DNA from: Escherichia coli | Lineage (GTDB): Bacteria; Pseudomonadota; Gammaproteobacteria; Enterobacterales; Enterobacteriaceae | Direction: 5' to 3' (one strand) | Assembly (NCBI RefSeq): GCF_003334765.1 | Contig: NZ_QOWT01000037.1 | DNA: 36,551 bases | Part shown: positions 1 through 36,551 of the stretch, piece after piece | How positions within the stretch are numbered: the first letter of the stretch is position 1 | How the letters are laid out: each line of letters begins with the position of its first letter | Notes under the pieces: model-generated | What the model saw: only the letters and a program-made list of their open reading frames with translations | What the model was told of the DNA's origin: nothing | The model's database searches: none | Made by a program: the position numbers and the translations under genes

Positions 1-928
1 TAAGCGTAACCGACAGGTTCTCCTTCATACCATATTAAATTTTTCCAGGTATTGCCGCTGCCTTATTTCGTCCCATAAAGGAAAACTCATCTGGGTTTCT
101 GACAAATACGCGAAACTCACAGCCCCTCAATATCAACCACACGTTGTAAGCCGGTAATACCTGAAAATCAGCCTATTACCGCCCACGCCTCCGGCACCAT
201 TCCCTTTTGATTTCGAATTCTTTGTTGTCGCTATACCGCTTAATGTTCCCGGTCCTCCGGTGCAGATAACACCGGACTTATCGTAGCGCTGGCTAAAAGT
301 TCAGGTGACCAGAAGGAAGCAGGAACACGATCGTAAAGTTTGCGGTCAGTTCCGTCAGTCGGTGGGCAACCGCAGAGTTACGGGCTTCCAGGTCCACAGG
401 AGTGAGTCTATAACGCGTGTGAAAAATCATTTTTTCTGGCGTTGACAGAACACATTACAGGCTGCCACTTACCCGGTGTCCCGCAATACAGCCTTAGTGT
501 TCCGTTATCGGGGATCCGGACGCACCGCAACAACCGGGGAAGTATTTCTGGTTTAGAGCTGTGTCAAGAGGGATTTCTCAGCCCCTCACTCACCGGCTCA
601 GTCTCAGAGCAGGAGCATTAATACGCTCAGTTCATGTCTTATACAGGAATGGGCACAGGGGGAGCTGGCGTGTCACTGCTGATTTTACGCATCAGCGTTC
701 ATGTATTTGCACTCTGATACATGAACGATTCACAGCGCTCTGTTACCGGAGAGATTTACTCTCTTAGCTTACTCTGGCAAATCCTTTACGTTACTCTCTG
801 ATGACTTCTTATATTTATAATACCAATCAGACAGCCTTATCCCATCGGTGATACCGAAGCCGGTCTGCGCGCCGGCTGACCCGTCATCGTTAAACTATCA
901 TTCACCGATTTTCTGTGAGGATTTTATC

Positions 929-1297
929 GTGTCAGACACACTTTCCGGGACAACGCATCCCGATGACAATGACGACCATCCCTGGTGGGGACTACCCTGC
1001 ACAGTGACGCCCTGTTTCGGCGCCCGTCTGGTGCAGGAGGGTAACCGCCTGCATTACCTTGCCGACCGCGCCGGTATCAGAGGCCTGTTCAGCGATGCAG
1101 ATGCGTACCACCTGGACCAGGCCTTTCCGCTGCTGATGAAACAACTGGAACTCATGCTCACCAGCGGTGAACTGAATCCCCGCCATCAGCATACCGTCAC
1201 GCTGTATGCAAAAGGTCTGACCTGCAAAGCTGACACTCTCGGTAGCGGTGGTTACGTTTATCTGGCTGTTTATCCGACGCCCGAAACGAAAAAGTAA
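929..1297 (+). CDS. CbeA/YeeU/YfjZ-family antitoxin of a type IV toxin-antitoxin pair
   Basis: ORF 848..1297 translation contains [37 protein letters not shown]..., typical of the YeeU/CbeA family (about 122 aa). In-frame GTG at 929 gives VSDTLSGTT... and a 122-aa product; the ATG at 848 would add a 27-aa extension. Paralog cannot be assigned. Confidence 0.8.
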
Positions 1298-1386
1298 ACC
1301 ACCGGAATAACCTTCTGCTCCGGCCTGGTGCTTTCACCACGCCACTTTTCCATTTTTCATCTCTGCATATCAGGAAAACCTTCAGT

Positions 1387-1761
1387 ATGAAAACATTACC
1401 CGATACACACGTACGGGAGGCATCGAGCTGCCCGTCTCCCGTCACCATCTGGCAGACTCTGCTCTCCCGACTACTGGGCCAGCATTACGGCCTTACACTG
1501 AATGACACACCGTTCGCCGATGAACGTGTGATTGAGCAGCATATTGAAGCTGGCATTTCACTGTGTGATGCGGTGAATTTTCTCGTGGAAAAATACGCGC
1601 TGGTGCGTACCGACCAGCCGGGATTCAGCACTTGTCCCCGCTCTCAGTTAATAAACAGTATTGATATCCTCCGGGCTCGCAGGGCGACCGGCCTGATGAC
1701 CCGCGACAATTACAGAACGGTAAATAACATTACCCTGGGTAAGCATCCGGAGAAACGATGA
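1387..1761 (+). CDS. CbtA/YeeV/YpjF/YkfI-family toxin (cytoskeleton-targeting, inhibits FtsZ/MreB)
   Basis: 124-aa [11 protein letters not shown]...[52 protein letters not shown]... matches the CbtA toxin family as recalled; sits directly downstream of the antitoxin gene. Confidence 0.85.
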
Positions 1762-2246
1762 AACTTTCCCTGATGCTGGAAGCCGACAGAATTAATGTGC
1801 AGGCACTGAACATGGGGCGAATTGTCGTTGACGTCGATGGTGTTAATCTCACTGAACTGATTAACAAGGTCGCTGAAAACGGTTATTCACTCCGCGTGGT
1901 GGAGGAATCCGACCAACAGTCAACCTGCACACTACCACCGTTTGCAACCCTTGCCGGCATACGCTGCAGTACCGCACATATCACGGAAAAGGATAACGCC
2001 TGGCTGTACTCGCTGTCGCATCAGACCAGTGACGTTGGTGAATCAGAATGGATTCATTTCACAGGTAGCGGATATCTGTTACGTACCGATGCGTGGTCAT
2101 ATCCGGTTCTGCGGCTTAAACGCCTGGGGCTGTCAAAAACGTTCCGTCGTCTGGTTATCACACTTACCCGACGTTATGGCGTCAGTCTCATTCATCTGGA
2201 TGCCAGCGCTGAATGCCTGCCGGGTTTACCCACTTTCAACTGGTAA
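1758..2246 (+). CDS. YeeW-like cryptic-prophage protein
   Basis: 162-aa ORF whose start overlaps the toxin stop (ATGA at 1758-1761); position and sequence are consistent with the yeeW-type gene that follows cbtA in CP4-like elements. Confidence 0.6.
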
Positions 2247-2257
2247 CCAGGAACAAC

Positions 2258-2455
2258 ATGAAATCATTAACCACGGAAACCGCACTGGATATTCTGATTG
2301 CGTGGCTGCAGGACAATATCGACTGCGAATCGGGAATTATCTTTGACAACAATGAGGATAAAACGGATTCAGCAGCACTGTTGCCCTGTATCGAACAGGC
2401 CAGAGAGGATATCCGTACCCTGCGCCAACTGCAGCTTCAGCACCAGAACCGGTGA
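2258..2455 (+). CDS. small hypothetical prophage-associated protein (65 aa)
   Basis: ATG at 2258 preceded by aggaac; product MKSLTTETALDILIAWLQDNIDCESG...; the longer ORF-track start at 2213 overlaps the upstream gene. Family not assigned. Confidence 0.4.
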   Translation: MKSLTTETALDILIAWLQDNIDCESGIIFDNNEDKTDSAALLPCIEQAREDIRTLRQLQLQHQNR

Positions 2456-2932
2456 GTCTTACTCACCAGACTTCATTCCACTGACGCCAGCCTGAACAGG
2501 GCTGGCATTTTCATTTATCTGCAAAAAGGAATATCGATTATGTCTGATATCACAGCCTACCGTCCGGAAGTGGTCAACGAGAATACGGACGTTATCTGCT
2601 CAACCAGCATCCGCCGCATTCTGGCTGTACGAAAGAGTTCACTGCTGCAAATCGACACAATTATCCGGCATCAAGTGAGCGATATCAGTTAACAGATATA
2701 GATGGAGAAGATGCTTTTATCCGGATTGGTTCTATCGCGATGGTGCGAGTACTACTTGATGCAATGAAGCCTGTCGAGGAAGATGACGAGTAACAGAGCT
2801 CGGTATCTCAATCAGGAGCTGATTGTCCTGGTTCGATGCCGAAAACCAGTGATTTTTCGTGTTGGTATCTGTGTTGGTATAAGATGATATTGTTTATTAT
2901 TAACAATTTTAAATCATGAGGTTAAGTCACAT

Positions 2933-2970
2933 GTTTGAGTCCGGCCTTCGCACCTTCGCACCTTCGCACC
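2933..2970. repeat. tRNA-Leu (leuX) 3'-end-like segment followed by 3 tandem copies of cttcgcac; probable island att remnant
   Basis: tttGAGTCCGGCCTTCGCACC resembles the T-arm/acceptor end of tRNA-Leu(CAA) as I recall it (GGTTCGAGTCCGGCCTTCGGCACCA); the 8-mer cttcgcac repeats at 2946-2953, 2954-2961 and 2962-2969. Confidence 0.5.
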
Positions 2971-3172
2971 ATCGGAACATCAATAGACATCAACGGACGT
3001 TTTTTTATGACTGAAATCCGCGCCACACAAGGCTTTTCGCTATTTTTCGCTCAACCTAAGTCAACCTACATCAACTTACTGATGTGGATACAGCTACAGC
3101 TGCGGCTATACCCCGATTCGATAATGTTTGTACCCACACAAAACCCTTGAAAGGCTACAAGGCTGAAATTGT

Positions 3173-3657
3173 CTAAACCATAGAGATGATTTTTATGATC
3201 CAGTCTTTCTCTTGTTGAGATAGTTCCAGTTTGCTCACTCGTGTTAAGAAGGTATTGATCACCTGAACATCCGAATTGGTGAGCCTATTTAATAGAGCGG
3301 GTGGTATACCTTTACTAACAATCGCTTTGCGGTGACTTTCGTAGTTTTTATTACTCATTGTTGATCCTAAAAAATCATTGTATGGCGGCATTGATCGTTT
3401 CCAGCAACCTTTACTTACTCACTTCGAACTGCATCCTCGTAGACAGTTCCACTACAATAATCGAAAAGGCGCGGATGTCCATTCAGGTATCCCGCTAATA
3501 CGTATAGCAATAACAATGGCTTATGCGGCGCGCGCTGTTCACCCTTGTGCCAGATTTTTATATTGGCAATTGCCTGCTGTAGCGATTTACTGGAAGCTAT
3601 TGATATCCCTGGCAGTGAAATAATTGCGATCATGCTCGCAAATTTTCTGCTGTTCAA
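3173..3657 (-). pseudogene. frameshifted gene of unknown function
   Basis: Two same-strand ORFs (3415..3657 and 3173..3391). The downstream frame is open from 3418, immediately after the upstream stop at 3415-3417, so a single frameshift in the ttacttactc tract would fuse them into a protein of about 160 aa. Confidence 0.35.
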
Positions 3658-3736
3658 GCCTGCAAGTGAAGATATATTACCTTGATCTCATTTGTTTTTT
3701 TGCTGCCTGTTCTGAGAACGTATAAGGACATTCTCC

Positions 3737-4387
3737 ATGAATAAACTCCCTGATCATCTTCCGCGGCGGTATATCATCGAAGCTATCCATTTATGGGATG
3801 CGGGAGAAACTCATCAGTTCCAGCCTGCGCGGTTGTATGAGATTGAATATCATGGCCGACGTTACCCCTCGAAGGCGATTGCTGGCATCGCAGCGACATT
3901 GATGACGGGGACGCAATTTACCCCTGCGGATTTCACCGGCGGAATAAAATCTAAATGTGTCAAGCTACTCATAGAGCAGGGATTTCATATTCATCTGGAT
4001 AAAGCCGCTGCGGCTCCCATAGCCGACGTTCTGTTCCCGGATGAGTTGCCGTCGCAGGAGACATACCTTGAAGGTGCGGCGATAAAGGTGACAGTAAACC
4101 GCTATGAACGCGATAAAAAGGCCCGAGATAAAGCGGTCGAACATCATGGATGCCAGTGCAACGTATGCGGTGTTGATCTGGTGAAGATCTATGGTGATAT
4201 CGCTGAAGGCTTTATCCATGTGCATCACCTGGTGCCGCTGTCAGCCATTAAAGAGGATTACCAGCTGGATCCAGTTAATGATTTGCTGCCTGTGTACCCT
4301 AATTGCCATGCGATGTTGCACCGACGCAAACCACCGTTTACGCCGGGGCAGTTAAAAGCGCTGATGGATGCGAATAAATCAAATTAA
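3737..4387 (+). CDS. HNH endonuclease, McrA-like C-terminal nuclease domain with an unassigned ~100-aa N-terminal domain
   Basis: 216-aa ORF; the C-terminus has HHGCQCNVCG...IHVHHLVPLS...YPNCHAMLH, a classic HNH (beta-beta-alpha-Me) motif resembling the McrA nuclease domain. aggaca lies upstream of the ATG. Confidence 0.7.
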   Translation: MNKLPDHLPRRYIIEAIHLWDAGETHQFQPARLYEIEYHGRRYPSKAIAGIAATLMTGTQFTPADFTGGIKSKCVKLLIEQGFHIHLDKAAAAPIADVLFPDELPSQETYLEGAAIKVTVNRYERDKKARDKAVEHHGCQCNVCGVDLVKIYGDIAEGFIHVHHLVPLSAIKEDYQLDPVNDLLPVYPNCHAMLHRRKPPFTPGQLKALMDANKSN

Positions 4388-4394
4388 TGAACGC

Positions 4395-5375
4395 TCACCT
4401 TTCGCGCCAAAACTGCAAAATTGCTTCTACAAACTTGTCAGAAATAATCCCCCGACGGGCTGCCGTGCTGAAATGACTGCTTCGCAGTGCCGTCGTCCAG
4501 TTCTCCGGTGACCGGTACGCTGAACCGTAATATCCCGTGCTTAAATCGTCCGGGTCTTCATCAGGCGCGTTCGTCAGTCCTCTTTCACCTTGTTGCTGGA
4601 AGTCGACGAAAATAATATTGGCTAAAACATTATTTTGATAATTGCCATAAATAACTTCATACGCATGAGGGAAATTTTCTTTCCAGTACCAGGTGGTATC
4701 GCCGCAAAACCACGGTGCGTCAGTAATATTATTAAGCTGAGAATGGTATTGTTTTAGATCCCTACGAAAGGCTTCAACCATATGATTAAAGTGTTGAGGG
4801 TGTGACGCGTAGTCACTGGTCATTAAGTCAAATTCGCCTTGCATCCAGCATACGCCGAGGAATTTGTTATGCGGATTTTTTGCCAGTGCGGCTCGCGTTC
4901 TGCTGACTAAATCCTGGTATAGCGGAGTATCCGTTCCCCAACGACAAGCATCATGGCTGGCTCCGTGCCGTTCTGAATATGTCCCTTCGCTGCCCGCGGT
5001 AAAAGCCGATCCGCCACGGCAACACGGAACGATGAGAACCCCTGCATTATCAGGAATAAAGGGCAGTAATTTCCGTGCTATATGCAGTGCCTGGCCAACG
5101 GTGCCGTACTGTGTTTGATGATTCGTTGCCAGAGGATGGTGATAACCCTGCATATCCTGAACATCGTGTGGGCAGTGAGTCAGTGGAATAATGTCGTTAA
5201 AGTGACATGACGGGCCTCCGGGATGCGTATGCGCAAATCTCGCTAATTGTTTAATTCTGGGATGAGGCGCATCTTCCCTGTCCGGTAATGGCAGTCCTTC
5301 GCCATACGCCATGGCATTAGACTGACCAGCAACGGTAAGAATATAGTAATAATCAGGCGATATTATTGCGTTCAT
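4395..5375 (-). CDS. nanS: 9-O-acetyl-N-acetylneuraminate esterase
   Basis: ORF 4395..5402 matches NanS/YjhS; start placed at the internal ATG (MNAIISPDYYYILTVAGQSNA...) for a 326-aa product. Confidence 0.9.
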   Translation of the reverse strand: MNAIISPDYYYILTVAGQSNAMAYGEGLPLPDREDAPHPRIKQLARFAHTHPGGPSCHFNDIIPLTHCPHDVQDMQGYHHPLATNHQTQYGTVGQALHIARKLLPFIPDNAGVLIVPCCRGGSAFTAGSEGTYSERHGASHDACRWGTDTPLYQDLVSRTRAALAKNPHNKFLGVCWMQGEFDLMTSDYASHPQHFNHMVEAFRRDLKQYHSQLNNITDAPWFCGDTTWYWKENFPHAYEVIYGNYQNNVLANIIFVDFQQQGERGLTNAPDEDPDDLSTGYYGSAYRSPENWTTALRSSHFSTAARRGIISDKFVEAILQFWRER

Positions 5376-5439
5376 ATAAATTTCGCGTAATTGAAATGAC
5401 AAATTGATAGCAGGGCCCCTTTACCGGGGCCCTGAAGCG

Positions 5440-6546
5440 TTAGTTTTGTACTGTGACTTTATTATCCTTCACAGAAATTAAAACTGAATCCATCACTGCT
5501 TTGCCGCCTGCAGTTTCACCGCCAATAATTAATAAACTATTATTCCAGGGCAATGATACTCCGTAGGCCCGACCTTGCGATAATTCACCCGATTTATCCC
5601 ATTTCCCGTTATACCAAAGATGAATATCAGCGCTATATGATTTTTTCAGGCCTTCATGCGCATAGTTCTTACCGTTCTGGTAATTTTCTCGTGAACCTTT
5701 GAATCCGGCCCCTCCAGCAAATATAAGAGAATCATTGCTTATCCCCGCAAAACCGCCAGCGACGCCATCTGGTGATGAGACGGGATCAAGCTTATTCCAT
5801 TTTAAATTATCACCGGTGAAGTCAAGTTCAAATACGGCATCCGTTCGCAATCCTGGTTTGGCTTCGCCATTAATAAGCCAGGTTTTATCACCTTTATTCA
5901 CAACCGCCGCACCAGCCGTTCCGTACCAGGGAGATTCGCCAGCGTAACTCCATTGCTGTGTTGAGGGATCAAAAGACAACAGAAACTTATTGAAGAAATA
6001 ATCTTCTGCTTTTTTGTCAAAATAGTAGGCGTTGATTTTATCTATAGCGGTTGAATCTTTTCCAGCTTCGTTGAGATCTTCAAAATAGCCATTGAAGATA
6101 TTCTGGTTAACACCGCCAGTAACATAAGCCTTGCCGTTGTGTACAAAAGTCACATGGCCCGCCATGCCCATCGGCGCGTGCGACATCAATTTAACCCAGC
6201 TATTGGTTTTGGGGTTGTATTTGTGTACGTCATTAAATACCTGAGTCAAGCCCTCGCTGTTTTTGCCAATGCCGCCAAACACATACAGATTGCCATCAAT
6301 AAATGCAGAGGTTGCTTGATCTCTCGGTCCGCCAGGGAATGCAGCTAACGCTGTCCATCTTTTATCTTTGGCCTGTGTATCCAGCTTGTACCATGCCGTA
6401 CCTGCGCTACCTAAACCAATGTAGACAGTGTCGTTATCAATTGCTCCGGTACCACTTTTAAATGGCACAGGAGTTTCCGGTAATACAGACGCGTTTGCGG
6501 CAAATGAAGCCATTATGATAGTAAGCGCCGTTATTGTTTTATTCAT
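5440..6546 (-). CDS. nanM: N-acetylneuraminate mutarotase (Kelch-repeat periplasmic protein)
   Basis: ORF 5440..6654 matches NanM/YjhT; start placed at MNKTITALTIIMASFAANA (signal peptide) for 368 aa. Confidence 0.9.
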   Translation of the reverse strand: MNKTITALTIIMASFAANASVLPETPVPFKSGTGAIDNDTVYIGLGSAGTAWYKLDTQAKDKRWTALAAFPGGPRDQATSAFIDGNLYVFGGIGKNSEGLTQVFNDVHKYNPKTNSWVKLMSHAPMGMAGHVTFVHNGKAYVTGGVNQNIFNGYFEDLNEAGKDSTAIDKINAYYFDKKAEDYFFNKFLLSFDPSTQQWSYAGESPWYGTAGAAVVNKGDKTWLINGEAKPGLRTDAVFELDFTGDNLKWNKLDPVSSPDGVAGGFAGISNDSLIFAGGAGFKGSRENYQNGKNYAHEGLKKSYSADIHLWYNGKWDKSGELSQGRAYGVSLPWNNSLLIIGGETAGGKAVMDSVLISVKDNKVTVQN

Positions 6547-6565
6547 TGTGACTGTCTCCTGTCTA

Positions 6566-7282
6566 CTACAGTTTAAATGACACACCAATGCGATAACTGT
6601 TTTCCGATAAATTATCTCTGCCGTTGTAAACACCCTGACGGTCAAGGTAGTCATATTCTATGTATGGCGTAATATCGGGCGTCATATGGTATTGTAGAAC
6701 AAATGCATTTTCCGTCGCCCATTTCTTATGGTTTGCATAGCGATAATCGTTCTGTTTACTGTATAGCGTCGTTTGCCATGCGAAGGTGAAATCACTATTA
6801 ATATGGTAAGTGACATATCCATCCCAACGATGAACGTTATCACGAGACATATCACCAGATAAGTCTTGTTGTCGGTAAGCTTTCCAGTCGTAACGATAGC
6901 GAATGCCAAAATTAAGATCTTTTGTCGCGTCCCAGGACAGTTTTACGTAGGGTCCGTAGCGTGTGCCATTGCTGCTAAAATGCGTTAACATTCCCGGGCG
7001 CACCGTCCATTGATCATCAAGTTTAATCGCGTAATTAACTTCAACCTGAACATCATTGAGTGCGGCATTTTCCTTTTTATTATCATGAATGGTATTCCAG
7101 GTATTACTTTCCATGCTTGCCCACCATCCATTTTGCCATCCCTCACTGACTTTGAGTCGAGTCTCATAGGCGTGGCTTCCACTACGATATCCACCACGTA
7201 CGTCCAGTGTCGCAGCCTGAGAAATTAATGGGGACGAAAAGCACAGTAATAATACGCTAGAAAGTATTTTAGCCTTTTTCAT
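6566..7282 (-). CDS. nanC: N-acetylneuraminic acid outer-membrane channel (KdgM family)
   Basis: ORF 6566..7291 matches NanC/YjhA (MKKAKILSSVLLLCFSSPLISQAATLDVRGGYRSG...); ATG at 7282 chosen, GTG at 7291 is an alternative. Confidence 0.9.
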   Translation of the reverse strand: MKKAKILSSVLLLCFSSPLISQAATLDVRGGYRSGSHAYETRLKVSEGWQNGWWASMESNTWNTIHDNKKENAALNDVQVEVNYAIKLDDQWTVRPGMLTHFSSNGTRYGPYVKLSWDATKDLNFGIRYRYDWKAYRQQDLSGDMSRDNVHRWDGYVTYHINSDFTFAWQTTLYSKQNDYRYANHKKWATENAFVLQYHMTPDITPYIEYDYLDRQGVYNGRDNLSENSYRIGVSFKL

Positions 7283-7707
7283 AAATTTCACTCATTTGTA
7301 GGATACAGAAAGCAATACAAAGCCCGCATAAACAATTAGCATTTATGTTGTGTAATATTTTTTTGCCAGACTTATAGTGTCTTTGGCAACCGGTAGCTGT
7401 ATTTTATATTTTTTGTATAATATCTCCTGTGAAAAATCTCTTTCCACATTATTTAAATAAACAGAGGGCCAGATTAAATACCTGAGTATAAAATCTCTGC
7501 TGATGTTTAATTGATTTGAATTTTCGTAAGCTATATCGCTTACTCAATCCATTTTACCCAGAGTCATAAAATAGAGTGTCTGTTGATCTCATTTTCATAT
7601 TCCTTTCAGACTGAAGTGCGTTTTCATCACCCGATGAGAAAGAACTGAAGTGATGTTTGCCATAGATTACGAGATGCCCAGTCTCATTGACTATCGCGGT
7701 GCACCTT

Positions 7708-7722
7708 TATACCTGTTATACC
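7708..7722. promoter_or_regulatory. NanR operator (GGTATA repeats) with adjacent Dam GATC site
   Basis: tatacctgttatacc is the reverse complement of GGTATAACAGGTATA; GATC follows at 7724-7727. It lies about 420 bp upstream of nanC and about 1 kb upstream of fimB, matching the known NanR site controlling nanC and fimB. Confidence 0.7.
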
Positions 7723-8735
7723 AGATCAAAAATCACGCAATCCATACAACAAAACCAGATTTGCAATTCGTGTCACAAAATATGTCGATCTTTTCCTAAG
7801 AAGCAGATGCCATGTGAAGACAGACGAACACTTGCATTGGTCTTCAAAAACTAAAGGTTTTCTTTTAACAATCTGTTTTGTAAATAATTTATTTAGAATC
7901 TAAACAAAGAAAGCTTTGCAAGCTAACTCAGTGAGCTTGGTGAAAATAAGTGTTTACCCGCCATCAGGCTGAGTATAATTCTCATCATGAAATATGTTTC
8001 TTGGTTTGTGGCTTGTAACTGGTCACTCCTGATGTCGATCTGGAGAGGCTTGTTGATGTTGGTGTTTTCAGGATGATGTTTCACTTAGTTTGTTTGCCGT
8101 ATCGCCCGGCGAATAGCTGTGATTGAGGAAGGTTTAAGTCGTAGTGACCAAAGCCATAGTTACCAACGGATGTAGATGAAAAAGCGTCGCCTGCGTTCCC
8201 CCATATCTCCAGGATAAAAGGGAATGTAACAATCTCATGGCCTAAGCTGACGAACCAGGCAGGAATAATCGCTAGGGATCTAAGAATTAGCATGATAATA
8301 GCCACTAAAAAATTACTGCGTTCCATGAAATAGCCATTTTGTGGCAAATGCAGTTGACTAATAATGTCATATGTGAGACGGCTAGTTGAACGAATATTAA
8401 ATTTTGCTGAATTTTTTATGTTGATTTTACTTGTTACAGAACATATCACATGATATATAGATAAGATTAGTTGCATTAATGATGAGGGTTATTATTCGAT
8501 TCGTATCAGATTTATAAATATATAAAGGTACATAGCATGCAAGAGCATGGCGTTTGTATGGCAAAGTTATTATAAGTAACTATCGCTACTCCATTTAAGT
8601 TCACTCAGAAGAACTGGTCCACTTACGTTAGTTATTAAGCAAACGTTCGCTTTTATAAACATAATCAGGATTAAAATGTTGGATTATTGCTAACCCAGCA
8701 CAGCTAGTGCGCGTCTGTAATTATAAGGGAAAACG

Positions 8736-9338
8736 ATGAAGAATAAGGCTGATAACAAAAAAAGGAACTTCCTGACCCATAGTGAAATCGAATCACTCCT
8801 TAAAGCAGCAAATACCGGGCCTCATGCAGCACGTAATTATTGTCTGACTTTGCTTTGTTTTATTCATGGTTTCCGGGCGAGTGAAATTTGTCGATTGAGG
8901 ATTTCGGATATTGATCTTAAGGCAAAGTGTATCTATATCCATCGATTAAAAAAAGGCTTTTCAACAACGCACCCGCTATTGAACAAAGAAGTTCAGGCTT
9001 TAAAAAACTGGTTGAGTATCCGTACTTCGTACCCGCATGCTGAGAGCGAATGGGTATTTTTATCGCGTAAGGGGAATCCGCTTTCTCGGCAACAGTTTTA
9101 CCATATTATCTCGACTTCCGGTGGTAATGCCGGGTTGTCACTGGAGATTCATCCGCACATGTTACGCCATTCGTGTGGTTTTGCTTTGGCGAATATGGGA
9201 ATAGATACGCGACTTATCCAGGATTATCTTGGGCATCGCAATATTCGTCATACTGTCTGGTATACCGCCAGCAATGCAGGGCGTTTTTACGGCATCTGGG
9301 ATAGGGCCAGAGGACGACAGCGTCACGCTGTTTTATAG
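8736..9338 (+). CDS. fimB: type 1 fimbriae switch recombinase FimB (tyrosine recombinase, ON<->OFF)
   Basis: 200-aa ORF MKNKADNKKRNFLTHSEIESLLKAANTG... with C-terminal RHSCGF...LGHRNIRHTVWYT recombinase motifs. Confidence 0.95.
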   Translation: MKNKADNKKRNFLTHSEIESLLKAANTGPHAARNYCLTLLCFIHGFRASEICRLRISDIDLKAKCIYIHRLKKGFSTTHPLLNKEVQALKNWLSIRTSYPHAESEWVFLSRKGNPLSRQQFYHIISTSGGNAGLSLEIHPHMLRHSCGFALANMGIDTRLIQDYLGHRNIRHTVWYTASNAGRFYGIWDRARGRQRHAVL

Positions 9339-9814
9339 AGATAGTTGAGATACCAGGGATGGTGTTAAAAACTACATTATTCTTACGATATATCAAAAAT
9401 GATTAACCATTTATTAATTGATGTTATTGTAAGTGTGATTCTTAATTATAATAATAAACATTAAGTTAACCATATCCATACAAAATACAATGGTTTATGT
9501 TCTTCAAAATAAATAAACAAAATCATTCATAAATTTACACATCACTTAAATTCATCTGTTTTCACATTTTTTCTTTATTTTTTAAGCAACTGGAAGTTAA
9601 TCCACTGCAATCTATTGTTATATTGAATCAAATCAATGAAAATAGATGTTATCACATCAGTGATATTTTATTTTTGTATGATATTTAATGTAATTGACTG
9701 ATAGCCACATCACTTCGTGTGTGGTTATCTTTTTATCTATTGGGCTAATTTTGACCGATTGAGGTTTCCTATAGGTATTCATTCAAATATATCTCAGTCA
9801 GGAGTACTACTATT

Positions 9815-10411
9815 GTGAGTAAACGTCGTTATCTTACCGGTAAAGAAGTTCAGGCCATGATGCAGGCGGTTTGTTACGGGGCAACGGGAGCCAGAGATTA
9901 TTGTCTTATTCTGTTGGCATATCGGCATGGGATGCGTATTAGTGAACTGCTTGATCTGCATTATCAGGACCTTGACCTTAATGAAGGTCGAATAAATATT
10001 CGCCGACTGAAGAACGGATTTTCTACCGTTCACCCGTTACGTTTTGATGAGCGTGAAGCCGTGGAACGCTGGACCCAGGAACGTGCTAACTGGAAAGGCG
10101 CTGACCGGACCGACGCTATATTTATTTCTCGCCGCGGGAGTCGGCTTTCTCGCCAGCAGGCCTATCGCATTATTCGCGATGCCGGTATTGAAGCTGGAAC
10201 CGTAACGCAGACTCATCCTCATATGTTAAGGCATGCTTGCGGTTATGAACTGGCGGAGCGTGGTGCAGATACCCGTTTAATTCAGGATTATCTCGGGCAT
10301 CGAAATATTCGCCATACTGTGCGTTATACCGCCAGTAATGCTGCTCGTTTTGCCGGATTATGGGAAAGAAATAATCTTATAAACGAAAAATTAAAAAGAG
10401 AAGAGGTTTAA
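9815..10411 (+). CDS. fimE: type 1 fimbriae switch recombinase FimE (ON->OFF biased)
   Basis: 198-aa ORF (V)SKRRYLTGKEVQAMMQAV... with GTG start at 9815; paralogous to FimB. Confidence 0.95.
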   Translation: MSKRRYLTGKEVQAMMQAVCYGATGARDYCLILLAYRHGMRISELLDLHYQDLDLNEGRINIRRLKNGFSTVHPLRFDEREAVERWTQERANWKGADRTDAIFISRRGSRLSRQQAYRIIRDAGIEAGTVTQTHPHMLRHACGYELAERGADTRLIQDYLGHRNIRHTVRYTASNAARFAGLWERNNLINEKLKREEV

Positions 10412-10458
10412 TTTAACTTATTGATAGTAAAGGTAAAAAACAAATAAATACAAGACAA

Positions 10459-10772
10459 TTGGGGCCAAAACTGTCCATATCATAAATAAGTTACGTATTT
10501 TTCTCAAGCATAAAAATATTATAAAACGACAAAAAGCATCTAACTGTTTGATATGTAAATCATTTCTCTTGTAAATTAATTTCACATCACCTCCGCTAAA
10601 TGTAAAGCTAACGTTTCTGTGTCTCGAAGCAACTTCCTCATTCTTCTCTCCAAAAACCACCTCATGCAATATAAAAATCTATAAATAAAGATAACAATAG
10701 AATATAAAGCCAACAAATAAACTGAAAAAGTTTGTGCGCGATGCTTTCCTCTATGAGTCAAAATGGCCCCAA
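10459..10772. promoter_or_regulatory. fimS: fimS invertible phase-variation element (314 bp) flanked by 9-bp inverted repeats; phase-OFF as sequenced
   Basis: TTGGGGCCA at 10459-10467 and its reverse complement TGGCCCCAA at 10764-10772 lie exactly 314 bp apart, between fimE and fimA. Confidence 0.85.
10479..10507 (-). promoter_or_regulatory. fimA sigma-70 promoter inside fimS, oriented toward fimE
   Basis: On the minus strand: -35 TTGAGA (10507-10502), 17-bp spacer, -10 TATGAT (10484-10479), next to the fimE-proximal inverted repeat. No comparable promoter is seen on the plus strand near the fimA-proximal repeat. Confidence 0.6.
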
Positions 10773-10891
10773 ATGTTTCATCTTTTGGGGGGAAACTGTG
10801 CAGTGTTGGCAGTCAAACTCGTTGACAAAACAAAGTGTACGGAACGACTGCCCATGTCGATTTAGAAATAGTTTTTTGAAAGGAAAGCAGT

Positions 10892-11446
10892 ATGAAAATT
10901 AAAACTCTGGCAATTGTTGTTCTGTCGGCTCTGTCCCTGAGTTCTACAGCGGCTCTGGCTGAAACTACACCCACGACGGTAAATGGTGGGACCGTTCACT
11001 TTAAAGGGGAAGTTGTTAACGCCGCTTGCGCAGTTGATGCAGGCTCTGTTGATCAAACCGTTCAGTTGGGCCAGGTTCGTACCGCTAGTCTGAAGCAGAC
11101 TGGAGCAACCAGCTCTGCTGTCGGTTTTAACATTCAGCTGAATGATTGCGATACCAGTGTTGCCACAAAAGCCGCTGTTGCCTTCTTGGGGACTGCGATT
11201 GACAGTGCTCATCCTAAAGTACTGGCTCTGCAGAGTTCAGCTGCGGGTAGCGCAACAAATGTTGGTGTGCAGATACTGGACAGAACAGGAAATGAGCTGA
11301 CGCTGGACGGTGCGACATTTAGTGCACAAACAACCCTGAATAACGGTACCAACACCATTCCGTTCCAGGCGCGTTATTATGCAATCGGCGAGGCAACCCC
11401 GGGTGCTGCTAATGCGGATGCGACCTTCAAGGTTCAGTATCAATAA
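10892..11446 (+). CDS. fimA: type 1 fimbrial major subunit (pilin)
   Basis: 184-aa ORF with signal peptide [23 protein letters not shown] and C-terminal ...ATFKVQYQ; aggaaag upstream. Confidence 0.95.
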
Positions 11447-11510
11447 CCTACCCAGGTTCAGGGACGTCATTACGGGCAGAGATGCCCACCCTTGTGCGAT
11501 AAAAATAACG

Positions 11511-12050
11511 ATGAAAAGGAAGAGATTATTTCTATTAGCGTCGTTGCTGCCAATGTTTGCTCTGGCCGGAAATAAATGGAACACCACGCTGCCCGGCGGA
11601 AATATGCAATTTCAGGGCGTCATTATTGCGGAAACTTGCCGGATTGAAGCCGGTGATAAACAAATGACGGTCAATATGGGGCAAATCAGCAGTAACCGGT
11701 TTCATGCGGTAGGGGAAGATAGCGCACCGGTGCCTTTTGTTATTCATTTACGGGAATGTAGCACGGTGGTGAGTGAACGTGTGGGTGTGGCGTTTCACGG
11801 TGTCGCGGATGGTAAAAATCCAGATGTGCTTTCCGTGGGAGAGGGGCCAGGGATAGCCACCAATATTGGCGTAGCGTTGTTTGATGATGAAGGAAACCTC
11901 GTACCGATTAATCGTCCTCCAGCAAACTGGAAACGGCTTTACTCAGGCTCTACTTCGCTACATTTCATCGCCAAATATCGTGCTACCGGGCGTCGGGTTA
12001 CTGGCGGCATCGCCAATGCCCAGGCCTGGTTCTCTTTAACCTATCAGTAA
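11511..12050 (+). CDS. fimI: type 1 fimbrial protein FimI
   Basis: ORF 11379..12050; start placed at ATG 11511 ([19 protein letters not shown]...) for 179 aa; the longer ORF would overlap the fimA 3' end. Confidence 0.85.
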
Positions 12051-12086
12051 TTGTTCAGCAGATAATGTGATAACAGGAACAGGACA

Positions 12087-12812
12087 GTGAGTAATAAAAA
12101 CGTCAATGTAAGGAAATCGCAGGAAATAACATTCTGCTTGCTGGCAGGTATCCTGATGTTCATGGCAATGATGGTTGCCGGACGCGCCGAAGCGGGAGTG
12201 GCCTTAGGTGCGACTCGCGTAATTTATCCGGCAGGGCAAAAACAAGTGCAACTTGCCGTGACAAATAATGATGAAAATAGCACCTATTTAATTCAATCAT
12301 GGGTGGAAAATGCCGATGGTGTAAAGGATGGTCGTTTTATCGTGACGCCACCTCTGTTTGCGATGAAGGGAAAAAAAGAGAATACCTTACGTATTCTTGA
12401 TGCAACAAATAACCAATTGCCACAGGATCGGGAAAGTTTATTCTGGATGAACGTTAAAGCGATTCCGTCAATGGATAAATCAAAATTGACTGAGAATACG
12501 CTACAGCTCGCAATTATCAGCCGCATTAAACTGTACTATCGCCCGGCTAAATTAGCGTTGCCACCCGATCAGGCCGCAGAAAAATTAAGATTTCGTCGTA
12601 GCGCGAATTCTCTGACTCTGATTAACCCGACACCCTATTACCTGACGGTAACAGAGTTGAATGCCGGAACCCGGGTTCTTGAAAATGCATTGGTGCCTCC
12701 AATGGGCGAAAGCACGGTTAAATTGCCTTCTGATGCAGGAAGCAATATTACTTACCGAACAATAAATGATTATGGCGCACTTACCCCCAAAATGACGGGC
12801 GTAATGGAATAA
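12087..12812 (+). CDS. fimC: periplasmic pilus chaperone
   Basis: 241-aa ORF with GTG start; PapD-like chaperone sequence (…GVALGATRVIYPAGQKQVQLAVTNND…). Confidence 0.95.
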   Translation: MSNKNVNVRKSQEITFCLLAGILMFMAMMVAGRAEAGVALGATRVIYPAGQKQVQLAVTNNDENSTYLIQSWVENADGVKDGRFIVTPPLFAMKGKKENTLRILDATNNQLPQDRESLFWMNVKAIPSMDKSKLTENTLQLAIISRIKLYYRPAKLALPPDQAAEKLRFRRSANSLTLINPTPYYLTVTELNAGTRVLENALVPPMGESTVKLPSDAGSNITYRTINDYGALTPKMTGVME

Positions 12813-12878
12813 CGCAGGGGGAATTTTTCGCCTGAATAAAAAGAATTGACTGCCGGGTGATTTTAAACCGGAGGAATA

Positions 12879-15515
12879 ATGTCATATCTGAATTTAAGAC
12901 TTTACCAGCGAAACACACAATGCTTGCATATTCGTAAGCATCGTTTGGCTGGTTTTTTTGTCCGGCTCTTTGTCGCCTGTGCTTTTGCCGCACAGGCACC
13001 TTTGTCATCTGCCGAACTCTATTTTAATCCGCGCTTTTTAGCGGATGATCCCCAGGCTGTGGCCGATTTATCGCGTTTTGAAAATGGGCAAGAATTACCG
13101 CCAGGGACGTATCGTGTCGATATCTATTTGAATAATGGTTATATGGCAACGCGTGATGTCACATTTAATACGGGCGACAGTGAACAAGGGATTGTTCCCT
13201 GCCTGACACGCGCGCAACTTGCAAGTATGGAGCTGAATACGGCTTCTGTCTCCGGTATGAATCTGCTGGCGGATGATGCCTGCGTGCCATTAACCTCAAT
13301 GATCCATGACGCTACTGCGCATCTGGATGTTGGTCAGCAGCGACTCAACCTGACGATCCCTCAGGCATTTATGAGTAATCGCGCGCGTGGTTATATTCCT
13401 CCTGAGTTATGGGATCCTGGTATTAATGCCGGATTGCTCAATTATAATTTCAGCGGAAATAGTGTACAGAATCGGATTGGGGGTAACAGCCATTATGCAT
13501 ATTTAAACCTACAGAGTGGGTTAAATATTGGTGCGTGGCGTTTACGCGACAATACCACCTGGAGTTATAACAGTAGCGACAGTTCATCAGGTAGCAAAAA
13601 TAAATGGCAGCATATCAATACCTGGCTTGAGCGAGACATAATTCCGTTACGTTCCCGGCTGACGCTGGGTGATGGTTATACCCAGGGCGATATTTTCGAT
13701 GGTATTAACTTTCGCGGCGCACAATTGGCCTCAGATGACAATATGTTACCCGATAGCCAAAGAGGATTTGCTCCGGTGATCCACGGTATTGCTCGTGGTA
13801 CTGCACAGGTCACTATTAAACAAAATGGGTATGACATTTATAATAGTACGGTGCCGCCGGGGCCTTTTACCATCAACGATATCTATGCCGCAGGTAATAG
13901 TGGTGACTTGCAGGTAACGATTAAAGAGGCTGACGGCAGCACGCAGATCTTTACCGTACCCTATTCGTCAGTCCCGCTTTTGCAACGTGAAGGGCATACT
14001 CGTTATTCCATTACGGCAGGAGAATACCGTAGTGGAAATGCGCAGCAGGAAAAACCCCGCTTTTTCCAGAGTACATTACTCCACGGCCTTCCGGCTGGCT
14101 GGACAATATATGGTGGAACGCAACTGGCGGATCGTTATCGTGCGTTTAATTTCGGTATCGGGAAAAACATGGGGGCACTGGGCGCTCTGTCTGTGGATAT
14201 GACGCAGGCTAATTCCACACTTCCCGATGACAGTCAGCATGACGGACAATCGGTGCGTTTTCTCTATAACAAATCGCTCAATGAATCAGGCACGAATATT
14301 CAGTTAGTGGGTTACCGTTATTCGACCAGCGGATATTTTAATTTCGCTGATACAACATACAGTCGAATGAATGGCTACAACATCGAAACACAGGATGGTG
14401 TTATTCAGGTTAAGCCGAAATTCACCGACTATTACAATCTCGCTTATAACAAACGCGGGAAATTACAACTCACCGTTACTCAGCAACTCGGGCGCACATC
14501 AACACTGTATTTGAGTGGTAGCCATCAAACTTATTGGGGAACGAGTAATGTCGATGAGCAATTCCAGGCTGGTTTAAATACTGCATTCGAAGATATCAAC
14601 TGGACGCTCAGCTATAGCCTGACGAAAAACGCCTGGCAAAAAGGACGGGATCAGATGTTAGCGCTTAACGTCAATATTCCTTTCAGCCACTGGCTGCGTT
14701 CTGACAGTAAATCTCAGTGGCGACATGCCAGTGCCAGTTACAGCATGTCACACGATCTCAACGGTCGGATGACCAATCTGGTCGGTGTATACGGTACGTT
14801 GCTGGAAGACAACAACCTCAGCTATAGCGTGCAAACCGGTTACGCCGGGGGAGGTGATGGTAATAGCGGAAGTACAGGCTACGCCACGCTGAATTATCGC
14901 GGTGGTTACGGCAATGCCAACATCGGTTACAGCCATAGCGATGATATTAAGCAGCTCTATTACGGAGTCAGCGGTGGGGTACTGGCTCATGCCAATGGCG
15001 TAACGCTGGGGCAGCCGTTAAACGATACGGTGGTGCTTGTTAAAGCGCCTGGCGCAAAAGATGCAAAAGTCGAAAACCAGACGGGGGTGCGTACCGACTG
15101 GCGCGGTTATGCCGTGCTGCCTTATGCCACTGAATATCGGGAGAACAGAGTAGCGCTGGATACCAATACCCTGGCTGATAACGTCGATTTAGATAACGCG
15201 GTCGCTAACGTTGTTCCCACCCGTGGGGCGATCGTGCGAGCAGAGTTTAAAGCGCGCGTTGGGATAAAACTGCTCATGACGCTAACCCACAATAATAAGC
15301 CGCTGCCGTTTGGGGCGATGGTGACATCAGAGAGTAGCCAGAGTAGCGGCATTGTTGCGGATAATGGTCAGGTTTACCTCAGCGGAATGCCTTTAGCGGG
15401 AAAAGTTCAGGTGAAATGGGGAGAAGAGGAAAATGCTCACTGTGTCGCCAATTATCAACTGCCACCAGAGAGTCAGCAGCAGTTATTAACTCAGCTATCA
15501 GCTGAATGTCGTTAA
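12879..15515 (+). CDS. fimD: outer-membrane fimbrial usher
   Basis: 878-aa ORF; ggagg upstream; usher-family sequence in the expected position. Confidence 0.95.
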   Translation: MSYLNLRLYQRNTQCLHIRKHRLAGFFVRLFVACAFAAQAPLSSAELYFNPRFLADDPQAVADLSRFENGQELPPGTYRVDIYLNNGYMATRDVTFNTGDSEQGIVPCLTRAQLASMELNTASVSGMNLLADDACVPLTSMIHDATAHLDVGQQRLNLTIPQAFMSNRARGYIPPELWDPGINAGLLNYNFSGNSVQNRIGGNSHYAYLNLQSGLNIGAWRLRDNTTWSYNSSDSSSGSKNKWQHINTWLERDIIPLRSRLTLGDGYTQGDIFDGINFRGAQLASDDNMLPDSQRGFAPVIHGIARGTAQVTIKQNGYDIYNSTVPPGPFTINDIYAAGNSGDLQVTIKEADGSTQIFTVPYSSVPLLQREGHTRYSITAGEYRSGNAQQEKPRFFQSTLLHGLPAGWTIYGGTQLADRYRAFNFGIGKNMGALGALSVDMTQANSTLPDDSQHDGQSVRFLYNKSLNESGTNIQLVGYRYSTSGYFNFADTTYSRMNGYNIETQDGVIQVKPKFTDYYNLAYNKRGKLQLTVTQQLGRTSTLYLSGSHQTYWGTSNVDEQFQAGLNTAFEDINWTLSYSLTKNAWQKGRDQMLALNVNIPFSHWLRSDSKSQWRHASASYSMSHDLNGRMTNLVGVYGTLLEDNNLSYSVQTGYAGGGDGNSGSTGYATLNYRGGYGNANIGYSHSDDIKQLYYGVSGGVLAHANGVTLGQPLNDTVVLVKAPGAKDAKVENQTGVRTDWRGYAVLPYATEYRENRVALDTNTLADNVDLDNAVANVVPTRGAIVRAEFKARVGIKLLMTLTHNNKPLPFGAMVTSESSQSSGIVADNGQVYLSGMPLAGKVQVKWGEEENAHCVANYQLPPESQQQLLTQLSAECR

Positions 15516-15524
15516 GGGGGCGTG

Positions 15525-16055
15525 ATGAGAAACAAACCTTTTTATCTTCTGTGCGCTTTTTTGTGGCTGGCGGTAAGTCACGCTTTGGCTGCGGATAGCA
15601 CGATTACTATCCGCGGCTATGTCAGAGATAACGGCTGTAGTGTGGCCGCTGAATCAACCAATTTTACTGTTGATCTGATGGAAAACGCGGCGAAGCAATT
15701 TAACAACATTGGCGCGACGACTCCTGTCGTTCCATTTCGTATTTTGCTGTCACCCTGTGGTAATGCCGTTTCTGCCGTAAAAGTTGGGTTTACCGGTGTT
15801 GCAGATAGCCACAATGCCAACCTGCTTGCACTTGAAAATACGGTGTCAGCGGTTGCGGGACTGGGAATACAGCTTCTGAATGAGCAACAAAATCAGATAC
15901 CCATTAATGCCCCATCGTCCGCGATTTCGTGGACGACCCTGACGCCGGGTAAACCAAATACGCTGAATTTTTACGCCCGGCTAATGGCGACACAGGTGCC
16001 TGTCACTGCGGGGCATATCAATGCCACGGCTACCTTCACTCTTGAATATCAGTAA
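15525..16055 (+). CDS. fimF: type 1 fimbrial minor subunit (adaptor)
   Basis: ORF 15522..16055; ATG at 15525 (MRNKPFYLL...) gives 176 aa; pilin-like C-terminus ...TFTLEYQ. Confidence 0.9.
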
Positions 16056-16067
16056 CTGGAGAGGCTC

Positions 16068-16571
16068 ATGAAATGGTGCAAACGTGGGTATGTATTGGCG
16101 GCAATATTGGCGCTCGCAAGTGCGACGATACAGGCAGCCGATGTCACCATCACGGTGAACGGTAAGGTCGTCGCCAAACCGTGCACGGTTTCCACCACCA
16201 ATGCCACGGTAGATCTCGGCGATCTTTATTCTTTCAGTCTGATGTCTGCCGGGGCGGCATCGGCCTGGCATGATGTTGCGCTTGAGTTGACTAATTGTCC
16301 GGTGGGAACGTCGAGGGTCACTGCCAGCTTCAGCGGGGCAGCCGACAGTACCGGATATTATAAAAACCAGGGGACCGCGCAAAACATCCAGTTAGAGCTA
16401 CAGGATGACAGTGGCAACACATTGAATAGTGGCGCAACCAAAACAGTTCAGGTGGATGATTCCTCACAATCAGCGCACTTCCCGTTACAGGTCAGAGCAT
16501 TGACGGTAAATGGCGGAGCCACTCAGGGAACCATTCAGGCAGTGATTAGCATCACCTATACCTACAGCTGA
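16068..16571 (+). CDS. fimG: type 1 fimbrial minor subunit (adaptor)
   Basis: 167-aa ORF MKWCKRGYVLAAILALASATIQA... Confidence 0.95.
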   Translation: MKWCKRGYVLAAILALASATIQAADVTITVNGKVVAKPCTVSTTNATVDLGDLYSFSLMSAGAASAWHDVALELTNCPVGTSRVTASFSGAADSTGYYKNQGTAQNIQLELQDDSGNTLNSGATKTVQVDDSSQSAHFPLQVRALTVNGGATQGTIQAVISITYTYS

Positions 16572-16590
16572 AGCCGAAGAGATGATTGTA

Positions 16591-17493
16591 ATGAAACGAG
16601 TTATTAACCTGTTTGCTGTACTGCTGATGGGCTGGTCGGTAAATGCCTGGTCATTCGCCTGTAAAACCGCCAATGGCACCGCTATCCCTATTGGCGGTGG
16701 CAGCGCCAATGTTTATGTAAACCTTGCGCCCGCCGTGAATGTGGGGCAAAACCTGGTCGTGGATCTTTCGACGCAAATCTTTTGCCATAACGATTACCCG
16801 GAAACCATTACAGATTATGTCACACTGCAACGAGGCTCGGCTTATGGCGGCGTGTTATCTAATTTTTCCGGGACCGTAAAATATAGTGGCAGTAGCTATC
16901 CATTTCCGACCACCAGTGAAACGCCGCGGGTTGTTTATAATTCGAGAACGGATAAGCCGTGGCCGGTGGCGCTTTATTTGACGCCTGTGAGCAGTGCGGG
17001 CGGGGTGGTGATTAAAGCTGGCTCATTAATTGCCGTGCTTATTTTGCGACAGACCAACAACTATAACAGCGATGATTTCCAGTTTGTGTGGAATATTTAC
17101 GCCAATAATGATGTGGTGGTGCCCACTGGCGGCTGCGATGTTTCTGCTCGTGATGTCACCGTTACTCTGCCGGACTACCCTGGTTCAGTGCCGATTCCTC
17201 TTACCGTTTATTGTGCGAAAAGCCAAAACCTGGGGTATTACCTCTCCGGCACAACCGCAGATGCGGGCAACTCGATTTTCACCAATACCGCGTCGTTTTC
17301 ACCTGCACAGGGCGTCGGCGTACAGTTGACGCGCAACGGTACGATTATTCCAGCGAATAACACGGTATCGTTAGGAGCAGTAGGGACTTCGGCGGTAAGT
17401 CTGGGATTAACGGCAAATTACGCACGTACCGGAGGGCAGGTGACTGCAGGGAATGTGCAATCGATTATTGCCGTGACTTTTGTTTATCAATAA
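16591..17493 (+). CDS. fimH: type 1 fimbrial adhesin (mannose-binding lectin)
   Basis: ORF 16582..17493; ATG at 16591 (MKRVINLFAVLLMGWSVNAWS FACKTANGTAIPIGGG...) gives 300 aa. Confidence 0.95.
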   Translation: MKRVINLFAVLLMGWSVNAWSFACKTANGTAIPIGGGSANVYVNLAPAVNVGQNLVVDLSTQIFCHNDYPETITDYVTLQRGSAYGGVLSNFSGTVKYSGSSYPFPTTSETPRVVYNSRTDKPWPVALYLTPVSSAGGVVIKAGSLIAVLILRQTNNYNSDDFQFVWNIYANNDVVVPTGGCDVSARDVTVTLPDYPGSVPIPLTVYCAKSQNLGYYLSGTTADAGNSIFTNTASFSPAQGVGVQLTRNGTIIPANNTVSLGAVGTSAVSLGLTANYARTGGQVTAGNVQSIIAVTFVYQ

Positions 17494-17564
17494 AGAAATC
17501 ACAGGGCATTGCTAATGCAGGTACGCAATATTACCTGAAGCTAAAACCTGCACGTTAGCCCTTT

Positions 17565-17600
17565 GTAGGCCAGATAAGACGCGTCAGCGTCGCATCTGGC
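17565..17600. repeat. REP (repetitive extragenic palindromic) element
   Basis: gtaggccagataagacgcgtcagcgtcgcatctggc matches the REP consensus architecture (GCC[T/G]GATGCG...CGTCTTATC) in the fimH-gntP convergent gap. Confidence 0.7.
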
Positions 17601-17634
17601 ATAAACAAAGCGCACTTTACCGACAATCCGAACA

Positions 17635-17662
17635 GAGCCTGCCAATGGCAGGCTCAGGTGCT
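17635..17662. terminator. stem-loop between convergent fimH and gntP (possible terminator)
   Basis: gagcctgcc-aatg-gcaggctc hairpin, followed on the plus strand by aggtgctctttta; the U-tract is weak. Confidence 0.3.
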
Positions 17663-17665
17663 CTT

Positions 17666-19009
17666 TTACGCTACCATGCTAATAATCAGCACAATAATCA
17701 GCCCAACCACGGAGTTGACCAGCTCCAGCAGACCCCAGGTTTTCAACGTGTCTTTTACTGACAGGTCAAAGTAACCTTTGAACAACCAGAATGAGGCATC
17801 GTTAATGTGGGTGAGGGTGTTGGAACCCGCAGCCGTCGCCAGTACTAGCAGCGCCGGATTCACGCCAACCAGCTGACCAGTTGCTGGATCAAGGATTGCT
17901 GCACTGATAATCCCGGCGGCGGTCATCGCTGAAACCACACCCTGACCCGTCGCCAGACGAATCAGTACGGTGATCAGCCATGCCATGATGTAGGGCGAGA
18001 TATTGCCGTGGGACATCAGCATGCCGATGGTGTCGCCGATGCCGGTGTCGATGATGGTCTGCTTCAGCACGCCACCTGCACCGATGATCAGAATCACCAT
18101 TGCAATGCTTTTCACCGCGCTTTCAAAAGCGTTCATTACCCACTGCATATCGTGCCCGCGCGCGGTGCCAAAGAGTACGAATGCAACCACCATCGCAATA
18201 AACATTGCAATCGGCGAGGAACCGATAAAGTTAACCACTTCCCACGCAGGGGTATCTTTTACCAGCCAGATATTGGCGATGGTGGTAGAGATCATAATGA
18301 TCGCCGGGATCAACGGCACCAGAATCGAAACGCCGAAAGAGGGCAGATTATTCATATCTACCGGTTGATCTGCTTTCAGGAATGATGGCGTTGGGCGCTC
18401 AAGATTGCCGAGGAACTTCGGCAGGATCAGACCTGCGCAGATGACACTTGGGATCGTCACCAGTACGCCATAGATATAAACCATCCCCATATCCGCGCCA
18501 TAAGCATTCACCAGCGCCACCGGACCCGGCTGCGGTGGGAACAGTGAATGTGCGGTAGTGGCAGCTGCTACTGCCGGGATCGCCAGTTTCAGGAACGGAA
18601 TTTTAGCTTCGGCGGCAATAACAATAACCAGCGGTGCTAACATGATAAAGGCCACTTCATAGAACATCGCCAGACCGAAAATCAGGCCGATGATAATCAC
18701 CGACAGCTGTACATAACGCAGACCGAGACGTGCCAGCAGCGTATGCGCTATCTGGTGAGCCGCGCCGGAGTCGACCATCAATTTACCGATGACCGCACCG
18801 AACACCACGATGATAGCCAGTTCCCCCAGCGTGTTGCCGAAGCCCGCTTTCATGGTGTGCAGCAGCGACATCAAATCCATGCCCGCCAGCATCCCGACGG
18901 ACAGCGCCGCCACCAACAAGGCCACCATTGAATTGATTTTGAACTTCAAATTCAGTACCAGCATCAGACCAATGCCGAATACCACCCAGAGAATGTTAAG
19001 CACATGCAT
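17666..19009 (-). CDS. gntP: GntP-family permease (gluconate/fructuronate transporter)
   Basis: 447-aa polytopic membrane [38 protein letters not shown]... Confidence 0.95.
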
Positions 19010-19170
19010 AACGTTTTACCTTACCTGGTTGAACCGTTGTTATTTTGGGCGACATGTTATGTAAATTGGTCAACCATTGTTGCGATGAATGTCACATCCT
19101 CTGATCAATAACCATCGATTACCTTTTGCTGCAATTTGCAGCAACAACCAGGAGAGTGAAATTCTTGTGA

Positions 19171-19186
19171 TGTGGTTAACCAATTT
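19171..19186. promoter_or_regulatory. candidate UxuR/ExuR operator
   Basis: tgtGGTTAACCaattt contains the palindromic TGGTTAACCA core resembling the UxuR/ExuR consensus (AAATTGGTATACCAATTT), about 165 bp upstream of uxuA; TTGACA follows at 19198-19203. Confidence 0.5.
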
Positions 19187-19348
19187 CAGAATTCGGGTTG
19201 ACATGTCTTACCAAAAGGTAGAACTTATACGCCATCTCATCCGATGCAACGCCACGGCTGCGGTCTGGTTGTTCATCCGGATACCTAAACAACTCCAGGG
19301 TTCCGCGTCTCTTTGCTGTGGAACCCACTATGTGAAAGAGGAAAAATC

Positions 19349-20533
19349 ATGGAACAGACCTGGCGCTGGTACGGCCCAAACGATCCGGTTTCTTTAGCTG
19401 ATGTCCGTCAGGCGGGCGCGACTGGCGTGGTTACCGCTTTGCACCATATCCCGAACGGTGAAGTATGGTCCGTAGAAGAGATCCTCAAACGCAAGGCTAT
19501 CGTTGAAGATGCAGGCCTGGTGTGGTCTGTCGTAGAAAGCGTGCCAATTCACGAAGATATCAAAACCCACACTGGCAACTATGAGCAGTGGATCGCTAAC
19601 TATCAGCAGACTCTGCGCAACCTGGCGCAGTGCGGTATTCGCACCGTGTGCTACAACTTCATGCCGGTGCTCGACTGGACCCGTACTGACCTCGAATACG
19701 TGCTGCCAGACGGCTCCAAAGCTCTGCGCTTCGACCAGATCGAATTCGCTGCATTCGAAATGCATATCCTGAAACGCCCAGGTGCGGAAGCGGATTACAC
19801 CGAAGAAGAAATTGCTCAGGCAGCTGAACGCTTCGCCACTATGAGCGACGAAGACAAAGCGCGTCTGACCCGTAACATCATTGCCGGTCTGCCGGGCGCG
19901 GAAGAAGGGTACACCCTCGACCAGTTCCGTAAGCACCTGGAGCTGTACAAAGATATCGACAAAGCCAAACTGCGCGAAAACTTTGCCGTCTTCCTGAAGG
20001 CGATTATTCCGGTTGCCGAAGAAGTTGGCGTGCGTATGGCTGTTCACCCGGACGATCCGCCGCGCCCAATCCTCGGCCTGCCGCGCATTGTTTCTACCAT
20101 TGAAGATATGCAGTGGATGGTTGATACCGTAAATAGCATGGCGAACGGTTTCACCATGTGCACCGGTTCCTACGGCGTGCGTGCTGACAACGATCTGGTT
20201 GATATGATCAAGCAGTTCGGTCCGCGTATTTACTTCACCCATCTGCGCTCCACCATGCGTGAAGATAACCCGAAAACCTTCCACGAAGCGGCGCACCTGA
20301 ACGGTGACGTTGATATGTACGAAGTGGTGAAAGCGATTGTTGAAGAAGAACACCGTCGTAAAGCGGAAGGCAAAGAAGACCTGATCCCGATGCGTCCGGA
20401 CCACGGTCATCAGATGCTGGACGACCTGAAGAAGAAAACCAACCCAGGTTACTCCGCAATTGGTCGTCTGAAAGGCCTGGCCGAAGTTCGCGGTGTCGAA
20501 CTGGCGATCCAGCGCGCTTTCTTTAGCCGTTAA
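19349..20533 (+). CDS. uxuA: D-mannonate dehydratase
   Basis: ORF 19313..20533; ATG at 19349 ([26 protein letters not shown]...) preceded by aagagga; 394 aa. Confidence 0.95.
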
Positions 20534-20613
20534 TATCCACCGGCATGGCTGCGCGCCGTGCCGGTTCCTTCTTCCTTGCCGTCACTCTCTGAAGACGGAT
20601 TCTGGAGTTTACG

Positions 20614-22074
20614 ATGACTACTATTGTTGACAGCAATCTGCCGGTTGCCCGCCCGTCATGGGATCATTCTCGTCTGGAATCACGCATTGTGCATCTCGGT
20701 TGTGGGGCGTTTCACCGTGCGCACCAGGCGCTGTACACCCATCATCTGCTGGAAAGCACCGACAGCGACTGGGGTATCTGCGAAGTTAACCTGATGCCAG
20801 GCAACGACCGCGTGCTGATCGAAAACCTGAAAAAACAGCAACTGCTGTACACCGTGGCGGAAAAAGGCGCGGAAAGCACCGAGCTGAAAATTATCGGTTC
20901 GATGAAAGAAGCGCTGCACCCGGAAATCGACGGCTGCGAAGGTATTCTCAACGCGATGGCGCGTCCGCAAACGGCGATTGTCTCTCTGACGGTCACGGAA
21001 AAAGGCTACTGCGCTGATGCGGCAAGCGGTCAACTGGATCTCAATAACCCGCTGATCAAGCACGATCTGGAAAACCCGACTGCGCCGAAGTCCGCGATTG
21101 GTTACATCGTCGAAGCCTTGCGTCTGCGTCGTGAAAAAGGGCTGAAAGCATTTACGGTGATGTCCTGCGATAACGTGCGTGAAAACGGTCATGTGGCGAA
21201 GGTCGCGGTACTGGGGCTGGCTCAGGCGCGTGACCCGCAGCTAGCGGCATGGATTGAAGAGAACGTCACCTTCCCGTGCACCATGGTTGACCGCATCGTT
21301 CCGGCGGCGACGCCAGAAACCTTACAGGAAATTGCTGACCAGCTGGGCGTTTACGACCCGTGCGCCATTGCCTGCGAACCGTTCCGTCAGTGGGTGATTG
21401 AAGATAATTTCGTTAATGGTCGCCCGGACTGGGATAAAGTGGGCGCACAGTTCGTTGCAGACGTTGTGCCGTTCGAAATGATGAAGCTGCGTATGCTGAA
21501 CGGTAGCCACTCTTTCCTGGCGTACCTCGGTTACCTCGGCGGCTATGAAACTATTGCCGACACCATGACTAACCCGGATTATCGCAAAGCGGCCTTTGCC
21601 CTGATGATGCAGGAACAAGCGCCAACGCTGTCGATGCCGGAAGGTACGGACCTGAACGCCTATGCGACGCTGCTGATCGAGCGTTTCAGCAACCCGTCTC
21701 TGCGTCACCGTACCTGGCAGATTGCGATGGACGGCAGCCAGAAGTTACCGCAGCGTCTGCTGGACCCGGTGCGTCTGCACCTGCAAAACGGCGGCAGCTG
21801 GCGTCACCTGGCGCTGGGCGTGGCTGGCTGGATGCGTTACACCCAGGGCGTGGATGAGCAGGGTAATGCCATTGACGTGGTCGACCCGATGCTGGCCGAG
21901 TTCCAGAAGATTAACGCGCAGTATCAGGGCGCAGACCGCGTGAAAGCGCTGCTAGGCCTGAGCGGTATTTTTGCCGATGATCTGCCGCAGAATGCCGACT
22001 TTGTTGGCGCGGTGACGGCGGCATATCAGCAGCTGTGCGAACGCGGTGCGCGCGAGTGTGTGGCTGCGCTGTAA
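20614..22074 (+). CDS. uxuB: D-mannonate oxidoreductase (fructuronate reductase)
   Basis: 486-aa ORF MTTIVDSNLPVARPSWDHSRLESRIVHLGCGAFHRAHQ... (mannitol dehydrogenase family). Confidence 0.95.
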   Translation: MTTIVDSNLPVARPSWDHSRLESRIVHLGCGAFHRAHQALYTHHLLESTDSDWGICEVNLMPGNDRVLIENLKKQQLLYTVAEKGAESTELKIIGSMKEALHPEIDGCEGILNAMARPQTAIVSLTVTEKGYCADAASGQLDLNNPLIKHDLENPTAPKSAIGYIVEALRLRREKGLKAFTVMSCDNVRENGHVAKVAVLGLAQARDPQLAAWIEENVTFPCTMVDRIVPAATPETLQEIADQLGVYDPCAIACEPFRQWVIEDNFVNGRPDWDKVGAQFVADVVPFEMMKLRMLNGSHSFLAYLGYLGGYETIADTMTNPDYRKAAFALMMQEQAPTLSMPEGTDLNAYATLLIERFSNPSLRHRTWQIAMDGSQKLPQRLLDPVRLHLQNGGSWRHLALGVAGWMRYTQGVDEQGNAIDVVDPMLAEFQKINAQYQGADRVKALLGLSGIFADDLPQNADFVGAVTAAYQQLCERGARECVAAL

Positions 22075-22216
22075 CTAACTGATTACCCTACAGACTTACT
22101 GGTCAATCAAACTGATATTTGGTTGACCAGTTTTCGTTTTTTTGCCCACCTGTACGTGCCAACTTCCAGTGCTAATGGTATAGTTTGAGATTAACAGGGG
22201 CCGTAAAATTGCCCGT

Positions 22217-22252
22217 TGTAGGCCGGATAAGGCGTTCACGCCGCATCCGGCA
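22217..22252. repeat. REP element
   Basis: tgtaggccggataaggcgttcacgccgcatccggca in the uxuB-uxuR intergenic region. Confidence 0.7.
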
Positions 22253-22288
22253 AAAATTTGATTAACCGCACCTAACGGACACAACACC

Positions 22289-23062
22289 ATGAAATCTGCC
22301 ACCTCTGCGCAAAGACCTTACCAGGAAGTCGGGGCGATGATCCGCGATCTGATCATAAAGACGCCGTACAATCCTGGCGAACGGCTGCCGCCGGAGCGTG
22401 AAATTGCAGAAATGCTTGATGTCACGCGGACGGTGGTACGTGAAGCGCTGATCATGCTGGAGATCAAAGGGCTGGTGGAAGTGCGCCGGGGTGCCGGTAT
22501 CTATGTTCTTGATAGCTCAGGCAGCCACAACACAGACAGTTCGGATGCCAACGTCTGTAATGATGCGGGTCCTTTTGAGCTGTTACAGGCGCGTCAGTTA
22601 CTGGAAAGTAACATCGCGGAATTTGCCGCTTTGCAGGCTACCCGCGAAGATATCGTCAAAATGCGTCAGGCATTGCAACTGGAAGAGCGTGAACTGGCTT
22701 CCAGCGCGCCGGGTAGCAGCGAAAGCGGTGATATGCAGTTCCATCTCGCCATTGCCGAAGCAACGCATAACAGCATGCTGGTGGAGTTATTCCGTCAGTC
22801 CTGGCAGTGGCGGGAAAACAATCCAATGTGGATCCAGTTGCACAGCCATCTGGATGACAGCCTGTATCGCAAAGAGTGGTTGGGCGATCACAAACAGATC
22901 CTCGCCGCGTTAATCAAAAAAGATGCCCGAGCGGCGAAGCTGGCAATGTGGCAGCATCTGGAAAACGTTAAGCAACGTCTGCTGGAATTCTCGAACGTTG
23001 ACGATATTTATTTTGACGGCTATCTGTTTGATTCATGGCCGCTGGATAAAGTCGACGTCTGA
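22289..23062 (+). CDS. uxuR: GntR-family repressor of the uxu regulon
   Basis: 257-aa ORF with an N-terminal GntR-type HTH (...ERLPPEREIAEMLDVTRTVVREALIMLEIKGLVEVRRGAGIYV...). Confidence 0.95.
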   Translation: MKSATSAQRPYQEVGAMIRDLIIKTPYNPGERLPPEREIAEMLDVTRTVVREALIMLEIKGLVEVRRGAGIYVLDSSGSHNTDSSDANVCNDAGPFELLQARQLLESNIAEFAALQATREDIVKMRQALQLEERELASSAPGSSESGDMQFHLAIAEATHNSMLVELFRQSWQWRENNPMWIQLHSHLDDSLYRKEWLGDHKQILAALIKKDARAAKLAMWQHLENVKQRLLEFSNVDDIYFDGYLFDSWPLDKVDV

Positions 23063-23075
23063 CTTATTATAATAA

Positions 23076-23106
23076 GCGCAAGGGTAAACGTTCCTTGCGC
23101 TTTCTT
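23076..23106 (+). terminator. rho-independent terminator downstream of uxuR
   Basis: GCGCAAGG-gtaaacgtt-CCTTGCGC stem-loop followed by TTTCTT. Confidence 0.65.
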
Positions 23107-23202
23107 AAATTAAGAAGTCGCAATGAGTATTGCTTTGTAAATTGCAGGGTATTGTTTAAATATCTGTATAACCTGAATATTAGTACTCATTCTTCTCAGT
23201 GG

Positions 23203-24033
23203 CTATTTACCAATATAATTCCATTCACCATTTTTTAATTCAAACAGTTCTGGAAGAGATGACGGTTGCAGAGTCATGCGTTTGAGTGGCGCATCTTCAT
23301 CACCGGGGATAACTTTATATCCCATTTTTGCATGGATCTCCGCGGTACCAGGATAGGCTTCTATACCAATGATTGGGTCATTTCCCATCTCAATATTAGC
23401 ATTAAGTAATGCGGCAAGGGCGAATCCGGAAGAATTTGCTACCCCTGAGACAGTTATTATCTGATCAATATAGATATCAATTCTTGGCTGCTCATTGGTC
23501 CATCTTTTTGCCTGAGAAACTGGAAGGGTTGAAATATATCCTATCGTGGTTCCGGCGTAACCTGGAACATTGCAACCAGGGCCTAATGTTATTTCATGAA
23601 CTGTATAGTCCTCAACAGGATCGAAAGGGCTCTTCATAAATAAATTTAGCCGTAAACCTTCTGCTAATTCTGTAGCAGCATGCGCCTTTTTACATATGCC
23701 ACCATATATTTCGTCTAAAGCTGAGGTGATTTTCAAGTTTCGATAGAGCATACGTCCTGTTGTTGTAATACCATCGGATTCTCTGCATGCTTCTGTCACA
23801 TAATTAAATGGCCAGGACTCTTCACTAATATCAATTTTTCTAATTTCGACAACGCTTTTTCCATCGTAATTATGGTTATTGCCACGAGCAAGAGGCAGAA
23901 GATAGATATTTTCCGTATCCAGGCGTGCACGTTCATATTTACGTGTTAACTCACTGTCGACTTTTGGATGATGAAGGAAGTGATTATCTGTAATAATTTG
24001 GCTCTGAAGGGTATTGCTTAATGGCATAGACAT
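23203..24033 (-). CDS. yjiC: uncharacterized protein YjiC
   Basis: 276-aa ORF MSMPLSNTLQSQIITDNHFLHHPK... in the conserved position between uxuR and iraD. Confidence 0.85.
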   Translation of the reverse strand: MSMPLSNTLQSQIITDNHFLHHPKVDSELTRKYERARLDTENIYLLPLARGNNHNYDGKSVVEIRKIDISEESWPFNYVTEACRESDGITTTGRMLYRNLKITSALDEIYGGICKKAHAATELAEGLRLNLFMKSPFDPVEDYTVHEITLGPGCNVPGYAGTTIGYISTLPVSQAKRWTNEQPRIDIYIDQIITVSGVANSSGFALAALLNANIEMGNDPIIGIEAYPGTAEIHAKMGYKVIPGDEDAPLKRMTLQPSSLPELFELKNGEWNYIGK

Positions 24034-24705
24034 AATAGTTACCTTTTATGAGTATTTCACTGATGTTTAGAAAAATAGATAAATTTTTCTGTAGTAAAAT
24101 GAGAAGTAAACAAATGACATGCATGTTTCTGTTGTAGTGATATCAACTCTACACGGTGATATTAAAGGGTAGGAAACACTCTAAAGTATCAAAAAACGCT
24201 CATTTGAAATTATTTTCATGCAATTTAAAAGCATATCTTATTACTAATTGGAATTTGATGTTGCTATATTGATGTCTATATTAATAATGCCTGTGAATGG
24301 TATTTTTGATGTATTTGATATGTTATCAATTTATATTATTTACAAACTAATTGTTTCAAATAATACATGGCTGATTATGCGGAAATAAATAATTTCACAC
24401 CGGAATTAAGTAGCGGTGGTGACAAGTATTTTCATCTACGTAACTATTCGGAATATTCAGAATATACTAGCGGTTTTTTTTTGAGTTTGATGATTTTTAT
24501 CAAATCATGACTTTTTTCCTGAAAAGTCAGTAGATATTCATAGGCAAGTAAGGTTTTATACTTTGCTGACAGGATTCAGGCCTGTCTCAGACTGACATGG
24601 ATGTAATGAACAAAAGGGAATGGCTATGGAAAATGAGCATCAATACAGTGGTGCCCGGTGTTCAGGGCAAGCCGCATATGTTGCTAAACGTCAGGAGTGC
24701 GCAAA

Positions 24706-25098
24706 ATGATGCGCCAATCACGTCAGGCTGTTTTACCTGAAATTTCAGGCAATAAAACGTCATCGCTGCGTAAATCAATATGTAGCGATCTCCTCACTCT
24801 TTTTAATTCTCCTCATTCGGCATTACCGTCATTACTTGTTTCAGGCATGCCCGAGTGGCAAGTGCATAACCAGAGCGACAAACATCTCCAGAGCTGGTAT
24901 TGCCGTCAGCTGCGTTCTGCACTGTTATTTCATGAGCCACGGATTGCGGCGTTGCAGGTCAATCTGAAAGAAGCGTACAGCCACACGCTGGCGATCAGCC
25001 TTGAGATAATGCTGTACCACGACGATGAACCGCTAACGTTTGATCTGGTCTGGGATAATGGCGGTTGGCGTAGTGCGACGCTCGAGAATGTCAGCTAA
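24706..25098 (+). CDS. iraD: anti-adaptor protein IraD (inhibits RssB-mediated RpoS degradation)
   Basis: ORF 24697..25098; ATG at 24706 gives [24 protein letters not shown]... (130 aa); the 3' end overlaps convergent hypT by 8 bp. Confidence 0.85.
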
Positions 25099-26002
25099 GT
25101 ACAATCTCCAGCTCGCGCAGTTCACGCCAGAAGCGTTCGGCAACTGGATTCATGCGGGTATTCATTCGGTATGCATAGGCCTGAATCGGGATCACCAGTT
25201 CGTCCCGATTCAGTACAACGAGCTGCCCGCTGCGAATTTCTTGTTGGATGGCGTACTCCGGCAGCCAGGCAATCCCACAGCCGTCGAGGGCAACCTGCTT
25301 TAAAAGCTCGCTCATCGAAGAGACAAAAAAGGTGCTGAAACTTAACTCACTGTGGCGCGTCAGGGTGCGATTAATCAATCGCCCCATGTAGGAGTTGCGG
25401 CTGTAATTCAGTAACGGAAAGTGTGGCTGCGCGAGGTTAAAAAGTGCTTCTCCGTGTTCGTCACTGGCGCAGACAGGGAACAATTGAGATTCAAATAAGC
25501 GAATGTGGTCAAACGGCGCTTCCAGCAAATCTTCGTCGTGAAAGGAAAAAATACAGTCACTTTGCCCTTCACGCAGTTTATCGACCGCTTCATCGACATC
25601 AATAGCTTCAATTGCCCAGGTAAAGAGCGGCGGCATCTGGCTGATAATGGACGGTAACAGCCCGAGGGAAAGAGAGTGTGCAGCGGCTATTTTAATTTTG
25701 CGTTGCGCGTAATCGCTGCCACCACGGAGTTCTGCAAGGTTGCTCTCTAACTGTTGCAACAGATGGCGGATCTGCGAATGGAATATTTTACCTTGTTCCG
25801 AGAGTTGCAGCGGCGTCACCTGGCGGTTAAACAATTCAACGCCAATCGCCTGTTCCAGCGCACGGATGCGGCGGCTGAATGCCGGTTGCGAGACGTTGCG
25901 ACTGACTGCTGCCTGGGAAAAATTGCGGCATTTTTCCAGGGTCAGAAAATCATAAAGCCATTTAGTTTCAATATTATGCAAAACCGCACCACAGTCATCC
26001 AT
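25091..26002 (-). CDS. hypT: LysR-type transcriptional regulator (hypochlorite-responsive HypT/YjiE)
   Basis: 303-aa ORF with an N-terminal LysR HTH (...[41 protein letters not shown]...). Confidence 0.9.
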
Positions 26003-26066
26003 TACGTTTTACTCTGTCAGCCGCCCTTGCGGGCATTCTACGTCCATTCGGGCGGCTGACAACCGT

Positions 26067-27239
26067 TTATGCCGTTTCAAACGTTCCTTTCACGCAGGCT
26101 TTGCCGTCTTTGACCATCAGCTTGCCGCGAGCGTATACCTGCTCAATGCGTAATTCTGGCGTCATGACCAGTAAGTCTGCGTCATTGCCTGGCAGAATTT
26201 CGCCTTTCCCGCTCAGGTTAAGGAAACCGGCTACGCTACTGGTGAGCGGGCGCAGGGCATCGCTGATACTGAAATCATAATCTTTGACCAGCACCTGCAC
26301 GGTTTCCAGCAACGTTTCAAAACCGGCAACACCGATATGGGTTAAATTCCCTTCGTCATCGAAGAACGGCTGGCTACCGTTGCCGTCGGAGCTGAGGGTG
26401 ACGCGTGCCAGCGGAATACCCGCCTGAACGGCGCGGGCAATACCTTCGGCAGGGGCGACTGGTTCGTCAATGCTGCTGGTGATATCGATGGTGCCGCCTT
26501 TGCGCGCGAACTCCAGCGCCTGCTCAAACAACGGAACGTTGCGGTTAACGTGGGTCGGCAGCAACTTGCTAATCGGCACATCGCAGTTTTCCAGCAGGTC
26601 ATAGACAGGCTGTAACGCCTTTTTGCTGTCGCCCATGTGGAACACGGTGACGCCAGGTTTACCGCCGAGCAAACCGCCAACGCGGGATTCCGCCGCCATA
26701 TTAGCCAGGTGATAAACGTCCGGTGCGGCAGAACGGTGATCAGAGATGGCGCATTTCACGCCAATCACGCGATCGATAATCGCCACGTCTTTTTCCACGG
26801 AACCCGTAATAGTGCGGGAAGGGACATGATAAGCGCCGGTCAGCATCCAGGCGCTGATGCCTTCTTCATTGAGCGCACGGGTCTTGGCGAGCAGGGATTC
26901 CGGGTGGCGAGAGATAGAGTCGGTGCCCAGCAGACCAACCACTGACGTGACGCCTGCTTCCGTCAGACGACTTAACGCCACTTCCGGCGTGCGCGTCGTG
27001 GGACCTGCTTCGCCGCCACCGCCAATCAAATGGACGTGTTGATCAATAAAACCTGGGCAGAGGATCTGCCCGCTGAGATCGACAACCGTGCAGTCCGGTA
27101 CAATGTCAGAAGGGATATTACTGGCAACGGCGATAATTTTGCCGTTAGCGACGAGGACATCGCAAATTCCCCGATCTTCCGGCGCATACAAATGCGCTCC
27201 CTGCAGCAGGGTAAAACCGGCTGCGGTATAATCAATCAT
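26067..27239 (-). CDS. iadA: isoaspartyl dipeptidase
   Basis: 390-aa ORF MIDYTAAGFTLLQGAHLYAPEDRG... with amidohydrolase motifs (…FIDQHVHLIGGGGEAG…). Confidence 0.95.
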   Translation of the reverse strand: MIDYTAAGFTLLQGAHLYAPEDRGICDVLVANGKIIAVASNIPSDIVPDCTVVDLSGQILCPGFIDQHVHLIGGGGEAGPTTRTPEVALSRLTEAGVTSVVGLLGTDSISRHPESLLAKTRALNEEGISAWMLTGAYHVPSRTITGSVEKDVAIIDRVIGVKCAISDHRSAAPDVYHLANMAAESRVGGLLGGKPGVTVFHMGDSKKALQPVYDLLENCDVPISKLLPTHVNRNVPLFEQALEFARKGGTIDITSSIDEPVAPAEGIARAVQAGIPLARVTLSSDGNGSQPFFDDEGNLTHIGVAGFETLLETVQVLVKDYDFSISDALRPLTSSVAGFLNLSGKGEILPGNDADLLVMTPELRIEQVYARGKLMVKDGKACVKGTFETA

Positions 27240-27251
27240 GGTAACTCCTTG

Positions 27252-27713
27252 TTAAACAATAAGCTGCATAACCCAGATCGACAGCAATGCGTTAATCACG
27301 CAGACCGTAATGATATGCGGGTAATATTTGGCATTCACTTCGGCTGTCCCCAGGCAGCGACCGACATTTTGCACCGGGTTGCCCATTAAATACATCGCGG
27401 GCAGTAAAACGGTGACATCGTGACCGGTTAATGCGCCAGCGGTTGCCAGACTGGCGGCAACACCGACTGCGCCACCCATACTCATTAATGCGGCTAAAAG
27501 GACGGTTGCCGCTTCACCGGGTAATCCCCACAGCGCCATTACGGGTTCACAGATATGCCCCACCCAGTCGAGCAGGCCGGTAATTTTCAGCGCCTGAATG
27601 ATGACAAACGCCATCACCACGTTTGGCAGCAGGTTGGTCGTGGCGATAGTAAAGCCACGGCGCGCACCATCGATAAACATATCCATGACGTTTTTGCGGA
27701 CCTGAGTTGTCAT
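27252..27713 (-). CDS. yjiG: inner-membrane protein YjiG (SpmB-like)
   Basis: 153-aa hydrophobic ORF; its stop lies 12 bp before the iadA start; overlaps the yjiH stop by 4 bp. Confidence 0.9.
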   Translation of the reverse strand: MTTQVRKNVMDMFIDGARRGFTIATTNLLPNVVMAFVIIQALKITGLLDWVGHICEPVMALWGLPGEAATVLLAALMSMGGAVGVAASLATAGALTGHDVTVLLPAMYLMGNPVQNVGRCLGTAEVNAKYYPHIITVCVINALLSIWVMQLIV

Positions 27714-28393
27714 GCTTGCGCTCCTTGCGTTGGGTTGCGACGTTCTTCGAAGTTAAGCCAGACGCGCAAAATGTTGGCTCCGACAAATTTAAACACCAGG
27801 ATGACTGCTAAAGGTACGATTACGGACGTGCCCAGAAAGGCAAACACCGCGACGCCGGAAGAGAAGTAGTTGGTGATAATGGCGCTACCGCTGGTTTGAT
27901 ATGCGGCGAAAATCACTTTATCGCGTTCGGTAATTTCACCTTCCTGCGCCAGCTCTTTGGTCATACCTGCGGCGGCATCGGTGTTTTGCAGGTTAGCGAT
28001 CAGCGCCAGCGAGCAGATCCCTGGAATGCCCAACAACGGTTTTAGCACTGGCGTCATTAACTGCTGCGCGGCGCGTAATCCGCCAAGACCATCGGTAATT
28101 GAAATAATCCCCAGAGAGAGAATGACTGACGGTGCCAGCTCCAGCGCAAAGAGAAAGCCATCTTTAGCCCCCGCGCCACCCGCGCCGCGAAACGAGGTGG
28201 TGGCTCCGTTCGCACCAGGCAGTTGCCCAAACGATCCGTTCAGAACGGAAAAATCAAAAACGCGCCACCAACTGTCTGTCCCGGAAAAAACACCGGAAAA
28301 AAAGATTATGGTGAGAAAAAAAGCCAGATACCCTTTAATGCCCACTTTTTCTGTCGCCAGCTCCCCGGCTACAGCATCCCCTTGTTGTGTCAT
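27710..28393 (-). CDS. yjiH: inner-membrane protein YjiH (nucleoside-recognition/SpmA-like)
   Basis: ORF 27710..28405; ATG at 28393 (MTQQGDAVAGELATEKVG...) chosen for about 227 aa. Confidence 0.85.
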   Translation of the reverse strand: MTQQGDAVAGELATEKVGIKGYLAFFLTIIFFSGVFSGTDSWWRVFDFSVLNGSFGQLPGANGATTSFRGAGGAGAKDGFLFALELAPSVILSLGIISITDGLGGLRAAQQLMTPVLKPLLGIPGICSLALIANLQNTDAAAGMTKELAQEGEITERDKVIFAAYQTSGSAIITNYFSSGVAVFAFLGTSVIVPLAVILVFKFVGANILRVWLNFEERRNPTQGAQA

Positions 28394-28642
28394 AACAATC
28401 CCCATTGTTTTTTTGTGTTTGTGTGTTGCTTGAGCCAGGAAAATTCCTGGAGCTGAAAAACCTTATCAGCCATGTGGGTATGGGGAAAATGCAAGTATGT
28501 TTCTGACTATGCGTTTTTTGCATAGCGGTAAAATTACGCTGTGTGGAAAAGGTTCTACGCAGGATTGAGTTGCAGAAAATTCATAAACCCAGTGACAATG
28601 ACATAGTAAATAAAAAACAGATAATCCAGGGACGAAAACGCG

Positions 28643-29197
28643 ATGGCAAAGTACAACGAAAAAGAGCTGGCGGATACGAGCAAGTTTTTAAGTTTTGTCC
28701 TCCGACACAAACCGGAGGCGATTGGTATCGTACTGGACCGTGAAGGATGGGCGGATATCGATAAGCTCATACTTTGTGCCCAAAAAGCGGGCAAGCGGTT
28801 AACCCGTGCATTGCTGGATACTGTGGTTGCCACCAGCGATAAAAAGCGTTTTAGTTATTCCAGTGATGGTAGGTGCATCCGCGCGGTTCAGGGGCATTCG
28901 ACTTCGCAGGTCGCTATTTCCTTTGCCGAAAAAACACCGCCACAGTTTCTCTACCACGGTACGGCAAGCCGTTTCCTTGACGAGATAAAAAAACAGGGGC
29001 TGATTGCAGGTGAGCGTCACTACGTACATCTCTCTGCTGATGAAGCAACGGCACGCAAAGTGGGAGCAAGACACGGATCGCCGGTTATTTTAACCGTCAA
29101 AGCACAGGAAATGGCGAAACGAGGCCTCCCTTTCTGGCAAGCGGAAAACGGGGTCTGGCTGACATCAACGGTTGCGGTTGAGTTTCTTGAGTGGTAA
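28643..29197 (+). CDS. kptA: RNA 2'-phosphotransferase (Tpt1/KptA)
   Basis: 184-aa [45 protein letters not shown]... Confidence 0.95.
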
Positions 29198-29209
29198 GGG
29201 AAACTTCCC

Positions 29210-30388
29210 TCATGAAGTGACCACTTGTAGCTTAAATAATTGCACTGTGCTGATAAGCGCAGCAATAAACAACGCCGCCGCGCCGCAGAGAGTGGCGCTG
29301 GCAAGCGCCGATGTTCCATTGCCGAGCATACTGGTCAGCGCCGGGCCGAGGATTTGCCCAATGCCGTAAATGAGCGTCACAAAGCCTAAAAGATTGAGAT
29401 TTCCCGGTACGCTCAGTTGGCGGGCGATAGTCATCACCAGAGATGTCGTGCCCATAAAGGTACCGCCAAAACCAAGACTGCTGATGATAAGCAAGAGAGG
29501 CGAGTCGCTGGCGAGAGTAAGCAGCACACAGATAGCCTGCACCAGCAAATTCGCCGTCAGGCAGGGCAAAGCCCCCCAACGTTTTGCTGCCCATAGCCAG
29601 CCAAAGCAACCAGGCACAATTGATAAGCCGACTAACGTCCAGAGATGGGCGGTTAACAATGGTGAGCCTGCATCTTTCGCCATGAGCGGCAGGTAAGTCG
29701 CGACGATGATATAACCAAATCCCGCCAGGCCGTACAGAATAGCCAGTAACCACCAGCTCATTATCTGTTGCTCCGTTTTTGCCAATGGCATTGGTGTGAT
29801 GGCGTGTTTTTTCGAGGGCATTAAAAGCGTAAGTGCAATCAGCATCATGCCAGAAAGCGCCCCGGCGCCTTGCCATAACGTTTGCGAGGAGAGGTCAAAA
29901 TGCAGGCCTGCCAGAACATATTCATTGCCCAGTGCGATGCCAATGCCAACGCCAGAAAACAAAGCTGCCAGCACAAAAGGATGGCGCGTGTGCTGCATAA
30001 TCAGCGTCGAACCAAAAATCAGCATACCGGCGCTGGCGACACCCGCCAGGACGCGAATCAATAACACCAGAATAAATGGCGGCAACCATGCCATTGCGAG
30101 GATCAACAACCCGCTCGCCAGGGCAGAAGCCAACAGAAATGGGCGCAGGCGCGATGGCTGGTGAAATGCGCCAAAAGAAAATAGCAGACTGCCAGCCAGA
30201 TACCCCGCATAGTTGCCGCTGGCAATCCACGAGAGCTGGCTAAATGAAAACGATCCTTCCGCCATCATGACGGGCAACATAGGCGTATAAAGGAAGCGGC
30301 CTAAACCCATACCTAAGGTCAGAACCAGCATCCCGAAAAGCGCGGTGCTGAAAGAAAAGCGTTCTACGGGATGCGTGGACGAAGGCAT
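29210..30388 (-). CDS. yjiJ: MFS-type transporter YjiJ
   Basis: 392-aa polytopic membrane ORF, convergent with kptA. Confidence 0.9.
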
Positions 30389-30455
30389 GTTTAACCTTGT
30401 TTGTCATTTTTGTTGTTAACAAGTTAATAACAAAAAGGTGAAGCATGCCAGCCTG

Positions 30456-32408
<1,953 letters not shown>

Positions 32409-32411
32409 TCC

Positions 32412-33563
32412 TTACAGCATCTCAATAAAGGCCGCGACACGGGTACTGAGCTGCCCGACATCCGAGGTGGAGTAGTCTGTTTCAATAGCGATATAAGGAA
32501 TGTTGTGCTGCTGGCGCACATGACGTTTAATCGCCAGCGATTCCACCGCGTAGGTATGGCACGCCTGCAAAATCACATCAACTACGCCATCGACCTGATA
32601 TTCCTCCACCATCTGGCTGAGCATTTTCAGGCGCTGATCGTTCGGCGAAACACAGGAGCAGCCAATCGCCAGATATTTATCCGCCAGCGCGTCGTAGACA
32701 TCGCCCGTTTCTGCCACGCATTGCTCGGTCGCTTTCGCCCCGGTGCAGTTTTCATAACCGACAACCCAGCCGCCATTCTCTTCAATCGCGCGCACCACTT
32801 TTTCTGCTGCGCCGCCAATCGGGCAGCCGGTGATTAAAATGCGCGGACGCGGGTCCAGTCGCTGGCCTTCTTCCCACTGCTGACGAACGCGGGCGGTCAT
32901 TGCATCCAGTTCATTGATCAACGCCTCTTTATCGAACCGGAAGGTTGCGCCGTAAACCACTTTCAGAATGTCGCTGCCGCTAAGCGCCGGAGGATTTAAC
33001 TGCCCAAGATGATAAAAATTAGCCAGTGCGCGACGTTCGCGGTTTTTCAGCGCAATGGCATCGCGCAGAGCATCTTCGCTAATCTCGTGCCCAAAACGTT
33101 CTTCTACCGTTTTTTGCAAGCGCAGCATCTCGGCTTTCCATAACGCACGCGAGGCATCGTCCTTAACGCTGTTGGGCAATTGCATCACATGAACAGGCTT
33201 AAACTCCGCCATGTATTCATACATTTTCTTTTTGCCGTCGCAGGTGGTTTCACCGACCACCAGATCCGAAAAGTAGAAGTAGGGGCATTTATCGGTTTTG
33301 CCGAAGCCGTAGCTGCTTTTAATCAGCGGGCAGAGGTTGCGCGGCAGATCTTTCTCCGCTTCTTCAATGGTTTCATCAGAGGTGGAACAGAGCGAAACCA
33401 CAACCGCACCGGCTGCCATCGGGATCTCTTGCGGCATAAAGGTGCAGTAAGTGCCAACCAGCGGAATGCCGCGCTCCTTGAGATCCATGACGGTGAGAAA
33501 GCCTGTCTGGCGAGCTTCAGAGAACTGATCGAAAATGGCGGGTAGATCGGTGACAAGTGACAT
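32412..33563 (-). CDS. yjiM: 2-hydroxyglutaryl-CoA dehydratase D-component-like protein
   Basis: ORF 32412..33584; ATG at 33563 (MSLVTDLPAIFDQFSEARQTG..., gaagga SD) gives 383 aa. Confidence 0.9.
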   Translation of the reverse strand: MSLVTDLPAIFDQFSEARQTGFLTVMDLKERGIPLVGTYCTFMPQEIPMAAGAVVVSLCSTSDETIEEAEKDLPRNLCPLIKSSYGFGKTDKCPYFYFSDLVVGETTCDGKKKMYEYMAEFKPVHVMQLPNSVKDDASRALWKAEMLRLQKTVEERFGHEISEDALRDAIALKNRERRALANFYHLGQLNPPALSGSDILKVVYGATFRFDKEALINELDAMTARVRQQWEEGQRLDPRPRILITGCPIGGAAEKVVRAIEENGGWVVGYENCTGAKATEQCVAETGDVYDALADKYLAIGCSCVSPNDQRLKMLSQMVEEYQVDGVVDVILQACHTYAVESLAIKRHVRQQHNIPYIAIETDYSTSDVGQLSTRVAAFIEML

Positions 33564-33678
33564 GATTTTCCTTCCCCGTACCACGGGAGATAATGAAAAG
33601 AGGCCACATTATTACCATTCTTTTAGTATGGTTTATTTGATCTCTCTCGCGGTTAGCCACTTAGTTTTTCATGGATTT

Positions 33679-34959
33679 CTAAAAATTGCCGAGGGGGAAC
33701 AAGGCCGGGAGCTGCGACAGCAAATATAAAATTAGCCCAATACAACCGCCAACCAGCGTACCGTTGACACGAATAAACTGCAGATCTTTGCCGATATTTA
33801 ACTCTATTTGCCGCGACATATCCCGCGCATCCCAGCTTTTTACCGTATCGCTGATGTGGCGCGTCAGGAATGCGGAAAACTCAGGCGCGACGCGGTGCGC
33901 GGCTTGTTCAAGATGACCATTTAACGACGCCCGCAAGGCATCATCGGCAATTAACGTTTCGCCAAACCATTGACCCGCTCGTGCGATGCGTTCTTTCACA
34001 CGAGAATCTTCACTGTTGATATCCACTTTCAGCCATTCCCGTAAATCCCCCCACAATTCACTGAGATAGCGATTAAAAGCTTCATCTTCTTTCAGATAGC
34101 TTTTTACGGCATCGGCTCGCGCTGCCATTTCCGGATCGTTTTTCAGCTTGTCGATCAGGGCGAAGGTGGCGCGATCAAACGCATGGCGGATCTGATGCGC
34201 ACGATCGCGACTAATATCATCAAGCAAAGAATTCACCGCGTCAGAAACCAACTCCGCGCTATGTTCGCCCAACCATTCGGTGGGGAGAATTTTGGCTTTC
34301 AGTGGATGCTCGCTCTCCAGCCAGCGAACAATTTGCTGGGCGATAAACTTGCGCGATTTATCGCGCTGGAGAAGGGCGATCAACTGTGCGATCAGCGTAT
34401 CCAGCAGCACCTGATGACGATCGTTTTTGGTCATACTCTCCAGCATCAACGCACTGGTGCCGGAAAGATCGACCTTATCAATCGCCCGATGGACCGCGCG
34501 CTTAAGCAGGCGCTGAATACGCGCATCATCGGTAAGTTCGAGAAAACCGCTCATGATCTGCAACAGATGCTGACCAACGCGGCGGGCGTTTTCTGGCTGG
34601 CTAAACCAGTTGCCAATCAGCAACGCCGGTTCGTGGCGTCGAATCAATGCCACCAGGGATTGAGTATCAAGAAATTTTTCCTGCACGAACTGGCCGAGAT
34701 TTTCGCCAATCCGGTCTTTATTACGCGGGATAATCGCCGTATGGCGAGAAATGATCGGAATCGGCACGCGGCGAAACAGCGCCACCACCGCAAACCAGTC
34801 CGCCAGCGCGCCGACCATCGCCGCTTCAGCAATCGCCTTCACGCCGCTCACCCAAAAATTGGGCGGCAAAAACAGCGTAACGACAAAGGTAGCAGCGGCG
34901 ATAAGCAGTAAAGAGAGCGCCAACATTTTGGCGCGTCTGAGTTCAATGAGTTTATTCAT
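33679..34959 (-). CDS. yjiN: DUF445-family membrane-associated protein YjiN
   Basis: 426-aa [35 protein letters not shown]... Confidence 0.9.
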
Positions 34960-34999
34960 AACGTTAAGAATAGAGCCTGACGGCAGGATCGCGCAAAAA

Positions 35000-36232
35000 T
35001 CACTGCTCCTCTGCCAGCTCGGCAGCCTGATGTTGGCGCACGCGATTAAGCAATCCCGCCAGGGTGAAAACGACGATAACGCCCGCCACGACGGCTAACA
35101 GATGAAACGGCAAGCGACCGCCGTTAAACCACAGCCACCGGCCGATTTCGACCGAGACAGACATCACCATCAGGATCACCATATTCAGCGATGCGGAGAC
35201 GGTCCCTTTCGGTAAGTTATTGGAAAACAGCGTAAAGCGGAATAAGGTCGGGAAGATCAAACCAATCCCGAAAGCATACAAACTGGTGCCCAGCACCGAC
35301 CACAGCCATACGTGCGGTGACAGCAGATTGCCGATAATCAACAGCGCGAGGCCAACCAGTTGAATGGGTACGGCACGCCAGATAAAGCGCGGTTCGGTCG
35401 GATCTTTAACGAAACGCGCCACGATGGCATTCGCGACAATCACCGCGCCGAACACCGGAACCTGTGTCCAGGCGAACTGCGAGGTCGTTAAGCCGCCTGC
35501 GTCAATCAGGATCACCGGCGAGACAGCCACCCAACTCATCATTGGGATATAGCTTAAAGAGATGGTTGCTGCACCAAAGAGGAACTGCCGATTGCAAAAG
35601 ACATTACGAAAATCGCGCAAGACGCTTTTGGCGCTAAATGAAACCGCGCCGCGCTTCACCGTCTCTGGCATCGCCAGCAGTAAGCCAACAAATGAGATAA
35701 AACCCATAATCGCAATGATGGCAAAAAGGACTTTCCAGTGTACAAAGTGCATCAGAGCTGCGCCGGAAAGCGGGCCGATAATCGGCGCAATCAGTACGAT
35801 GGAGGTGATAATCGCCATCAACCTGATCCCTTTTGTCTGGCCGAACGCCTCCTGCACCGTGACATAACCAACGGTGGCAATAAAACAGATACTGGTGCCC
35901 TGAATTGCACGCGCGATAAGAAACTGTGTCATAGACGTTGTGAACATTGTCGCAGCGCAGGCAAGGGTAAATATTAGCGCCCCGGTAATCAGCACCGGCC
36001 TGCGGCCAATCCTGTCGGAAAGCGGCCCCAGCAGCCACTGTAACGCCATACCGCCCGCGAGATAGAGACTGACGGCTGCCGGGGCCAGACTGACATCGGC
36101 ATTAAAATCACGGACCACATTAATGATCCCCGGCTGAATCAGGTCCGTCGACAGGTACGCGGCAAAATCATACAAAATCAACGCCATCGGGAAAAACAGC
36201 GTGGCGGCATGCGTTGCTTTTAATCCCGCCAT
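35000..36232 (-). CDS. mdtM: MFS multidrug efflux transporter
   Basis: ORF 35000..36259 (419 aa); the ATG at 36232 ([26 protein letters not shown]...) gives 410 aa; the ATG at 36259 has a stronger SD (taaggtga) and remains an alternative. Confidence 0.9.
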
Positions 36233-36551
36233 TAAGCCTTTACCAAAATGGTTATTCATCGTTCACCTTATTCGCTATATATCGCCATATATAGCGATGT
36301 TTTAGGCAAAGAACGACTTTTGCGCACGCTATTTTTTCATGCTTGTTTAAGACGTAATCCCGTAAGAGATAAACCTATCAGGAGAGATATTTATCAAACC
36401 ATTTCAGTGTCCTTTGCCAGGCAAGATCGGCGGCAGATTTGTCATAACGGGGCGTGGAATCATTATGGAATCCGGGTAATGCTGCCAACTTACTGATTTA
36501 GTGTATGATGGTGATTTTAAGGTGCTTGCGTGGCTTCCATTTCCATCAGAT

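Follow-up and report, generated by a model that had tools for sequence, protein, structure and literature searches.

An intact four-gene CbeA/CbtA toxin-antitoxin block that very likely ends a leuX genomic island shortened by deletion in Escherichia coli

The window, the whole 36,551-nt stretch of Escherichia coli DNA analysed here (RefSeq contig NZ_QOWT01000037.1), carries at positions 929-2455 four genes, all intact and all on one strand, as called from its open reading frame list. Their order is a cbeA (yeeU)-type antitoxin gene, a cbtA (yeeV)-type toxin gene, a full-length yeeW-like DUF5983 gene and a DUF957/Aec78 gene. All four encoded proteins are 100% identical to RefSeq proteins annotated by PGAP. 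The features of the locus are listed below, with the evidence for each in parentheses.

1-851, no strand: island DNA left of a deletion joint (matches strain 2014C-4135 at 100% identity as far as the breakpoint)
851-853, no strand: deletion joint, with a 2-bp TA microhomology at 852-853 (alignment to the intact island)
852-928, plus strand: remnant leader, 77 of the native 162 nt, including a Shine-Dalgarno sequence at 917-921 (alignment to the GE3 intact arm and K-12 CP4-44)
929-1297, plus strand: YeeU/CbeA-family type IV antitoxin, 122 aa, GTG start (Pfam, PDB, RefSeq WP_001315620.1)
1298-1386, plus strand: antitoxin-toxin spacer, 89 nt, typical of the CP4-44 subtype (conserved among Escherichia alleles)
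1387-1761, plus strand: CbtA-family toxin, 124 aa (PF06755, RefSeq WP_000854753.1)
1758-2246, plus strand: YeeW-like DUF5983 protein, full-length, 162 aa (PF25638 and PF19419)
2258-2455, plus strand: DUF957/Aec78 small protein, 65 aa (PGAP WP_000839281.1, own ATG and AGGA)
2486-2516, plus strand: terminator-like GC-rich hairpin with a T-rich tail, 31 nt past the DUF957 stop (consensus scan, a pattern match only)
2540-2689, plus strand: DUF4942 stub, 50 codons (PGAP pseudogene annotation; DUF4942 follows DUF957 in intact blocks)
2936-3019, plus strand: attR-like repeat of the 3' end of leuX and of its downstream sequence (aligned locally with leuX of K-12 and the flank 3' of it)

Within the island DNA left of the joint, the minus strand also holds a frameshifted Hha/YmoA-like gene (approximately 293-476) that is intact in relatives at 93% identity.

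An initial annotation had read the locus as an antitoxin-toxin-yeeW-like trio plus a small ORF, and this is borne out by the Pfam matches, by identity to the K-12 proteins (92% for the antitoxin, 88% for the toxin) and by the PGAP/RefSeq identities. Similarity to the CbeA and CbtA families is far beyond chance: the antitoxin matches CbeA_antitoxin (PF06154) with E 5.6e-53 over model positions 1-100 of 101, and the toxin matches CbtA_toxin (PF06755) with E 1.1e-61, covering all of the model (positions 1-112 of 112). The antitoxin also aligns over residues 1-121 with the YeeU structure PDB 2h28 (E 3.7e-76), and with the further YeeU/YfjZ structures 2inw (E 2.2e-74), 2jn7 and 2ea9 (both approximately 5e-40). 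The toxin gene lies directly downstream on the same strand. Other collections contributed little: no NCBIfam model matched the cassette proteins, their PGAP names coming from Pfam; no family of the PADLOC-DB defence models matched any of the four at E <= 0.01; their only PHROGs matches were to weak families of unknown function; and neither Rfam nor tRNA scanning, run across the entire window, gave a match. The CbeA/CbtA family is well studied, and RefSeq already contained the four proteins, annotated, from hundreds of E. coli genomes.

The island of strain 2014C-4135, near-identical and at the same locus, is the reference against which the deletion is defined. The window aligns to this intact island from 1 to 853 and again from 852 onward, at reference positions 14,424 bp apart, with flank identities of 100% to the left and 99.94% to the right of the breakpoint. 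The initial annotation had not seen yeeS/yeeT-like genes in 1-928, and the ORF list and annotation agree; comparison of the flanks with leuX islands explains their absence, since a single 14,424-bp deletion with 2-bp microhomology took them out. The span lost runs from an AlpA-like HTH gene through Ag43 to DUF987 and includes 85 nt of the leader, so that 77 nt of native upstream sequence is left before the antitoxin. The same joint is found in 8 of 5,426 complete E. coli genomes, and additionally in SHP24, where an IS2 lies beside it. Deletion mediated by an insertion sequence was considered and rejected: the SHP24 IS2 is flanked by a 5-bp target duplication of its own, next to a pre-existing joint, and was therefore inserted later.

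The joint also bears on where the antitoxin begins. A 27-aa N-terminal extension from an ATG at 848 had been suggested, and the reading frame is indeed open from there, which would give a 149-aa protein containing MIPKPVCAPADPSSLNYH. The codon at 848, however, is GTG rather than ATG and has no preceding Shine-Dalgarno sequence, while the GTG at 929 has GAGGA (917-921) 7 nt upstream. Codon 848 falls in the sequence to the left of the deletion, 1-4 nt from the joint, and intact islands do not have it upstream of the antitoxin. The residue equivalent to 929 is the first one both in K-12 CbeA and in the YeeU that was crystallised, and the Pfam domain begins at residue 18 of the 122-aa form. On the intact-arm alignment, the deletion joint, the YeeU structure start and the start-codon context we reject the longer protein as extremely improbable, and retain the 122-aa form.

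A consequence of the deletion could be loss of transcription. The K-12 transcription unit is listed as yeeRST-cbeA-cbtA-yeeW (PMC7660256), Wen et al. considered the upstream genes part of the same operon and reported low mRNA levels, and a consensus scan of 500-929 gave no plus-strand sigma-70-like site; given that operon and the blank scan, the deletion may have left the cassette promoterless. The cassette would then be a transcriptionally silent relic with no activity in this strain, its operon promoter deleted and its ORFs preserved solely by the recency of the deletion, and the 100% and 99.94% flank identities to the intact island imply that there has been no time for decay. Against this, a perfect TATAAT lies on the plus strand at 816-821, albeit with no -35 element, the strong Shine-Dalgarno sequence and start codon of the antitoxin are kept, and the joint persists in nine genomes. 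The consensus promoter scan is moreover crude: it is blank in the intact arm as in the window, and so cannot settle expression. A silent relic is a real possibility, though we lean against it; we infer toxicity, neutralisation and expression for the window allele. The strains bearing the joint, BS74R-D and H3 among them, are possible natural constructs for asking whether cbeA-cbtA has its own promoter.

By homology with K-12, the 124-aa toxin, which retains F65, would bind FtsZ and possibly MreB, blocking division and elongation. CbtA binds both FtsZ and MreB, the substitutions F65S and R15C split these two activities, and CbtA, YkfI and YpjF all require F65 to bind FtsZ (PMC5624674). F65 is invariant in 10 aligned homologues. 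Position 15 is C in the window toxin, as opposed to R in K-12 CbtA, and is R, C or H among homologues; thus R15, an MreB-binding determinant of K-12 CbtA that does not define the family, is missing, and membership of the CbtA family is unaffected. R15C abolishes MreB binding by K-12 CbtA, whereas YkfI and YpjF naturally have C15 and YpjF binds MreB nonetheless (PMC5624674), which leaves dual targeting by the window toxin uncertain. By analogy with the K-12 substitution, this natural C15 CbtA allele may be an FtsZ-only toxin.

The 122-aa antitoxin, again by K-12 homology, would be of type IV, stabilising and bundling FtsZ and MreB polymers with no sequestration of the toxin. CbeA bundles FtsZ and MreB rather than binding the toxin, according to the summary of Masuda 2012 in PMC5624674, and the K-12 antitoxins cross-neutralise each other's toxins (PMC5371832). 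Its 92% identity to K-12 CbeA suggests that the window antitoxin neutralises by the FtsZ/MreB route. The cbeA-cbtA spacer is 88 nt in K-12, whose two remaining pairs have spacers of 20 nt (PMC5371832); the 89-nt spacer of the window shows no significant RNA structure (z = -1.6).

Downstream, the DUF5983 start ATG overlaps the toxin stop (ATGA), and translation of DUF5983 would be coupled to the toxin by this overlap. Its protein matches two profiles, PF25638 at the N-terminus (E 1.2e-28) and PF19419 at the C-terminus (E 3e-21), and the C-terminal domain is without a known fold. DUF957, a family since dropped from Pfam, whose current library has no model for it, lies in an 80-aa ORF (2213-2455) whose real start, from PGAP and an alignment of homologues, is the ATG at 2258 with AGGA 5 nt upstream; its translation would start independently, 11 nt past the DUF5983 stop. 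There are 341 DUF957 homologues, named DUF957 or Aec78 at source, and the position downstream of DUF5983 is kept in 10 loci. The toxin, DUF5983 and DUF957 are all under purifying selection, the accessory genes as strongly as the toxin (for DUF957, dN/dS 0.07-0.19, Fisher p 5e-5 to 6e-11).

DUF957 is probably the AntiFam entry ANF00264 of a 2026 preprint, a putative equivalence, and for that entry a frameshift has been raised (bioRxiv 10.64898/2026.06.09.728211). In the window, a programmed -1 frameshift at G_GGT_TTA (2222-2228) would fuse DUF5983 and DUF957 into one protein of 232 aa. The site is a canonical zero-frame slippery heptamer, the sole one in the four genes; it falls within a 34-nt overlap with the open -1 frame, and databases contain a few fused DUF5983-DUF957 proteins. 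Over 10 homologous loci, however, DUF957 lies in the -1 frame of DUF5983 at some and in the +1 frame at others, half of them (E. albertii, L014, Citrobacter, Yokenella and Edwardsiella) have lost the heptamer, and the spacer between the two genes ranges from 11 to 31 nt, with no frame overlap in the distant genera. The database fusions prove to be singletons made through the +1 frame at differing points, as sequencing errors or mutations predict, and DUF957 possesses its own ATG and AGGA. The 10-locus comparison and inspection of the fused proteins lead us to reject the frameshift as a conserved mechanism and to consider it most unlikely in the window; judged by its alignments and substitution pattern, DUF957/Aec78 is a real gene under selection that has a start of its own and is not produced by frameshifting.

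Distant relatives of the DUF5983 C-terminal domain occur with neither CbtA nor CbeA, beside DUF932, ArdC, LPD29, DUF4942 and the relaxase, TraM and TraY genes of conjugative elements. The upstream neighbours DUF3085, DUF1281 and LPD29 were considered as hidden CbtA relatives and rejected, showing no similarity. To judge from these neighbourhoods DUF5983 is a non-obligate partner of CbtA, which bears on surveys that score DUF5983 as a candidate antitoxin. Selection equal to that on the toxin, the coupling, the lack of a known fold and the conjugative neighbourhoods lend some support to a tentative reading that we consider rather unlikely: DUF5983 and DUF957 may be functional components of a gene set for mobile-element establishment or anti-defence in which CbeA/CbtA is embedded.

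The cassette had been read as closing a CP4-like, leuX-associated island arm, directly upstream of nanS/fim. The arm does end next to nanS/fim, but approximately 1.9 kb intervene (2456-4394), containing the DUF4942 stub, an HTH stub, the leuX 3'-end copy, a restriction-endonuclease stub and a gene for a 216-aa HNH endonuclease. The association with leuX is upheld by the repeated leuX 3' end, which lies 480 bp past the cassette, and by a tRNA-Leu gene and a site-specific integrase gene approximately 28 kb upstream in BS74R-D, a genome of 99.97% identity, the proximal end falling outside the window. The attR-like copy holds CCTTCGCA repeated 3.8 times (tandem repeat at 2945-2974); as judged from the alignment, the copy at 2936-3019 is the right boundary of the island. 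In intact islands the block reads DUF932, antirestriction, RadC/JAB, DUF987, CbeA, CbtA, DUF5983, DUF957, DUF4942, and this nine-gene order is kept in E. albertii, Citrobacter, Yokenella and Edwardsiella. The window retains the last four genes before DUF4942 together with the DUF4942 stub; the rest lie within the 14,424-bp deletion. Positions 929-2455 are thus, very likely, the intact terminal four-gene block of a leuX CP4/P4-type island of the CP4-44 subtype, its upstream partners lost by deletion.

As a discovery the cassette itself carries little weight. The by-products are an account of island decay at base level, the status of DUF957 as a gene and the non-obligate pairing of DUF5983 with CbtA. 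A 14.4-kb illegitimate deletion stripped Ag43 and the antirestriction, RadC and DUF987 genes from a leuX island, and spared its toxin-antitoxin tail.

Among the K-12 paralogues, a check for which had been proposed, the closest pair is that of CP4-44 (CbeA 91.8% and CbtA 87.9% identical to the window proteins). Resemblance to the arrangement in CP4-44, CP4-57 and CP4-6 together had been claimed; it holds for the gene order of CP4-44, but a yeeW-like gene is present in CP4-44 only. The CP4-44 CbeA/CbtA-YeeW set shares with the window its gene order and orientation, the GTG antitoxin start, a spacer of 88-89 nt, the overlap of toxin stop and yeeW start, and F65. It differs in that the YeeW-like protein, 162 aa in the window, is a 64-aa remnant in K-12; that DUF957, intact in the window, is a fragment in K-12 (tblastn, residues 36-65); and that the toxin has R15 in place of C15, residues 6-11 of the N-terminus differing as well. 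The island sites differ too, the window lying at leuX by nanS/fim and not at the CP4-44 site, and the yeeR/S/T equivalents are deleted in the window.

The other two K-12 pairs, YafW/YkfI (CP4-6) and YfjZ/YpjF (CP4-57), belong to the same two Pfam families, with C15 toxins and cross-neutralising antitoxins, and likewise close a P4-like element with the antitoxin gene followed by the toxin gene. They are more distant from the window (61-67% identity), with shorter proteins (105 and 109-113 aa), a 20-nt spacer and no DUF5983 or DUF957 genes downstream. Also close are the intact leuX islands of 2014C-4135, GE3 and O26/O103 STEC, in which the cassette proteins are identical, the flanking DNA is 99.94-100% identical, and the same locus ends at the HNH endonuclease gene, nanS and fim. 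Unlike the window, these islands keep the 14.4 kb: an HTH gene, YfjI, a GTPase, Ag43, a YeeR-like gene, IrmA, DUF905, DUF932, antirestriction, RadC/JAB and DUF987.

The right end of the island carries a toxin-antitoxin cassette that is an already annotated member of a well-characterized family. The initial annotation had read four ORFs here, and all four were found in place on the plus strand:

929-1297, plus strand: antitoxin, 122 aa (Pfam CbeA_antitoxin, E 5.6e-53)
1387-1761, plus strand: toxin, 124 aa (Pfam CbtA_toxin, full length, E 1.1e-61)
1758-2246, plus strand: YeeW-like protein, 162 aa (both DUF5983 domains, E 1e-28 and 3e-21)
2213-2455, plus strand: small ORF, 80 aa (without a family in the current Pfam library)

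None of the four proteins has an NCBIfam model. PGAP starts the small ORF at ATG 2258 (65 aa, 'DUF957 domain-containing protein'), and its homologues carry the names DUF957 or Aec78. In a megablast search of 5,426 complete E. coli genomes, eight records were 100% identical to window 1-3000 over the full length; there the four proteins have the RefSeq identifiers WP_001315620.1, WP_000854753.1, WP_000777547.1 and WP_000839281.1.

Start contexts were inspected. GAGGA lies 7 nt before the antitoxin GTG at 929, and AGGA 5 nt before the DUF957 ATG at 2258. The ATG of DUF5983, which shares the sequence ATGA with the toxin stop, is preceded by GGAG at a distance of 5 nt; for the toxin start, AGGA is 12 nt away, a poor spacing. 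No Shine-Dalgarno sequence precedes GTG 848 or ATG 2213. The initial annotation's observation and interpretation of the cassette are upheld, apart from a 27-aa N-terminal extension of the antitoxin from an 'ATG at 848'. That codon reads GTG and lacks a Shine-Dalgarno sequence; it lies in the left flank of a deletion (described below), and so cannot be part of the conserved antitoxin.

In an alignment with K-12, window 2936-3019 corresponds to the 3' end of leuX (its last ~20 nt) and the sequence that follows it, with 3.8 copies of the octamer CCTTCGCA inside the tRNA-derived part. This leuX copy forms the island's right boundary. Strain BS74R-D, 99.97% identical to the window over 15 kb, has a tRNA-Leu gene and integrase ~28 kb upstream of the cassette, with fec genes and IS debris between. 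The leuX-end copy and the BS74R-D tRNA-Leu and integrase together put the cassette within a leuX island, ~480 bp short of its right end. A leuX-associated island beside nanS and fim had been proposed correctly, but the cassette is not directly upstream of nanS, since two features intervene between the island end and that gene:

3451-3600, minus strand: stub of a restriction endonuclease binding phosphorothioated DNA
3737-4387, plus strand: intact HNH endonuclease, 216 aa

In PADLOC the HNH protein has weak matches among type IV methyl-directed restriction enzymes (E 1e-4), and only short remnants of this endonuclease stretch are left in K-12. nanS itself (4395-5375, minus strand) has an unbroken reading frame, whose product shares 318 of 326 residues with K-12 NanS. 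Identical DNA is flagged by PGAP as an incomplete pseudogene in BS74R-D and in the two intact-island references, GE3 and 2014C-4135, and a 29-aa hypothetical protein is called opposite nanS, over its 3' end.

The absence of yeeT/yeeS-like partners upstream of the antitoxin, a puzzle in the initial annotation, is explained by a deletion mapped against 2014C-4135. In GE3 and many O26 and O103 strains identity to the window begins abruptly at 852, and upstream of this point GE3-type islands carry Ag43, YeeR-like, IrmA, DUF905, DUF932, antirestriction, JAB/RadC and DUF987 genes. Window 1-851 matches, at 100% identity, DNA that lies further left in the island of 2014C-4135; that strain has the whole island at the same locus, ending in an identical cassette followed by nanS and fim. 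The window aligns to that genome in two blocks, 1-853 at 100% and 852-12000 at 99.94%, which lie 14,424 bp apart there and have a 2-bp TA in common at the joint. The upstream partners are missing because this 14,424-bp deletion removed them; lost were AlpA-like HTH, hypothetical, YfjI and GTPase genes along with all those listed for GE3-type islands. Of the 162-nt antitoxin leader 85 nt went with the deletion, leaving 77 nt of native upstream sequence.

A junction-spanning query found the joint in 8 of the 5,426 genomes, and strain SHP24 is a ninth with the same joint. Its IS2, inserted 5 bp left of the joint (1943-3273 of the SHP24 locus, L024), is flanked by a CATCG target duplication beside the existing joint, and so came after the deletion. 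An IS66-like element truncates the SHP24 left flank at the position matching window 406. Window 293-476 (minus strand) holds a frameshifted Hha/YmoA-family gene, for which PGAP calls a 45-aa hypothetical protein (293-430) while C-terminal Hha-like residues run on in another frame; 93%-identical relatives have an intact 58-aa gene.

A scan of one genome per species yielded 12 homologous loci. E. albertii, Citrobacter, Yokenella and Edwardsiella share one gene order (DUF932, antirestriction, JAB/RadC, DUF987, antitoxin, toxin, DUF5983, DUF957, DUF4942), with protein identities of 64-77% in the distant genera. The window retains four of these genes, antitoxin to DUF957, and a 50-codon DUF4942 stub. 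Against the homologous loci, dN/dS (Nei-Gojobori) was 0.12-0.19 for the toxin, 0.14-0.20 for DUF5983 and 0.07-0.19 for DUF957, whose synonymous excess is significant (Fisher p 5e-5 to 6e-11). Yokenella regensburgei (L017) has two tandem CbtA-like ORFs (1652-1972 and 2127-2492 of its locus) behind one antitoxin gene, 46% and 66% identical to the window toxin. The cassette also appears in contigs of assemblies labelled Collinsella and Lachnospiraceae (both metagenome-assembled genomes) and Arthrobacter (loci L011, L012, L014, L015, L020 and L021); their DUF5983 and DUF957 proteins are 83-100% identical to the window's, and the contigs are probably E. coli DNA that was mis-binned or came in as contamination.

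AntiFam ANF00264 is described as always adjoining DUF5983 beside cbtA/cbeA, and a programmed frameshift has been proposed (preprint, 2026, 10.64898/2026.06.09.728211). By its position and missing Pfam family, ANF00264 would be the former DUF957. The DUF957 frame in the window is -1 relative to DUF5983 and open from 2213, and G_GGT_TTA (2222-2228) is the only in-frame X_XXY_YYZ heptamer within the four genes. Among 10 homologous loci the frame is -1 in some and +1 in others, and five have lost the heptamer. The DUF5983-DUF957 spacer is 11-31 nt, with frames lacking any overlap in distant genera, and fused DUF5983-DUF957 database proteins are singletons, joined via the +1 frame from different points. 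The variable frame, lost heptamer and singleton +1-frame fusions rule out a programmed frameshift as a conserved mechanism, and with the spacer they identify DUF957 as an independently started gene.

Among 1.84 billion proteins the small DUF5983 family forms 218 clusters at 50% identity. Its AlphaFold2 model, from a 28-sequence alignment, has a mean pLDDT of 81.7, and >90 for residues ~65-162. Neighbourhoods were inspected for seven distant relatives of the C-terminal domain (34-45% identity); none of CbtA, CbeA or DUF957 was near the informative ones. These relatives adjoin DUF932, LPD29, ArdC, DUF1281, DUF3085, DUF4942, relaxase/TraI, TraM/TraY or IncFII RepA, often with a 4-nt overlap with the upstream gene. 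Because distant relatives sit in such mobile-element neighbourhoods, the yeeW-like gene appears to belong with the genes that serve the transfer and establishment of mobile elements, and not to be tied obligatorily to a toxin-antitoxin pair; K-12 toxin-antitoxin pairs also work without it. At loci L026-L034 C-terminal DUF5983 domains stand alone, at ~100 aa.

The K-12 operon is listed as yeeRST-cbeA-cbtA-yeeW (PMC7660256). A consensus scan found no plus-strand promoter-like site in 500-929, nor in the intact arm, and placed a terminator-like hairpin downstream of DUF957 (2486-2506). A perfect TATAAT at 816-821 (plus strand) precedes the joint by 31 nt and the antitoxin start by 108 nt; it has no recognizable -35 element and could give chance transcription into the cassette.

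K-12 CbtA binds FtsZ at its H6/H7 loop and MreB at its flat face; FtsZ binding is lost with the F65S change and MreB binding with R15C, and CbtA carrying both changes is non-toxic (PMC5624674). CbeA, according to Masuda 2012 as cited in PMC5624674, does not bind the toxin; instead, it attaches to polymers of FtsZ and MreB and bundles them. By analogy, the window toxin may act on FtsZ and MreB like K-12 CbtA. It keeps F65 and has C at position 15, where homologues have R, C or H. C15 is natural in YkfI and YpjF, and YpjF nonetheless binds MreB (PMC5624674), so the window allele may or may not target MreB.

The solved structure of YeeU, 2h28, aligns with residues 1-121 of the antitoxin (E 3.7e-76); the structure-database comparison gave no solved relatives for the toxin, DUF5983 or DUF957. 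Antitoxin residue 107 (window 1247-1249) is Gly, as against Cys in K-12 CbeA, YafW, YfjZ and other aligned alleles (GSGGY in the window, GSCGY in others, SSCDY in K-12 CbeA). Aligned to the three K-12 systems, the antitoxin is 91.8% identical to CbeA (CP4-44), 67% to YfjZ (CP4-57) and 62% to YafW (CP4-6), and the toxin 87.9% to CbtA, 65% to YpjF and 61% to YkfI, respectively, making the CP4-44 pair the closest paralogue. K-12 cbeA also starts with GTG, and the antitoxin-toxin spacer is 89 nt in the window and 88 nt in CP4-44, unlike the 20 nt of the CP4-57 and CP4-6 pairs (PMC5371832). K-12 YeeW, in contrast, is a 64-aa remnant, 71% identical to the N-terminal domain of the window's full-length protein.

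Follow-up and report, generated by a model that had tools for sequence, protein, structure and literature searches.

A probable deletion scar joining a DUF4942 gene to an XRE-family regulator gene at the end of a leuX-associated island in Escherichia coli

Gene content and overlapping frames at the island end

The window (i.e., the whole stretch of E. coli DNA analyzed here, 36,551 nucleotides) carries at 848-2455 a typical CP4-57/CP4-44-like module, all of whose genes are intact: a YeeU/CbeA-family antitoxin (848-1297, or from a shorter start), a CbtA-family toxin (1387-1761), DUF5983 (1758-2246) and DUF957 (2258-2455). DUF957 is followed by a terminator-like hairpin (2486-2506, + strand; GCCAGCC-TGAAC-AGGGCTGGC with a T-rich tail), and the two overlapping reading frames that concern us here come next, also on the + strand. 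The first is an ATG-initiated ORF of 50 codons (2540-2692, with its TAA at 2690-2692) that is preceded by a Shine-Dalgarno-like aaagga (2525-2530) and translates as MSDITAYRPEVVNENTDVICSTSIRRILAVRKSSLLQIDTIIRHQVSDIS, beginning MSDITAYRPEVVNENTDV and ending HQVSDIS. The second lies at -1 with respect to the ATG ORF; it is bounded on its 5' side by a TGA (2545-2547) and runs without stops from 2548 to a TAA at 2791-2793, with a translation ending in ...DIDGEDAFIRIGSIAMVRVLLDAMKPVEEDDE. The earliest ATG, GTG or TTG in this frame is the ATG at 2740, and no ORF of at least 30 aa was reported in it by the ORF listing. The ATG ORF, its aaagga and the start-less second frame are all present as the first-pass annotation had described them.

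The same annotation had placed the frames at the end of an island, and this location is borne out by a degenerate copy of the 3' end of the leuX tRNA gene at 2933-2972 (+ strand), an attR-like right boundary of the island that lies ca. 140 nt past the frames. The copy combines a 14-nt exact match (GAGTCCGGCCTTCG) to the leuX of E. coli O26:H11 11368 with flanking similarity, and the octamer CCTTCGCA is repeated three times in tandem within it (2945-2968). In O26:H11 11368, leuX and then the integrase are found ca. 59 kb upstream of the corresponding site, at the far end of a composite island of about that length in which the fec operon, Ag43 and cbeA/cbtA follow. A tRNA scan of the window returned no tRNA, because leuX lies outside it.

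Remnants of a DUF4942 gene and of an XRE-family regulator gene

The first frame is, for most of its length, the 5' remnant of a DUF4942 gene (2540-2670, + strand), i.e., codons 1-43, start codon included, plus two bases of codon 44. By BLASTP, its product is 78% identical to residues 1-49 of an intact 280-aa DUF4942 protein (E 3.5e-22), and at the DNA level window positions 2200-2670 share 93.6% identity with the island of E. coli O157:H7, where the intact 280-aa gene is found (L010, 2541-3383), the match ceasing at 2670. The same limit was obtained when 2500-2690 was searched by megablast, hundreds of DUF4942-bearing genomes matching only up to query position 171 (window position 2670), and in a multiple alignment the stub and the intact genes diverge directly past ...TTATCCGGCA. 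The aaagga is part of the same heritage, as the upstream region is identical in the DUF4942 genes of O157 and CFT073; the hairpin sequence likewise recurs upstream of intact DUF4942 genes, and cbtA–DUF5983–DUF957 precede the stub as they do in O157, CFT073 and others. Compared with the DUF4942 proteins of CP4-57/CP4-44-like islands of Enterobacteriaceae (e.g., WP_001280481.1 of E. coli O157:H7), which are encoded by the gene after cbeA/cbtA–DUF5983–DUF957, the stub agrees in its upstream region, Shine-Dalgarno sequence, start codon, first 43 residues and position after DUF957, but those 43 residues are all that is left of ca. 280. Pfam domain PF13708 occupies residues 87-276 of the intact O157 protein and is wholly absent from a stub that ends at residue 43. 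The N-terminal homology and the gene neighborhood are thus those of the family while the domain is lacking, and we regard the sequence as a pseudogene stub and not as a member protein. Incidental mentions are all that we found on DUF4942 in the literature.

The second frame carries at its end a remnant of a different kind. Its residues 40-81 (2665-2790) are 76% identical to residues 224-265 of a regulator of E. coli PEC408 (BLASTP, E 2.8e-20), and the stretch 2665-2793 (+ strand) corresponds to those residues plus the stop codon, i.e., to the 3' end of the gene for an XRE-family (HTH_3) regulator. A protein search with the 42-codon tail retrieved only fragments of at most 72 aa and evidently missed the full-length family; several of these fragments (from Enterobacter and metagenomes) reach further upstream as ...LNAFFETLDGEPETTDRY.... 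One contig (L011) presents the order cbeA–cbtA–DUF4942–RHH antitoxin–ParE–HTH_3 protein, where the HTH_3 gene overlaps at its end with a small ORF, and the small ORF and the HTH_3 piece, joined into a second query, retrieved a large family of 265-aa XRE/HTH_3 proteins with up to 96% identity and 99% coverage to that query. These regulators are full-length and widespread in Enterobacteriaceae (Salmonella, Citrobacter, Serratia, Klebsiella, Enterobacter, Cronobacter and others). On the L011 contig itself, which is a Logan assembly of a locus distinct from that of the window, the 265-aa regulator (5375-6180) is split into ORFs of 215 and 59 aa through what looks like a 1-nt frameshift at about codon 208, either a genuine frameshift or an assembly error.

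The 265-aa regulators (e.g., WP_000940052.1 of PEC408, WP_001531269.1 of ZH063, and P0027-P0065 from Salmonella, Citrobacter and Klebsiella) are encoded in leuX-type islands by the gene that immediately precedes attR, and the window frame aligns with them only from PASSERYQLTD... to the C-terminus. The remnant has in common with them the 42 C-terminal residues, in which the D-GEDAF-RIGS-AMV motif is invariant and the end is acidic, and a position just inside an attR-like leuX repeat; an attR-like motif also follows the regulator gene in L011 and in an Enterobacter asburiae contig (L012). Across 11 aligned sequences, 19 columns of the tail are invariant, and the openness of the last 42 codons of the second frame reflects a genuine conserved coding sequence. 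Residues 1-223 have been deleted, and with them the DNA-binding HTH_3 domain (PF01381, at about residues 1-60 in P0027), so that the C-terminal motif and the place beside the leuX repeat speak for membership in a family whose N-terminal domain the remnant lacks. The tail allele of the window (…ERYQLTDIDGEDAF…; …NAFFDTLESEPESIERYQLTDIDGEDAF…) and the intact E. coli copies share ca. 76% identity. No intact regulator with this allele was found: in a megablast search of all complete E. coli genomes the query 2680-2960 matched remnants only, the allele occurs as remnants in E. coli and E. asburiae, and among the GTDB genomes, taken one per species, an exact-pattern scan recovered just two mis-binned MAG contigs with the same joint. 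NCBIfam and PADLOC scans of both stubs gave nothing meaningful.

The two frames match unrelated families and hence have two different origins. The remaining, upstream part of the second frame (2548-2664, + strand) is simply the -1 frame of the DUF4942 stub, non-coding in every relative and open by chance. Its 39 codons (residues 1-39) have no similarity to DUF4942 or to the regulator family in BLASTP searches, the degree of chance involved is mild, as 5.8% of codon-shuffled 5' parts are stop-free too, and in the intact DUF4942 allele of the O157 type the same -1 frame also lacks stops for 43 codons.

The joint and the undeleted arrangement

The homology to DUF4942 genes extends to 2670 and that to the regulator begins at 2665, which places the crossover within a 6-nt microhomology, CCGG(C/A)A (2665-2670, + strand), that reads CCGGCA in the window. 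On the DUF4942 side the corresponding bases are CCGGCA or CCGACA, and on the regulator side they are CCGGAA, the native E. asburiae sequence; the crossover can be placed between 2669 and 2671. In the E. asburiae contig L012 the remnant of this tail allele is longer, and the contig supplies the native regulator-side sequence across the breakpoint, its similarity to the window (86.9% identity) setting in exactly at 2665. The alignment of the joint reads ...TTATCCG(G/A)CAACTGG on the DUF4942 side, ...GAGCCGGAATCAATAGAGCG on the regulator side and ...TTATCCGGCATCAAGTGAGCG in the window. Where an indel between the frames had been suspected, the alignment with intact homologues instead reveals the junction of a two-gene deletion, and a crossover at such a motif is typical of microhomology-mediated illegitimate recombination.

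The undeleted arrangement is found in 88 complete E. coli genomes, in which an intact block DUF4942–CopG–RelE/ParE–HTH regulator is present. In PEC408 (L014) this block occupies the same chromosomal site (DUF4942 at 4501-5334, then CopG and ParE, and the regulator at 6043-6840), and the flank that follows is that of the window: a remnant of a phosphorothioated-DNA (PT-DNA) endonuclease, an HNH endonuclease, nanS' (a sialate O-acetylesterase pseudogene), nanM and nanC. Window positions 2945-3600 are 97.9% identical to the PEC408 flank, and the last 91 nt of the PEC408 regulator are 82% identical to 2701-2791. Set against PEC408 coordinates, the window is missing ca. 2.1 kb, i.e., DUF4942 from codon 45 to the end, CopG/ParE and regulator codons 1-223. 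In such intact relatives the two genes are separate and up to ca. 0.7 kb apart, with the toxin-antitoxin pair between them.

With an undeleted reference at the same locus and sharp homology breaks at a microhomology, we consider that the region is very probably a deletion scar, in which the 5' stub of a DUF4942 gene is fused to the 3' stub of a downstream, co-oriented XRE regulator gene and neither is functional any longer. Microhomology-mediated illegitimate recombination, probably in a single event, would have joined codon 43/44 of DUF4942 to codon 224 of the regulator, removing the intervening DNA and ca. five sixths of either gene. With a PEC408-like ancestor, the CopG/ParE toxin-antitoxin pair would have gone too (ca. 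2.1 kb in total), and the scar would record the loss of this pair together with that of the XRE regulator at the island end. Since the joint does not preserve the reading frame, that of DUF4942 continues for 22 nt into regulator DNA (2671-2692, + strand), where it picks up (H)QVSDIS before the TAA, and the regulator frame stays open. The DUF4942 start would in this way come to open an ORF of 50 codons, and the last 42 codons of the regulator, lying in the -1 frame and happening to be open back through the stub, would give the locus its look of two overlapping frames.

The size of the deletion depends on the ancestor. The stub allele is O157-type and comes from islands with DUF5983 and DUF957; it differs from the regulator-linked allele, to the point that the PEC408 DUF4942 gene has no detectable DNA similarity to the stub, and islands of the PEC408 type are without DUF5983 and DUF957. 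What follows intact DUF4942 alleles of the window type is a tRNA, or ParD/ParE with the integrase of the next element, and not the regulator. Given a stub allele that is not regulator-linked and intact copies with other neighbors, a PEC408-like ancestor and a deletion of ca. 2.1 kb are best taken as provisional. One could thus imagine that the joint formed between tandem elements, a DUF4942-terminated CP4-like island lying beside a leuX-type element that ended in the XRE regulator, and that a larger deletion, possibly of tens of kb, took the boundary together with the bulk of the second element. Both the ends of the window-type islands (before a tRNA, or before ParD/ParE and a foreign integrase) and the dissimilarity of the regulator-linked allele are in keeping with such an origin, which would leave the nature of the scar unchanged. 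However, both genes do occur ca. 0.7 kb apart within one island at this exact site, which makes a small deletion more parsimonious, and the alleles of these islands are visibly reshuffled by recombination, so that the allele mismatch is weak evidence; we therefore regard an origin from tandem elements as rather unlikely, if conceivable.

Distribution, further decay and other readings of the frames

The scar is common. At least 80% of a 441-nt stretch spanning the joint (2460-2900) was recovered in 1367 of the 5426 complete E. coli genomes, and this stretch is 100% identical to the window in many of them, e.g., in O26:H11 11368. It is also already known, in that RefSeq carries two partial pseudogenes here: PGAP annotates a 'DUF4942 domain-containing protein, missing C-terminus' (window 2540-2689) and a 'helix-turn-helix transcriptional regulator, missing N-terminus' (window 2665-2793), both downstream of the cbeA/cbtA toxin-antitoxin pair, DUF5983 and DUF957. 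In other strains the region has decayed further. IS2 is inserted in the DUF4942 stub in one (L003) and IS1203 just past the joint in another (L009), a second deletion, at a TTAT microhomology, has brought DUF5983 up against the joint (L005), and in a fourth everything upstream of window position 2791 is gone (L004). Such added IS insertions and secondary deletions are what one would expect of neutral DNA.

On the identical joint, several stub haplotypes are found that are 83-100% identical to one another (L006, L007, L008, L009 and L015 compared with 2500-2670), one of them with an in-frame deletion of 6 nt. The tail is at least 95% identical to that of the window in 1542 of 1621 matching genomes. 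As far as can be judged from these alignments, the variety of stub haplotypes is best explained by an old scar that would since have undergone recombination or gene conversion with paralogous islands.

The persistence of the 50-codon chimeric ORF raises the question of whether it is translated into a small protein with a function, be it new or retained, in which case its product would consist of the N-terminal 43 residues of DUF4942 and six new ones. The native Shine-Dalgarno-like sequence and ATG are kept, none of the six full-length scar haplotypes examined interrupts the ORF (83-100% nucleotide identity, the one with the 6-nt deletion included), and in one strain PGAP has placed a 'hypothetical protein' of 52 aa there. 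However, the ORF sits directly after the terminator-like hairpin, with no promoter-like site between 2486-2506 and the stub, its product retains nothing of PF13708, it is disrupted by IS2 or deleted in other strains, and it is flagged as a pseudogene by PGAP in nearly all genomes. Its 5' variation, moreover, mirrors that of intact DUF4942 alleles, so that gene conversion from functional paralogues explains why it is open, and openness in six haplotypes fits neutrality plus recombination. We consider a functional small protein very unlikely, and that this ORF, present in about a quarter of complete E. coli genomes, is an expressed, de novo-like microprotein under selection appears even less plausible.

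The first-pass annotation had read the two frames as one frameshifted remnant gene or as a case of programmed frameshifting. A single gene broken by a frameshifting indel would indeed present same-strand overlapping frames (here with an 8-nt offset) of which only the first has a start, but this reading is exceedingly improbable. The frames match unrelated families, DUF4942 residues 1-49 in one case and regulator residues 224-265 in the other, and reciprocal BLASTP, in the manner of the BLASTX comparison that had been proposed as a check on whether both hit one protein, detected no cross-similarity, neither between the first ORF and the regulator nor between the second frame and DUF4942. Residues 1-39 of the second frame have no homologue at all, and the only proteins that correspond to this frame are ORF calls on scars, of at most 72 aa. 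In a search of 5.8 billion proteins none spans both frames save two such ORF calls (P0002 and P0006), and the annotation had itself named the want of a spanning protein as the outcome that would count against a single gene. We reject a single frameshifted gene, as the frames are not collinear with any one intact protein. Of the earlier reading, decayed coding sequence at the island end holds, but it stems from two genes, the start of DUF4942 and the end of the regulator.

Programmed -1 ribosomal frameshifting that would make a DUF4942-N::regulator-C fusion has a next to negligible probability and is rejected as well, for although the second frame stands at -1 and has no stop across the whole overlap, a scan of 2540-2793 revealed no X_XXY_YYZ heptamer, no homopolymer of at least five and no known shift motif, no Rfam family (frameshift elements included) was found in the whole window, the upstream part of the second frame is non-coding in relatives, and the two-frame layout is not a conserved gene architecture, the intact homologues being two complete genes and the arrangement a recent deletion accident. 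The likeness to frameshifted pseudogenes and to genes that do use programmed -1 frameshifting, e.g., those of IS3-family transposases and dnaX, is superficial: there too the frames overlap on the same strand and the second is start-less, but they belong to one protein and hold a slippery heptamer in the overlap, whereas the frames of the window have different origins and no slippery site.

A deletion scar of this kind represents ordinary decay at the end of an island associated with leuX and carries little biological weight. It nevertheless makes a cautionary case, as same-strand overlapping frames may come from a deletion that fuses two genes, besides an indel or programmed frameshifting, and the identical joint, at the frequency given above, is a convenient lineage marker.

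Further observations concern the surroundings of the scar. From 852 to 6900 the window is 99.3% identical to O26:H11 11368 (42 mismatches), and 1-851 is not collinear with it in megablast comparisons, which indicates a related but different strain or island variant. The two GTDB MAG contigs mentioned above are labeled Collinsella sp. and Lachnospiraceae (L015 and L016), and they are 88% and 94% identical, respectively, to the island region including the scar; they are almost certainly mis-binned contigs of Enterobacteriaceae. Just outside the island, a remnant of a phosphorothioated-DNA-binding (ScoMcrA-like) restriction endonuclease (3451-3600, - strand) adjoins an intact HNH endonuclease (3737-4387, + strand), and in E. 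asburiae (L012, 6323-7192) an intact 289-aa version of the former enzyme immediately follows this regulator tail with its attR-like motif.

Follow-up and report, generated by a model that had tools for sequence, protein, structure and literature searches.

The leuX-associated islands of Escherichia coli include PAI II536 and the KpLE2 element of K-12. Among elements of this type, PAI-leuX islands with Fec and Ag43 are listed for strains S88 and ED1a (PMC7545054), and the 20-bp sequence GAGTCCGGCCTTCGGCACCA is cited as the attachment site of phage P4 (PMC6177240). A related case comes from islands at pheV, where attR has a one-G deletion before CACCA and where such imperfect repeats were suggested to stabilise the islands (PMC11537424, Table 1).

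The window analysed here is a stretch of 36,551 nucleotides of E. coli DNA (RefSeq assembly GCF_003334765.1, contig NZ_QOWT01000037.1), and near its left end lies a feature of this well-known kind, ordinary except for a few small details, at which the RefSeq annotation records nothing. We conclude that it is very probably an attR-type junction of a P4-family island in leuX, set against a relic arm of an older element and with a core that has been expanded by slippage. With other leuX islands it shares insertion at leuX, a direct repeat of the tRNA 3′ end, and a cargo of fec, Ag43 and yee-type toxin-antitoxin genes. The resemblance to phage P4 attP/attR extends to the leuX target, the first 14 nucleotides of the core, ATGTTT to the left of the core, a tandem arm pair 53–54 nt and an IHF-like site 11–12 nt from the core, an inverted copy of the arm repeat at the integrase start, and an associated integrase that is 52% identical to P4 Int. 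It differs from P4 in that the arm repeats are GTGTTGGTAT rather than (T/G)GGGGGCA, the core has one G fewer and an 8-bp expansion, no integrase is adjacent, and in place of an 11.6-kb satellite phage there is a large island with Fec, Ag43 and YeeU-CbtA as cargo. The pheV islands (TTCGATTCCGAGTCCGG-CACCA) likewise have a P4-family integrase and an attR that lacks one G immediately before CACCA, although they occupy another tRNA gene and a tandem expansion is not reported there. We found no published description of the 8-mer expansion, the arm repeats, or the relic proximal arm on the right. The features of the junction, all on the plus strand, are these:

2665..2793, plus strand: C-terminal fragment (pseudogene) of the last gene of the island, encoding an HTH regulator; RefSeq annotation of the identical O26 sequence, transferred from L001 19966–20094.
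2859..2882, plus strand: tandem pair GTGTTGGTATCT / GTGTTGGTATAA, candidate arm-type integrase-binding sites of the distal (P) arm, from the P4 spacing and conservation across genera; the candidate arm-site sequences are GTGTTGGTATCTGTGTTGGTATAA for the pair region and GTACCCACAC for the inverted copy.
2912..2924, plus strand: AATCATGAGGTTA, putative DNA-bending site matching the IHF consensus WATCARNNNNTTR at 8 of 9 specified positions, from the consensus match only.
2937..2950, plus strand: att core of 14 nt (GAGTCCGGCCTTCG), corresponding to the leuX T-loop, T-stem and acceptor 3′ strand, from identity to leuX.
2945..2971, plus strand: three copies of CCTTCGCA and then CCA, a tRNA acceptor-end remnant with one G missing and the 8-bp unit expanded, from Tandem Repeats Finder (TRF).
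2972..3158, plus strand: relic leuX-proximal (P′) arm of an older P4-family element with the integrase gene deleted, from alignment to D9 and HCP6S3_I1; its parts are a decayed leuX terminator hairpin (approximately 2985–3007), TCAACCTAnn repeats (3051–3079) and the inverted arm-like GTACCCACAC (3130–3139).

The core is an exact copy (14/14) of positions 66–79 of the 85-nt leuX gene, tRNA-Leu(CAA), of E. coli O26:H11 strain 11368, and the P4 attP core GAGTCCGGCCTTCGGCACCA opens with the same 14 nt. It occurs once in the window, and the mean number of matches in shuffled sequence is 0.15 even when up to two mismatches are permitted. The O26 leuX gene ends with GGTTCGAGTCCGGCCTTCGGCACCA, and the window has GTTTGAGTCCGGCCTTCG, the expansion, and then CACCAT, which matches leuX except that one G of CTTCGGCACCA is absent; the direct repeat of the target tRNA 3′ end thus consists of the 14/14 nt and CACCA(T), with the one-G deletion and the 8-bp expansion between the two blocks. 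Read from left to right, the window contains cgGTGTTGGTATctGTGTTGGTATaa (2859–2882), 54 nt, GAGTCCGGCCTTCG (2937–2950), caCCTTCGCACCTTCGCAcca (to 2971), and then tcggaacatc. ARAGORN finds no tRNA gene in the window, and a search of positions 2300–3700 against Rfam (E ≤ 10) returned no tRNA match and only one chance-level snoRNA match, so that the tRNA gene is present as a 3′ fragment alone. An earlier, sequence-only reading had recognised a leuX-like tRNA 3′ end remnant at this point and proposed its alignment with leuX as a check, and the exact 14-nt copy and the CACCAT that follows are what that alignment with the O26 gene recovers; the sequence it quoted (tttGAGTCCGGCCTTCGCACC) is indeed present, at 2934–2954, its start having been placed one base too early at 2933. 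A short open reading frame beginning with the ATG at 2931 was considered as a gene and rejected; the conserved ATGTnnGAGTCC is found in P4 attP as well, and its conservation is therefore more likely to reflect the recombination site than a coding function.

To the left of the core the same reading had noted a 10-bp direct repeat, gtgttggtat, without giving it a role, and this is present as two copies of GTGTTGGTAT at 2859–2868 and 2871–2880, with a period of 12 bp. There are three exact 10-mers repeated at a period of 10–15 in the window, compared with none or one in each of 30 composition-preserving shuffles. The pair ends 54 nt before the core, and the pair of 12-bp repeats annotated as 'attP arm sequence repeat' in P4 (NC_001609 4151–4174) ends 53 nt before its core; in both, ATGTTT lies immediately to the left of GAGTCC. 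We scanned one genome per species for tandem GTGTTGGTAT, leaving aside 61 viral matches, and although most matches are unrelated 12-bp tandem repeats in distant taxa, four of the 68 genome matches are in the Enterobacterales and three of these are relevant. Kluyvera georgiana and Entomohabitans teleogrylli both have the pair, 54 nt and the leuX core, in the latter downstream of ORFs with the sizes of RadC, YeeU and CbtA; in an Arsenophonus endosymbiont the pair is 1.6 kb downstream of leuX, in the order leuX, spacer, decayed integrase, HTH gene and pair, the available sequence stopping 35 nt past the pair and the comparison covering the pair, not the core. Because of its P4-like position and its conservation in Kluyvera, Entomohabitans and Arsenophonus, the GTGTTGGTAT pair is most likely an arm-type binding site of the integrase. 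In Arsenophonus the integrase ATG is preceded, at a distance of approximately 15 nt, by an inverted copy of GTGTTGGTAT with one mismatch; D9, HCP6S3 and the window have GTACCCACAC at the homologous position, with two mismatches to inverted GTGTTGGTAT, and in P4 likewise an arm repeat stands inverted at the start of the integrase gene. There are thus repeated sites at a fixed distance from the core and a motif common to both arms, this one inverted copy with its one or two mismatches being the sole link between them, as the TCAACCTAnn repeats of the proximal arm are unlike GTGTTGGTAT. An IHF-like match is found 11–12 nt to the left of the core in P4, the window (12 nt), ATCC 25922, Entomohabitans and Kluyvera, against a background for the IHF consensus of 0.23 per 100 nt on both strands, and its position and consensus match lead us to infer that IHF would bind at 2912–2924.

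In K. georgiana (L077 1984–2090) the core stops after GAGTCCGGCCTTCG and is followed by unrelated sequence (tcttattcc...), pointing to a deletion or to crossover at another position. The Arsenophonus element, from the endosymbiont of Aphis craccivora (NZ_CP038155.1, L055), is a miniature of approximately 1.7 kb with a frameshifted P4-type integrase gene and a gene for an HTH protein of 181 aa. This protein is a full-length homologue of the regulator truncated in the window and occupies the same position in its compact element (ORF 313..858, minus strand); the end of that ORF (...DEDGEDAFIRIGSIAMVR...) matches the window translation.

Many complete E. coli genomes, among them O26:H11 strain 11368, O103 and O145, match a 501-nt segment around the site at 100% identity, and the presence of leuX and an integrase at the other end of the island was tested in genomes identical at the site, neither of the two lying in the window itself. 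In O26, leuX (anticodon CAA) lies approximately 60 kb upstream of the site and is followed directly by the gene for a 420-aa tyrosine integrase of the P4 type, which bears out the proposal that the site marks the distal end of an island integrated at leuX; in NCTC9100, leuX adjoins the gene for a 636-aa integrase. On the 5′ side of the site in O26 are genes for Ag43, antirestriction, JAB/RadC, YeeU-CbtA, DUF5983 and DUF957 proteins, together with fragments of the genes for a DUF4942 protein and the HTH regulator; on the 3′ side are a restriction-endonuclease fragment, an HNH endonuclease gene, nanS, nanM, nanC, fimB, fimE and fimA. A P4-family tyrosine integrase would have inserted an island of the Fec/Ag43/YeeU-CbtA type into the 3′ end of leuX, producing the attR-type junction, and the sequence to the left of the core is the distal arm of that island, with its candidate arm-type integrase sites and IHF-like site laid out as in P4 attP. 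The duplicated leuX 3′ end is dispensable for tRNA function, and this copy has decayed.

The 14-mer of leuX is present three times across the O26 locus: in leuX itself, just beyond the primase gene in a P4-like satellite prophage (with genes for Psu, Ogr/Delta, Icd and primase), and at the window site. The middle copy sits between the satellite prophage and the Fec/Ag43 island. Three copies are arranged in the same way in NCTC9100, where another element adjoins leuX and where the internal copy leads into a Fec/Ag43 island whose left end is that of O26. The leuX locus is thus a stack of at least three elements at one tRNA gene; the order in which they were inserted is what we infer. The internal copies themselves are not alike, as that of O26 is without the G (L002 23039–23057) and that of NCTC9100 keeps GG (L012, approximately 2509), with the same sequence to the right, from which it follows that the G has either been lost more than once or differed between incoming elements. 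Neither O26 nor NCTC9100 has a cognate integrase where the Fec/Ag43 island starts on the left, the internal att copy being followed there only by an AbiJ gene and IS elements, and no intact cognate integrase with a proximal arm of the GTGTTGGTAT type was found in E. coli; the integrase adjacent to leuX in O26 belongs to the P4-like element, which has arm repeats TGGGGGCA. The Fec/Ag43 island is probably now immobile, to judge from its decayed and expanded core and from the lack of a cognate integrase.

The right flank carries information of its own. Positions 2972–3158 align with the spacer between leuX and the integrase gene in D9, the homology stopping 7 nt before the integrase ATG, and also with the leuX-adjacent sequence of HCP6S3_I1; the D9 integrase, a pseudogene, shares 52% identity with P4 Int across 306 residues. 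Searching 5,426 genomes with a chimeric query in which leuX is joined to the window's right flank gave a single end-to-end match with 100% coverage, in HCP6S3_I1, where the first 28 or so nucleotides after CCA are unlike the window; in many other genomes the same query finds leuX, approximately 190 nt of flank-like sequence, and then an integrase gene. Segment 3010–3420 is present in 1,027 of the 5,426 genomes, or about 19% of E. coli. A terminator-like hairpin and a T run open the spacer where it adjoins leuX, in D9 (−13.7 kcal/mol, z = −2.9; L004 6186–6235) and in HCP6S3 (−15.7 kcal/mol, z = −5.7; L003 9186–9235), with compensatory changes between the two, and in the window, 60 kb from leuX, this hairpin has decayed (−4.4 kcal/mol, z = 0.1). 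Since the flank is homologous to a leuX–integrase spacer and the integrase is missing, the site is the junction of two stacked leuX elements. On this reading the relic right arm comes from an older element of the same family whose integrase gene was deleted, and the site is a P-core-P′ junction lying inside the series of elements that accreted at leuX.

Within the relic arm there is a repeat with a 10-bp period at 3051–3079 (TCAACCTAAG TCAACCTACA TCAACTTAC), of which D9 has one unit more at the same place. These TCAACCTAnn-type repeats might bind protein as a second class of site, or might belong to the promoter region of the integrase gene; the notion that they are the GTGTTGGTAT motif in inverted form was set aside, the similarity being too weak to claim. 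In place of the integrase gene stands segment 3163–3420, with a 72-aa ORF on the minus strand (3173–3391), which recurs at other chromosomal sites and on plasmids under the annotation of a hypothetical protein, and which for this reason looks like a small mobile or recombined module.

The tandem array described in the sequence-only reading, three copies of cttcgcac, is found exactly at 2946–2969; taken with CCTTCGCA as the unit, the three copies occupy 2945–2968, and TRF reports a period of 8, 3.8 copies and 95% matches over 2945–2974. We determined classes of copy number with a synthetic one-copy query that carries the window flank, and read example alleles directly. The three-copy allele is present in at least 432 genomes at ≥99% identity, and all 60 of 60 evenly sampled full-length matches span 232 nt. 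There are about 19 genomes with two copies (224 nt), four with five copies (248–249 nt) and one with six (256 nt), and two genomes with a span of 216 nt have two copies and have lost 8 bp out of register between TCG microhomologies. All of these alleles, the out-of-register deletion included, lie on identical flanks, and the array thus behaves as a VNTR, with head-to-tail copies whose number is polymorphic among otherwise identical haplotypes and with three copies predominating. This variation on the same flanks, together with the out-of-register deletion, is a signature of slippage, and replication slippage, not iterated site-specific recombination, best explains the expansion as judged from the alleles. 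The start of the window flank, CCATCGGA, equals the unit CCTTCGCA at six of eight positions, so a G-less end (CCTTCGCA) abutting it would create a quasi-repeat with an 8-bp period, on which slippage would then expand the 8-mer, mostly to three copies; that the CCATCGGA quasi-repeat was the seed is plausible, and it is absent from the flanks that have a single-copy core.

The distal arm and core together are found in 1,615 genomes, and the junction itself in roughly 650. In ATCC 25922, an ST131 strain, 1EC213 and Entomohabitans, which have other right flanks, this arm leads into a G-less core in one copy (CTTCGCACCA), and across E. coli and Entomohabitans the missing G (CTTCG-CACCA) is seen beside four different right flanks. 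The occurrence of the single-copy G-less core on the same arm elsewhere, in B2 E. coli and Entomohabitans, indicates that loss of the G is ancestral for the arm and that the expansion is derived. Phage and plasmid collections yielded no free attP form of the arm; the only phage match is a weak, partial one from Salmonella, and the two matches in the plasmid collection are to records of approximately 1 Mb that are probably chromosomal.

Several other accounts of the junction can be weighed against these observations. That the resemblance to leuX is a matter of chance, or that it marks a degenerate tRNA pseudogene fragment with no tie to integration, might be argued from the silence of ARAGORN and Rfam, and yet this is exceedingly improbable: chance is opposed by the exact 14-mer and CACCA where 0.15 matches are expected even with two mismatches, by the start of the leuX copy exactly at the start of the P4 attP core with the same ATGTTT before both, and by a P4-like arm architecture kept across genera, while a pseudogene is opposed by the presence of the 3′ part of the tRNA alone, as an att site predicts. 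A stronger case can be made for a true terminal attR, in which the island abuts conserved chromosomal backbone. This is the last copy of the leuX core before nanS, nanM, nanC and fimB, the window has no other with up to two mismatches, and one genome (HCP6S3_I1) does join leuX directly to the window flank, thereby supplying the one instance among 5,426 of the empty site that the sequence-only reading had proposed to look for in strains lacking the island. The homology of 2972–3158 to a leuX–integrase spacer up to 7 nt before the integrase ATG nevertheless argues against it, as do the restriction of the flank to 1,027 of the 5,426 genomes, the fragments of restriction and HNH endonuclease genes that come next, and the occurrence of 3163–3420 on plasmids. 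We therefore consider a terminal attR unlikely; the distal flank is not chromosomal backbone, and the earlier supposition that accessory DNA meets the backbone here does not hold.

A further alternative concerns the array, which the integrase itself could have made by aberrant or iterated strand exchange and the filling-in of a staggered 8-bp cut, the unit being the overlap region. Tyrosine recombinases make cuts spaced 6–8 bp apart, the array lies inside the att core, and iteration of whole elements has occurred at the locus. However, conservative site-specific recombination does not duplicate the overlap, two, three, five and six copies occur on one flank haplotype along with a deletion that is out of register between TCG microhomologies, the same arm is single-copy wherever the flank is without the CCATCGGA quasi-repeat, and no cognate integrase is nearby, such that we regard an integrase-made repeat as very unlikely. 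The suggestion that the triplication reflects slipped or iterated recombination at the att core is accordingly divided: iteration is upheld for whole elements, with three att copies in O26 and NCTC9100, and fails for the 8-mer, for which slippage is the preferred account.

The missing G raises the question of where strands are exchanged. If its loss is not simply one old mutation inherited vertically, these P4-family island integrases would exchange them to the right of the missing G, at the very end of the tRNA gene, a conjecture that we consider unlikely. In that case the element would bring an imperfect core of its own and could leave the tRNA 3′ end unrestored every time, which departs from the standard model. 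Weaker still is the idea that the number of 8-bp repeats acts as a phase-variable switch that tunes excision or expression.

The junction leaves the current understanding of tRNA-targeted integration unchanged. It does fix, with base-pair precision, where the Fec/Ag43/YeeU-CbtA island at leuX ends on the right, and the recognition of a stack helps in setting the limits of islands when STEC and other E. coli are annotated; moreover, the arm-repeat motif with its conserved spacing provides a simple signature for the distal ends of this island family in the Enterobacterales. The longer 12-bp tandem arrays GTGTTGGTATTn that the scan for GTGTTGGTAT met in the Burkholderiales (Pandoraea, Burkholderia and Cupriavidus; L040, L060, L018, L020) lie in a G+C-rich and apparently unrelated context, and were judged to be coincidental.

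From position 852 onwards the window derives from a strain that is approximately 98% identical to O26, with an extra 1.3 kb after fimH. This extra segment, at 17618–18952, is absent from O26 and NCTC9100, and a 447-aa ORF lies there on the minus strand (17666–19009). We also note that the region from approximately 7000 to 10750, around nanC, fimB and fimE, has a very low G+C content (30–40%), well below that of the rest of the window.

Follow-up and report, generated by a model that had tools for sequence, protein, structure and literature searches.

The DNA analysed here, which we call the window, is a 36,551-nucleotide stretch of Escherichia coli (contig NZ_QOWT01000037.1) that holds the right-hand end of the leuX island of this species, which lies upstream of nanS/nanM/nanC/fimB. 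Over 701 bp it shows 100% identity to numerous strains, including O26, O103 and O145 ones. In one annotated strain the left neighbours are the leuX-island right-end genes YeeU/CbtA and DUF4942 and a helix-turn-helix remnant; to the right come a phosphorothioate-DNA restriction gene that is truncated, then an HNH endonuclease, nanS/nanM/nanC and fimB. A first-pass annotation, made from the letters alone, had picked out the 81-bp stretch at 3030-3110 as a cluster of short degenerate direct repeats with no credible open reading frame. Reading the sequence directly, we found all three of its motif sets in place: a ttttcgct pair, a series of TCAAC units and CAGCTA/CAGCTG. Together with what we add to them, the features are:

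2860-2879, plus strand: putative distal arm pair, two copies of TGTTGGTA starting at 2860 and 2872 and ending about 64 bp before GGCCTTCG
2937-2971, plus strand: degenerate leuX tRNA 3' end (att core), GAGTCCGGCCTTCGCACC, recognized against K-12 leuX and the P4 attP core
2985-3006, plus strand: decayed leuX terminator hairpin with T7 run, from folding
3034-3041 and 3044-3051, plus strand: two copies of TTTTCGCT, 10 bp apart, in a loose T-tract segment with family consensus CTTTCCTCGCTTTTTCAC
3051-3080, plus strand: TCAAC units repeating at exactly 10 bp, with three copies in the window against four in the majority of intact loci
3083-3090, plus strand: putative arm-type repeat 1, TGTGGATA, class consensus TGCGGGTA or TGTGGGTA
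3091-3100, plus strand: 6-bp tandem duplication CAGCTA-CAGCT in the arm-repeat spacer, giving CAGCTA/CAGCTG at 3091-3102
3101-3108, plus strand: putative arm-type repeat 2, TGCGGCTA, class consensus TGCGGGTA
3115-3126, plus strand: GATTCGATAATG block with a -10-like GATAAT at 3120-3125, column conservation about 0.9 or higher
3131-3138, minus strand: putative inverted arm-type repeat, TACCCACA, the reverse complement of TGTGGGTA
3158-3159, no strand: junction of integrase-gene loss, from blastn against the int-bearing loci L003 and L008; L007 and L092 have the same junction

We checked whether the repeats exceed what the base composition would give, using 2000 dinucleotide-preserving shuffles of the stretch as the null. 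There are 15 non-overlapping 7-mer pairs (at most one mismatch) against 3.6±2.7 in the shuffles, and the fraction of shuffles reaching 15 was 0.002. Exact 6-mer pairs number 8 against 0.74 (fraction 0.0005). Across the 36.5 kb the stretch is in the top 3.3% of 81-bp segments for near-repeat pairs. The enrichment above chance is real, yet only moderate, and the comparative evidence is much stronger. Segments of the same length at about 28241-28360, 24241-24340, 7341-7420 and 10641-10740 contain more near-repeat 7-mer pairs than this one, and TRF with a score of at least 40 reported no tandem array at any of the four.

The sole ORF that crosses the stretch runs from 2935 to 3150, with a TTG start and 71 aa. 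In every int-bearing homologue the same region is intergenic, from the tRNA to the start of the integrase gene. Rfam at the gathering threshold gave zero matches in the entire window, and a permissive Rfam search of 2000-4500 gave one chance-level match (E 6.6) at 3920-4000, outside the stretch.

When 2976-3172 was used as query in a sensitive search, 2175 of 5426 complete E. coli genomes gave a match, often at only 75-85% identity, and some genomes had several copies. In each diverged match examined that came with an integrase gene or a remnant of one, the match lay directly upstream of that gene. The leuX-intB locus of K-12 carries the homologous stretch as well. By blastn over 2961-3158, L003 and L008 are about 80% identical to the window, and L009 and L010 are 71-79% identical. 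Homology to L003 and L008 ends at 3158; the counterpart of this position in L008 is 2689 and its int starts at 2695, which puts the end of homology 6 bp before the expected integrase ATG. No integrase ORF follows 3158 in the window. The sequence after 3158 is unrelated to the int-bearing loci and is common to 971 genomes. Because homology stops at 3158 with unrelated sequence beyond it, we conclude that the integrase gene has been lost. The L007 lineage, which is about 10% diverged, and strain 30EVA2 share this int-less junction.

The integrase of the intact relative L008 (417 aa) is 58% identical to phage P4 Int over its full length and has the Pfam domains Arm-DNA-bind_3, Phage_int_M and Phage_integrase. 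A search of a phage collection returned one Salmonella draft-genome record as its sole match. The DNA of P4 has diverged too far for such a search, and we compared this phage by eye and through its annotation.

Just past the junction is a small ORF at 3173-3391 on the minus strand, 72 aa from its first ATG. A 61-aa version of it is annotated as the hypothetical protein WP_000066585.1 in some RefSeq genomes, and NCBIfam gave no match for the 72-aa form. The 298 bp around it occur in 971 genomes, including a few plasmids, on one of which they lie between IS1 copies. A terminator-like hairpin for the minus strand, at 3162-3145, straddles the junction. Further right, 3415-3657 (minus strand) is the N-terminal remnant of a phosphorothioated-DNA-binding restriction endonuclease that is full length in O157:H7 (L002), and 3737-4387 (plus strand) encodes an intact 216-aa HNH endonuclease with a weak match to the NCBIfam family of that remnant. 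The remnant and the HNH endonuclease are probably the cargo of a gutted older element.

To describe the layout that such stretches have when the integrase gene is present, we fetched 80 loci (L011-L090) from more than 30 genera of Enterobacterales with the L008 integrase as query. The upstream stretch is included in 78 of the 80, and nearly all of these adjoin a tRNA-Leu 3' end. In intact elements the module spans about 190 bp from the leuX 3' end to the integrase start codon and has a fixed order. The core comes first, followed by a terminator hairpin that ends in a T7 run, a conserved segment of the form TGCCTGAAATCC ... CAAGGCTTT in which T-tracts are loose, and the TCAA units. Then come two direct 8-mers exactly 12 bp apart, a nearly invariant GGTTCGATAATG block, an inverted 8-mer and the integrase ATG. 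In 65 of 78 loci, 137 bp separate the core from the first 8-mer; the inverted 8-mer lies 21-23 bp past the second direct copy in about 80 of 87, and the integrase ATG is 14-27 bp beyond it. At the matching place P4 has TTCGATTAG as the equivalent of the GATTCGATAATG block. With its GATAAT, this block would form the core of the integrase promoter; a sigma-70 scan of the intact L008 arm gave no complete promoter.

The gene downstream of leuX-type integrases is hypervariable, as judged from 1.2 kb in each of the 80 loci, and includes methyltransferase- and restriction-like proteins. No protein family is common to more than 6 of the 80 within that distance. The integrase module thus seems to carry interchangeable cargo, possibly of the defence type.

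An unsupervised search recovered the direct pair at exactly 12 bp, together with the inverted copy, in about 80 of 87 loci, and the triples fall into three classes. Class 1, to which the integrase WP_164476792.1 belongs, is TGCGGGTA/TGCGGGTA/TACCCACA, class 2 is TGAGTATA/(C/T)GAGTATA/TATACTCA, and class 3 is TGTTGGTA/TG(A/T)TGGTA/TACCAACA. The three copies vary together between classes and the flanking blocks stay constant. Each class also goes with residues of its own among the 75 N-terminal amino acids of the integrase, which belong to its arm-binding domain. Because of this covariation with the integrase N-terminus, and because of the P4 annotation, we read the 8-mers as the probable arm-type sites of the integrase. 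In the window all three are present at homologous positions, with the direct copies 18 bp apart instead of 12 and differing at two positions. The first-pass annotation had raised arm-type sites as one possibility. It was right in that the stretch corresponds to the integrase-proximal att arm of a leuX-specific P4-family element, and it overlooked the actual arm repeats, which are not among the motifs that it listed. In the literature that we searched, we found no description of this grammar of three covarying arm classes and a class-independent TCAA array.

The motifs that had been listed differ in how widely they are conserved. The TCAAC array is found throughout the family. TTTTCGCT is present twice in 0 of 78 int-bearing loci, and we take the pair to be a lineage-specific sharpening of the loosely conserved T-tract segment. 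The six columns of the CAGCTA duplication are a gap in 80 of 80 aligned family members; among aligned int-less relatives the duplication is present in 30EVA2 and absent from L007. We read cagcta/cagctg as a lineage-specific 6-bp slippage duplication and not as an arm repeat.

The window copy of the module has decayed in several respects. Its direct 8-mers are TGTGGATA and TGCGGCTA in place of TG(C/T)GGGTA, and it is the CAGCTA duplication that widens their otherwise invariant 12-bp spacing to 18 bp. The arm is one 10-bp TCAA unit short, and that of L007 is two short. The terminator folds at -1.6 kcal/mol (z +0.2) against -10.8/-11.9 (z -3/-4) at live leuX loci, and a terminator scan called one in L008 and not in the window. 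Between the two int-less lineages the arm has diverged by about 10%, compared with about 3% in the flanks. The orphan arm is nevertheless found in at least 572 complete genomes, a persistence that could reflect clonal inheritance or residual function. We infer that the arm in the window is an inert relic.

The att core to the left of the arm is displaced. It has CCTTCGCA three times in tandem (2945-2974; TRF period 8, 3.8 copies, score 53) and is missing one G of the tRNA. ARAGORN found no tRNA in the entire window, and the core is without a tRNA body. Strain 30EVA2 has the identical CCTTCGCA triplication despite a different left island, and strain 90-3040 has another 8-bp expansion. Because the triplication in 30EVA2 stands beside a different island, the 8-bp expansion belongs to the old displaced tRNA end.

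About 64 bp to the left of the core is the TGTTGGTA pair, an exact match to the pattern TGTTGGTAYNNNTGTTGGTA, for which 0.12 matches are expected by chance. Of 12 displaced cores, 9 have a pair spaced by 12 bp at a distance of 60-65 bp, as opposed to 0 of 76 loci with a real tRNA body. The pairs at displaced cores belong to the classes GGGGCA (as in P4), TGGTA, GGGTA and AGTATA. We interpret such distal pairs as the integrase-distal arms of the islands on the left. One orphan arm is common to three strains whose left distal pairs differ: TGTTGGTA in the window, TGAGTATA in 30EVA2 and TGTGGGTA/TGAGGGTA in 90-3040. Differing left pairs beside one orphan arm are, on our reading of these sequences, the expected outcome of successive insertions at leuX.

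We searched the window for a second core copy (at most 3 mismatches) and for a second GGGTA-class pair and found neither, so the gutted older element has no detectable right end in the window. At the left end of strain E2865, the annotation shows no integrase in the 48 kb upstream. We had predicted that a distal pair and the integrase at leuX would match in class, and in 30EVA2 they do not. The leuX integrase of this strain (L094 40138-41674) has a proximal arm of the TGTTGGTA class, and the right end (L092 2700-2725) is of the TGAGTATA class. The 11-kb region contains IS5 and IS1 copies between the two ends. It may be a mosaic of two gutted elements, which is an added assumption, or the pairing rule may be incomplete.

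We consider it highly probable that 2976-3158 is the orphaned, decaying integrase-proximal attL arm of an earlier leuX element that had a P4-family tyrosine integrase. The homology to tRNA-to-integrase stretches, the shared layout, the covariation of the 8-mers, the absence of the integrase gene and the decay are the observations behind this reading. The arm is a relic and not a working att-int module because the adjacent integrase gene is absent. As for which protein would bind which motif, we infer this by analogy and from the sequence. In an intact module, the N-terminal domain of the integrase would dock on the two direct 8-mers and the inverted copy, and its catalytic domain would then act on the core about 137 bp away. 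As the 8-mers flank the GATAAT, the integrase would repress its own promoter, as has been reported for KplE1 and for P4. The four TCAA units would bind or phase an accessory DNA-bending protein, for which a directionality factor of the AlpA/Vis type is our first guess. In the history that we propose, the integrase gene was lost and a later island inserted at leuX, and the newcomer would have displaced the former tRNA end downstream, along with its terminator and the proximal arm, all of which then decayed. Later insertion at a tRNA is known to push the earlier junction downstream, where decay follows. The left part of the orphan arm (3020-3033, CCGCGCCACACAAGG) resembles the O157-type TGAGTATA-class arm and the right part belongs to the TGCGGGTA class; these mixed affinities suggest recombination between arms of different classes.

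The orphan arm in itself matters little. It accounts for an unannotated repeat-rich stretch as the debris of serial insertions at leuX, which is ordinary island turnover, and it marks the boundary between the resident island and the older gutted element. The att-arm grammar (core, 137 bp, 12-bp-spaced pair, GATAAT, inverted copy) may help to delimit islands, and the arm classes, with a distal pair 60-65 bp inside the right end, could assign orphan ends to integrase classes.

The units of the TCAA array in the window are TCAACCTAAG at 3051, TCAACCTACA at 3061 and TCAACTTAC(T) at 3071, and TRF describes the array with period 10, 2.9 copies and a score of 37. In the family the TCAA offsets from arm repeat 1 are -42, -32, -22 and -12 in all three arm classes, and copy number changes in whole helical turns. 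At least two phased TCAA are present in 74 of 74 classed loci and four in 39, on a background of 0.9% per position. The array is identical whichever of the three specificity classes a locus belongs to. It is therefore unlikely to be an arm site of the integrase and more likely to serve an accessory factor or bending.

By analogy with known arrays, we give roughly even chances to a directionality factor as the protein that would read it. Head-to-tail repeats one turn apart are the typical pattern of such factors (PMC7498355). An AlpA-family gene (its product, WP_000235215.1, is a 68-aa helix-turn-helix protein placed in the family by Pfam) is present inside the leuX composite island, far from the arm, in a strain identical to the window over 701 bp; NCBIfam gave weak matches only for the 68-aa protein and no match for an 86-aa helix-turn-helix protein. 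It is somewhat less probable, in our view, that the units are instead sites for the integrase or for IHF/Fis, or intrinsically bent DNA. In the 1.2 kb that follow int in the 80 loci we found no directionality-factor gene conserved beside the integrase, the array is alike in all arm classes, and phased T-tracts lie just upstream of it, all of which would fit this alternative. An IHF site is also reported in the P4 integrase promoter region (PMC7286903). Against it stand the directionality-factor pattern just described and the intact L008 arm (2497-2694), in which the IHF consensus WATCAANNNNTTR had zero matches at one mismatch or fewer.

A bolder proposal is that the array, in two to four units, is an undescribed, class-independent accessory site common to leuX-specific P4-family modules across Enterobacterales. 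We think this unlikely. Its reader would then be, by analogy, a host protein or a distant AlpA-type protein that is not encoded beside the integrase. If the proposal is true, orphan copies could still bind the factor and so affect the stability of a neighbouring island.

Returning to the arm as a whole, we are very doubtful that it is still a working cis-element that binds the Int or directionality factor of the resident island, or of some other leuX-type element in the cell, and so affects excision of the neighbouring island, or that drives transcription from the leftover integrase promoter into the sequence from 3159 on. Little damage is seen in the class-independent parts, which are the TCAA array and the GATTCGATAATG block, the relic has been kept in the many genomes counted above, and the AlpA-family gene sits in the composite island of a strain that is identical to the window over 701 bp, which all speak for some function. 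However, the 8-mers of the arm are of the GGGTA class and the distal pair of the resident island is TGGTA, both direct 8-mers are mutated and stand 18 bp apart where 12 bp is otherwise invariant, and the greater divergence of the arm than of its flanks suggests relaxed constraint. Also, the B' flank of attR is normally dispensable for excision.

We give very little credence to two further explanations. The first-pass annotation had suggested relics of repeated att duplication, and the 8-bp unit in triplicate in the adjacent core copy could be taken as a sign of this. However, none of the motifs in 3030-3110 resembles the core, the window has no further core copy at 3 mismatches or fewer, and many genera have the TCAA array at a leuX-int junction that is single and undisturbed. 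The other is a chance cluster in low-complexity intergenic DNA. Some 3% of the 81-bp segments in the 36.5 kb score as high, and neither TTTTCGCT x2 nor CAGCTA/CAGCTG is conserved; on the other side are the shuffles and the fixed positions of the TCAA units and the arm triple across more than 30 genera. The fixed positions refute chance for the TCAA array and the arm 8-mers, and chance still holds for the TTTTCGCT pair. Weakest of all is the idea of iterons, likewise raised in the first-pass annotation, or of another replication-origin feature, which has short direct repeats at helical spacing in its favour and which we dismiss, as there is no replication initiator gene nearby, the units are 10 bp with a conserved core of 4-5 bp against about 17-22 bp for an iteron, and in all of the roughly 90 homologous loci the stretch has a tRNA 3' end on one side and an integrase gene on the other.

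Phage P4 also integrates into leuX, and its attP/attL arm is the nearest known system to the orphan attL arm that we describe. P4 and the window family have the leuX 3' end as their common target, the P4 core being GAGTCCGGCCTTCGGCACCA. The P4 record NC_001609 (after Pierson & Kahn 1987) labels a like layout 'attP arm sequence repeat', with two direct 12-mers (TGGGGGCAT...), an inverted one that covers the int start codon, and another direct pair across the core. In both, a direct pair 12 bp apart lies about 110-135 bp from the core and is followed by TTCGAT(A/T)A, and beyond the core, at about 55-65 bp, there is a second direct pair. The P4 repeat is TGGGGGCA, and that of the window is TGYGGGTA. 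Unlike the window family, P4 has no TCAA array between the core and the arm repeats, and unlike P4 the window has damaged repeats and no integrase gene. Regulation in P4 is summarised in PMC7286903, which gives Pint as repressed by Int and Vis and as having an IHF site.

Among worked examples of arms that also serve as an integrase promoter, the attL of KplE1 (CPS-53) comes closest. It overlaps the intS promoter, which is under negative control by the integrase and TorI (PMC2951348). As in the window family, the att arm lies between a tRNA 3' end and the integrase gene, and sites for Int and TorI overlap the promoter. The integrase is of another lineage and the tRNA is argW, and the TorI sites (GTTCG-type) form two blocks as opposed to the four 10-bp units of the window family. 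Binding in KplE1 is experimental (PMC2951348), whereas for the window family we propose it from the sequence.

For the TCAA array, the nearest likeness is to the sites of directionality factors, which bind direct repeats one helix turn apart; in the lambda Xis array X1-X1.5-X2 and that of phage 186 Apl (PMC7498355), the repeats are head to tail at about one helical turn, as in the TCAA array. Both kinds of array have a short, weakly specific core per repeat and lie between the core and the arm sites. Unlike the Xis and Apl arrays, the TCAA array has no factor gene conserved beside the integrase in the 80 loci. As for the arrangement of the locus as a whole, the window is an instance of tandem island accretion at tRNA genes and differs from it in nothing essential.

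Follow-up and report, generated by a model that had tools for sequence, protein, structure and literature searches.

The DNA between nanC and fimB of Escherichia coli raises the question of whether a pair of GGTATA repeats with a Dam methylation target beside them serves as an operator of NanR for both flanking genes, and whether the Dam target itself takes part in the control. We addressed this question in a 36,551-nt stretch of E. coli contig NZ_QOWT01000037.1 (assembly GCF_003334765.1), referred to here as the window. A preliminary description, made from the letters of the sequence, had placed a NanR operator with an adjacent GATC at 7708-7727 and had proposed that sialic acid (via NanR) and Dam methylation act through it on nanC and the distant fimB. 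It is established in K-12 that NanR controls nanC and fimB; there the operator, O_NR, ties sialic acid from the host, a signal of inflammation, to two responses of E. coli, namely uptake and processing of sialic acid via nanCMS, and lower phase switching of type 1 fimbriae via fimB. This link between sialic acid, nanCMS and fimB dates from K-12 work of two decades ago; what the window contributes is a non-K-12 strain with a complete, unaltered control region and intact nanCMS.

The genes flanking the site were identified as nanC and fimB, which bears out its placement in the long nanC-fimB regulatory region. The gene order is nanS-nanM-nanC, a spacer of about 1.45 kb, and fimB-fimE-fimS-fimA, with the following features:

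4395-5375, minus strand: nanS, sialate O-acetyl esterase, intact (318 of 326 residues identical to full-length K-12 NanS)
5440-6546, minus strand: nanM, N-acetylneuraminate mutarotase (epimerase) (NCBIfam NF010730, E = 1.4e-180; annotation)
6566-7282, minus strand: nanC, N-acetylneuraminate outer-membrane channel, first gene of nanCMS (open reading frame; annotated as such in K-12 and in a relative of 99.97% identity)
8736-9338, plus strand: fimB, tyrosine recombinase of the type 1 fimbrial switch and distal NanR target (NCBIfam NF007370, E = 2.1e-138; annotation)
9815-10411, plus strand: fimE
10459-10772: fimS invertible element, 314 bp, bounded by TTGGGGCCA inverted repeats

The nanC-fimB spacer occupies 7283-8735 (1453 bp) and was found in 5110 of 5426 complete E. 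coli genomes. It is 97% identical overall to that of K-12 MG1655, from which it differs by scattered substitutions, and 100% identical to that of many non-K-12 isolates. The window strain is not K-12, and homology to K-12 begins at 4392. The nanR and dam genes lie outside the window; because 5410 of the 5426 complete E. coli genomes carry nanR, its presence in the source genome is very likely.

A search of the whole window for GGTATAACAGGTATA, with two mismatches allowed, returned a single match, which was exact and lay on the minus strand at 7708-7722. On the plus strand the motif and its flank read TATACCTGTTATACC, then A, then GATC, and the sequence of 7700-7729 is tgcaccttTATACCTGTTATACCaGATCaa. 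Read along the minus strand, the order is GATC, a single T, GGTATA, ACA, GGTATA, AA, and GGTGCA, giving the following elements:

7700-7722, minus strand: predicted NanR operator O_NR (exact 15-mer match and sequence, identical to the K-12 nanC operator)
7722-7717, minus strand: first hexamer of O_NR, GGTATA, followed by the linker ACA
7713-7708, minus strand: second hexamer, GGTATA, followed by the linker AA
7705-7700, minus strand: third hexamer, GGTGCA
7724-7727, unstranded: Dam target GATC, 1 nt from the first GGTATA repeat

The spacing between motif and GATC, earlier put at no more than 2 bp, is exactly 1 nt, and the interval 7708-7727 corresponds precisely to motif, spacer and GATC, confirming the coordinates and the description of the motif and the Dam site in the preliminary account. 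Two refinements can be made: the two perfect hexamers are followed by a degenerate third repeat (AA-GGTGCA, 7707-7700), and the block held in common with other operators extends over 27 bp (7703-7729). With its degenerate third repeat, the operator may be occupied by two NanR dimers, not three. As expected of a NanR operator, the site contains two or more direct GGTATA repeats with 2-3 nt between them, lies upstream of intact nanC-nanM-nanS on the same strand, and is identical to a characterised operator, the K-12 nanC O_NR. The GATC at 7724-7727 adjoins the regulator's footprint at a distance of 1 nt, as expected of a regulator-protected Dam site.

We considered whether the motif and the GATC co-occur by chance in AT-rich intergenic DNA and are functionless. 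The number of GATC sites in the window (139, against 133.9 expected) shows no enrichment, which is compatible with such a chance origin, and the meaning of the GATC at 7724-7727 therefore rests on homology and position rather than on density. The motif itself is another matter, as only 0.03 matches to GGTATAACAGGTATA with up to two mismatches are expected by chance, and three of 100 dinucleotide-preserving shuffles gave any. Its identity with the characterised K-12 site, the recurrence of the 27-bp block at nanA and nanX, and the recurrence of a 21-mer with a CRP-like site at a fixed distance upstream in dozens of enterobacterial species likewise speak against coincidence. Chance co-occurrence was rejected as refuted by these homology results, and we assign it a negligible probability.

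Alignment with the K-12 nanC-fimB region, proposed earlier as a check, showed the operator, the GATC and about 90 flanking bases to match base for base. The window and K-12 are identical from about 7698 to 7795, an interval that holds the operator with its GATC, the 60 bases that follow, and a second GATC. The K-12 O_NR has the same locus, neighbouring genes, orientation, and distances to nanC and fimB (in the window, 426-440 nt from the operator to the nanC ATG and 1014-1028 nt to the fimB ATG), and differs only in its flanks, where K-12 has TT and the window CG at 7696-7697, 3 nt past the third repeat. The K-12 O_NR is reportedly the 'region 1' with a methylation-protected GATC between nanC (yjhA) and fimB in the work of El-Labany from 2003 and of Sohanpal from 2004 and 2007. 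Judged from its sequence, the window site is the K-12 O_NR with its GATC, unaltered, in another E. coli strain; it is already known, and its original assessment as a recognised system rather than a novelty was apt.

The window site was further aligned with the K-12 nanC, nanA and nanX (yjhB) operators, each read in the direction of the gene that it precedes, and one block was invariant across the four sequences:

7703-7729, minus strand: 27-bp block TTGATCTGGTATAACAGGTATAAAGGT

The operators of K-12 nanATEK-yhcH and nanXY (yjhBC), among them the (GGTATA)3 operator whose structural study is given in PMC8012715, thus share TTGATCTGGTATAACAGGTATAAAGGT, including the GATC, and its orientation relative to the downstream gene. 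They differ in the third repeat, which is a perfect GGTATA at nanA and nanX and GGTGCA at nanC, so that two rather than three strong dimer sites are expected at nanC. They also differ in placement, the K-12 nanA operator lying about 44-58 nt from its own ATG, and those of nanC and nanX being about 420-440 nt upstream of the respective ATG. Unlike the K-12 nanA and nanX operators, the nanC operator alone also serves fimB. Comparison of the K-12 DNA upstream of nanX (L003:3625-4058) with window positions 7283-7800 showed that the similarity fades soon after the operator. Enterobacterial NanR operator DNA was also encountered in assemblies labelled Bacteroides (metagenome-assembled), Methylobacterium mesophilicum and Chryseobacterium. 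These stray contigs (L020, whole 3317 bp; L047, whole 265 bp; L073:4006-4026) look like contamination or mis-binning; the flanks of L020 match the E. coli nanC type and those of L047 the nanX type.

The surroundings of O_NR contain the following predicted promoter and regulator sites:

7715-7723, minus strand: probable nanC extended -10, TGgTATAAC, formed from the first GGTATA (sequence and CRP-like spacing)
7777-7762, minus strand: CRP-like site TGTGAcacgaaTTGCA (8 of 10 CRP core positions, offset 49 from TATAAC)
7759-7781, minus strand: candidate O_NC1, a 23-bp NagC-type palindrome ATTTTGTGACACGAATTGCAAAT overlapping the CRP-like site (7728-7795 identical to K-12)
7787-7790, unstranded: second GATC of the control region, on the NagC side
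7881-7893, minus strand: tentative IHF-like site AATAAATTATTTA, one mismatch to WATCAANNNNTTR
8287-8298, plus strand: SlyA operator O_SA1 TTAGCATGATAA, near the fimB promoter (exact match)

The hexamer TATAAC within the proposed extended -10 matches TATAAT at five of six positions. With this element as the -10, nanC transcription would start at about 7708 (± 2) with a leader of about 426 nt, the centre of the CRP-like site TGTGAcacgaaTTGCA would lie about 61.5 bp upstream of the start, and the GATC, at about -19 to -16, would immediately precede the TG of the extended -10. K-12 nanA and nanX share with nanC a CRP-like site about 48-49 bp upstream of TATAAC, at offset 48 for nanA (AGTGAagcagaTCGCA) and at offset 49 for nanX. 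The comparison was extended to 92 operators, comprising the window, K-12 nanA, K-12 nanX, and 89 of the 90 exact 21-mer sites from species-representative genomes, almost all of Enterobacterales. The best CRP-like match within the 110 nt upstream was found at offset 48 or 49 in approximately 85 of the 92, with 8-9 of 10 core positions matched, and offset 49 was modal. Because of this fixed, class-I CRP-like spacing, we regard the evidence that TATAAC is the -10 as good; as the first repeat forms the extended -10, NanR would occlude both the nanC -10 and the start site. A generic scan of 7200-8800 for sigma-70 promoters and terminators found no promoter at the operator, and fewer matches than in shuffles; it missed the operator promoter for want of a -35. 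Its only promoter candidate, a weak one on the minus strand at 7446-7417, was rejected as the nanC promoter, since the conserved CRP-like spacing favours the extended -10. An Rfam scan of the whole window returned no match, including in the long nanC leader.

The palindrome at 7759-7781 is a candidate for the NagC site O_NC1 of K-12, and the embedding of the CRP-like site in it would let NagC compete with CRP. The IHF-like site is only tentative, given that the 48 matches to the WATCAANNNNTTR pattern in the window do not stand out from chance (40 expected); its position fits the reported binding of IHF between the two NagC sites in K-12. The sequence of O_SA1 is given in PMC3173223, where it lies inside the scanning mutations that cover -184 to -38 of the fimB start. 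With its exact match at 8287-8298 as a landmark, fimB transcription would begin near 8465-8475, and the centre of O_NR (7715) would lie at about -750 to -760.

The spacer also contains an ATG-started open reading frame of 131 aa on the minus strand (8081-8476), whose DNA overlaps that of the SlyA/H-NS region upstream of fimB. Under the spacer match, a 'hypothetical protein' is annotated in some RefSeq genomes, and two 1-bp indels separate K-12 from the window in this stretch. The frame had no match among NCBIfam and PHROG families and was treated as probably spurious. Between the ribosome-binding region and the fimB ATG (approximately 8725-8735), an A-run carries a 1-bp deletion relative to K-12 (window GGGAAAACGATG, K-12 GGGAAAAACGATG).

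The repeat structure of O_NR can be read against the biochemistry of NanR, an obligate dimer of the GntR family (PMC8012715). A (GGTATA)3 operator is occupied cooperatively by three NanR dimers, a (GGTATA)2 oligonucleotide is bound with similar affinity (KD approximately 25 nM) in two complexes, a single repeat is not bound, and Neu5Ac weakens binding (PMC8012715). Genomic SELEX in K-12 found NanR bound to the nanC-fimB spacer and upstream of nanATEK (PMC4797297). The regulation signs in that study are opposite to those in PMC3173223 and PMC8012715, and the latter two are followed here. fimB is described as activated by NanR and NagC via their own operators, independently of SlyA and H-NS (PMC3173223).

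Taken with the features of the window, a mechanism can be proposed in which NanR dimers would bind the GGTATA repeats of O_NR cooperatively and N-acetylneuraminate would loosen this binding. [quoted passage not shown] Removal of NanR by sialic acid would then induce nanCMS and lower fimB, and fewer cells would switch type 1 fimbriae ON. We are highly confident that 7700-7722 is O_NR, a NanR operator orthologous and identical to the K-12 site, with the predicted occlusion of nanC and role in fimB expression; no sequence feature contradicts the assignment.

The part of this mechanism that concerns fimB could also be explained indirectly. The element would then consist of a nanC core promoter and its repressor, and fimB would follow the activity of the divergent nanC promoter through transcription-coupled supercoiling or RNA polymerase traffic, not through NanR as an activator. 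The overlap of the operator with the proposed nanC -10 and start site is in keeping with this view, as is the distance of about 750 bp to the fimB promoter, over which direct contact would require looping. Against it speaks K-12 work in which moving the sites closer reportedly gave stronger fimB activation. A mechanism of activation is given in none of PMC3173223, PMC8012715, PMC4797297 and PMC5155068, but NanR and NagC are called activators through their own operators in the first of these. We consider the indirect route unlikely and retain activation of fimB by NanR bound at O_NR as the working interpretation.

The second part of the question concerns the GATC. Its conservation was examined in complete E. 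coli genomes with 31-mer queries designed so that the tetranucleotide falls within every 28-base seed, as follows:

7724-7727, NanR side: GATC, the form of the window and K-12, in 4647 complete E. coli genomes
7724-7727, NanR side: GATCG, O157:H7 type, site kept, in 311 complete E. coli genomes
7724-7727, NanR side: GAAC, site lost and operator intact, in 9 complete E. coli genomes
7787-7790, NagC side: GATC in 3977 complete E. coli genomes
7787-7790, NagC side: GATA, Dam site lost, in 1027 complete E. coli genomes (about 20%)

The NanR-side GATC is thus kept in at least 4958 complete genomes. Loss at the two sites, which lie 60 bp apart, is asymmetric, with 9 of approximately 5000 genomes on the NanR side against 1027 on the NagC side. 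The conservation of the GATC in E. coli was rejected as evidence of selection, because the whole 31-mer is equally conserved and conservation alone is consequently not informative. Among the 90 exact operators from species-representative genomes, nearly all of which belong to other Enterobacterales, GATC was present at the homologous position in 49, and its TC was kept in 81. Operators without GATC have GGTC in Rahnella, GTTC, CATC or CGTC in Raoultella, TATC in Kluyvera, and TGTC in Silvania. All three K-12 operators have GATC, as does each Escherichia representative that was recovered. Since only 49 of the 90 operators carry it, the GATC is a lineage-conserved but not an obligatory part of the operator. 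These counts, by which the site is near-fixed in E. coli and not universal in enterobacterial NanR operators, are new here and bear modestly on whether Dam has any causal role.

Under-methylation of the K-12 operator GATC in vivo was reportedly found to depend on NanR, in work by Sohanpal from 2004 that is summarised in PMC5155068. In that paper, the GATCs at the NanR operators of K-12 nanA, nanC and yjhB are likewise reported as methylation-protected, and the methylation level of NanR-operator GATCs shifts during long-term stationary phase (PMC5155068). In the window, the GATC in the promoter spacer (about -19 to -16) would be shielded from Dam while NanR is bound, as reported for K-12.

Such shielding may be all that happens, the GATC being a passive bystander that reports NanR occupancy and whose methylation has no effect on NanR binding, nanC or fimB; this reading competes with the Dam part of the interpretation only. 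Whole genera keep the operator with GGTC, GTTC, TATC or TGTC in place of GATC, and nine complete E. coli genomes combine GAAC with an intact operator, both of which favour a bystander. The loss of the NagC-side GATC in 1027 genomes points the same way. On the other hand, the retention of GATC throughout the recovered Escherichia representatives and at each of the three E. coli operators is less readily expected of a bystander, and its share among the exact operators (54%) is far above the approximately 6% expected with the two variable bases free, a comparison in which related species are non-independent samples. The position directly upstream of the extended -10 TG is also one where a methyl group could matter. 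Expression data fall on both sides, as a dam mutant at 72 h had 3- to 5-fold lower nanC and nanR transcripts, and unchanged nanA transcript (PMC5155068). The same paper states that a block of NanR binding by methylation has never been demonstrated (PMC5155068). On balance, we put the bystander reading at a little below an even chance. In the literature consulted, support for a Dam effect on fimB is limited to a one-line paraphrase in a review, and a causal role of Dam at nanC or fimB is not established. The original reading of the site as a NanR operator with a Dam GATC is therefore supported, and its statement that NanR modulates nanC and fimB agrees with the K-12 papers, whereas the statement that Dam methylation does so was too strong.

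In the Dam-dependent switches of pap (Lrp) and agn43 (OxyR), GATC similarly lies in or adjoins the regulator's footprint and is reported under-methylated when the regulator is bound. There the GATCs lie inside the binding sites, methylation blocks binding, and the state is heritable. At O_NR, by contrast, the GATC lies 1 nt outside the repeats, and the operators of many species have no GATC. A working epigenetic element at O_NR, in which Dam, NanR and RNA polymerase would compete and produce hysteresis or cell-to-cell heterogeneity in the induction of nanC and, by way of fimB, in fimbrial switching, appears improbable to us. If it did operate, the asymmetry of 9 against 1027 losses would reflect selection on the NanR-side site only, and the nine natural GAAC strains, such as AHM9C68I, would provide ready-made test cases.

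Several further observations concern the remainder of the window. Strain 13E0767 is 99.97% identical to the window over 2931-36550, and bases 1-2930 differ; its nanS is annotated as a truncated pseudogene (L099:4809-5375), in contrast to the intact nanS of the window. The DNA abutting the nanS stop codon (window 1-4391) is not K-12-like. An HNH endonuclease is encoded there (3737-4387), and it weakly matches type IV methyl-directed restriction enzymes. At approximately 3451-3600, a close relative's annotation has a fragment of a phosphorothioated-DNA-binding restriction endonuclease. On the fim side, two perfect IHF consensus sites are present at 10414-10426 and 10541-10553. The fimS element (10459-10772) has the same orientation as in the MG1655 reference sequence, which we take to be OFF.

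Follow-up and report, generated by a model that had tools for sequence, protein, structure and literature searches.

The fim switch (fimS) in the 36,551-nucleotide stretch of Escherichia coli DNA that we analysed (hereafter, the window) is almost certainly in phase OFF. The first-pass annotation, which was made from the sequence alone, had read this orientation from the direction of a single promoter, and our analysis agrees with that call, as the promoter direction, the BstUI and HinfI patterns, a 135-bp primer product and the collinearity with strains MG1655 and UTI89 all point the same way.

The fim locus and its switch

The window holds a complete fimB-fimE-fimS-fimAICDFGH locus, with fimS in the 480-bp intergenic region that separates fimE from fimA and with gntP and uxuAB downstream of the operon (Table 1). 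Both FimB and FimE score above the cutoffs of the NCBIfam models for tyrosine-type DNA invertases. FimA and the 182-aa FimA of K-12 agree at 165 residues, and the version in the window has a 2-aa insertion that follows the signal peptide region; its divergence, while the neighbouring FimB and FimE are those of K-12, is in line with the diversifying selection known to act on fimA (PMC6458436).

The published definition of the fim switch is an element of 314 bp with the 9-bp repeats 5'-TTGGGGCCA (PMC8777976), and both this length and these repeats are found at 10459-10772. The repeat occurs exactly twice in the 36.5-kb window, where 0.35 matches would be expected by chance, and its two copies form a perfect inverted pair. 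The repeat search thus bears out the exact coordinates at which an invertible element had previously been proposed. Placing the mutagenic primer FBSFOR2 by eye positions the core that was mutated in an earlier study, CCAACAAAT, at 10710-10718 (PMC9993118).

Table 1. Positions of the fim genes, the switch and its internal markers in the window
Feature	Position	Strand	Description
fimB	8736..9338	+	200-aa ORF; 100% identical to MG1655 FimB; NCBIfam NF007370, 458 bits (cutoff 221)
fimE	9815..10411	+	198-aa ORF, GTG start; 100% identical to MG1655 FimE; NCBIfam NF007371, 452 bits (cutoff 222)
fimS invertible element	10459..10772		314 bp, bounded by two inverted repeats; almost certainly phase OFF as sequenced
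IRL, fimE-proximal 9-bp inverted repeat	10459..10467	+	TTGGGGCCA; repeat sequence as in PMC8777976
PfimA	10479..10507	-	-35 TTGAGA 10507-10502, 17-bp spacer, -10 TATGAT 10484-10479; points toward fimE
SnaBI site	10492..10497		TACGTA, inside the promoter spacer; orientation marker
C-rich, G-poor tract	10619..10678	+ (fimE-sense)	candidate Rho-utilisation region; 12-14 C versus 1-4 G per 40-nt window
Fis/LRP-2 binding region	10695..10730	+	near the fimA-proximal end; by-eye placement of primer FBSFOR2 (PMC9993118)
BstUI site	10737..10740		CGCG, unique; orientation marker between LRP-2 and IRR in OFF (PMC9993118)
HinfI site	10755..10759		GAGTC; orientation marker (PMC4349694)
IRR, fimA-proximal 9-bp inverted repeat	10764..10772	-	reverse complement of TTGGGGCCA
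fimA	10892..11446	+	major type 1 fimbrial subunit; 184-aa ORF; NCBIfam NF011741, 187 bits (cutoff 140)
fimI, fimC, fimD, fimF, fimG, fimH	11511..17493	+	all ORFs present; from the ORF list and the AF58 annotation shifted by 9701 bases

Over its first 30.9 kb, the window matches the chromosome of E. coli AF58, a blood-culture isolate from the UK, at 99.997% identity; the annotation of AF58 confirms the gene order, and its fimS has the same orientation. The sole difference between the two over these 30.9 kb is at position 28303, where the window has A7 and AF58 has A6. This position lies inside yjiH (ORF 27710-28405, minus strand), which is intact in the window (231 aa) and annotated as frameshifted in AF58, and a homopolymer error in either sequence probably accounts for the difference. 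Upstream of nanC-fimB, positions 1-8700 hold mobile-element debris, assigned by offset from the AF58 annotation, including a yeeU/cbtA toxin-antitoxin pair, genes for DUF5983 and DUF957 proteins, an HNH endonuclease and a truncated sialate O-acetylesterase, and the last 77 bases (36475-36551) match a copy of IS1F. In MG1655, the sRNA FimR2 is annotated just 3' of fimA, and the equivalent stretch of the window is 11447-11510; no Rfam family reached its gathering threshold anywhere in the window.

Orientation of the switch

As the promoter direction rests on a consensus match, we also tested the OFF call against published orientation diagnostics. In the assay of the Dorman laboratory, BstUI digestion of the 726-bp product of primers OL20 and OL4 yields fragments of 539 and 187 bp in OFF and of 433 and 293 bp in ON (PMC9993118), and the same amplicon taken from the window was cut in silico into 539 and 187 bp. 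A second assay, in which the product of primers Phase_L and Phase_R is digested with HinfI, reports a band of 359 bp for OFF and of 489 bp for ON (PMC4349694). This digest, which the first-pass annotation had suggested as a check, was run here in silico and gave the OFF pattern, with fragments of 358 and 201 bp; deviations of 1-5 bp from the published HinfI bands are due to indels of the allele. A third diagnostic comes from primers BSFORBIO, located inside the switch, and BSREVBIO, located outside it on the fimA side, which face each other in the window and delimit a product of 135 bp (10657-10791), the published size. In the source paper, the 135-bp probe covers the Fis/LRP-2 region, and the phase shown in its Fig. 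2 is OFF (PMC9993118).

Comparison with reference genomes gave the same answer. The region is collinear with MG1655, and the alignment with uropathogenic E. coli (UPEC) UTI89 runs plus/plus over the whole 314 bp at 94.9% identity, with 2 gaps and the same architecture; UTI89 has an 18-bp promoter spacer, and its reference genome is stated to carry fimS in OFF (PMC6458436). An alignment had been proposed to see whether the orientation in the window equals the published ON sequence, and it does not, the window being collinear with the OFF references.

The PfimA promoter and its spacer

Within 10300-10950, a scan for sequence matches to the sigma-70 consensus gave TTGAGA-17-TATGAT as the best match (10/12), with three others inside the element that each reach 9/12. 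This fits the earlier claim of a single strong, minus-strand promoter in the element, beside the fimE-proximal repeat, while the total of four sites is close to that of AT-rich shuffles (1.9 ± 1.4). The PfimA segment is conserved in every E. coli locus that was compared, and minus-strand transcription would begin near 10472; published work locates PfimA within fimS (PMC2647292). A literature search on the promoter hexamers returned no relevant papers.

The claim for this promoter has to be qualified by its 17-bp spacer, which is specific to the allele in the window and sets it apart from the 18-bp K-12 allele used for classic mapping. The spacer is 17 bp (T5) here versus 18 bp (T6) in MG1655, UTI89, GE3, RM12761 and EC5, with the T tract at 10498-10502 (spacer stretch 10485-10502) and an A tract at 10468-10471, directly inside IRL. 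The latter has one more A than in K-12 (A4 versus A3), which compensates for T5, so that the element stays at 314 bp. In GE3, RM12761 and EC5, the closest relatives of the allele, the element is 315 bp long, and lengths of 312-315 bp are found across public assemblies.

A query with the exact 44-nt promoter segment, which includes the 17-bp spacer, found it in 509 of the 4101 matching genomes, among them Nissle 1917 and ST131 strains. With this promoter-limited query we rejected the idea that the 17-bp allele is rare, for which the candidate evidence was an exact 72-mer found in 41 genomes. The assembly of C600, a K-12 derivative, also carries the 17-bp spacer, suggesting that some cases may be homopolymer errors, and the 17-bp spacer may be either a common variant or partly such an artefact. 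We consider it conceivable, though doubtful, that the lengths of the T tract and of the A tract at IRL are a real polymorphism at the level of lineages, possibly tuning promoter strength or the switching bias of FimB and FimE. If true, strains that are alike in their OFF orientation would differ in the strength or frequency of fimbriation. A literature search on PfimA spacer polymorphism found nothing relevant, which does not show that it is undescribed.

Transcription in the OFF phase

Transcription from PfimA crosses IRR and enters fimA in the ON phase, and in the OFF phase it crosses IRL and heads for the 3' end of fimE (PMC2647292). In the window, PfimA beside the fimE-proximal repeat would fire toward fimE and thereby leave fimAICDFGH without a promoter; in the orientation sequenced, no promoter of its own points toward fimA. 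The dominant cells in the sequenced DNA would thus be non-fimbriate. Inversion of the element is expected to proceed by recombination within the 9-bp repeats, mediated by FimB in both directions and by FimE from ON to OFF.

The switch may also act on fimE itself. A Rho-dependent terminator in fimS shortens and destabilises the fimE mRNA, and does so in OFF only (PMC2647292; PMC9993118). We propose that in OFF the C-rich strand of the element would be read as a continuation of the fimE mRNA and would act as this terminator. Here, promoter function, recombinase directionality and the terminator are taken from the literature, whereas the repeats, the promoter match and the gene context were located in the window. 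The promoter and terminator positions follow reviews, and the tract at 10619-10678 is a candidate for the Rho-utilisation region that was reportedly described by Hinde et al. 2005. The presence of this C-rich tract on the fimE-sense strand is consistent with OFF-specific Rho termination (PMC2647292). For the PfimA-driven antisense transcript that would run across fimE, no intrinsic terminator was found on the minus strand, and a literature search on such a transcript from PfimA gave no support.

Frequency of the two orientations among E. coli genomes

A 601-bp sequence that spans the switch was compared, both as sequenced and with the element flipped in silico, with 5426 complete E. coli genomes. 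The region was held by 4720 genomes, with the orientation of the window in 4457 and the flipped orientation in 248, that is, ~95% OFF and ~5% ON among the complete genomes with the region. This survey provides a baseline for orientation calls. JJ1887 (ST131, NZ_CP014316.1), with a fimS of 312 bp in ON, is one of the ~5% minority.

Insertions next to the switch were also seen. In EC5 (NZ_CP060969.1, locus 263-1030) and about nine other top matches, an IS1A lies between the fimE stop codon and IRL and separates fimE from the switch; most such genomes are OFF, and one (strain 126, H28) is ON.

Between the window and MG1655, the 9-bp repeats, the length of 314 bp, the position between fimE and fimA, the orientation and the FimB and FimE proteins are alike, with a mean column identity of 98% over an aligned stretch of 501 bp, while ~12 substitutions inside the element, the spacer (18 versus 17 bp) and the FimA allele differ. 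The Salmonella hin switch, the flgB and cwpV switches of Clostridioides difficile and the invertons of Bacteroides are likewise segments with a promoter or terminator that lie between inverted repeats and are flipped by a site-specific recombinase (PMC2784873; PMC5386303). Their recombinases and repeats differ, whereas the window carries the fim system itself.

Alternative readings of the assembled orientation

An assembly could record an arbitrary orientation, if the DNA held a substantial mixture of ON and OFF and one of the two states was selected during assembly or polishing. Populations are naturally mixed at fimS, and libraries can hold both orientations (PMC6458436). However, the element is only 314 bp long and is spanned by reads and read pairs, so that the majority state determines the consensus; both states appear among public assemblies (4457 OFF and 248 ON), which argues against assemblers forcing one orientation; and AF58, whose chromosome is nearly identical, shows the orientation of the window. 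We therefore regard an arbitrary orientation as unlikely. The first-pass annotation had concluded that the sequenced clone or population was switched OFF, and this stands for the majority orientation; since an assembly gives the majority only, a minority ON subpopulation is possible.

The switch could also be genetically locked in OFF, as it is in O157:H7 through a deletion in fimS, in fimB-null strains and in EPEC E2348/69. Locked-OFF strains do exist (PMC9096935; PMC6458436), switching cannot be shown by a single assembly, and the additional A of this allele lies directly inside IRL, where the recombinases bind. Against this, the element has its full length between two perfect 9-bp repeats, and FimB and FimE each match their functional K-12 counterparts at 100% identity; neither a deletion in fimS, nor damaged repeats, nor a disruption of a recombinase gene was found in the window. 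Furthermore, in strains H3 (NZ_CP028732.1) and HSP425 (NZ_CM136999.1) the same fimE-fimS-fimA allele, flanks included, is found at 100% identity over 601 bp with the element in ON and PfimA facing fimA. An identical allele in the opposite orientation demonstrates that inversion has occurred in nature with this sequence. A locked switch is thus very improbable, and we infer that the strain still switches.

That the orientation is really ON, with the promoter strand or the reference orientation mis-assigned by the earlier reader, has a negligible probability, because MG1655 and UTI89, the OFF references, align collinearly with the window and the published ON patterns come from the flipped sequence (BstUI, 293 and 433 bp; HinfI, 75 and 484 bp, versus the 489-bp ON band); support for this reading was sought and none was found, and nothing contradicts OFF.

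Phase OFF as the default state

Inversion by FimB occurs at low frequency and either way, whereas FimE has a strong preference for the ON-to-OFF direction (PMC2647292; PMC9096935; PMC2845655). FimE drives the switch from ON to OFF and dominates over FimB (PMC2647292; PMC9096935). This preference and dominance of FimE leave most wild-type cells non-piliated (PMC2647292; PMC9096935; PMC2845655). With fimE intact, and FimE acting from ON to OFF and dominant, OFF is the expected default.

It had been suggested that the OFF orientation may reflect FimE-biased growth conditions. This is overstated: OFF is what an intact fimE leads one to expect and was found in 4457 of the 4720 genomes with the region, so that the orientation carries no particular information on growth conditions. 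It should be noted that the adhesion phenotype is not readable from an assembly alone, and the practical value of the orientation call is small. Based on our findings, we suggest that OFF in the window represents the default equilibrium of a fimE-positive strain, which is the ordinary state of a textbook system and is already known. Since fimB, fimE, both repeats and the structural operon are all undamaged, we expect that this strain could produce fimbriae once the switch has inverted.

Follow-up and report, generated by a model that had tools for sequence, protein, structure and literature searches.

The hexuronate regulon (uxuAB, gntP, uxuR) is controlled through operators of UxuR and ExuR, regulators that belong to the FadR subfamily of the GntR family. 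A survey of GntR-family motifs gives the gap between GT and AC as 2 nt in UxuR sites and 3 nt in ExuR sites (PMC4494728). The single genomic SELEX peak of purified UxuR is the spacer between gntP and uxuA, where binding is lowered by glucuronate; the resolution of this peak is the spacer, not a single box (PMC5934670). The pair gntP-uxuAB has also been listed among divergent pairs with multiple CRP sites (PMC3105977), TGCGATGAATGTCACA has been given as the CRP ChIP-seq site for the gntP/uxuA peak in ETEC (PMC4287617), and OxyR sites are ascribed to both gntP and uxuA in PMC6389858, with reference to Zheng et al. (2001). The gntP/uxuA region is one whose overall regulation is already known from long study. 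E. coli also has quasi-palindrome template-switch hotspots, at which an existing hairpin-capable repeat seeds a cluster of substitutions that makes one flank an exact reverse-complement copy of its partner. A different kind of dyad is found in CytR operators, where inverted or direct TGCAA-containing repeats lie between tandem CRP sites that make contact with CytR and have a spacing of about 52-53 bp. To our knowledge, neither gntP nor uxuA is a CytR target.

We analyzed a window of 36,551 nt of the E. coli chromosome, in which gntP and uxuA diverge from a 339-bp spacer (Table 1). Both genes are assigned by NCBIfam equivalog models, as is uxuB, which comes after uxuA, and gntP is likewise the annotation of this gene in the RefSeq genomes that we fetched. 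The spacer corresponds to MG1655 4551297-4551635 and is found in 5405 of 5426 complete E. coli genomes. For comparison, uxuA loci were fetched from 80 species; among these, gntP is divergent from uxuA in Escherichia and Citrobacter only, and an alignment of the Escherichia and Citrobacter spacers consists of conserved blocks with sharp edges. A metagenome pattern aimed at non-E. coli haplotypes gave 0 matches, and a broader second pattern gave 120 loci. The original prediction had placed two palindromes between divergent gntP and uxuA, at 19126-19144 and 19173-19182; the positions are right as read from the sequence, and the equivalog models support the two genes.

Table 1. Genes, regulatory sites and repeats of the gntP-uxuA locus, in window coordinates
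Feature	Position	Strand	Support or conservation
gntP CDS (fructuronate/gluconate permease)	17666-19009	-	NCBIfam NF007459 equivalog, 908 bits
Putative box C, TGGT-TGA-ACC, GntR/FadR-type dyad, GT-N3-AC (ExuR-type spacing)	19026-19036		Conserved in Escherichia and Citrobacter
Box A, AAATTGGTCAACCATTG, predicted gntP-proximal UxuR-type operator (GT-N2-AC)	19063-19079, centre 19071.5		Core invariant in all Escherichia and Citrobacter loci
CRP site 1, TGCGATGAATGTCACA	19081-19096, centre 19088.5		CRP PWM 14.2 bits, rank 1 in the 36.5-kb window
Linker between CRP sites 1 and 2, 69 bp	19097-19165		Length conserved, sequence not
Perfect 9-bp inverted repeat, TTGCTGCAA-T-TTGCAGCAA	19126-19144, centre 19135		Read from the sequence
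CRP site 2, TGTGATGTGGTTAACC, overlapping box B	19166-19181, centre 19173.5		CRP PWM 10.8 bits, rank 6 in the window
CRP site 2 and box B together, TGTGATGTGGTTAACCAATTT	19166-19186		Conserved block in the Escherichia/Citrobacter alignment
Box B, ATGTGGTTAACCAATTT, uxuA-proximal UxuR-type operator	19170-19186, centre 19177.5		Invariant in Escherichia and Citrobacter
TTGACA, inferred uxuAB -35 hexamer	19198-19203	+	In a ~40-bp block starting GGTTGACATGT, near-invariant between Escherichia and Citrobacter
Putative box D, ATGT-CTT-ACCA, GT-N3-AC (ExuR-type spacing)	19203-19213		Inside the uxuA core promoter, between -35 and -10
uxuA CDS (mannonate dehydratase)	19349-20533	+	TIGR00695 equivalog, 793 bits

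The second of the two palindromes, TGGTTAACCA, forms the core of box B. This box is an A/T-flanked TGGT-N2-ACCA dyad, and the GT-TA-AC within ATGTGGTTAACCAATTT gives it the 2-nt spacing of UxuR sites, so that it shows no difference from the operators of the hexuronate regulon. Taken alone, TGGTTAACCA is not statistically remarkable, since a perfect 10-bp palindrome like it arises in 28% of spacers simulated with a first-order Markov model; its significance comes from conservation. Box B is unchanged in four Citrobacter species and in all Escherichia lineages, and boxes of the ATTTGGTTAACCAATT type that score at least 12 of 14 are found upstream of uxuA at 19 of the 80 loci, against a mean best score of 8.8 in shuffled sequence. 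Genera with a site like box B upstream of uxuA include Cedecea, Shimwellia, Erwinia and Enterovibrio. Given this layout, the conservation across genera and the UxuR SELEX peak in the spacer, TGGTTAACCA is, as far as sequence can assign it, the core of the already known uxuA-proximal UxuR operator, which overlaps a CRP site. The resemblance to a UxuR/ExuR box that had been suggested for this palindrome is therefore borne out by its dyad, by its conservation across genera and by the SELEX peak.

Box B appears to be part of a larger arrangement. The spacer is best explained as the shared control region of two divergent promoters, both activated by CRP and repressed by UxuR/ExuR, and built from two mirror-image modules. 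The module facing gntP would comprise box C, with ExuR-type spacing, box A, of UxuR type, and CRP site 1. The one facing uxuA would comprise CRP site 2 overlapping box B, then the -35 hexamer, with box D inside the core promoter. When set beside CRP-dependent divergent pairs that have one CRP site per promoter, this spacer has two CRP-type sites 85 bp apart, one facing each gene, and each of them adjoins or overlaps a repressor box. Given the overlap, a repressor bound at box B would be expected to occlude CRP site 2. The CRP matrix behind these assignments was built from 106 ETEC ChIP-seq CRP sites with the gntP/uxuA entry left out (PMC4287617). The score of CRP site 2 falls in the range of the training sites of the matrix, and its TGTGAT half is kept in Citrobacter. 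Box A is one of four matches in the window to TTGGTNNACCAA with at most one mismatch, box C adjoins the gntP ribosome-binding site, and box D in Citrobacter has invariant half-sites, its two differences from E. coli lying inside the three central bases (CTT to AAT or CAT). The original prediction had not included the gntP-proximal module at 19063-19096, where box A is followed by the strongest CRP site of the window, nor had it included boxes C and D. The main value of the present analysis is a tidier annotation, with little significance beyond it. One modest gain is a clean layout in which CRP sites, UxuR-type boxes and boxes of ExuR-type spacing are each present twice.

The transcription start of uxuA would lie near 19233, judging from the conserved -35 block and from a CRP site that would then stand at about -61. 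Two candidate -10 elements point to a gntP start at about 19030-19047, which would place CRP site 1 at about -41.5 or -58. A scan of the spacer for consensus promoters and terminators returned none; real CRP-dependent promoters were missed too, the uxuAB promoter because its -10 is weak. The best match to the OxyR consensus in the spacer (19192-19228, 13/20) lies over the uxuA core promoter and overlaps box D, and only nine window positions (the top 0.03%) reach this score. Its location fits reports that OxyR represses uxuA and gntP. About 79 nt of the uxuA leader (about 19249-19327) are present in all Escherichia and absent from Citrobacter; this segment has two predicted hairpins and, as far as long matches show, is single copy in E. 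coli genomes, and folding of the whole leader is not significant (z = -1.7).

The first palindrome, the perfect 9-bp inverted repeat, is like the UxuR/ExuR operators only in its dyad symmetry and its location, and has no GT/AC core. It corresponds to MG1655 4551413-4551431 and is thus a conspicuous perfect palindrome present in E. coli K-12 itself. It lies inside the linker that separates the two CRP sites, some 80-115 bp upstream of both inferred starts, and is for this reason probably outside the transcripts. Its centre is 63.5 and 42.5 bp from the centres of the two UxuR boxes, or about 6 and 4 helical turns, so that a protein bound to it would face the same side as both boxes. At the level of long matches, the region of the repeat (71-bp and 30-bp queries) is single copy in E. 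coli genomes. The window as a whole holds nine perfect 9-bp inverted repeats with a loop of up to 10 nt where 1.8 are expected, a count in which overlapping registers are counted apart and which comes down to about six distinct loci.

The linker provides the background against which the repeat has to be judged. The centres of boxes A and B are 106 bp apart in every Escherichia haplotype and 104-105 bp apart in Citrobacter, and the linker between them cannot be aligned between Escherichia and Citrobacter, nor among the Citrobacter species. Five other Escherichia lineages were compared with E. coli: outside the repeat, the linker differs by 28-32% in four of them and by 8% in the closest, Escherichia sp. 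93.0816. The same comparison to E. coli gives 7-28% for the 4-fold degenerate sites of uxuA and 2-6% for the operators and promoter. The flanks of the repeat change at least as fast as the 4-fold sites in all but one of the five lineages. It may be that only the length of the linker is constrained, with the UxuR boxes held 104-106 bp apart, or about 10 helical turns. That this distance is kept across a freely evolving linker suggests, and would fit, cooperative or looped repression.

The state of the repeat differs between lineages. In E. coli it is exact, in a 30-mer context, in 5281 of the 5405 genomes (1087 + 4194, ~98%), with C19142T, G19138T and A19144C as rare variants, and in Escherichia sp. 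93.0816 it is intact (0/19 changes). E. albertii has 1/19 changes and keeps eight of the nine core pairs, with T.G in place of the ninth. Two cryptic-clade haplotypes (L099-L101 with L191, and L186) keep seven of the nine, with 2/19 changes from E. coli in the cryptic clade. Haplotypes that lack gntP (6EVA, UTME-7, ET201, L171, L001) keep six or fewer, and two of them have 4/19 and 5/19 changes; in Citrobacter the repeat is absent and nothing comparable stands at its position. A comparison of 14 Escherichia haplotypes shows no case among the nine core pairs in which both sides are altered. At the partner positions 19129 and 19141, for example, C-G, T-G, T-T, C-T and C-A are all seen and T-A never. 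The covariation score is 0.077, which is no higher than the mean of the shuffles (0.083) and was reached by 402 of 500 of them. The idea that the repeat is retained only alongside gntP was rejected, as a gntP-bearing clade (L099-L101, L191) has only seven of the nine pairs, and a link to gntP is countered also by the gntP-less haplotypes, which keep box A and CRP site 1 intact. Three E. coli strains, 6EVA, UTME-7 and ET201 (L094, L095, L096), and locus L001 are without fim and gntP, and nanM there adjoins uxuA. In all four, the left half of the spacer is strongly divergent (~30% in the linker) and the right half is typical of E. coli, which suggests a recombined segment.

At this position the palindrome of E. 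albertii is longer: ACTCTTTGTTGCAA-T-TTGCAGCAAAGAGT (L002:2774-2802) has arms of 14 bp, of which 13 positions match. The flank on the right, CAAAGAGT, reads as the exact reverse complement of the one on the left, ACTCTTTG, and differs from all other lineages at six of seven adjacent positions. The same extended form is found in three metagenome contigs (L107, L137, L148). We estimate at about 1 in 1000 the chance that independent substitutions would produce five additional complementary pairs, and a single hairpin-templated (template-switch) mutation probably explains the pattern simply, although the extension could instead reflect selection for a longer dyad. The case is like the quasi-palindrome template-switch hotspots of E. 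coli in that a substitution cluster would have copied one flank, as its exact reverse complement, into the opposite one, seeded by an existing hairpin-capable repeat. What sets E. coli itself apart from its relatives is likewise a set of changes that make the dyad perfect. This process is deduced here from a comparison of species.

On balance, we lean towards the view that the 9-bp repeat is a young, lineage-specific quasi-palindrome with no conserved regulatory role, and that it owes its perfection to mutational bias. It would have arisen as a quasi-palindrome specific to Escherichia, been perfected in the E. coli lineage and been lengthened in E. albertii, with both the perfecting and the lengthening probably brought about by hairpin-templated (template-switch) mutation. 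Read in this way, the E. coli/E. albertii pair looks like a natural example of a palindrome sharpened and lengthened by templated mutation.

Besides the helical phase that the repeat shares with the UxuR boxes and the possibility of selection in E. albertii, three observations speak against so neutral an origin. Only 1.4% of 339-bp spacers simulated with a first-order Markov model contain a perfect inverted repeat of 9 bp whose loop is no longer than 10 nt (P ~0.014). The repeat is as invariant within E. coli as the operators are, exact 30-mers at two operator controls being found in 5277 and 5300 genomes; as operators and repeat are each exact in ~98%, conservation within E. coli cannot discriminate between them. 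Finally, between E. coli and E. albertii the repeat has changed at 1 of 19 positions and its flanks at 16 of 50 (Fisher p = 0.027), and the repeat is also more conserved than the 4-fold sites (binomial p = 0.017). It is conceivable, if on the whole unlikely, that the repeat is a functional element of recent date in E. coli and its closest relatives, either an operator for a further regulator or a structural element that responds to supercoiling. If so, the divergent gntP/uxuAB promoters would receive a lineage-specific input, and the longer palindrome of E. albertii would be the outcome of selection for a stronger dyad.

As an operator, the repeat would have been acquired in the Escherichia lineage as the site of a further dimeric regulator, for example a CytR-like protein acting on inverted TGCAA half-sites, and would provide a further input to gntP and/or uxuA. 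We treat this possibility as a doubtful one that still deserves to be weighed. All three observations just described argue for it, as does the placement of the repeat, which has a CRP site on either side and shares the helical phase of both UxuR boxes, and its TGCAA-T-TTGCA core resembles CytR half-sites. The arrangement is nevertheless not typical of CytR-regulated promoters: the two CRP centres (19088.5 and 19173.5) are 85 bp apart and not 52-53 bp, and the spacing of the TGCAA half-sites is atypical. The core has one match in the window where 1.36 are expected by chance, neither the motif nor its half-sites are enriched elsewhere in the window, and a full-text search of the papers covered, for the 19-mer, the 11-mer core and the half-sites, returned only unrelated primer sequences. 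Moreover, at least four further Escherichia haplotype groups with intact operators, CRP sites and promoter have just six or seven of the nine pairs of the dyad, uncompensated, and the dyad is absent from Citrobacter despite the same architecture.

Known regulators were considered as well. The repeat was rejected as a CRP site, for which the pattern scored was TGTGA-N6-TCACA: its centred 16-mers score -12.1 and -11.1 bits in the matrix, against 14.2 and 10.8 for the two CRP sites, and at -12 bits it is unlike the CRP sites of divergent promoter pairs. The OxyR consensus is ATAGnTnnnAnCTAT-N7-ATAGnTnnnAnCTAT; no high-scoring position overlaps the repeat, the best match being the one at the uxuA core promoter, and an OxyR site was likewise rejected. 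Comparison by eye with consensus sequences for Fis, IHF, Lrp, NsrR, LexA, the lux box, the LacI family and sigma-54 found none that fits in register and at the critical positions.

The repeat might act instead as DNA, through a cruciform-prone or flexible structure that tunes the coupling of the two divergent promoters, either from the negatively supercoiled zone between them or from the apex of a UxuR-mediated loop. We consider such a role improbable. Its position between divergent promoters would suit it, as would a linker that is conserved in length and free in sequence, and the 14-bp arms of the E. albertii form surround an A/T-rich centre. The hairpin energies of the single strands also lie well below those of shuffled sequences (-10.9 and -11.9 kcal/mol in E. 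coli, -17.5 in E. albertii). However, arms of 9 bp with a centre of 1 nt are short for a cruciform to be extruded stably in vivo, most other lineages and Citrobacter have no comparable palindrome at this position, and pairing has not been kept by compensatory change.

A function in RNA, as a regulatory hairpin in a long gntP or uxuA leader or in an upstream or antisense transcript, is very improbable in our estimation. Either strand can form a stable hairpin with an 8-bp stem and a 3-nt loop (z = -3.4 and -2.6), and the single core mismatch of E. albertii is a G-U wobble on the plus strand. Set against this, the repeat would lie upstream of both starts, as deduced from the conserved promoter elements and the CRP positions, and it has no promoter-like or terminator-like site, T run, Rfam family or covariation. 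The Rfam search covered 18900-19450 with E-values up to 10 and found no match. An intrinsic terminator was rejected for the same stem, which is stable and is followed by no T run, with no terminator-like site in the scan. An mRNA leader hairpin, one of the options first offered for this repeat, is hence unlikely. Another of those options, a second repressor site for UxuR or ExuR, can be virtually dismissed: the repeat sits inside the UxuR-bound spacer in helical phase with boxes A and B, but TTGCTGCAATTTGCAGCAA is without any of the GT or AC dinucleotides that define GntR/FadR-type operators (PMC4494728), and the spacer has four better boxes, of which the real additional ones are those at 19063-19079, 19026-19036 and 19203-19213.

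Several other sites were noted elsewhere in the window. At 17635-17655, where fimH and gntP converge with their 3´ ends, the two genes are separated by a perfect GC-rich inverted repeat, GAGCCTGCC-AAT-GGCAGGCTC, which is probably the stem of a bidirectional terminator; the terminator scan did not call it because it has no T run. An AT-rich palindrome, TCGCTATATAT-CGCC-ATATATAGCGA, is located at 36272-36297, 13 nt upstream of the minus-strand ORF 35000-36259, and presumably resembles sites of the ModE type. The second-ranking match to the CRP matrix in the window (AGTGATTAGCATCACC, 16541-16556, 12.5 bits) falls inside ORF 16068-16571, just upstream of a fimH-like ORF. Finally, a UxuR-type box, TTGGTTGACCAG, lies at 22119-22130, between uxuB and the gene that follows it, presumably uxuR, a location that would fit autoregulation.

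Follow-up and report, generated by a model that had tools for sequence, protein, structure and literature searches.

A strong terminator-like hairpin beside the uxuA stop codon in the conserved uxuA-uxuB spacer of Escherichia coli

The genes uxuA (mannonate dehydratase) and uxuB (fructuronate reductase), whose names follow the RefSeq annotation at 5,405 E. coli matches, make up a textbook hexuronate operon that matters for growth of E. coli in the gut and the urinary tract, and the leader of uxuB has already been reused as a CsrA-driven synthetic "bandpass" part. Between the two genes lies a GC-rich stem-loop followed by a pyrimidine-rich tract, which an earlier note made from the sequence had taken for a possible intra-operon attenuator. 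What might such a hairpin do in the middle of an operon? The window analysed here, i.e. the whole stretch of 36.5 kb, covers the fim-gntP-uxuA-uxuB-uxuR region of E. coli, and the parts that concern the question are the following.

19349..20533, plus strand: uxuA coding sequence (mannonate dehydratase), from the ORF list, the RefSeq annotation of matches and the 394-aa translation; stop codon TAA at 20531-20533.
20534..20613, plus strand: uxuA-uxuB intercistronic spacer, 80 nt, with signs of purifying selection across its whole length.
20539..20565, plus strand: hairpin 1, with 5' arm 20539-20549, loop UGCGC 20550-20554 and 3' arm 20555-20565; 11 bp.
20566..20577, plus strand: pyrimidine tract UCCUUCUUCCUU, a degenerate U-tract, homologous to the Citrobacter T5-6 C T4 tract by alignment and tail scores.
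20579..20598, plus strand: hairpin 2, CCGUC / GACGG with a 10-nt loop, from folding; its 3' arm runs into the GGA at 20597-20599.
20604..20616, plus strand: uxuB ribosome binding site GGAG (20604-20607) and start codon ATG (20614-20616), from the sequence and the ORF list; kept in Citrobacter.
20614..22074, plus strand: uxuB coding sequence (fructuronate reductase), from the ORF list, RefSeq annotation and translation.
22098..22131, plus strand: uxuB terminator, a hairpin followed by TTTTCGTTTTTTT, from the terminator scan; the true 3' end of the operon, used as comparison.

The sequence reads accggca (20539-20545), a 13-nt interval (20546-20558), tgccggt (20559-20565) and tccttcttcc (20566-20575), exactly as the earlier note had it, and the GC-rich internal pairing that it mentioned proves to be complete: the stem has 11 contiguous pairs (eight G-C, two A-U and one U.G) around the 5-nt loop, and starts only 5 nt past the uxuA stop TAA, after the linker UAUCC. 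The folding-energy calculation that had been suggested as a check gave a minimum free energy of about -21 to -22 kcal/mol, against -12.0 +/- 2.2 kcal/mol in dinucleotide shuffles (z = -4.66), and none of 200 shuffles folded as well. In our own scan of simple uninterrupted hairpins on both strands of the whole window, hairpin 1 ranks first in stability. A consensus terminator scan flagged it as terminator-like in the same orientation as uxuA and uxuB, and its dimensions are those of an intrinsic-terminator stem (about 5-14 bp with a loop of 3-8 nt, on the transcribed strand and downstream of a gene). The minus strand folds less well at this site (-19.4 kcal/mol), with an interrupted stem and no T-tail. 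With 11 bp the stem is too short to be a likely target of RNase III.

With between 50 and 300 nt of upstream sequence, and in windows of 80-580 nt, the pair probabilities of hairpin 1 are 0.73-1.0 for all 11 pairs and 0.85-1.0 for the ten inner ones; in these contexts no competing structure involving either arm was found. Since hairpin 1 forms with high probability in every context tested, there is no antiterminator alternative and it is not a switch, and a switch-type regulated attenuator was therefore rejected. The label of intra-operon attenuator is thus supported in part. The structure is terminator-like and intra-operonic, as indicated by its anatomy and by the better T-tracts of Citrobacter, Enterobacter and Shimwellia described below, but it is not a regulated attenuator, having no alternative fold and belonging to no Rfam family, and it is probably weak.

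Further downstream, the minimum free energy fold pairs UUCC (20572-20575) of the pyrimidine tract with the uxuB Shine-Dalgarno GGAG, at a probability of 0.4-0.7, and the weaker hairpin 2 stands just upstream of that Shine-Dalgarno sequence. The spacer has a second GGA at 20604-20606, within the GGAG at 20604-20607. CsrA binds GGA motifs, ideally those in a hairpin loop; inspection of hairpin 1 revealed no GGA motif in it, so that it is not itself a CsrA site.

Other kinds of regulatory site were sought in the same spacer. A sigma-70 consensus scan predicted no promoter in or near it, and an internal uxuB promoter was rejected for this reason. An UxuR/ExuR operator in the E. coli spacer was likewise rejected, as there is no match to TTGGTnnACCAA-type boxes; such boxes were found at 19066-19077, 19172-19183 and 22119-22130. 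The uxuB terminator hairpin (22098-22131) holds an UxuR/ExuR-box-like palindrome, TTGGTTGACCAG, which resembles the boxes at 19066-19077 and 19172-19183 upstream of uxuA, and this one sequence may be both the terminator of the operon and an operator upstream of uxuR.

The weak point of hairpin 1 as a terminator is its U-tract, as had been suspected from the start. Intrinsic terminators call for a U-rich stretch of some 7-9 nt directly 3' of the stem, above all over its first 3-5 positions. The tail UCCUUCUU has five U in eight positions and passes the rule of the scan, but it opens with one or two U followed by CC, i.e. with C at positions 2-3, and its tail score of 3.0-3.6 compares with 4.5 for the uxuB terminator and 5.2-5.9 for Citrobacter. 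For hairpin 1 the d'Aubenton-Carafa index comes to 14-24, compared with 17 for the terminator of uxuB and 35-60 in Citrobacter; these values, computed with modern energy parameters, are indicative only.

Within E. coli the hairpin is strongly conserved. Queries with the 86-nt spacer and the 30-nt hairpin (11-nt words, E up to 10) found a match in 5404 of 5426 complete genomes, at a median of one place per genome, and 5070 of the 5404 (94%) carry the 30-mer over the hairpin without any change. Apart from a duplication in strain ACN001, the variants sampled in the E. coli spacer leave the interior of the stem untouched: T>C at 20536, before the stem begins; in strain 114, U>C at 20565, where the closing pair is lost; a 1-nt T deletion at the junction of stem and tail in strain SCPM-O-B-8794; and C/T at 20589 in the loop of hairpin 2, where K-12 has T. 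In ACN001 (L081, 151-241) five nucleotides, GCCGT, are duplicated in tandem within the 3' arm of hairpin 1, and this genome is the only one of the 5404 with less than 95% identity in the spacer.

A few E. coli genomes have two copies of the uxuA-uxuB junction, three of the matches are on plasmids, and the junction is absent from 21-22 of the 5426 genomes. In E. coli ATCC 8739 (NC_010468.1, 4091057-4096151) a deletion has fused the uxuA 3' end with mid-uxuB, the latter being annotated as a partial pseudogene, so that spacer and hairpin are gone; gntP is also absent there between fimH and uxuA.

The comparison with E. albertii gave the one result that a specialist might not expect, and one that the earlier note had missed. 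There is not a single difference in the 80 nt of the spacer, while 24.7% of the 4-fold degenerate sites of uxuA and uxuB differ between the two species (11.6% within 100 codons on either side of the spacer), and substitutions in the neighbouring intergenic regions amount to 10.4% (gntP-uxuA) and 9.8% (uxuB-uxuR) of positions, plus indels. At the measured rates of 11.6-24.7%, 9-20 changes would be expected in the spacer; the probability of none in 80 is about 1e-10 at the overall 4-fold rate and about 5e-5 at the local rate. Because the spacer is unchanged while synonymous sites and neighbouring intergenic regions diverge, the comparison indicates that the entire 80 nt, beyond hairpin 1 alone, is under purifying selection in Escherichia.

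In order to see how far the arrangement extends, we surveyed one genome per species, which gave 80 uxuA loci. In 11 of these uxuA is immediately followed by uxuB (Escherichia, Citrobacter, Enterobacter sp. R1, Shimwellia, Providencia and Xenorhabdus); in the others an uxuB-like gene is divergent or absent. A GC-rich hairpin follows the uxuA stop codon in nine of ten tandem loci, the exception being Xenorhabdus with its 14-nt gap, and it begins 5-9 nt past the stop in close relatives and about 20 nt past it in Providencia. The hairpin sequences differ between genera, with z = -2.1 to -5.3 in most. Citrobacter has GCCGG(C/T)CA-CCTGTC-TGGCCGGC followed by T5-6 C T4; the second locus of C. youngae, a paralog, has CCGCATGG..CCATGCGG followed by T5; Enterobacter sp. 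R1 has a hairpin of the same type, followed by TTTCCCC (T3); and Shimwellia has GCGGGGGCC..GGCCCCCGC followed by TGTTTT. A DNA-pattern scan of metagenomes added 22 Citrobacter-type spacers, in which the stem of hairpin 1 varies only by exchanges of U.G with C-G and of A-U with G.U, and all of which keep T5-6. In Citrobacter sp. FP75 hairpin 2 is wholly lost, while hairpin 1 with T6 is kept directly before the ribosome binding site.

The 3' arm and the tail can be aligned across genera, CCGG-T-TCCTTCTTCC in E. coli against CCGG-C-TTTTTCCTTTTC in Citrobacter. The 5' arms fell out of register in the MAFFT alignment of E. coli with Citrobacter, and we relied instead on fold statistics for each sequence and on the pair-preserving Citrobacter variants. 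The hairpins of the relatives have energies of -10 to -19 kcal/mol (-13 to -16 in Citrobacter), against about -21 to -22 in E. coli. From this alignment, the energies and the tail scores it follows that Escherichia has a stronger stem and a degraded U-tract compared with its relatives.

Hairpin 2 has a counterpart of different sequence at the same position in Citrobacter. In Citrobacter-type spacers (loci L003, L004, L006 and L087-L114) it is a palindrome, CCGTTGG-(4-5 nt)-CCAACGG; the C. werkmanii form, TTGGTATTCCAA, is similar to an UxuR/ExuR box but misses the core ACCA by one base. Judging from its sequence, the Citrobacter palindrome might be an operator inside the operon. Citrobacter youngae CCUG 30791 has three uxuA homologs (loci L004, L007 and L022), two of which are in tandem with an uxuB-like gene (UxuA 94% and 92% identical to that of E. 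coli); next to the third (78%), the uxuB-like gene is divergent.

Published 3'-end maps bear on the site. The TRS study of K-12 (LB and minimal medium, RNAtag-seq and term-seq) places a 3' terminus of uxuB, classed as "Primary", at 4554420, about 59 nt past the stop codon and a few nt beyond the terminator hairpin, and one of uxuR at 4555393. Among the rows listed in its tables there is no terminus for uxuA, consecutive rows passing from the gntP-fimH region to the uxuB terminus, and neither uxuA nor uxuB is among the entries listed in the tables of Adams et al. 2021 and TERMITe; the operon is uninduced in the media of these studies. The absence of a listed uxuA 3' end counts against an efficient terminator or a stable protected end at hairpin 1, but it is still compatible with a weak terminator, given the non-inducing media. 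The uxuR terminator hairpin (23074-23102) has a poor T-tail, TCTTAAATT, and a negative index by the same formula, yet its 3' end is the one mapped at 4555393, which means that hairpins with weak U-tracts can yield detectable ends in that dataset.

The 3' half of the spacer is also, as the earlier note had overlooked, a published CsrA-binding leader. CsrA binds an uxuB "leader" defined as -100 to +100 (Rojano-Nisimura et al., bioRxiv 10.1101/2024.09.28.615595); the sequence in Table S3 of that preprint includes hairpin 1 and is identical to the window save for the K-12 variant in the loop of hairpin 2. Its GGA sites are located at -25 to -12, at the ribosome binding site and at two places in the coding region, the GGA at 20597-20599 being part of "binding pocket 1" (probe 1, nt -25 to -12) and the uxuB ribosome binding site corresponding to probe 2 (bioRxiv 10.1101/2024.09.28.615595). 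The segment from -25 to -12 is inaccessible without CsrA, and both activation and repression are dose-dependent; a genomic mutant without any GGA motif shows no growth phenotype on glucuronate (same preprint). A constitutively expressed leader-gfp fusion that contains hairpin 1 gives a GFP signal in vivo without upstream translation (same preprint), and hairpin 1 is therefore not a complete stop even in the absence of a translated gene ahead of it. The GGA sites are in the same RNA, 30-40 nt downstream of hairpin 1; in the constructs of the preprint uxuA is not translated and the spacer is taken for a 5' UTR, and hairpin 1 is neither discussed nor given a role there.

Tentatively, and at somewhat less than an even chance, we favour the reading that hairpin 1 is a leaky intercistronic hairpin of the terminator type that is masked by the ribosome finishing uxuA. 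In its favour are the anatomy and the orientation, a position that other genera share, with canonical T-tracts in sister taxa, and a stop codon that is always close by. It would descend from an intrinsic terminator between uxuA and uxuB in a uxuA-uxuB-uxuR locus of the Escherichia/Citrobacter/Enterobacter type, the stem, which starts only 5 nt past the uxuA stop, having grown very strong (11 bp) in E. coli while the U-tract decayed to UCCUUCUU. During coupled translation of uxuA, the ribosome that ends at the UAA would cover or melt the base of the stem, and with a masked stem and a poor U-tract most polymerases would continue into uxuB, uxuAB acting as one operon. When the ribosome lags, or uxuA is untranslated, hairpin 1 would form and halt a fraction of the polymerases; RNA that ends at hairpin 1, or is trimmed back to it, would be protected at its 3' end, and the net effect would be UxuA at or above the level of UxuB.

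The masking is suggested by a series of positions of the terminator tR2, which was almost fully repressed 8-9 bp past a stop codon and reached its maximum efficiency of about 0.9 beyond 30 bp, an effect attributed to the translating ribosome (Li et al., Nucleic Acids Res 2016, PMC4824070). Hairpin 1 and its close orthologs, at 5-9 nt from the stop, are within the range of near-full repression, while the uxuB terminator, which has a mapped 3' end, starts 23 nt past the uxuB stop. The tR2 series used a synthetic reporter and a strong terminator (PMC4824070), and for uxuA we infer masking from distance only.

Also in favour of a leaky terminator are the strength and rank of the stem, its z-score and its terminator flag, and an index, indicative only as above, near that of the mapped uxuB terminator. 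So are the hairpins in nine of ten tandem loci, with T5-6 in Citrobacter, T5 in the C. youngae paralog and T3 in Enterobacter sp. R1, the pair-preserving variation in the 22 Citrobacter-type spacers and the retention of hairpin 1 without hairpin 2 in FP75, together with the purifying selection on the spacer and the identity of the 30-mer among E. coli genomes. In one proteome UxuA is present at about 362 and UxuB at about 134 copies per cell (PMC6544118, table S3), numbers that are compatible with higher expression upstream than downstream and do not identify its cause; the ratio could be purely translational.

Efficient termination at hairpin 1 in E. coli is, however, unlikely, in view of the C at tail positions 2-3, the stem 5 nt past the stop, the lack of a listed uxuA 3' end and the GFP obtained from leader reporters, which points to incomplete termination even when the hairpin is unmasked. 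Moreover, a stronger stem with a weaker U-tract in Escherichia would suit a role in stability or structure at least as well, and the orthologs are few and phylogenetically related, so that their conserved position does not represent many independent events.

Internal partial intrinsic terminators of E. coli operons, such as the rplL-rpoB attenuator and rpsU-dnaG T1, have mapped 3' ends and measured efficiencies, and are expected to pass some polymerases and so to raise expression of the upstream gene. Like them, hairpin 1 is GC-rich, lies between two cistrons in the direction of the operon and is followed by a pyrimidine/U tail. It differs from the rplL-rpoB and rpsU-dnaG terminators in that its U-tract is much poorer, its stem abuts the stop codon and it has no 3' end in the K-12 tables.

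A doubtful but serious possibility is that hairpin 1 is mainly a barrier to mRNA decay that barely terminates, the two cistrons differing in half-life. After endonucleolytic cleavage or Rho-dependent termination downstream, 3'->5' exonucleases would be stopped at hairpin 1 and the uxuA segment stabilised; alternatively, cleavage in the 5-nt linker UAUCC would make hairpin 1 a protective 5' stem-loop of uxuB mRNA. Precedents are the REP hairpins of malE-malF and Rho-dependent transcripts that are trimmed back to a stem-loop. As at malE-malF, a stable stem-loop stands directly after the upstream cistron and could block 3' exonucleases and uncouple the stabilities of the cistrons, although hairpin 1, unlike the malE-malF REP, is single-copy and different in sequence. 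The stem is stronger than termination needs and stronger than its Citrobacter counterparts, with a degraded U-tract; the sequence behind the hairpin is rich in C, poor in G and weakly rut-like, and conservation implies some function. On the other hand, a stable protected 3' end should be visible by Term-seq or RNAtag-seq; the lists have none for uxuA, yet the uxuR hairpin, weaker and with a T-tract just as poor, gives one, and the T5-6 of sister genera suggests that termination was the ancestral role.

Hairpin 1 could also be a structural module of the uxuB translational leader, which we regard as unlikely. By fixing the first third of the spacer, it would leave the pyrimidine tract, hairpin 2 and two GGA motifs free for an anti-Shine-Dalgarno and CsrA-responsive fold that governs the translation of uxuB without influence from the coding RNA upstream. 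Such a role would account for the conservation of all 80 nt, of which hairpin 1 is only a part, and is in line with the UUCC-GGAG pairing and with a CsrA leader that includes hairpin 1, closes its -25 to -12 segment without CsrA and responds to dose in both directions. Against it, hairpin 1 has no GGA and no role in the preprint, FP75 retains it without hairpin 2, which suggests that it has value alone, and the genomic mutant without GGA motifs grows normally on glucuronate.

These functions may also be combined, and it is conceivable, if distinctly improbable, that the spacer is one integrated post-transcriptional module, in which a masked terminator or decay-barrier hairpin reports uxuA translation, the pyrimidine tract has a dual role as residual U-tract and anti-Shine-Dalgarno sequence, and CsrA binds the hairpin 2 and GGA sites. 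If so, the output of uxuB would be set jointly by uxuA translation and free CsrA, and the full identity of the spacer in E. coli and E. albertii would be a signature of overlapping constraints.

There is very little likelihood that hairpin 1 is a functionless relic, i.e. the decayed terminator of an ancestral gene arrangement, or a chance palindrome in a GC-rich spacer. The locus has been rearranged, uxuA and uxuB-like genes not being in tandem in most Enterobacterales, the U-tract looks eroded, and no phenotype or 3' end is known; but none of the shuffles is as stable, no change has occurred against E. albertii where 9-20 were expected, the 30-mer is identical in 94% of the 5404 genomes, and the stem changes in Citrobacter keep the pairing.

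Hairpin 1 is palindromic and GC-rich and has a genuine REP nearby, between uxuB and uxuR, but it is next to inconceivable that it is itself a REP/BIME copy or belongs to a curated RNA family, be it a riboswitch or a leader attenuator with alternative folds. The REP/BIME class, whose members recur as many dispersed copies of a shared consensus, was rejected because searches at E <= 10 with an 11-nt word still give a single place per genome, and the RNA families were rejected because there is no competing structure and the one Rfam match is sub-threshold and on the wrong strand. An Rfam 15 scan of 19000-22500 gave nothing above threshold at the spacer; the sub-threshold match is to the DnaX frameshift element, on the minus strand at 20535-20593, overlapping hairpin 1, with 24.1 bits against a gathering score of 35; it is probably an artefact, caused by a purine-rich run with a hairpin behind it.

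Intercistronic partial terminators, ribosome-masked terminators and stabilising hairpins are known kinds of element, while this particular hairpin appears to be unannotated and undiscussed. It typifies a common, poorly annotated class, that of terminator-like intercistronic hairpins beside stop codons. If hairpin 1 sets the ratio of UxuA to UxuB, or ties uxuB transcription to uxuA translation, it would add a regulatory layer to the pathway, and constructs with the -100 to +100 leader would have to account for it or could exploit it.

The REP between uxuB and uxuR is a canonical REP-type palindrome, GCCGGATAAGGCGTTCACGCCGCATCCGGC, in the intergenic segment 22221-22266, with a sub-threshold Rfam match to naRNA4 (40 bits, the gathering score being 59.5). 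E. albertii and E. coli SCPM-O-B-8794 have about 50-60 extra nt with a second REP-like unit in the uxuB-uxuR region, which is thus polymorphic for indels. Two other hairpins of about -21 kcal/mol occur in the window, one inside ORF 15522-16055 of the fim region (15586-15619) and the other at 5411-5434, a perfect bidirectional palindrome, CAGGGCCCC...GGGGCCCTG, in the 37-nt gap between the minus-strand ORFs 4395-5402 and 5440-6654.

Follow-up and report, generated by a model that had tools for sequence, protein, structure and literature searches.

The 27-codon ORF ending in the iraD start codon of Escherichia coli is idlP, very probably a cis-acting coupling ORF of the iraD leader

A short ORF that terminates on the start codon of iraD raises the question of whether it is a chance reading frame, a leader peptide, or a device by which the translation of iraD is coupled to its own. 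The ORF was found in a 36,551-nt stretch of Escherichia coli DNA (contig NZ_QOWT01000037.1; hereafter the window), in which the initial annotation had described 27 codons ending in an ATGA overlap with the iraD start and had proposed translational coupling or a leader peptide. Both the coordinates and the peptide were confirmed; the ORF reads ATGGAAAAT...GCAAAATGA, from its ATG at 24626 to its TGA at 24709. A second ATG in the same frame, at 24620 (29 codons), abuts the GGGA and is without usable Shine-Dalgarno (SD) spacing.

The region around the ORF corresponds to the E. coli chromosomal arrangement uxuR, yjiC, iraD, hypT and iadA, with yjiC, hypT and iadA on the minus strand. The yjiC–iraD spacer, first given as 670 bp, measures 672 bp (24034–24705), and its AT-rich character was borne out by a GC content of 0.32, compared to 0.485 for the whole window. 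The IraD protein scored 298 bits against its equivalog model, for which the cut-off is 198. A 1061-bp query comprising the spacer and iraD was matched in 5396 of the 5426 complete E. coli genomes, in 640 of them at an identity of at least 99%. In strain C9 (NZ_CP010129.1), which is otherwise 100% identical, an IS1 is inserted within the yjiC–iraD region and the query matched in two pieces spanning 1836 bp.

The ORF is idlP, an element that is already named, annotated and experimentally characterized, and hence not new. In strain P470, whose genome is near-identical, RefSeq places a CDS “idlP, iraD leader peptide IdlP” (WP_120795393.1) at the corresponding coordinates. The counterpart in MG1655 is idlP, b4722; between the P2 start and the end of the idlP stop codon, the window and MG1655 are 100% identical. 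EcoCyc also places idlP among the leader peptides, and two other small ORFs, ytiC and ytiD, are annotated in the same spacer (Table 1). An NCBIfam search with IdlP and its diverged versions matched no family model. A search of the ribosome-profiling literature returned idlP just as an annotated leader peptide, and no paper naming its detection was found among those searched. A 605-bp contig labelled Bacillus coahuilensis m4-4 (NZ_ABFU01000118.1) holds idlP and iraD at 97% identity to E. coli, and is almost certainly E. coli contamination of the B. coahuilensis draft assembly.

Table 1. Features of the iraD leader region in window coordinates; negative offsets are relative to the A of the iraD start codon.
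Feature	Position	Strand	Remarks
P1 promoter-like hexamers TTGATG-16-TATATT	24255..24282	+	Putative P1 start ~24289
ORF23 of Park et al. (2017)	24320..24388	+	Presumed position; 3' part of annotated ytiC frame 24272-24388
ytiD (ORF47)	24367..24510	+	Contains T9 run 24474-24482 (codons GFFL) and HusR box 24458-24473
AT-rich inverted repeat TGACTTTT/AAAAGTCA	24508..24529	.	8 bp; overlaps ytiD stop
P2 transcription start (putative)	24569..24569	+	-137; TATACT -10 element at 24557-24562
GGA of CsrA site BS1	24572..24574	+	-134; acts only on P1 transcripts
CsrA site BS2	24594..24603	+	Critical for repression; GGA 24599-24601, -107
idlP SD AAGGGA = CsrA site BS3	24614..24619	+	GGA 24617-24619, -89; footprint -90 to -84
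idlP (ORF27)	24626..24709	+	27-codon iraD leader ORF; translation; RefSeq CDS; 100% identity to MG1655
GGA of CsrA site BS4	24628..24630	+	-78; within idlP codons 1-2
Predicted hairpin sequestering the iraD SD	24686..24733	+	GGAGU pairs with iraD nt +15 to +19; AUG in loop
iraD SD AGGAG	24693..24697	+	Inside idlP codons 23-24; GGA at -12; CsrA does not bind
ATGA overlap, iraD start/idlP stop	24706..24709	+	iraD ATG 24706-24708, idlP stop TGA 24707-24709; invariant across all Escherichia loci examined
iraD, anti-adapter protein IraD, 130 aa	24706..25098	+	IraD equivalog model NF010726

The frequency at which such an ORF arises by chance was estimated from 5000 dinucleotide-preserving shuffles of the 300 nt upstream of iraD, with the ATGA held fixed. 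Of the shuffles, 3.9% contained an ATG-initiated ORF that ended in the overlap and had 27 codons or more, a share that fell to 0.6% once an SD-like motif was demanded as well; several overlapping ORFs like idlP are expected by chance genome-wide. By itself, the uORF sequence is suggestive, short of conclusive, and the shuffle rates justify the caution of the initial annotation, which had kept a chance ORF as an option, and show that outside evidence was needed. The 3.9% of shuffles that give such an ORF once the ATGA is fixed, the equally open +1 frame, the unconserved middle of the peptide and the lack of a curated HMM family for it would all suit a chance open frame in an AT-rich spacer, without any role, in which case iraD would be translated solely from its own AGGAG SD. 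This reading can be given almost no credence, and is already refuted by published fusion and mutant data: iraD expression falls, both in vitro and in vivo, when the start is turned into a stop codon, an ORF27'-'lacZ fusion is active, and the sequence in the window is identical to the one tested. Lineages that have diverged to ∼80% nucleotide identity, with no indels, still share the SD, the ATG, the length and the ATGA overlap. It is the annotation, the experiments in print and the conservation that decide the matter.

The experiments are those of Park et al. (2017; mBio 8:e01355-17, PMC5574718), in which the uORF was named ORF27 and shown to be translated, and in which iraD was found to be repressed post-transcriptionally by CsrA. 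CsrA bound four GGA sites (BS1–BS4), all far upstream of the iraD SD, with a Kd of ∼15 nM for the leader; specificity was established by a competition assay, and binding was lost in a GGA-to-CCA triple mutant. The footprints were strong at -112 to -103 (BS2) and -90 to -84 (BS3), and weak at -78/-77 (BS4). BS2 also gave a toeprint, and a GGA-to-CGA change there strongly derepressed, while the GGA of the iraD SD was not protected by CsrA (Park et al., 2017). Counted from the iraD A, the five GGA motifs in the window lie at -134, -107, -89, -78 and -12, in agreement with the positions in that study. The AAGGGA first proposed as the SD of the uORF does fill that role, although its spacer to the ATG is 6 nt rather than the 8 nt given; its second identity, as the BS3 site reported to overlap the ORF27 SD (Park et al., 2017), had been missed.

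Fusions of the kind that the initial annotation suggested, in which the uORF or iraD is joined to lacZ and the uORF start is mutated, have largely been published, and support the coupling that it had put forward. The ORF27'-'lacZ fusion was expressed in PURExpress as well as in vivo and was derepressed in csrA::kan, and an ORF27 ATG-to-TAG change lowered iraD'-'lacZ, most clearly under CsrA deficiency (Park et al., 2017). In PURExpress, CsrA repressed iraD despite its nearest site being 58 nt from the iraD SD, and the repression was attributed entirely to blocked ORF27 translation, hence to coupling, with residual iraD translation without coupling also reported (Park et al., 2017). Translation of idlP, the CsrA sites, the dependence on the idlP start codon and an effect on mRNA half-life have been demonstrated experimentally on a sequence identical to that of the window. 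A later review restates the CsrA–iraD mechanism and uses the name idlP.

We are therefore highly confident that the uORF is idlP (ORF27), acting in cis as a coupling ORF of the iraD leader. Transcripts from P1 and P2 both carry idlP immediately upstream of iraD, and the iraD SD, lying inside idlP and held in a local hairpin, would permit only poor independent initiation. A ribosome on idlP would melt this hairpin and terminate at the UGA overlapping the iraD AUG, and iraD would then be translated through reinitiation of that ribosome or recruitment of a new one; the share of melting relative to reinitiation we can only infer. CsrA bound to BS2 at -107, BS3 at -89 and BS4 at -78, along with BS1 on P1 transcripts, blocks initiation at idlP, which shuts off iraD indirectly and hastens decay of the mRNA. 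Once CsrB/C sequester CsrA (stationary phase, ppGpp), idlP would be translated and IraD made, so that RssB would be inhibited and RpoS stabilized. The act of translating across the region would be what matters, the IdlP peptide itself apparently being without function.

Some of the same data could be read as an effect of the uORF mainly on transcription or RNA decay, in which RNases would cleave an untranslated leader, or Rho would end its transcription ahead of iraD. Repression by CsrA shortens the half-life of the iraD mRNA, and both the level and the half-life of this mRNA rise in csrA and BS2 mutants (Park et al., 2017). However, CsrA repression and the effect of the ORF27 start were reproduced in PURExpress, a purified system with T7 RNA polymerase, the leader is without a terminator-like element, and the authors of that study treat decay as a consequence of repression. 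A primary action on transcription or decay is very unlikely, and translational coupling remains the preferred explanation.

Conservation of the uORF, a check proposed at the outset, pointed in the same direction, the frame being kept in four diverged Escherichia lineages. The loci compared with the window were L002, L005 and L006, which form one group (a minority E. coli allele, E. whittamii and Escherichia sp. E1V33, respectively), L004 (E. coli E69) and L010 (E. albertii); a contig scan with two exact heptapeptides returned only four loci, and is therefore no fair census outside Escherichia. The nucleotide identity of the uORF to the window was ∼79–81% for the L002/L005/L006 group and L004, and ∼90% for E. 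albertii. In all of the diverged lineages the ATG remains at -80, the ORF has exactly 27 codons without indels, and the ATGA overlap persists. The GGA of BS2 is kept in all of them at -107 (-105 in E. albertii), that of BS3 lies at -89 in L002, L004, L005 and L006 and at -88 in E. albertii L010, and that of BS4 is kept in all at -78 or -77, while the position of the BS1 GGA is not conserved. The openness of the idlP frame is, taken alone, weak-to-modest evidence: no lineage has a stop in the +1 frame across the region either, and random sets of as many substitutions as observed spare the idlP frame in 42–47% of cases.

The architecture is conserved, and the peptide is unconstrained. IdlP shared 59–78% amino acid identity at 80–90% nucleotide identity, with residues 7–20 variable, and substitutions at codon positions 1/2/3 numbered 7/6/4 in idlP, compared to 14/8/29 in iraD, which has the expected third-position excess. 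Across these lineages no purifying selection on IdlP amino acids was detected, of the kind that would mark a functional small protein. This bears on the proposal that IdlP acts by its amino acid sequence, either in trans as a small protein or as a ligand-responsive stalling nascent peptide like tnaC, speFL or secM. The annotation as “leader peptide” would suit such a role, as would the conservation across lineages of the N-terminal MENEHQ and the C-terminal KRQECAK, but these conserved ends coincide with RNA signals, namely the BS4/start region and the iraD SD with its hairpin. With residues 7–20 varying freely, the third-position bias missing, and translation alone explaining the published data, a peptide-based action is very unlikely. 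A drifting peptide with no third-position bias argues instead for selection on the signals and on a translatable frame, and the conservation pattern fits a purely cis-acting coupling ORF.

Several observations were made on related loci. The +1-frame ORF at 24597–24740 has 47 codons (35 from the ATG at 24633) and overlaps both idlP and the start of iraD; in assemblies with a frameshift, it is joined to iraD by gene callers (P0003, P0008). Entries for “IraD” of 154–163 aa were considered as possible idlP–iraD fusions and rejected, one being extended by read-through at its C terminus and the others having the +1 frame fused on by a frameshift. A diverged iraD allele, of ∼81% nucleotide identity, occurs in ∼488 complete E. 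coli genomes. At L002 (E. coli Z1323CEC0015, 1675–2144), the neighbours are uxuR, iraD and a ptsP-like gene, without yjiC or hypT, and idlP is intact, yet not annotated by PGAP. PGAP evidently names idlP by sequence identity, which would explain why this diverged allele was left unannotated.

The folds computed for the leader reproduce the SD-sequestering structure that was reported from Mfold and RNase T1 mapping (Park et al., 2017), the hairpin emerging both when four Escherichia lineages are folded as a consensus and when MG1655 is folded. The predicted probability that the iraD SD is unpaired was 0.20–0.27 in MG1655 and ∼0.2 also in L002, L004 and E. albertii (local and full-leader folds), compared to 0.45–0.73 in the allele of the window. 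As in other coupled pairs, the downstream SD thus lies inside the upstream ORF and is predicted to be masked by structure, more weakly in this allele. In a plain minimum free energy (MFE) fold, the P2 leader of the window was no more stable than shuffles (z = -1.1) and its iraD SD was mostly unpaired (P = 0.73), which makes the hairpin part of the model weaker for this allele.

The window differs from MG1655 at iraD codon 3 (CGC in place of CGA, synonymous) and at codon 6 (CGT Arg in place of CTT Leu); both codons lie within 24712–24723, and both changes fall in the 3' arm of the SD hairpin. With Arg6, the hairpin that masks the iraD SD is predicted to be weaker. It is conceivable, if doubtful, that this amounts to allelic tuning, in which a hairpin-opening iraD allele would be partly independent of idlP and would partly escape CsrA, raising basal IraD and RpoS. 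The 640 of 5396 genomes with at least 99% identity set an upper bound for the strains with the iraD Arg6 allele.

Positions of P1 and P2 were derived from Park et al. (2017) together with a hexamer scan. P2 was placed at 24569 because P2 transcripts have only 3 nt before the BS1 GGA, and because the leader fusion starts at -138. P1 was reported to be ∼280 nt upstream of P2 (Park et al., 2017), and the only promoter-like hexamers found on the + strand in the scan, at 24255–24288, fit P1. Two further ORFs of the spacer, ORF23 and ytiD (ORF47), are translated, without effect on iraD (Park et al., 2017). ORF23 presumably starts at the ATG at 24320, in that the fusion end points of -376 and -323 fit the ATGs at 24320 and 24367. 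The annotated start of ytiC varies between records, the product having 38 aa in strain P470 but 33 aa in MG1655. Each of these starts is at or upstream of the putative P1 start, and ORF23 (22 aa) alone lies fully within the P1 transcript.

Two further elements had initially been listed beside the uORF, a T9 run at about 24471–24480 and a hairpin at 24507–24527. The run is in fact at 24474–24482, and the core of the inverted repeat (GACTTTT/AAAAGTC) at 24509–24515/24522–24528; both elements are upstream of the P2 start and outside the coupling mechanism, the repeat (24508–24529) being at about -60 to -40 relative to P2. The repeat may serve as a binding site for a protein. The T9 run and the hairpin were also considered as an intrinsic terminator or attenuator and rejected, since a scan of 24034–24760 found no terminator-like site and the T run is 5' of the stem, not 3'. 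Within ytiD, the window at 24458–24473 is an exact copy of the HusR (YnfL) gSELEX box CAGAATATACTAGCGG, with the T9 run directly 3' of it; this box has been reported upstream of idlP–iraD (PMC12844172).

In a protein search, IraD was found only in Escherichia, the next relatives being Citrobacter proteins of ∼45–53% identity (L007–L009). These are encoded by tssE genes in intact T6SS operons (tssB-tssC-hcp-tssE-tssF-tssG), and IraD itself scored 48.6 bits against the TssE model TIGR03357, with a cut-off of 53.2. IraD looks like an orphaned, repurposed TssE, and iraD probably derives from tssE relatives. As idlP is absent from the Citrobacter tssE relatives, the idlP arrangement appears to be Escherichia-specific and tied to the orphan iraD gene. 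At the hcp–tssE junction of the Citrobacter T6SS, the tssE start abuts or overlaps the hcp stop (TAATG in L009), a coupling-type junction like that of idlP and iraD, although its upstream ORF is a full-length structural gene. This overlap led to the idea of idlP as a relic of the hcp 3' end, which was assessed by locally aligning the leaders of four Escherichia loci, as DNA and as peptide, with two hcp 3' ends from Citrobacter, relative to shuffles. The idea was rejected for want of alignment support over the shuffled controls: in the best result, 11 of 300 shuffles reached the observed score before multiple-test correction, while the CDS control was far above shuffles.

The interest of idlP is that it links the global regulators CsrA and RpoS, as CsrA gating of a 27-codon ORF decides IraD synthesis, and so the protection of RpoS from RssB/ClpXP. 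This link was established in 2017 and is now standard annotation, and its recovery here adds no new biology; the initial annotation had reached the right mechanism from the DNA letters alone, without the regulator CsrA or the name idlP. What is added is that the genus Escherichia has conserved the coupling architecture rather than the peptide, also in alleles that PGAP leaves unannotated. Conservation of idlP was not addressed by Park et al. (2017).

Compared to known systems, the element in the window is the same as idlP/ORF27 of E. coli K-12 (b4722): the sequence from P2 to the stop, the CsrA sites and the ATGA overlap are identical, and the K-12 locus differs only in the adjoining iraD allele, at codons 3 and 6. 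The attenuation leader peptides trpL, hisL, leuL and pheL are likewise short translated ORFs in a 5' leader that control a downstream gene. However, idlP has neither a regulatory codon run nor a terminator/antiterminator pair, no terminator-like site of the kind that trpL-type attenuation calls for was found in 24034–24760, and the overlap of idlP with the gene start makes for control of translation initiation, not of transcription termination. In the uof–fur pair of E. coli, which Vecerek and colleagues are said to have described in 2007, uof is reportedly an upstream ORF of fur repressed by RyhB. There too, the regulator blocks initiation at a short uORF and coupling passes the effect to a downstream regulator gene, but the regulator is an Hfq-dependent small RNA and not the protein CsrA; EcoCyc counts uof, like idlP, as a leader peptide. 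Canonical CsrA repression, as in glgC, cstA and csrA, also involves several GGA sites, one of them over an SD, so that 30S binding is blocked, whereas at idlP the occluded SD is that of the uORF and not that of the regulated gene.

Follow-up and report, generated by a model that had tools for sequence, protein, structure and literature searches.

The two short palindromes in the yjiH-kptA spacer of Escherichia coli appear to be unrelated elements, and the yjiH-proximal half of the spacer that holds both would be the regulatory region of the yjiH-yjiG-iadA genes. Comparison across genomes makes it probable that the palindrome farther from yjiH (P2) is the operator of a LysR-type regulator, with HypT (YjiE) as the most probable binder, and that the nearer one (P1) is a hairpin in the yjiH leader. 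Operator architecture and hairpin type are both of known kinds; their assignment to yjiHG-iadA and to HypT appears to be new. HypT has so far been without an agreed DNA motif, its published footprints being weak pseudopalindromes. A family-wide operator at genes for isoaspartyl-dipeptide and acidic D-amino-acid metabolism would supply an exact sequence, a promoter and a shortlist of inducers to test.

The stretch of DNA that we analyzed (the window; 36,551 nucleotides) is a segment of the E. coli chromosome, colinear with that of K-12 MG1655 around yjiH and not identical to it; MG1655 coordinates are obtained by adding 4,532,287 to those of the window. On the minus strand lie yjiH (27710-28393, annotated start at 28393), yjiG (27252-27713), iadA (26067-27239, a match above the cut-off to the IadA equivalog model) and hypT/yjiE (25091-26002), the putative regulator gene, whose protein matches the HypT equivalog model above its cut-off. 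The gene kptA (28643-29197, start at 28643) is on the plus strand across a spacer of 249 nt, with yjiJ beyond it on the minus strand. In E. coli hypT is located downstream of yjiH-yjiG-iadA and is co-directional with these genes, not divergent from them, and it may be co-transcribed with the operon. The iadA-hypT spacer does contain a promoter-like sequence for hypT itself; it has neither a P2-like site nor the composite site described below. A table derived from RegulonDB gives no regulator for yjiHG-iadA (PMC6469107), and one transcriptome study grouped iadA, yjiH and yjiG as down-regulated gene targets (PMC13311989).

P1 (28435-28450, read on the minus strand) is CCAGGAA-aa-TTCCTGG, two 7-nt arms separated by 2 nt. 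P2 (28507-28525, with no strand of its own) is CTATGC-gtttttt-GCATAG, with 6-nt arms and a 7-nt gap. A first-pass annotation of this DNA had reported both, and both inverted repeats are exactly where it placed them; for P2 its coordinates stood while its hyphenation misplaced one g. It had also described the two as paired, which they are not, as they are elements of different kinds separated by 56 nt. On the single sequence, the two palindromes are not clearly beyond chance. Counts of perfect inverted repeats with a gap of at most 10 nt in the spacer were four for arms of 6 nt or longer (1.07 in dinucleotide-shuffled sequences, P = 0.06) and one for arms of 7 nt or longer (0.27 in shuffles, P = 0.19). 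The case for P1 and P2 rests on the comparison across genomes. These non-significant counts are what would speak for both palindromes being chance features of an AT-rich spacer, a reading that is contradicted by the cross-genus conservation and covariation given below and that we consider next to impossible.

The spacer was found in 5390 of the 5426 complete E. coli genomes. P1 and P2 are invariant among six divergent E. coli strains, and the positions adjoining them vary. The window differs from K-12 MG1655 at 15 positions between 28300 and 28700. None of these falls in P1 or P2, two (28452 and 28506) are in the yjiH-proximal 132 nt, and 12 are in the kptA-proximal 117 nt. A scan for YjiH with one genome per species returned 68 loci, 17 of which hold an orthologous yjiH (Escherichia spp., the Citrobacter amalonaticus group, Salmonella arizonae and diarizonae, Pluralibacter, Entomohabitans, Hafnia and Mixta). 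Upstream of the orthologs the elements follow one order in the yjiH sense: [C/T]TATGCA-N5-ACGCATAG, a 12-nt linker, TTGCATTTT, 20 nt, TGnTAAGGT, a hairpin, a CA-rich leader, the Shine-Dalgarno sequence and ATG. Among seven lineages, alignable sequence starts exactly at P2. The 19 nt upstream of P2 have 45% identity and no invariant column, the arms of P2 94% identity with nine of 12 columns invariant, the linker 83% with six of 12, TTGCATTTT 100% with all nine, and P1 62% with one of 16. The first-pass annotation had suggested an analysis of conservation across enterobacteria, and the outcome is different for the two elements: the arm sequence of P2 is conserved across genera, whereas in P1 the pairing is conserved and the sequence is not.

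The same comparison separates the conserved block from kptA. This gene is missing at the locus in Salmonella, Citrobacter, Hafnia, Serratia and some Escherichia species, all of which retain the whole block, and E. whittamii has only a kptA remnant. In Salmonella and Citrobacter, a yjiJ-like transporter gene is directly upstream of the yjiH block; in Hafnia and Serratia the surroundings of the block are unrelated. As most genera keep the block without kptA as neighbor, kptA is, by this comparison, an insertion in the Escherichia lineage and the block belongs to yjiH. The palindromes do lie between the two genes, as had been annotated, but neither is tied to kptA.

The core of P2 is ATGC-N7-GCAT, which includes a T-N11-A motif (TGC-N7-GCA inside CTATGC-N7-GCATAG). 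P2 forms the distal part of a composite, ATGC-N7-GCAT-N16-GCAT(TTT). In the yjiH sense, the linker TCAGAAACATAC (28495..28506, minus strand) together with the AG that ends P2 makes the fixed N16, and TTGCATTTT (28486..28494, minus strand) carries the proximal GCAT half-site. The distance between the two GCAT motifs is 16 nt in every locus with the composite. Sixteen of the 17 orthologous yjiH loci have this exact composite in an identical position (Escherichia spp., Citrobacter, Salmonella, Pluralibacter, Entomohabitans and Hafnia); the exception is Mixta, in which yjiH is disrupted and the composite lost. The P2 dyad of Hafnia has its A-tract spacer inverted, which fits a symmetric site for a dimer. 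None of the promoters of the other YjiH homologs (51 loci) has the composite, and two of these loci, in Enterobacter cloacae and Citrobacter portucalensis, have no iadA or LysR gene in the 1.5 kb downstream that was examined. Within the 36.5-kb window, the only other match to the full P2 dyad with at most two mismatches is CTGTGCTTTTGCCGCACAG at 12977, which is the chance rate. P2 and its surroundings were also compared by eye with the consensus sequences of sigma-54, CRP, NtrC and PurR-type sites, and no match was seen.

The composite is held in register with a predicted promoter. From TTGCAT to the end of TAAGGT the distance is exactly 35 nt in 16 of the 17 orthologs and 36 nt in Hafnia. The predicted extended -10 element (TGnTAAGGT; in the window TGATAAGGT, 28460..28468, minus strand, yjiH-sense) varies between A, G and T at n and retains TG and TAAG. 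This assignment of the -10 places the predicted yjiH transcription start at 28453..28454 on the minus strand, approximately 4,560,740/41 in MG1655. Relative to that start, P2 would be centered near -63 and TTGCATTTT would span roughly -41 to -33, where it overlaps a weak -35 (TTTCCC). The proposed promoter was not called by a simple sigma-70 scan, on account of its poor -35. A yjiH transcription start was not found in the supplementary data of Kim 2012, Conway 2014, Ettwiller 2016 and Mendoza-Vargas 2009.

Promoters controlled by LysR-type regulators (BenM, CbnR, OxyR) have a recognition site with T-N11-A near -65 and an activation site near -35. The yjiH promoter is similar in its T-N11-A dyad, which would be centered about 63 nt before the predicted start, in a second and weaker site that would lie over a poor -35, and in a regulator gene that is adjacent. 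The regulator gene is divergent, as at such promoters, in Providencia, Mannheimia and the SRL-type island; it departs from that arrangement in E. coli, Salmonella, Citrobacter, Hafnia and Serratia, where it is downstream and co-directional. The yjiH promoter is further unlike the known ones in that only one GCAT(TTT) half-site can be seen at the proximal position. The combination of recognition and activation sites is the standard layout for LysR activators, and on these grounds we propose that HypT/YjiE binds here and activates yjiH-yjiG-iadA. P2 would be the distal recognition site, and the proximal GCAT(TTT), 16 nt downstream, would complete the composite operator as the putative activation-binding site. 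A tetramer of the regulator would bind both parts, with centers near -63 and approximately -38, and would then activate the promoter with its weak -35 and the extended -10. HypT/YjiE, whose gene follows directly after iadA, is the most probable regulator. Its signal could be the published one of hypochlorite or methionine oxidation, or a metabolite of acidic D-amino acids or isoaspartyl dipeptides, the latter a candidate suggested by the pathway to which the linked genes point.

The composite recurs beside a second gene. In Hafnia, Serratia, Salmonella and Citrobacter, the order yjiH-yjiG-iadA-LysR followed by a convergent racemase gene of the Asp/Glu family is kept, despite differing genomic surroundings. 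The LysR proteins are HypT orthologs, with identities of 69% (Hafnia) and 81% (Salmonella) by BLASTP, and 71% (Serratia) by alignment. The window has neither the racemase gene nor the DcuA gene; beyond hypT it has iraD. A scan for the dyad located a further copy of P2 upstream of the racemase gene in all four genera. Read in the racemase sense, these copies have the same three-part layout and the same spacings as the yjiH promoter. In Salmonella, for example, the racemase promoter is TTATGATTTTTACGCATAG-CCGCTAATAAAACG-GCATTTT-17 nt-TGATAGTGT and the yjiH promoter is TTATGCAAGAAACGCATAG-CACGATACATACTT-GCATTTT-17 nt-TGATAAGGT.

The prediction of an operator was tested on more distant HypT-family genes, which were gathered by one protein search. 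The predicted composite was found upstream of the racemase gene in four of four such loci (Edwardsiella, Providencia, Mannheimia and an SRL-type island of E. coli). In each of them a HypT-family gene, with 55-66% identity in the alignment, adjoins a racemase-DcuA operon; the regulator is divergent from this operon in Providencia, Mannheimia and the E. coli island. Mannheimia and Edwardsiella each have two copies of the composite. In all, a racemase-side composite with a HypT ortholog adjacent is present in eight other loci (Salmonella, Citrobacter, Hafnia, Serratia, Edwardsiella, Providencia, Mannheimia and the E. coli island). We counted matches to the 12 fixed bases of the composite on both strands of the nine loci taken together (147 kb). 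There were 12 exact matches, compared to 0.0 in shuffles, and 18 with at most one mismatch, compared to 0.43; a few of the matches are the palindrome read on the opposite strand. All of them are in promoter regions of yjiH or the racemase gene, with none elsewhere in the 147 kb. TGnTA is found 20 ± 1 nt past the proximal GCAT at 11 promoter sites of yjiH and racemase genes, a distance that is not kept at the racemase promoters of Edwardsiella and Mannheimia.

This recurrence bears on the rival possibility that P2 is a hairpin in RNA, either within an extended yjiH leader begun at an upstream promoter or within a transcript related to kptA. P2 does fold well on either strand (z = -4.3 and -3.7), and such a leader could arise from a promoter-like TTGCCA-17-GATTAT at 28649-28621 of the minus strand. 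Yet the arms of P2 are invariant rather than covarying, unrelated racemase promoters carry the sequence as well, at constant spacing from a -10 element, and both the candidate upstream promoter and kptA are absent in most of the genera that keep P2. An RNA role for P2 is accordingly extremely unlikely, and the reading of P2 as a DNA operator is the one we retain.

Who binds this operator is a separate matter. The composite is found exclusively beside HypT-family genes, in nine loci that represent three or more families, with the regulator gene downstream, convergent or divergent and with differing target genes. The winged-helix DNA-binding domain is almost invariant in all eight regulators that were aligned. 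Their SQPAFSRRI stretch, which by analogy with other LysR regulators would be the recognition helix, varies only at the P (P or S). A different binder, be it a global regulator of the CytR-like or NsrR-like type or a LysR-type protein encoded elsewhere, would also make P2 and the proximal GCAT a real operator. TTGCATT may resemble the octamer of CytR, GTTGCATT, and the half-site of NsrR, ATGCATTT. Three observations argue against such a binder: the confinement of the composite to HypT-family loci in three gene arrangements and with varied targets, the conservation of the HypT-family DNA-binding domain together with the motif, and the LysR layout of a T-N11-A dyad near -63 with a second site over the -35. 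We regard a binder other than HypT as unlikely.

A point in favor of another binder is that the published HypT footprints look different. At Salmonella fhuA these are TTACGTTATCATTCA and AACCCTTCCTTTTCA, about 100 bp apart and described as pseudopalindromic (PMC6397515). The same protein family is invoked for these sites and for the composite, but the fhuA sites have no sequence likeness to ATGC-N7-GCAT (PMC6397515). Their spacing is 102 nt, compared to 16 nt within the composite, and conservation across families was not reported for them, whereas the composite is conserved across families. The regions upstream of fhuA and metN of K-12 have no composite; a dyad with one mismatch is located 145 nt upstream of K-12 metN, which is the chance frequency. 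Considering that these regions are without the composite, either the published sites reflect low-affinity or indirect binding, or the composite is bound by a protein other than HypT. In the literature that we searched there was no link of HypT with yjiH, yjiG or iadA, and a search for HypT ChIP or SELEX returned only unrelated papers.

The linked genes also bear on what the HypT family does. On the SRL island of Shigella flexneri, orf7 encodes a LysR-like protein, orf8 an aspartate racemase and orf9 DcuA, and orf8-orf9 confer the use of D-aspartate (PMC6980539). That report describes no operator and tests no role of orf7 (PMC6980539). The same trio of genes is found in the E. coli island, Providencia and Mannheimia, where the racemase and DcuA genes are beside a HypT-family gene and the composite is in the divergent region. 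The window is different from the SRL module, as its composite would serve yjiH-yjiG-iadA instead of racemase and DcuA genes. The Salmonella racemase is labeled a CuyB-type cysteate racemase by NCBIfam, above the cut-off. Deletion of the HypT homolog of a Vibrio had no HOCl phenotype (PMC5935101). Taken together, the D-aspartate use conferred by SRL genes, the CuyB-type label and the null phenotype in Vibrio make control of isoaspartyl-dipeptide and acidic D-amino-acid metabolism a plausible, though unproven, ancestral role of the HypT family.

A more specific version of this idea is one we advance only tentatively, judging it somewhat less probable than its opposite. HypT/YjiE/QseD, which is known as the hypochlorite-specific regulator, may at root be a pathway-specific LysR regulator of a mobile module for the salvage of damaged or D-form acidic amino acids, with ATGC-N7-GCAT-N16-GCAT as its true operator of high affinity. 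The module would consist of an Asp/Glu-family racemase with DcuA, or of YjiH-YjiG with the isoaspartyl dipeptidase IadA. Genomes of the E. coli K-12 type would have lost the racemase, such that only the yjiH copy of the operator is left in this locus. D-aspartate, a beta-aspartyl dipeptide, cysteate or a similar metabolite would then be the natural inducer, and the reported HOCl regulon would be secondary. The operator found here may also tie a regulator known for stress to the scavenging of products of protein aging (isoAsp and D-Asp).

P1 is an element of another nature. In the yjiH mRNA leader it would form the 6-bp stem-loop CCAGGA-AUUU-UCCUGG (28435..28450, minus strand), about 4 nt from the predicted 5' end. 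RNAfold gave a stem of 5-7 bp at a near-constant position in every ortholog, with -7.4 to -11.2 kcal/mol for the stem-loop alone; in most genera the hairpin begins 10-11 nt past the -10 hexamer. The arms of the stem are CAGGAA/UUCCUG in Escherichia, CAGGCC/GGCCUG in Citrobacter, CGGGCU/GGCCUG in Salmonella, UGGGUU/GACCCA in Pluralibacter and CUAGCC/GGCUGG in Hafnia. For the alignment, the loops were masked. Distance from the -10 fixed the 5' arm, with Hafnia and one Citrobacter lineage placed individually, and the pairing partner served as the anchor of the 3' arm. Pairing is intact in 98.5% of the cells, which is an upper estimate, inflated by an alignment that was partly fitted to the structure through this anchoring. 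The count of distinct compensated stems is independent of that fitting, and five of the six pairs have changed on both sides. The covariation score and the paired percentage were reached by none of 500 shuffles, and sliding the partner by one to three columns lowered the pairing to 29-58%. RNAalifold on a plain MAFFT alignment of the region returned no structure, the variable loops having misaligned the 3' arms.

The strand on which P1 acts can be read from its wobble pairs. Six cells hold G·U or U·G pairs, which are legal only on the yjiH-sense strand. This argues that P1 has been selected in yjiH-sense RNA, and in neither duplex DNA nor a kptA-sense transcript. A DNA role for P1 (the operator of a second protein, or merely two Dcm sites, CCAGG and CCTGG) draws on the perfect 7+7 palindrome of Escherichia with its two CCWGG motifs. 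The CCWGG motifs are missing outside Escherichia, however, the sequence differs in every genus with pairing retained, and either the opposite strand or a DNA cruciform would have A·C mismatches in place of the G·U pairs; we hold a DNA role to be very unlikely. By this evidence from sequence, P1 is an RNA hairpin and not a protein site, and its pairing appears to be under selection. As a small example it is a clean one, in which compensatory changes between closely related genera have preserved an RNA stem. The first-pass annotation had offered operators or leader-RNA structures, and each option fits one of the two elements: the operator fits P2 by its conserved sequence and its recurrence at fixed spacing at a second promoter by the same regulator gene, and the leader RNA fits P1 by its covariation, its strand-specific G·U pairs and its position after the conserved -10.

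What the hairpin does is less certain than its existence. The hairpin in the 5' untranslated region of ompA is a 5'-terminal stem-loop that stabilizes a bacterial mRNA. P1 would similarly be a short, stable stem near the predicted 5' end, with an unstructured leader after it. It would differ in that about 4 unpaired nt precede the stem. By this analogy, P1 would most likely protect the mRNA from decay that depends on the 5' end, a role that we assign with low confidence; a role in early elongation or in translation would be the alternative. That the conserved hairpin has a different job altogether, as a pause or attenuation signal, a site of processing or protein binding, or a leader switch, is a doubtful but not negligible prospect. 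The structure is under selection, and the Shine-Dalgarno sequence of Escherichia is sequestered in a second hairpin, such that the leader may be regulated. A scan for terminators from 28300 to 28750 revealed no terminator-like site, and in no ortholog is the stem followed by a U-tract (T-run), which speaks against a terminator or attenuator. No alternative pairing with the CA-rich leader was predicted, which disfavors a switch. A CsrA-type site is improbable, as GGA is not kept in the loop. Rfam 15 gave no family above threshold over 27900-29300, and its best score, to Bacteroides-1, was at chance level (21.7 bits compared to the threshold of 43; E = 0.65).

The remainder of the leader (28406..28434, minus strand) is CA- and A-rich and has 72% identity; it is unstructured, with no pairing predicted. 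The leaders of Serratia and Hafnia are longer, and a 5' hairpin was not evident in that of Serratia when inspected by eye. Directly before the yjiH AUG, the E. coli leader has the hairpin AACAAU-GGGG-AUUGUU (28394..28409, minus strand), with the Shine-Dalgarno GGGG in its loop. This hairpin is seen in Escherichia only. The predicted fold of the whole E. coli leader consists of the P1 hairpin and the Shine-Dalgarno hairpin, at -14.6 kcal/mol (z = -2.4).

Salmonella, Hafnia, Citrobacter and Serratia each have a gene for an Asp/Glu-family racemase that is convergent with hypT (compared loci L077:11349-12083, L075:11291-12028 and L079:11309-12043), and the Salmonella racemase scores above the cut-off of the NCBIfam CuyB cysteate-racemase model. 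E. coli is without the racemase, and iraD stands in its place. The composite motif (ATGC-N7-GCAT-N16-GCAT) to which HypT/YjiE would bind is present twice, in tandem, in the racemase upstream region of Mannheimia and Edwardsiella (L083:5852-5990 and L081:9186-9349). One of the two Mannheimia copies is close to the start codon of the LysR gene, at a distance of 10-45 nt, a placement that could serve autoregulation. In the iadA-hypT spacer of the E. coli window, a perfect 12-bp inverted repeat, TGTCAGCCGCCC / GGGCGGCTGACA, with arms 23 nt apart (26015-26061), surrounds a sequence on the hypT strand that resembles a promoter, TTGTCA-16-TAGAAT; no HypT-type composite motif was found in this region. 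The repeat could be an operator or an RNA stem for expression of hypT itself.

A hairpin, AACAAU-GGGG-AUUGUU (28394-28409), is located immediately 5' of the yjiH AUG, holds the Shine-Dalgarno sequence in its loop and is restricted to Escherichia. An in-frame ATG at 28405, four codons 5' of the annotated start, has no conserved counterpart elsewhere; this favours the annotated position, 28393, as the start. Each arm of P1, the leader palindrome at 28435-28450, contains a Dcm methylation motif, CCAGG at 28435-28439 and CCTGG at 28446-28450; these are found only in Escherichia and are therefore probably incidental. The locus of E. coli 88-3493 (L001), the sole record in the band of 80-90% identity, has a 20-bp tandem duplication, CTTATCAGCCATGTGGGTAT, equivalent to about 28442-28461 of the window. 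The duplication gives the yjiH promoter a second copy of its predicted -10 region, and the copy at the right distance from the operator is TGATAAGAT.

In the Citrobacter freundii group (L024-L030, L034 and L060), a paralogous yjiH-yjiG pair is preceded, about 100 nt upstream of the yjiH paralog, by a different conserved block, GTCGTTTTTCTCC..GTTTGTCTTTAACTTGACC..GTGATG..GTCAC. At L026, the one locus of this group with its ORFs listed, iadA and hypT are absent from the 1.5 kb downstream. The distinct block and this absence together suggest that the paralogous pair is under a separate regulator.

On the other side of the intergenic region, the annotation of E. coli EcPF14 and of O157 strain 7784 gives kptA as a frameshifted pseudogene, while E. 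whittamii, E. albertii and Escherichia sp. MOD1-EC7003 have either lost the gene or keep no more than a remnant of it. The gene thus looks dispensable and a recent arrival at this position. Just 5' of kptA, a sigma-70-like ATGACA-16-GATAAT (10/12; 28598-28625, plus strand) would make the leader only about 11 nt long. A second sigma-70-like match, TTGCCA-17-GATTAT (28649-28621, minus strand), overlaps the kptA start and is directed towards yjiH.

Follow-up and report, generated by a model that had tools for sequence, protein, structure and literature searches.

A predicted ModE box of the yghW promoter upstream of a chimeric mdtM gene in Escherichia coli

Introduction

Near the end of the stretch of Escherichia coli DNA analysed here (36,551 nt, hereafter the window), a perfect palindrome stands directly upstream of mdtM, the gene of an efflux pump. 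This raises the question of what the element is and how it came to lie before this gene. A preliminary description of the window had offered two answers, i.e., an operator for an unidentified repressor or a leader-RNA hairpin masking the ribosome-binding site (RBS). ModE is a molybdate-sensing transcription factor, and its molybdate-loaded dimer recognises the half-sites ATCGnTATATA and TATATAnCGAT placed 6 bp apart. Promoter capture or replacement at efflux-pump genes via rearrangements associated with insertion sequences (IS) is a general phenomenon. The features of the region are collected in Table 1.

Table 1. Features of the mdtM upstream region in the window, ordered by position
Feature	Position	Strand	Remarks
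mdtM proper (MFS multidrug efflux pump), from K-12 residue ~10	35000-36204	-	ORF list; RefSeq annotation, strain 300709
Junction, 7-bp microhomology CATGCCG	36205-36211	-	yghW codons 17-19 / K-12 mdtM codons 8-10
yghW-derived 5' coding fragment, codons 1-16, ATG at 36259-36257	36212-36259	-	Identical to YghW N-terminus
118-nt yghX-yghW intergenic copy, yghW promoter	36260-36377	-	TTGCCT at 36309-36304
Shine-Dalgarno (SD) sequence of yghW-derived start	36264-36269	-	AAGGTG here, GAGGTG at native yghW loci
Predicted 28-bp ModE box	36271-36298		Minus (gene) strand ATCGCTATATA-TGGCGA-TATATAGCGAA; contains the palindrome arms
yghX' remnant (96 nt), last 31 codons and stop, dienelactone-hydrolase family	36378-36473	-	Alignment to native yghX
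Promoter-like hybrid TTGGCA-18-AATGAT	36459-36488	-	Spans the IS1/yghX' junction, towards mdtM; consensus scan only, 9/12
IS1 left end (GGTAATGCTGCCAACTTACTGAT...)	36474-36551	+	Transposase reads away from mdtM; annotated pseudogene, internal stop

The palindrome and the ModE consensus

The inverted repeat cgctatatat-cgcc-atatatagcg was confirmed at 36273-36296 (the window around it, 36270-36299, reads ...attCGCTATATATcgccATATATAGCGatg...). Its distances to mdtM, which lies on the minus strand, are also as first described, with 14 nt from 36273 to the long start at 36259 and 41 nt to the RefSeq-style start at 36232. The repeat is perfect, but its arms are 11 nt and not 10 nt long, a repeat finder adding one base on each side (36272-36282 and 36287-36297, with a loop of 4 nt). 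Judged on its symmetry alone, the repeat is only moderately improbable: 0.095 perfect repeats with 11-nt arms and loops of up to 10 nt are expected per window, and at least one was present in 7% of 200 dinucleotide shuffles. Despite this weak statistic, a chance palindrome was ruled out by the match to the ModE consensus and by the conservation across 80 species presented below. Three other perfect inverted repeats with arms of 10-11 nt occur elsewhere in the window, at 696-727 (CGTTCATGTAT, loop 10), at 17635-17655 between fimH and gntP (GAGCCTGCCA, loop 1) and at 23074-23102 after uxuR (AAGCGCAAGG, loop 9); the latter two are probably terminators.

The consensus for ModE sites in E. coli is ATCGNTATATA-N6-TATATANCGAT (Rodionov et al. 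2004, PMC545781). The 28-bp box of the window agrees with it at 21 of the 22 specified bases, with the N6 spacing exact (spacer TGGCGA, 6 nt) and with dyad symmetry in which exactly 6 bp separate the TATATA half-site cores. It is the sole match with up to three mismatches in 36.5 kb, and no match was obtained in 100 shuffles. The pattern is the same as in the established K-12 ModE sites; the best sites in these classical promoters carry four (modA, moaA), three (dmsA) or two (napF) mismatches, and the site of K-12 yghW, with a single mismatch, is nearer to the consensus than all of them. The modE gene lies outside the window; 5392 of 5426 E. coli genomes have it, among them strain 300709, the fusion region of which is 100% identical to the window. 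The palindrome is thus very probably the core of a predicted ModE box, and in consensus, spacing, resemblance to known sites, phylogenetic footprint and presence of the regulator the predicted element fits the family of ModE operators. The operator proposed in the preliminary description was therefore right in kind, as a protein operator, but its regulator is not unidentified, given the near-perfect match to ModE. A second, weak ModE-like dyad with four mismatches (ATCGCTGCGTA-AATCAA-TATGTAGCGAT, 24762-24789) falls within the coding region of iraD and was taken as probably due to chance.

Structure and distribution of the yghW'-'mdtM fusion

No ModE-like site was found upstream of the native mdtM of K-12, even when six mismatches were allowed, and a native mdtM operator was therefore ruled out. 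The alignments indicate instead that the box is not native to mdtM and arrived by a duplication of ~270 bp with an in-frame fusion. The position "beside an efflux-pump gene", as the palindrome had been described, is correct, but it is accidental, the box being that of the yghW promoter. Positions 36205-36473 represent a second copy of the 3' end of yghX, the yghX-yghW spacer and yghW codons 1-16. In a four-way alignment of the window, the K-12 yghX-yghW region, the K-12 mdtM upstream region and the native locus of 6EVA, the sequences meeting at the junction are ...AAAGCAACG-CATGCCG-ACAG in yghW and ...TACCCGC-CATGCCG-CCACGCTG in mdtM. The join is in frame, and the new N-terminus displaces MPRFFTR-HAATLFF of K-12. 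The whole chimeric ORF (35000-36259) comprises 419 aa, of which RefSeq annotates 410 aa from 36232.

When 36150-36551 was compared by megablast with 5426 complete E. coli genomes, the full arrangement was found in only 663 of them. In nearly all other genomes, 36202-36474 matched the yghX-yghW region with ~98% identity, and this segment alone as query gave matches in 5423 of the 5426 genomes; carriers of the mdtM-linked copy showed two locations, i.e., the native yghX-yghW locus and the copy. A junction-specific query of 181 nt matched 659 genomes. The fusion is accordingly carried by ~655-663 of the 5426 genomes (about 12%), which also keep the native locus, with the order gpr / yghX <- 118-nt spacer <- yghW <- hybO. 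The yghX' remnant is an annotated partial pseudogene in every fusion genome examined. The yghX'-IS1 neighbourhood was the same in all 13 fusion copies sampled, and the wider order yjiN-mdtM-yghX'-IS1 (pseudogene, internal stop)-brnT-brnA-yjiA was seen in all four copies viewed with broader flanks. The K-12 neighbours of mdtM (ytiE, rpnD and yjiR) are missing in fusion genomes, in which a decayed IS1 and the toxin-antitoxin pair brnT-brnA lie between mdtM and yjiA.

Strain 300709 is colinear with the window from about 12.5 kb to the window end. The right 25 kb are nearly identical, and the left ~11 kb (1-11000), upstream of or around the fim switch, are not colinear, with IS remnants in the reference. 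In this colinear strain hypT (hypochlorite-response regulator; window 25091-26002) is annotated as a pseudogene with an internal stop.

Conservation of the box upstream of yghW

The yghW loci of 80 species of Enterobacteriaceae were compared, including Escherichia, Citrobacter, Salmonella, Klebsiella, Raoultella, Kluyvera, Kosakonia, Enterobacter, Cedecea, Buttiauxella, Shimwellia and others. The element was present upstream of yghW in all 80 species, with the consensus ATCGCTATATA-ATTTTA-TATATAACGAT, and the exact 18-base core CGNTATATA-N6-TATATANCG occurred in 72 of them. Compared with the full consensus, 48 of the 80 loci had no mismatch, 20 had one, 10 had two and 2 had three. The N6 spacing was kept, and the distance from the end of the box to the start codon of yghW was 10-21 nt in 79 of the 80 loci. 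Different genera have different genes 5' of yghW, yet the box is retained next to yghW, and it therefore belongs to yghW. This gene is conserved and encodes a DUF2623 protein of 95 aa with unknown function; it has the best-conserved predicted ModE box found here, which points to an unrecognised role of YghW in molybdenum homeostasis.

The box is preceded by a second conserved motif, AAATAGCG(C), which resembles the right half-site of ModE. Its distance from the box is 24 nt in 22 species and 34 nt in Escherichia, so that the two placements are one helical turn apart; in the window the motif is found at ~36333-36340 on the minus strand. It may serve as an auxiliary half-site or as an element of the promoter.

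Promoter geometry

A perfect TATAAT occupies box positions 8-13 in 59 of 82 sequences, where it forms the best sigma-70-like promoter. With the -10 hexamer inside the box in most species, only part of the box would be transcribed. The constitutive sigma-70 promoter proposed for yghW in K-12 is TTGCCT-17-GACAAT (Shimada et al., PMC3946193). Its GACAAT lies at the centre of the ModE box, and transcripts starting there would include the distal arm only. In the window the corresponding position (36286-36281) reads GGCGAT, the GGCG spacer allele destroying the GACAAT of K-12, and no good sense promoter of the window allele passed a simple sigma-70 scan. Based on these two observations, the sense promoter of the window may be weak. 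The GGCG allele is present in at least 1611 native loci and is therefore a normal variant and not a sign of decay. The transcription start site supplements of Kim (2012) have no entry for yghW.

In the promoter-like hybrid at the IS1 junction, TTGGCA is located in the terminal repeat of IS1 and AATGAT in yghX'; this candidate site could provide ModE-independent read-through to mdtM. On the plus strand, 36340-36496 contains an AGGAGA motif followed by ATT and a short ORF opposite yghW/yghX. The ORF is about 30 aa long in K-12, where it ends with ...GIRD and a stop, and its C-terminus is altered by the IS1 insertion in the window. This ORF might be the morA peptide (see below) with an unusual start codon.

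Variation among fusion copies

Among 13 fusion copies, 12 sites were variable within 269 nt, and 7 of the 12 fell in the 36 nt of the SD sequence and the box (36264-36299; binomial p = 3e-4). The polymorphic SD positions are 36267 and 36269. Native loci of K-12, 6EVA and four other Escherichia lineages have GAGG as the SD sequence. Alleles were counted with exact 99-nt queries, for which a single mismatch falls below the 99% identity band. In ~654 fusion genomes, the SD allele of the window (AAGG) was found in 77, GAAG in 127 and AAAG in 219, and the native-like GAGG haplotype occurred in only one. AAAG combined with G->A at 36273 was found in a further haplotype of 164 genomes, about a quarter of the total. 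Position 36273, in the CG of the right ModE half-site, is invariant in the 49 distinct native boxes of the 80 species. Two native haplotypes served as a control; both have GAGG and no change in the right half-site, and they were found in 1611 and 2545 genomes.

All four combinations at the two SD sites occur among the fusion copies, which indicates recurrent mutation. In strain 203740 the native locus is of the K-12 type and the fusion copy of the window type, so the copy evolves separately from the native locus. The simplest reading of the recurrent SD changes would be selection lowering translation from the captured yghW start, with founder effects as a possible alternative. With a weaker SD sequence, translation may start instead at the second ATG (36232), i.e., the RefSeq start. 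Control by ModE may have been lost or relaxed in the sub-lineage with G->A at 36273; since 164 fusion genomes carry this change, the fusion evidently tolerates an operator that is not strictly conserved.

Discussion

Considering the results as a whole, it is likely that the palindrome is part of a ModE operator which belongs to the yghW promoter, was transplanted by the fusion and now controls the chimeric mdtM. In the fusion, a copy of ~270 bp from yghX-yghW was joined at the microhomology beside a decayed IS1 and replaces the native promoter and N-terminus of mdtM. The ModE-molybdate dimer would bind the box and exclude RNA polymerase or block it immediately, since the box covers every plausible -10 and +1 position and ends 13 nt before the ATG. 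Like modABC, the chimeric yghW'-'mdtM would then be repressed in cells well supplied with molybdate and released from repression when molybdate runs short. The agreement with the ModE consensus, the conservation with yghW, the fusion with its distribution and the presence of modE are observations; the binding of ModE to this copy, the sign of regulation and the response of mdtM to molybdate are inferences, and for repression of the fused mdtM by the predicted box the balance tips only slightly in favour.

The molybdate iModulon of Salmonella Typhimurium, derived by independent-component analysis of transcriptomes, consists of modA, modB, modC, STM0770, STM0771, STM3142 and yghW (PMC9764980). 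This composition fits repression of yghW by ModE alongside modABC. For K-12, Kurata et al. (2013; J Bacteriol 195:4496) placed the yghW locus with its antisense gene morA under direct ModE control, and citing papers credit these authors with yghW/morA as an antisense gene pair. The native yghW ModE site is thus already known in K-12. Genomic SELEX targets of ModE reportedly include the morA promoter on the strand opposite yghW, with binding said to have been reported at the native K-12 locus and with ModE said to activate more targets than it represses. Given these reports, the sign of regulation proposed for the sense direction in E. coli is tentative.

The element can be compared with three known systems. 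Like the operator of modABC, a classical ModE-repressed promoter, it has a dyad of TATAT-type half-sites with CG flanks, a 6-bp spacing and an overlap with the core promoter; repression with molybdate would be expected here too, and yghW of Salmonella co-varies with modABC. However, the modA site (GTCGTTATATT-GTCGCC-TACATAACGTT, four mismatches) is much farther from the consensus than the window box, and repression has been established experimentally at modA whereas it is predicted at the window box. With the yghW/morA operator of K-12 (Kurata et al. 2013), ATCGCTATATA-TGACAA-TATATAGCGAA, the window shares the same element at the same distance from the yghW ATG. The window box differs in being a paralogous copy that carries the GGCG spacer allele, an allele shared with many native loci, and in standing next to IS1 before a chimeric yghW'-'mdtM at the mdtM locus, besides the native copy. 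As in IS-associated promoter capture at efflux genes, a native efflux promoter has been replaced by foreign regulatory DNA adjoining an IS. In contrast to such cases, the new promoter is a complete chromosomal module (operator, RBS and 16 codons) instead of an IS-borne or hybrid outward promoter; its source lies 1.4 Mb away, the join was made through microhomology, and the outcome looks like down-tuning through a weakened SD sequence, not over-expression.

Two alternatives take the palindrome as an element that acts in RNA. An mRNA leader hairpin with control over translation or stability resembles known RBS-masking hairpins and attenuators in that the sequence 2 nt upstream of the SD can be drawn as a stable stem-loop; if transcribed, it would fold with -13.7 kcal/mol (z = -4.9), and in a 76-nt fold the flanks UUUGCCU and AGGUGAA would pair and bury the SD sequence. 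In contrast to such leaders, base identity and not pairing is conserved here. The specified consensus positions of the 80-species boxes carry ~2 bits each and are nearly invariant, whereas the N positions 5 and 24 change independently of each other, so that 18 of the 49 distinct sequences have a mismatch there (mostly C.A), and compensatory changes are almost absent elsewhere. Since the N positions are left unpaired while the specified bases stay, a protein operator and not an RNA hairpin is indicated. The predicted stability also varies widely (-13.7 kcal/mol in E. coli, -3.8 in K. pneumoniae, -7.2 in Kluyvera and -17.7 in Salmonella), and an RNA family was dismissed because an Rfam covariance-model search of 36000-36551 returned no relevant match at E <= 10. 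Moreover, the likely -10 inside the element would leave the 5' arm out of the RNA, so that the hairpin would be possible only with transcription entering upstream, e.g., from the predicted site at the IS1 junction. The masking hairpin of the preliminary description was rejected on these grounds, and a leader hairpin of any kind is very unlikely. An intrinsic terminator for plus-strand (antisense) transcription, with the hairpin followed by TGTTTT, is more improbable still. A terminator scan flags the element on the plus strand, and in other genera the box is preceded by an A-run, which on the antisense strand reads as a T-run following the hairpin; however, the stem is AT-rich with only three G-C pairs, there is no convergent gene that would need termination, and the symmetry is better explained by the match to a protein-binding consensus.

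The other two alternatives accept the ModE box and concern its effect on mdtM. It is rather unlikely that the box mainly controls a plus-strand transcript from a morA-type antisense promoter, with its position in the sense direction being incidental. The site is symmetric, Kurata et al. (2013) name the non-annotated morA, overlapping or antisense to yghW, as a ModE target, and K-12 has TTCATC-17-TATATT on the plus strand with the -10 inside the box. However, the regular placement of the box 10-21 nt before the yghW start in 79 of 80 species, the sense-strand TATAAT embedded in 59 of 82 sequences and the co-variation of Salmonella yghW itself with modABC argue for the sense direction; in the window the plus-strand -10 becomes TATATC and no plus-strand promoter passed the scan. 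Antisense and sense roles of the box are not mutually exclusive. Somewhat less likely again is a box that is a functionless passenger, with mdtM transcribed from elsewhere, e.g., from the IS1/yghX' hybrid site, and with little effect of ModE. The TTGGCA-18-AATGAT site does point to mdtM, the window allele lacks an obvious sense -10, the 164 genomes are mutated at an otherwise invariant box position, and the polymorphism is concentrated in the box and SD region. Yet the 28-bp box of the window is identical to that of the native 6EVA locus in the alignment, and the 99-nt native haplotype comprising the SD sequence, most of the box and the GGCG spacer was found exactly in 1611 genomes. A dimer 13 nt before the start codon would still block initiation or an elongating polymerase, and the clustered changes look directional (SD weakening) and not like random decay.

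A yghW operator transplanted to mdtM remains the preferred explanation. A literature search for mdtM, ModE and molybdate together found no paper, and a transplanted ModE box before mdtM appears to be undescribed in the literature searched. The palindrome itself is ordinary, since both the regulator and this type of operator are known, and the native copy at yghW has already been linked to ModE; the residual novelty is the regulatory rewiring of an efflux pump and its later tuning. For annotation, the results mean that the gene named "mdtM" in about 655 complete E. coli genomes is in fact a yghW'-'mdtM chimera, the true start and promoter of which come from another locus, and for which RefSeq picks the second ATG.

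We suggest tentatively, as a reading somewhat short of an even chance, that MdtM (multidrug and bile-salt efflux) has moved into the ModE regulon in about one-eighth of sequenced E. coli genomes through capture of the whole yghW control module, and that its SD sequence, and in some lineages the operator, was then repeatedly weakened by independent mutations. If true, this would be a natural, population-scale case in which regulation was rewired and then adjusted by compensatory changes. An efflux pump implicated in tolerance to drugs, bile salts and alkaline pH may then answer to molybdate and not to its native signals, and molybdate control of mdtM could confound comparisons of efflux phenotypes between strains. 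The RBS and operator changes of the fusion copies, set against the unchanged common native haplotypes, would offer a tractable natural case of tuning after promoter capture.
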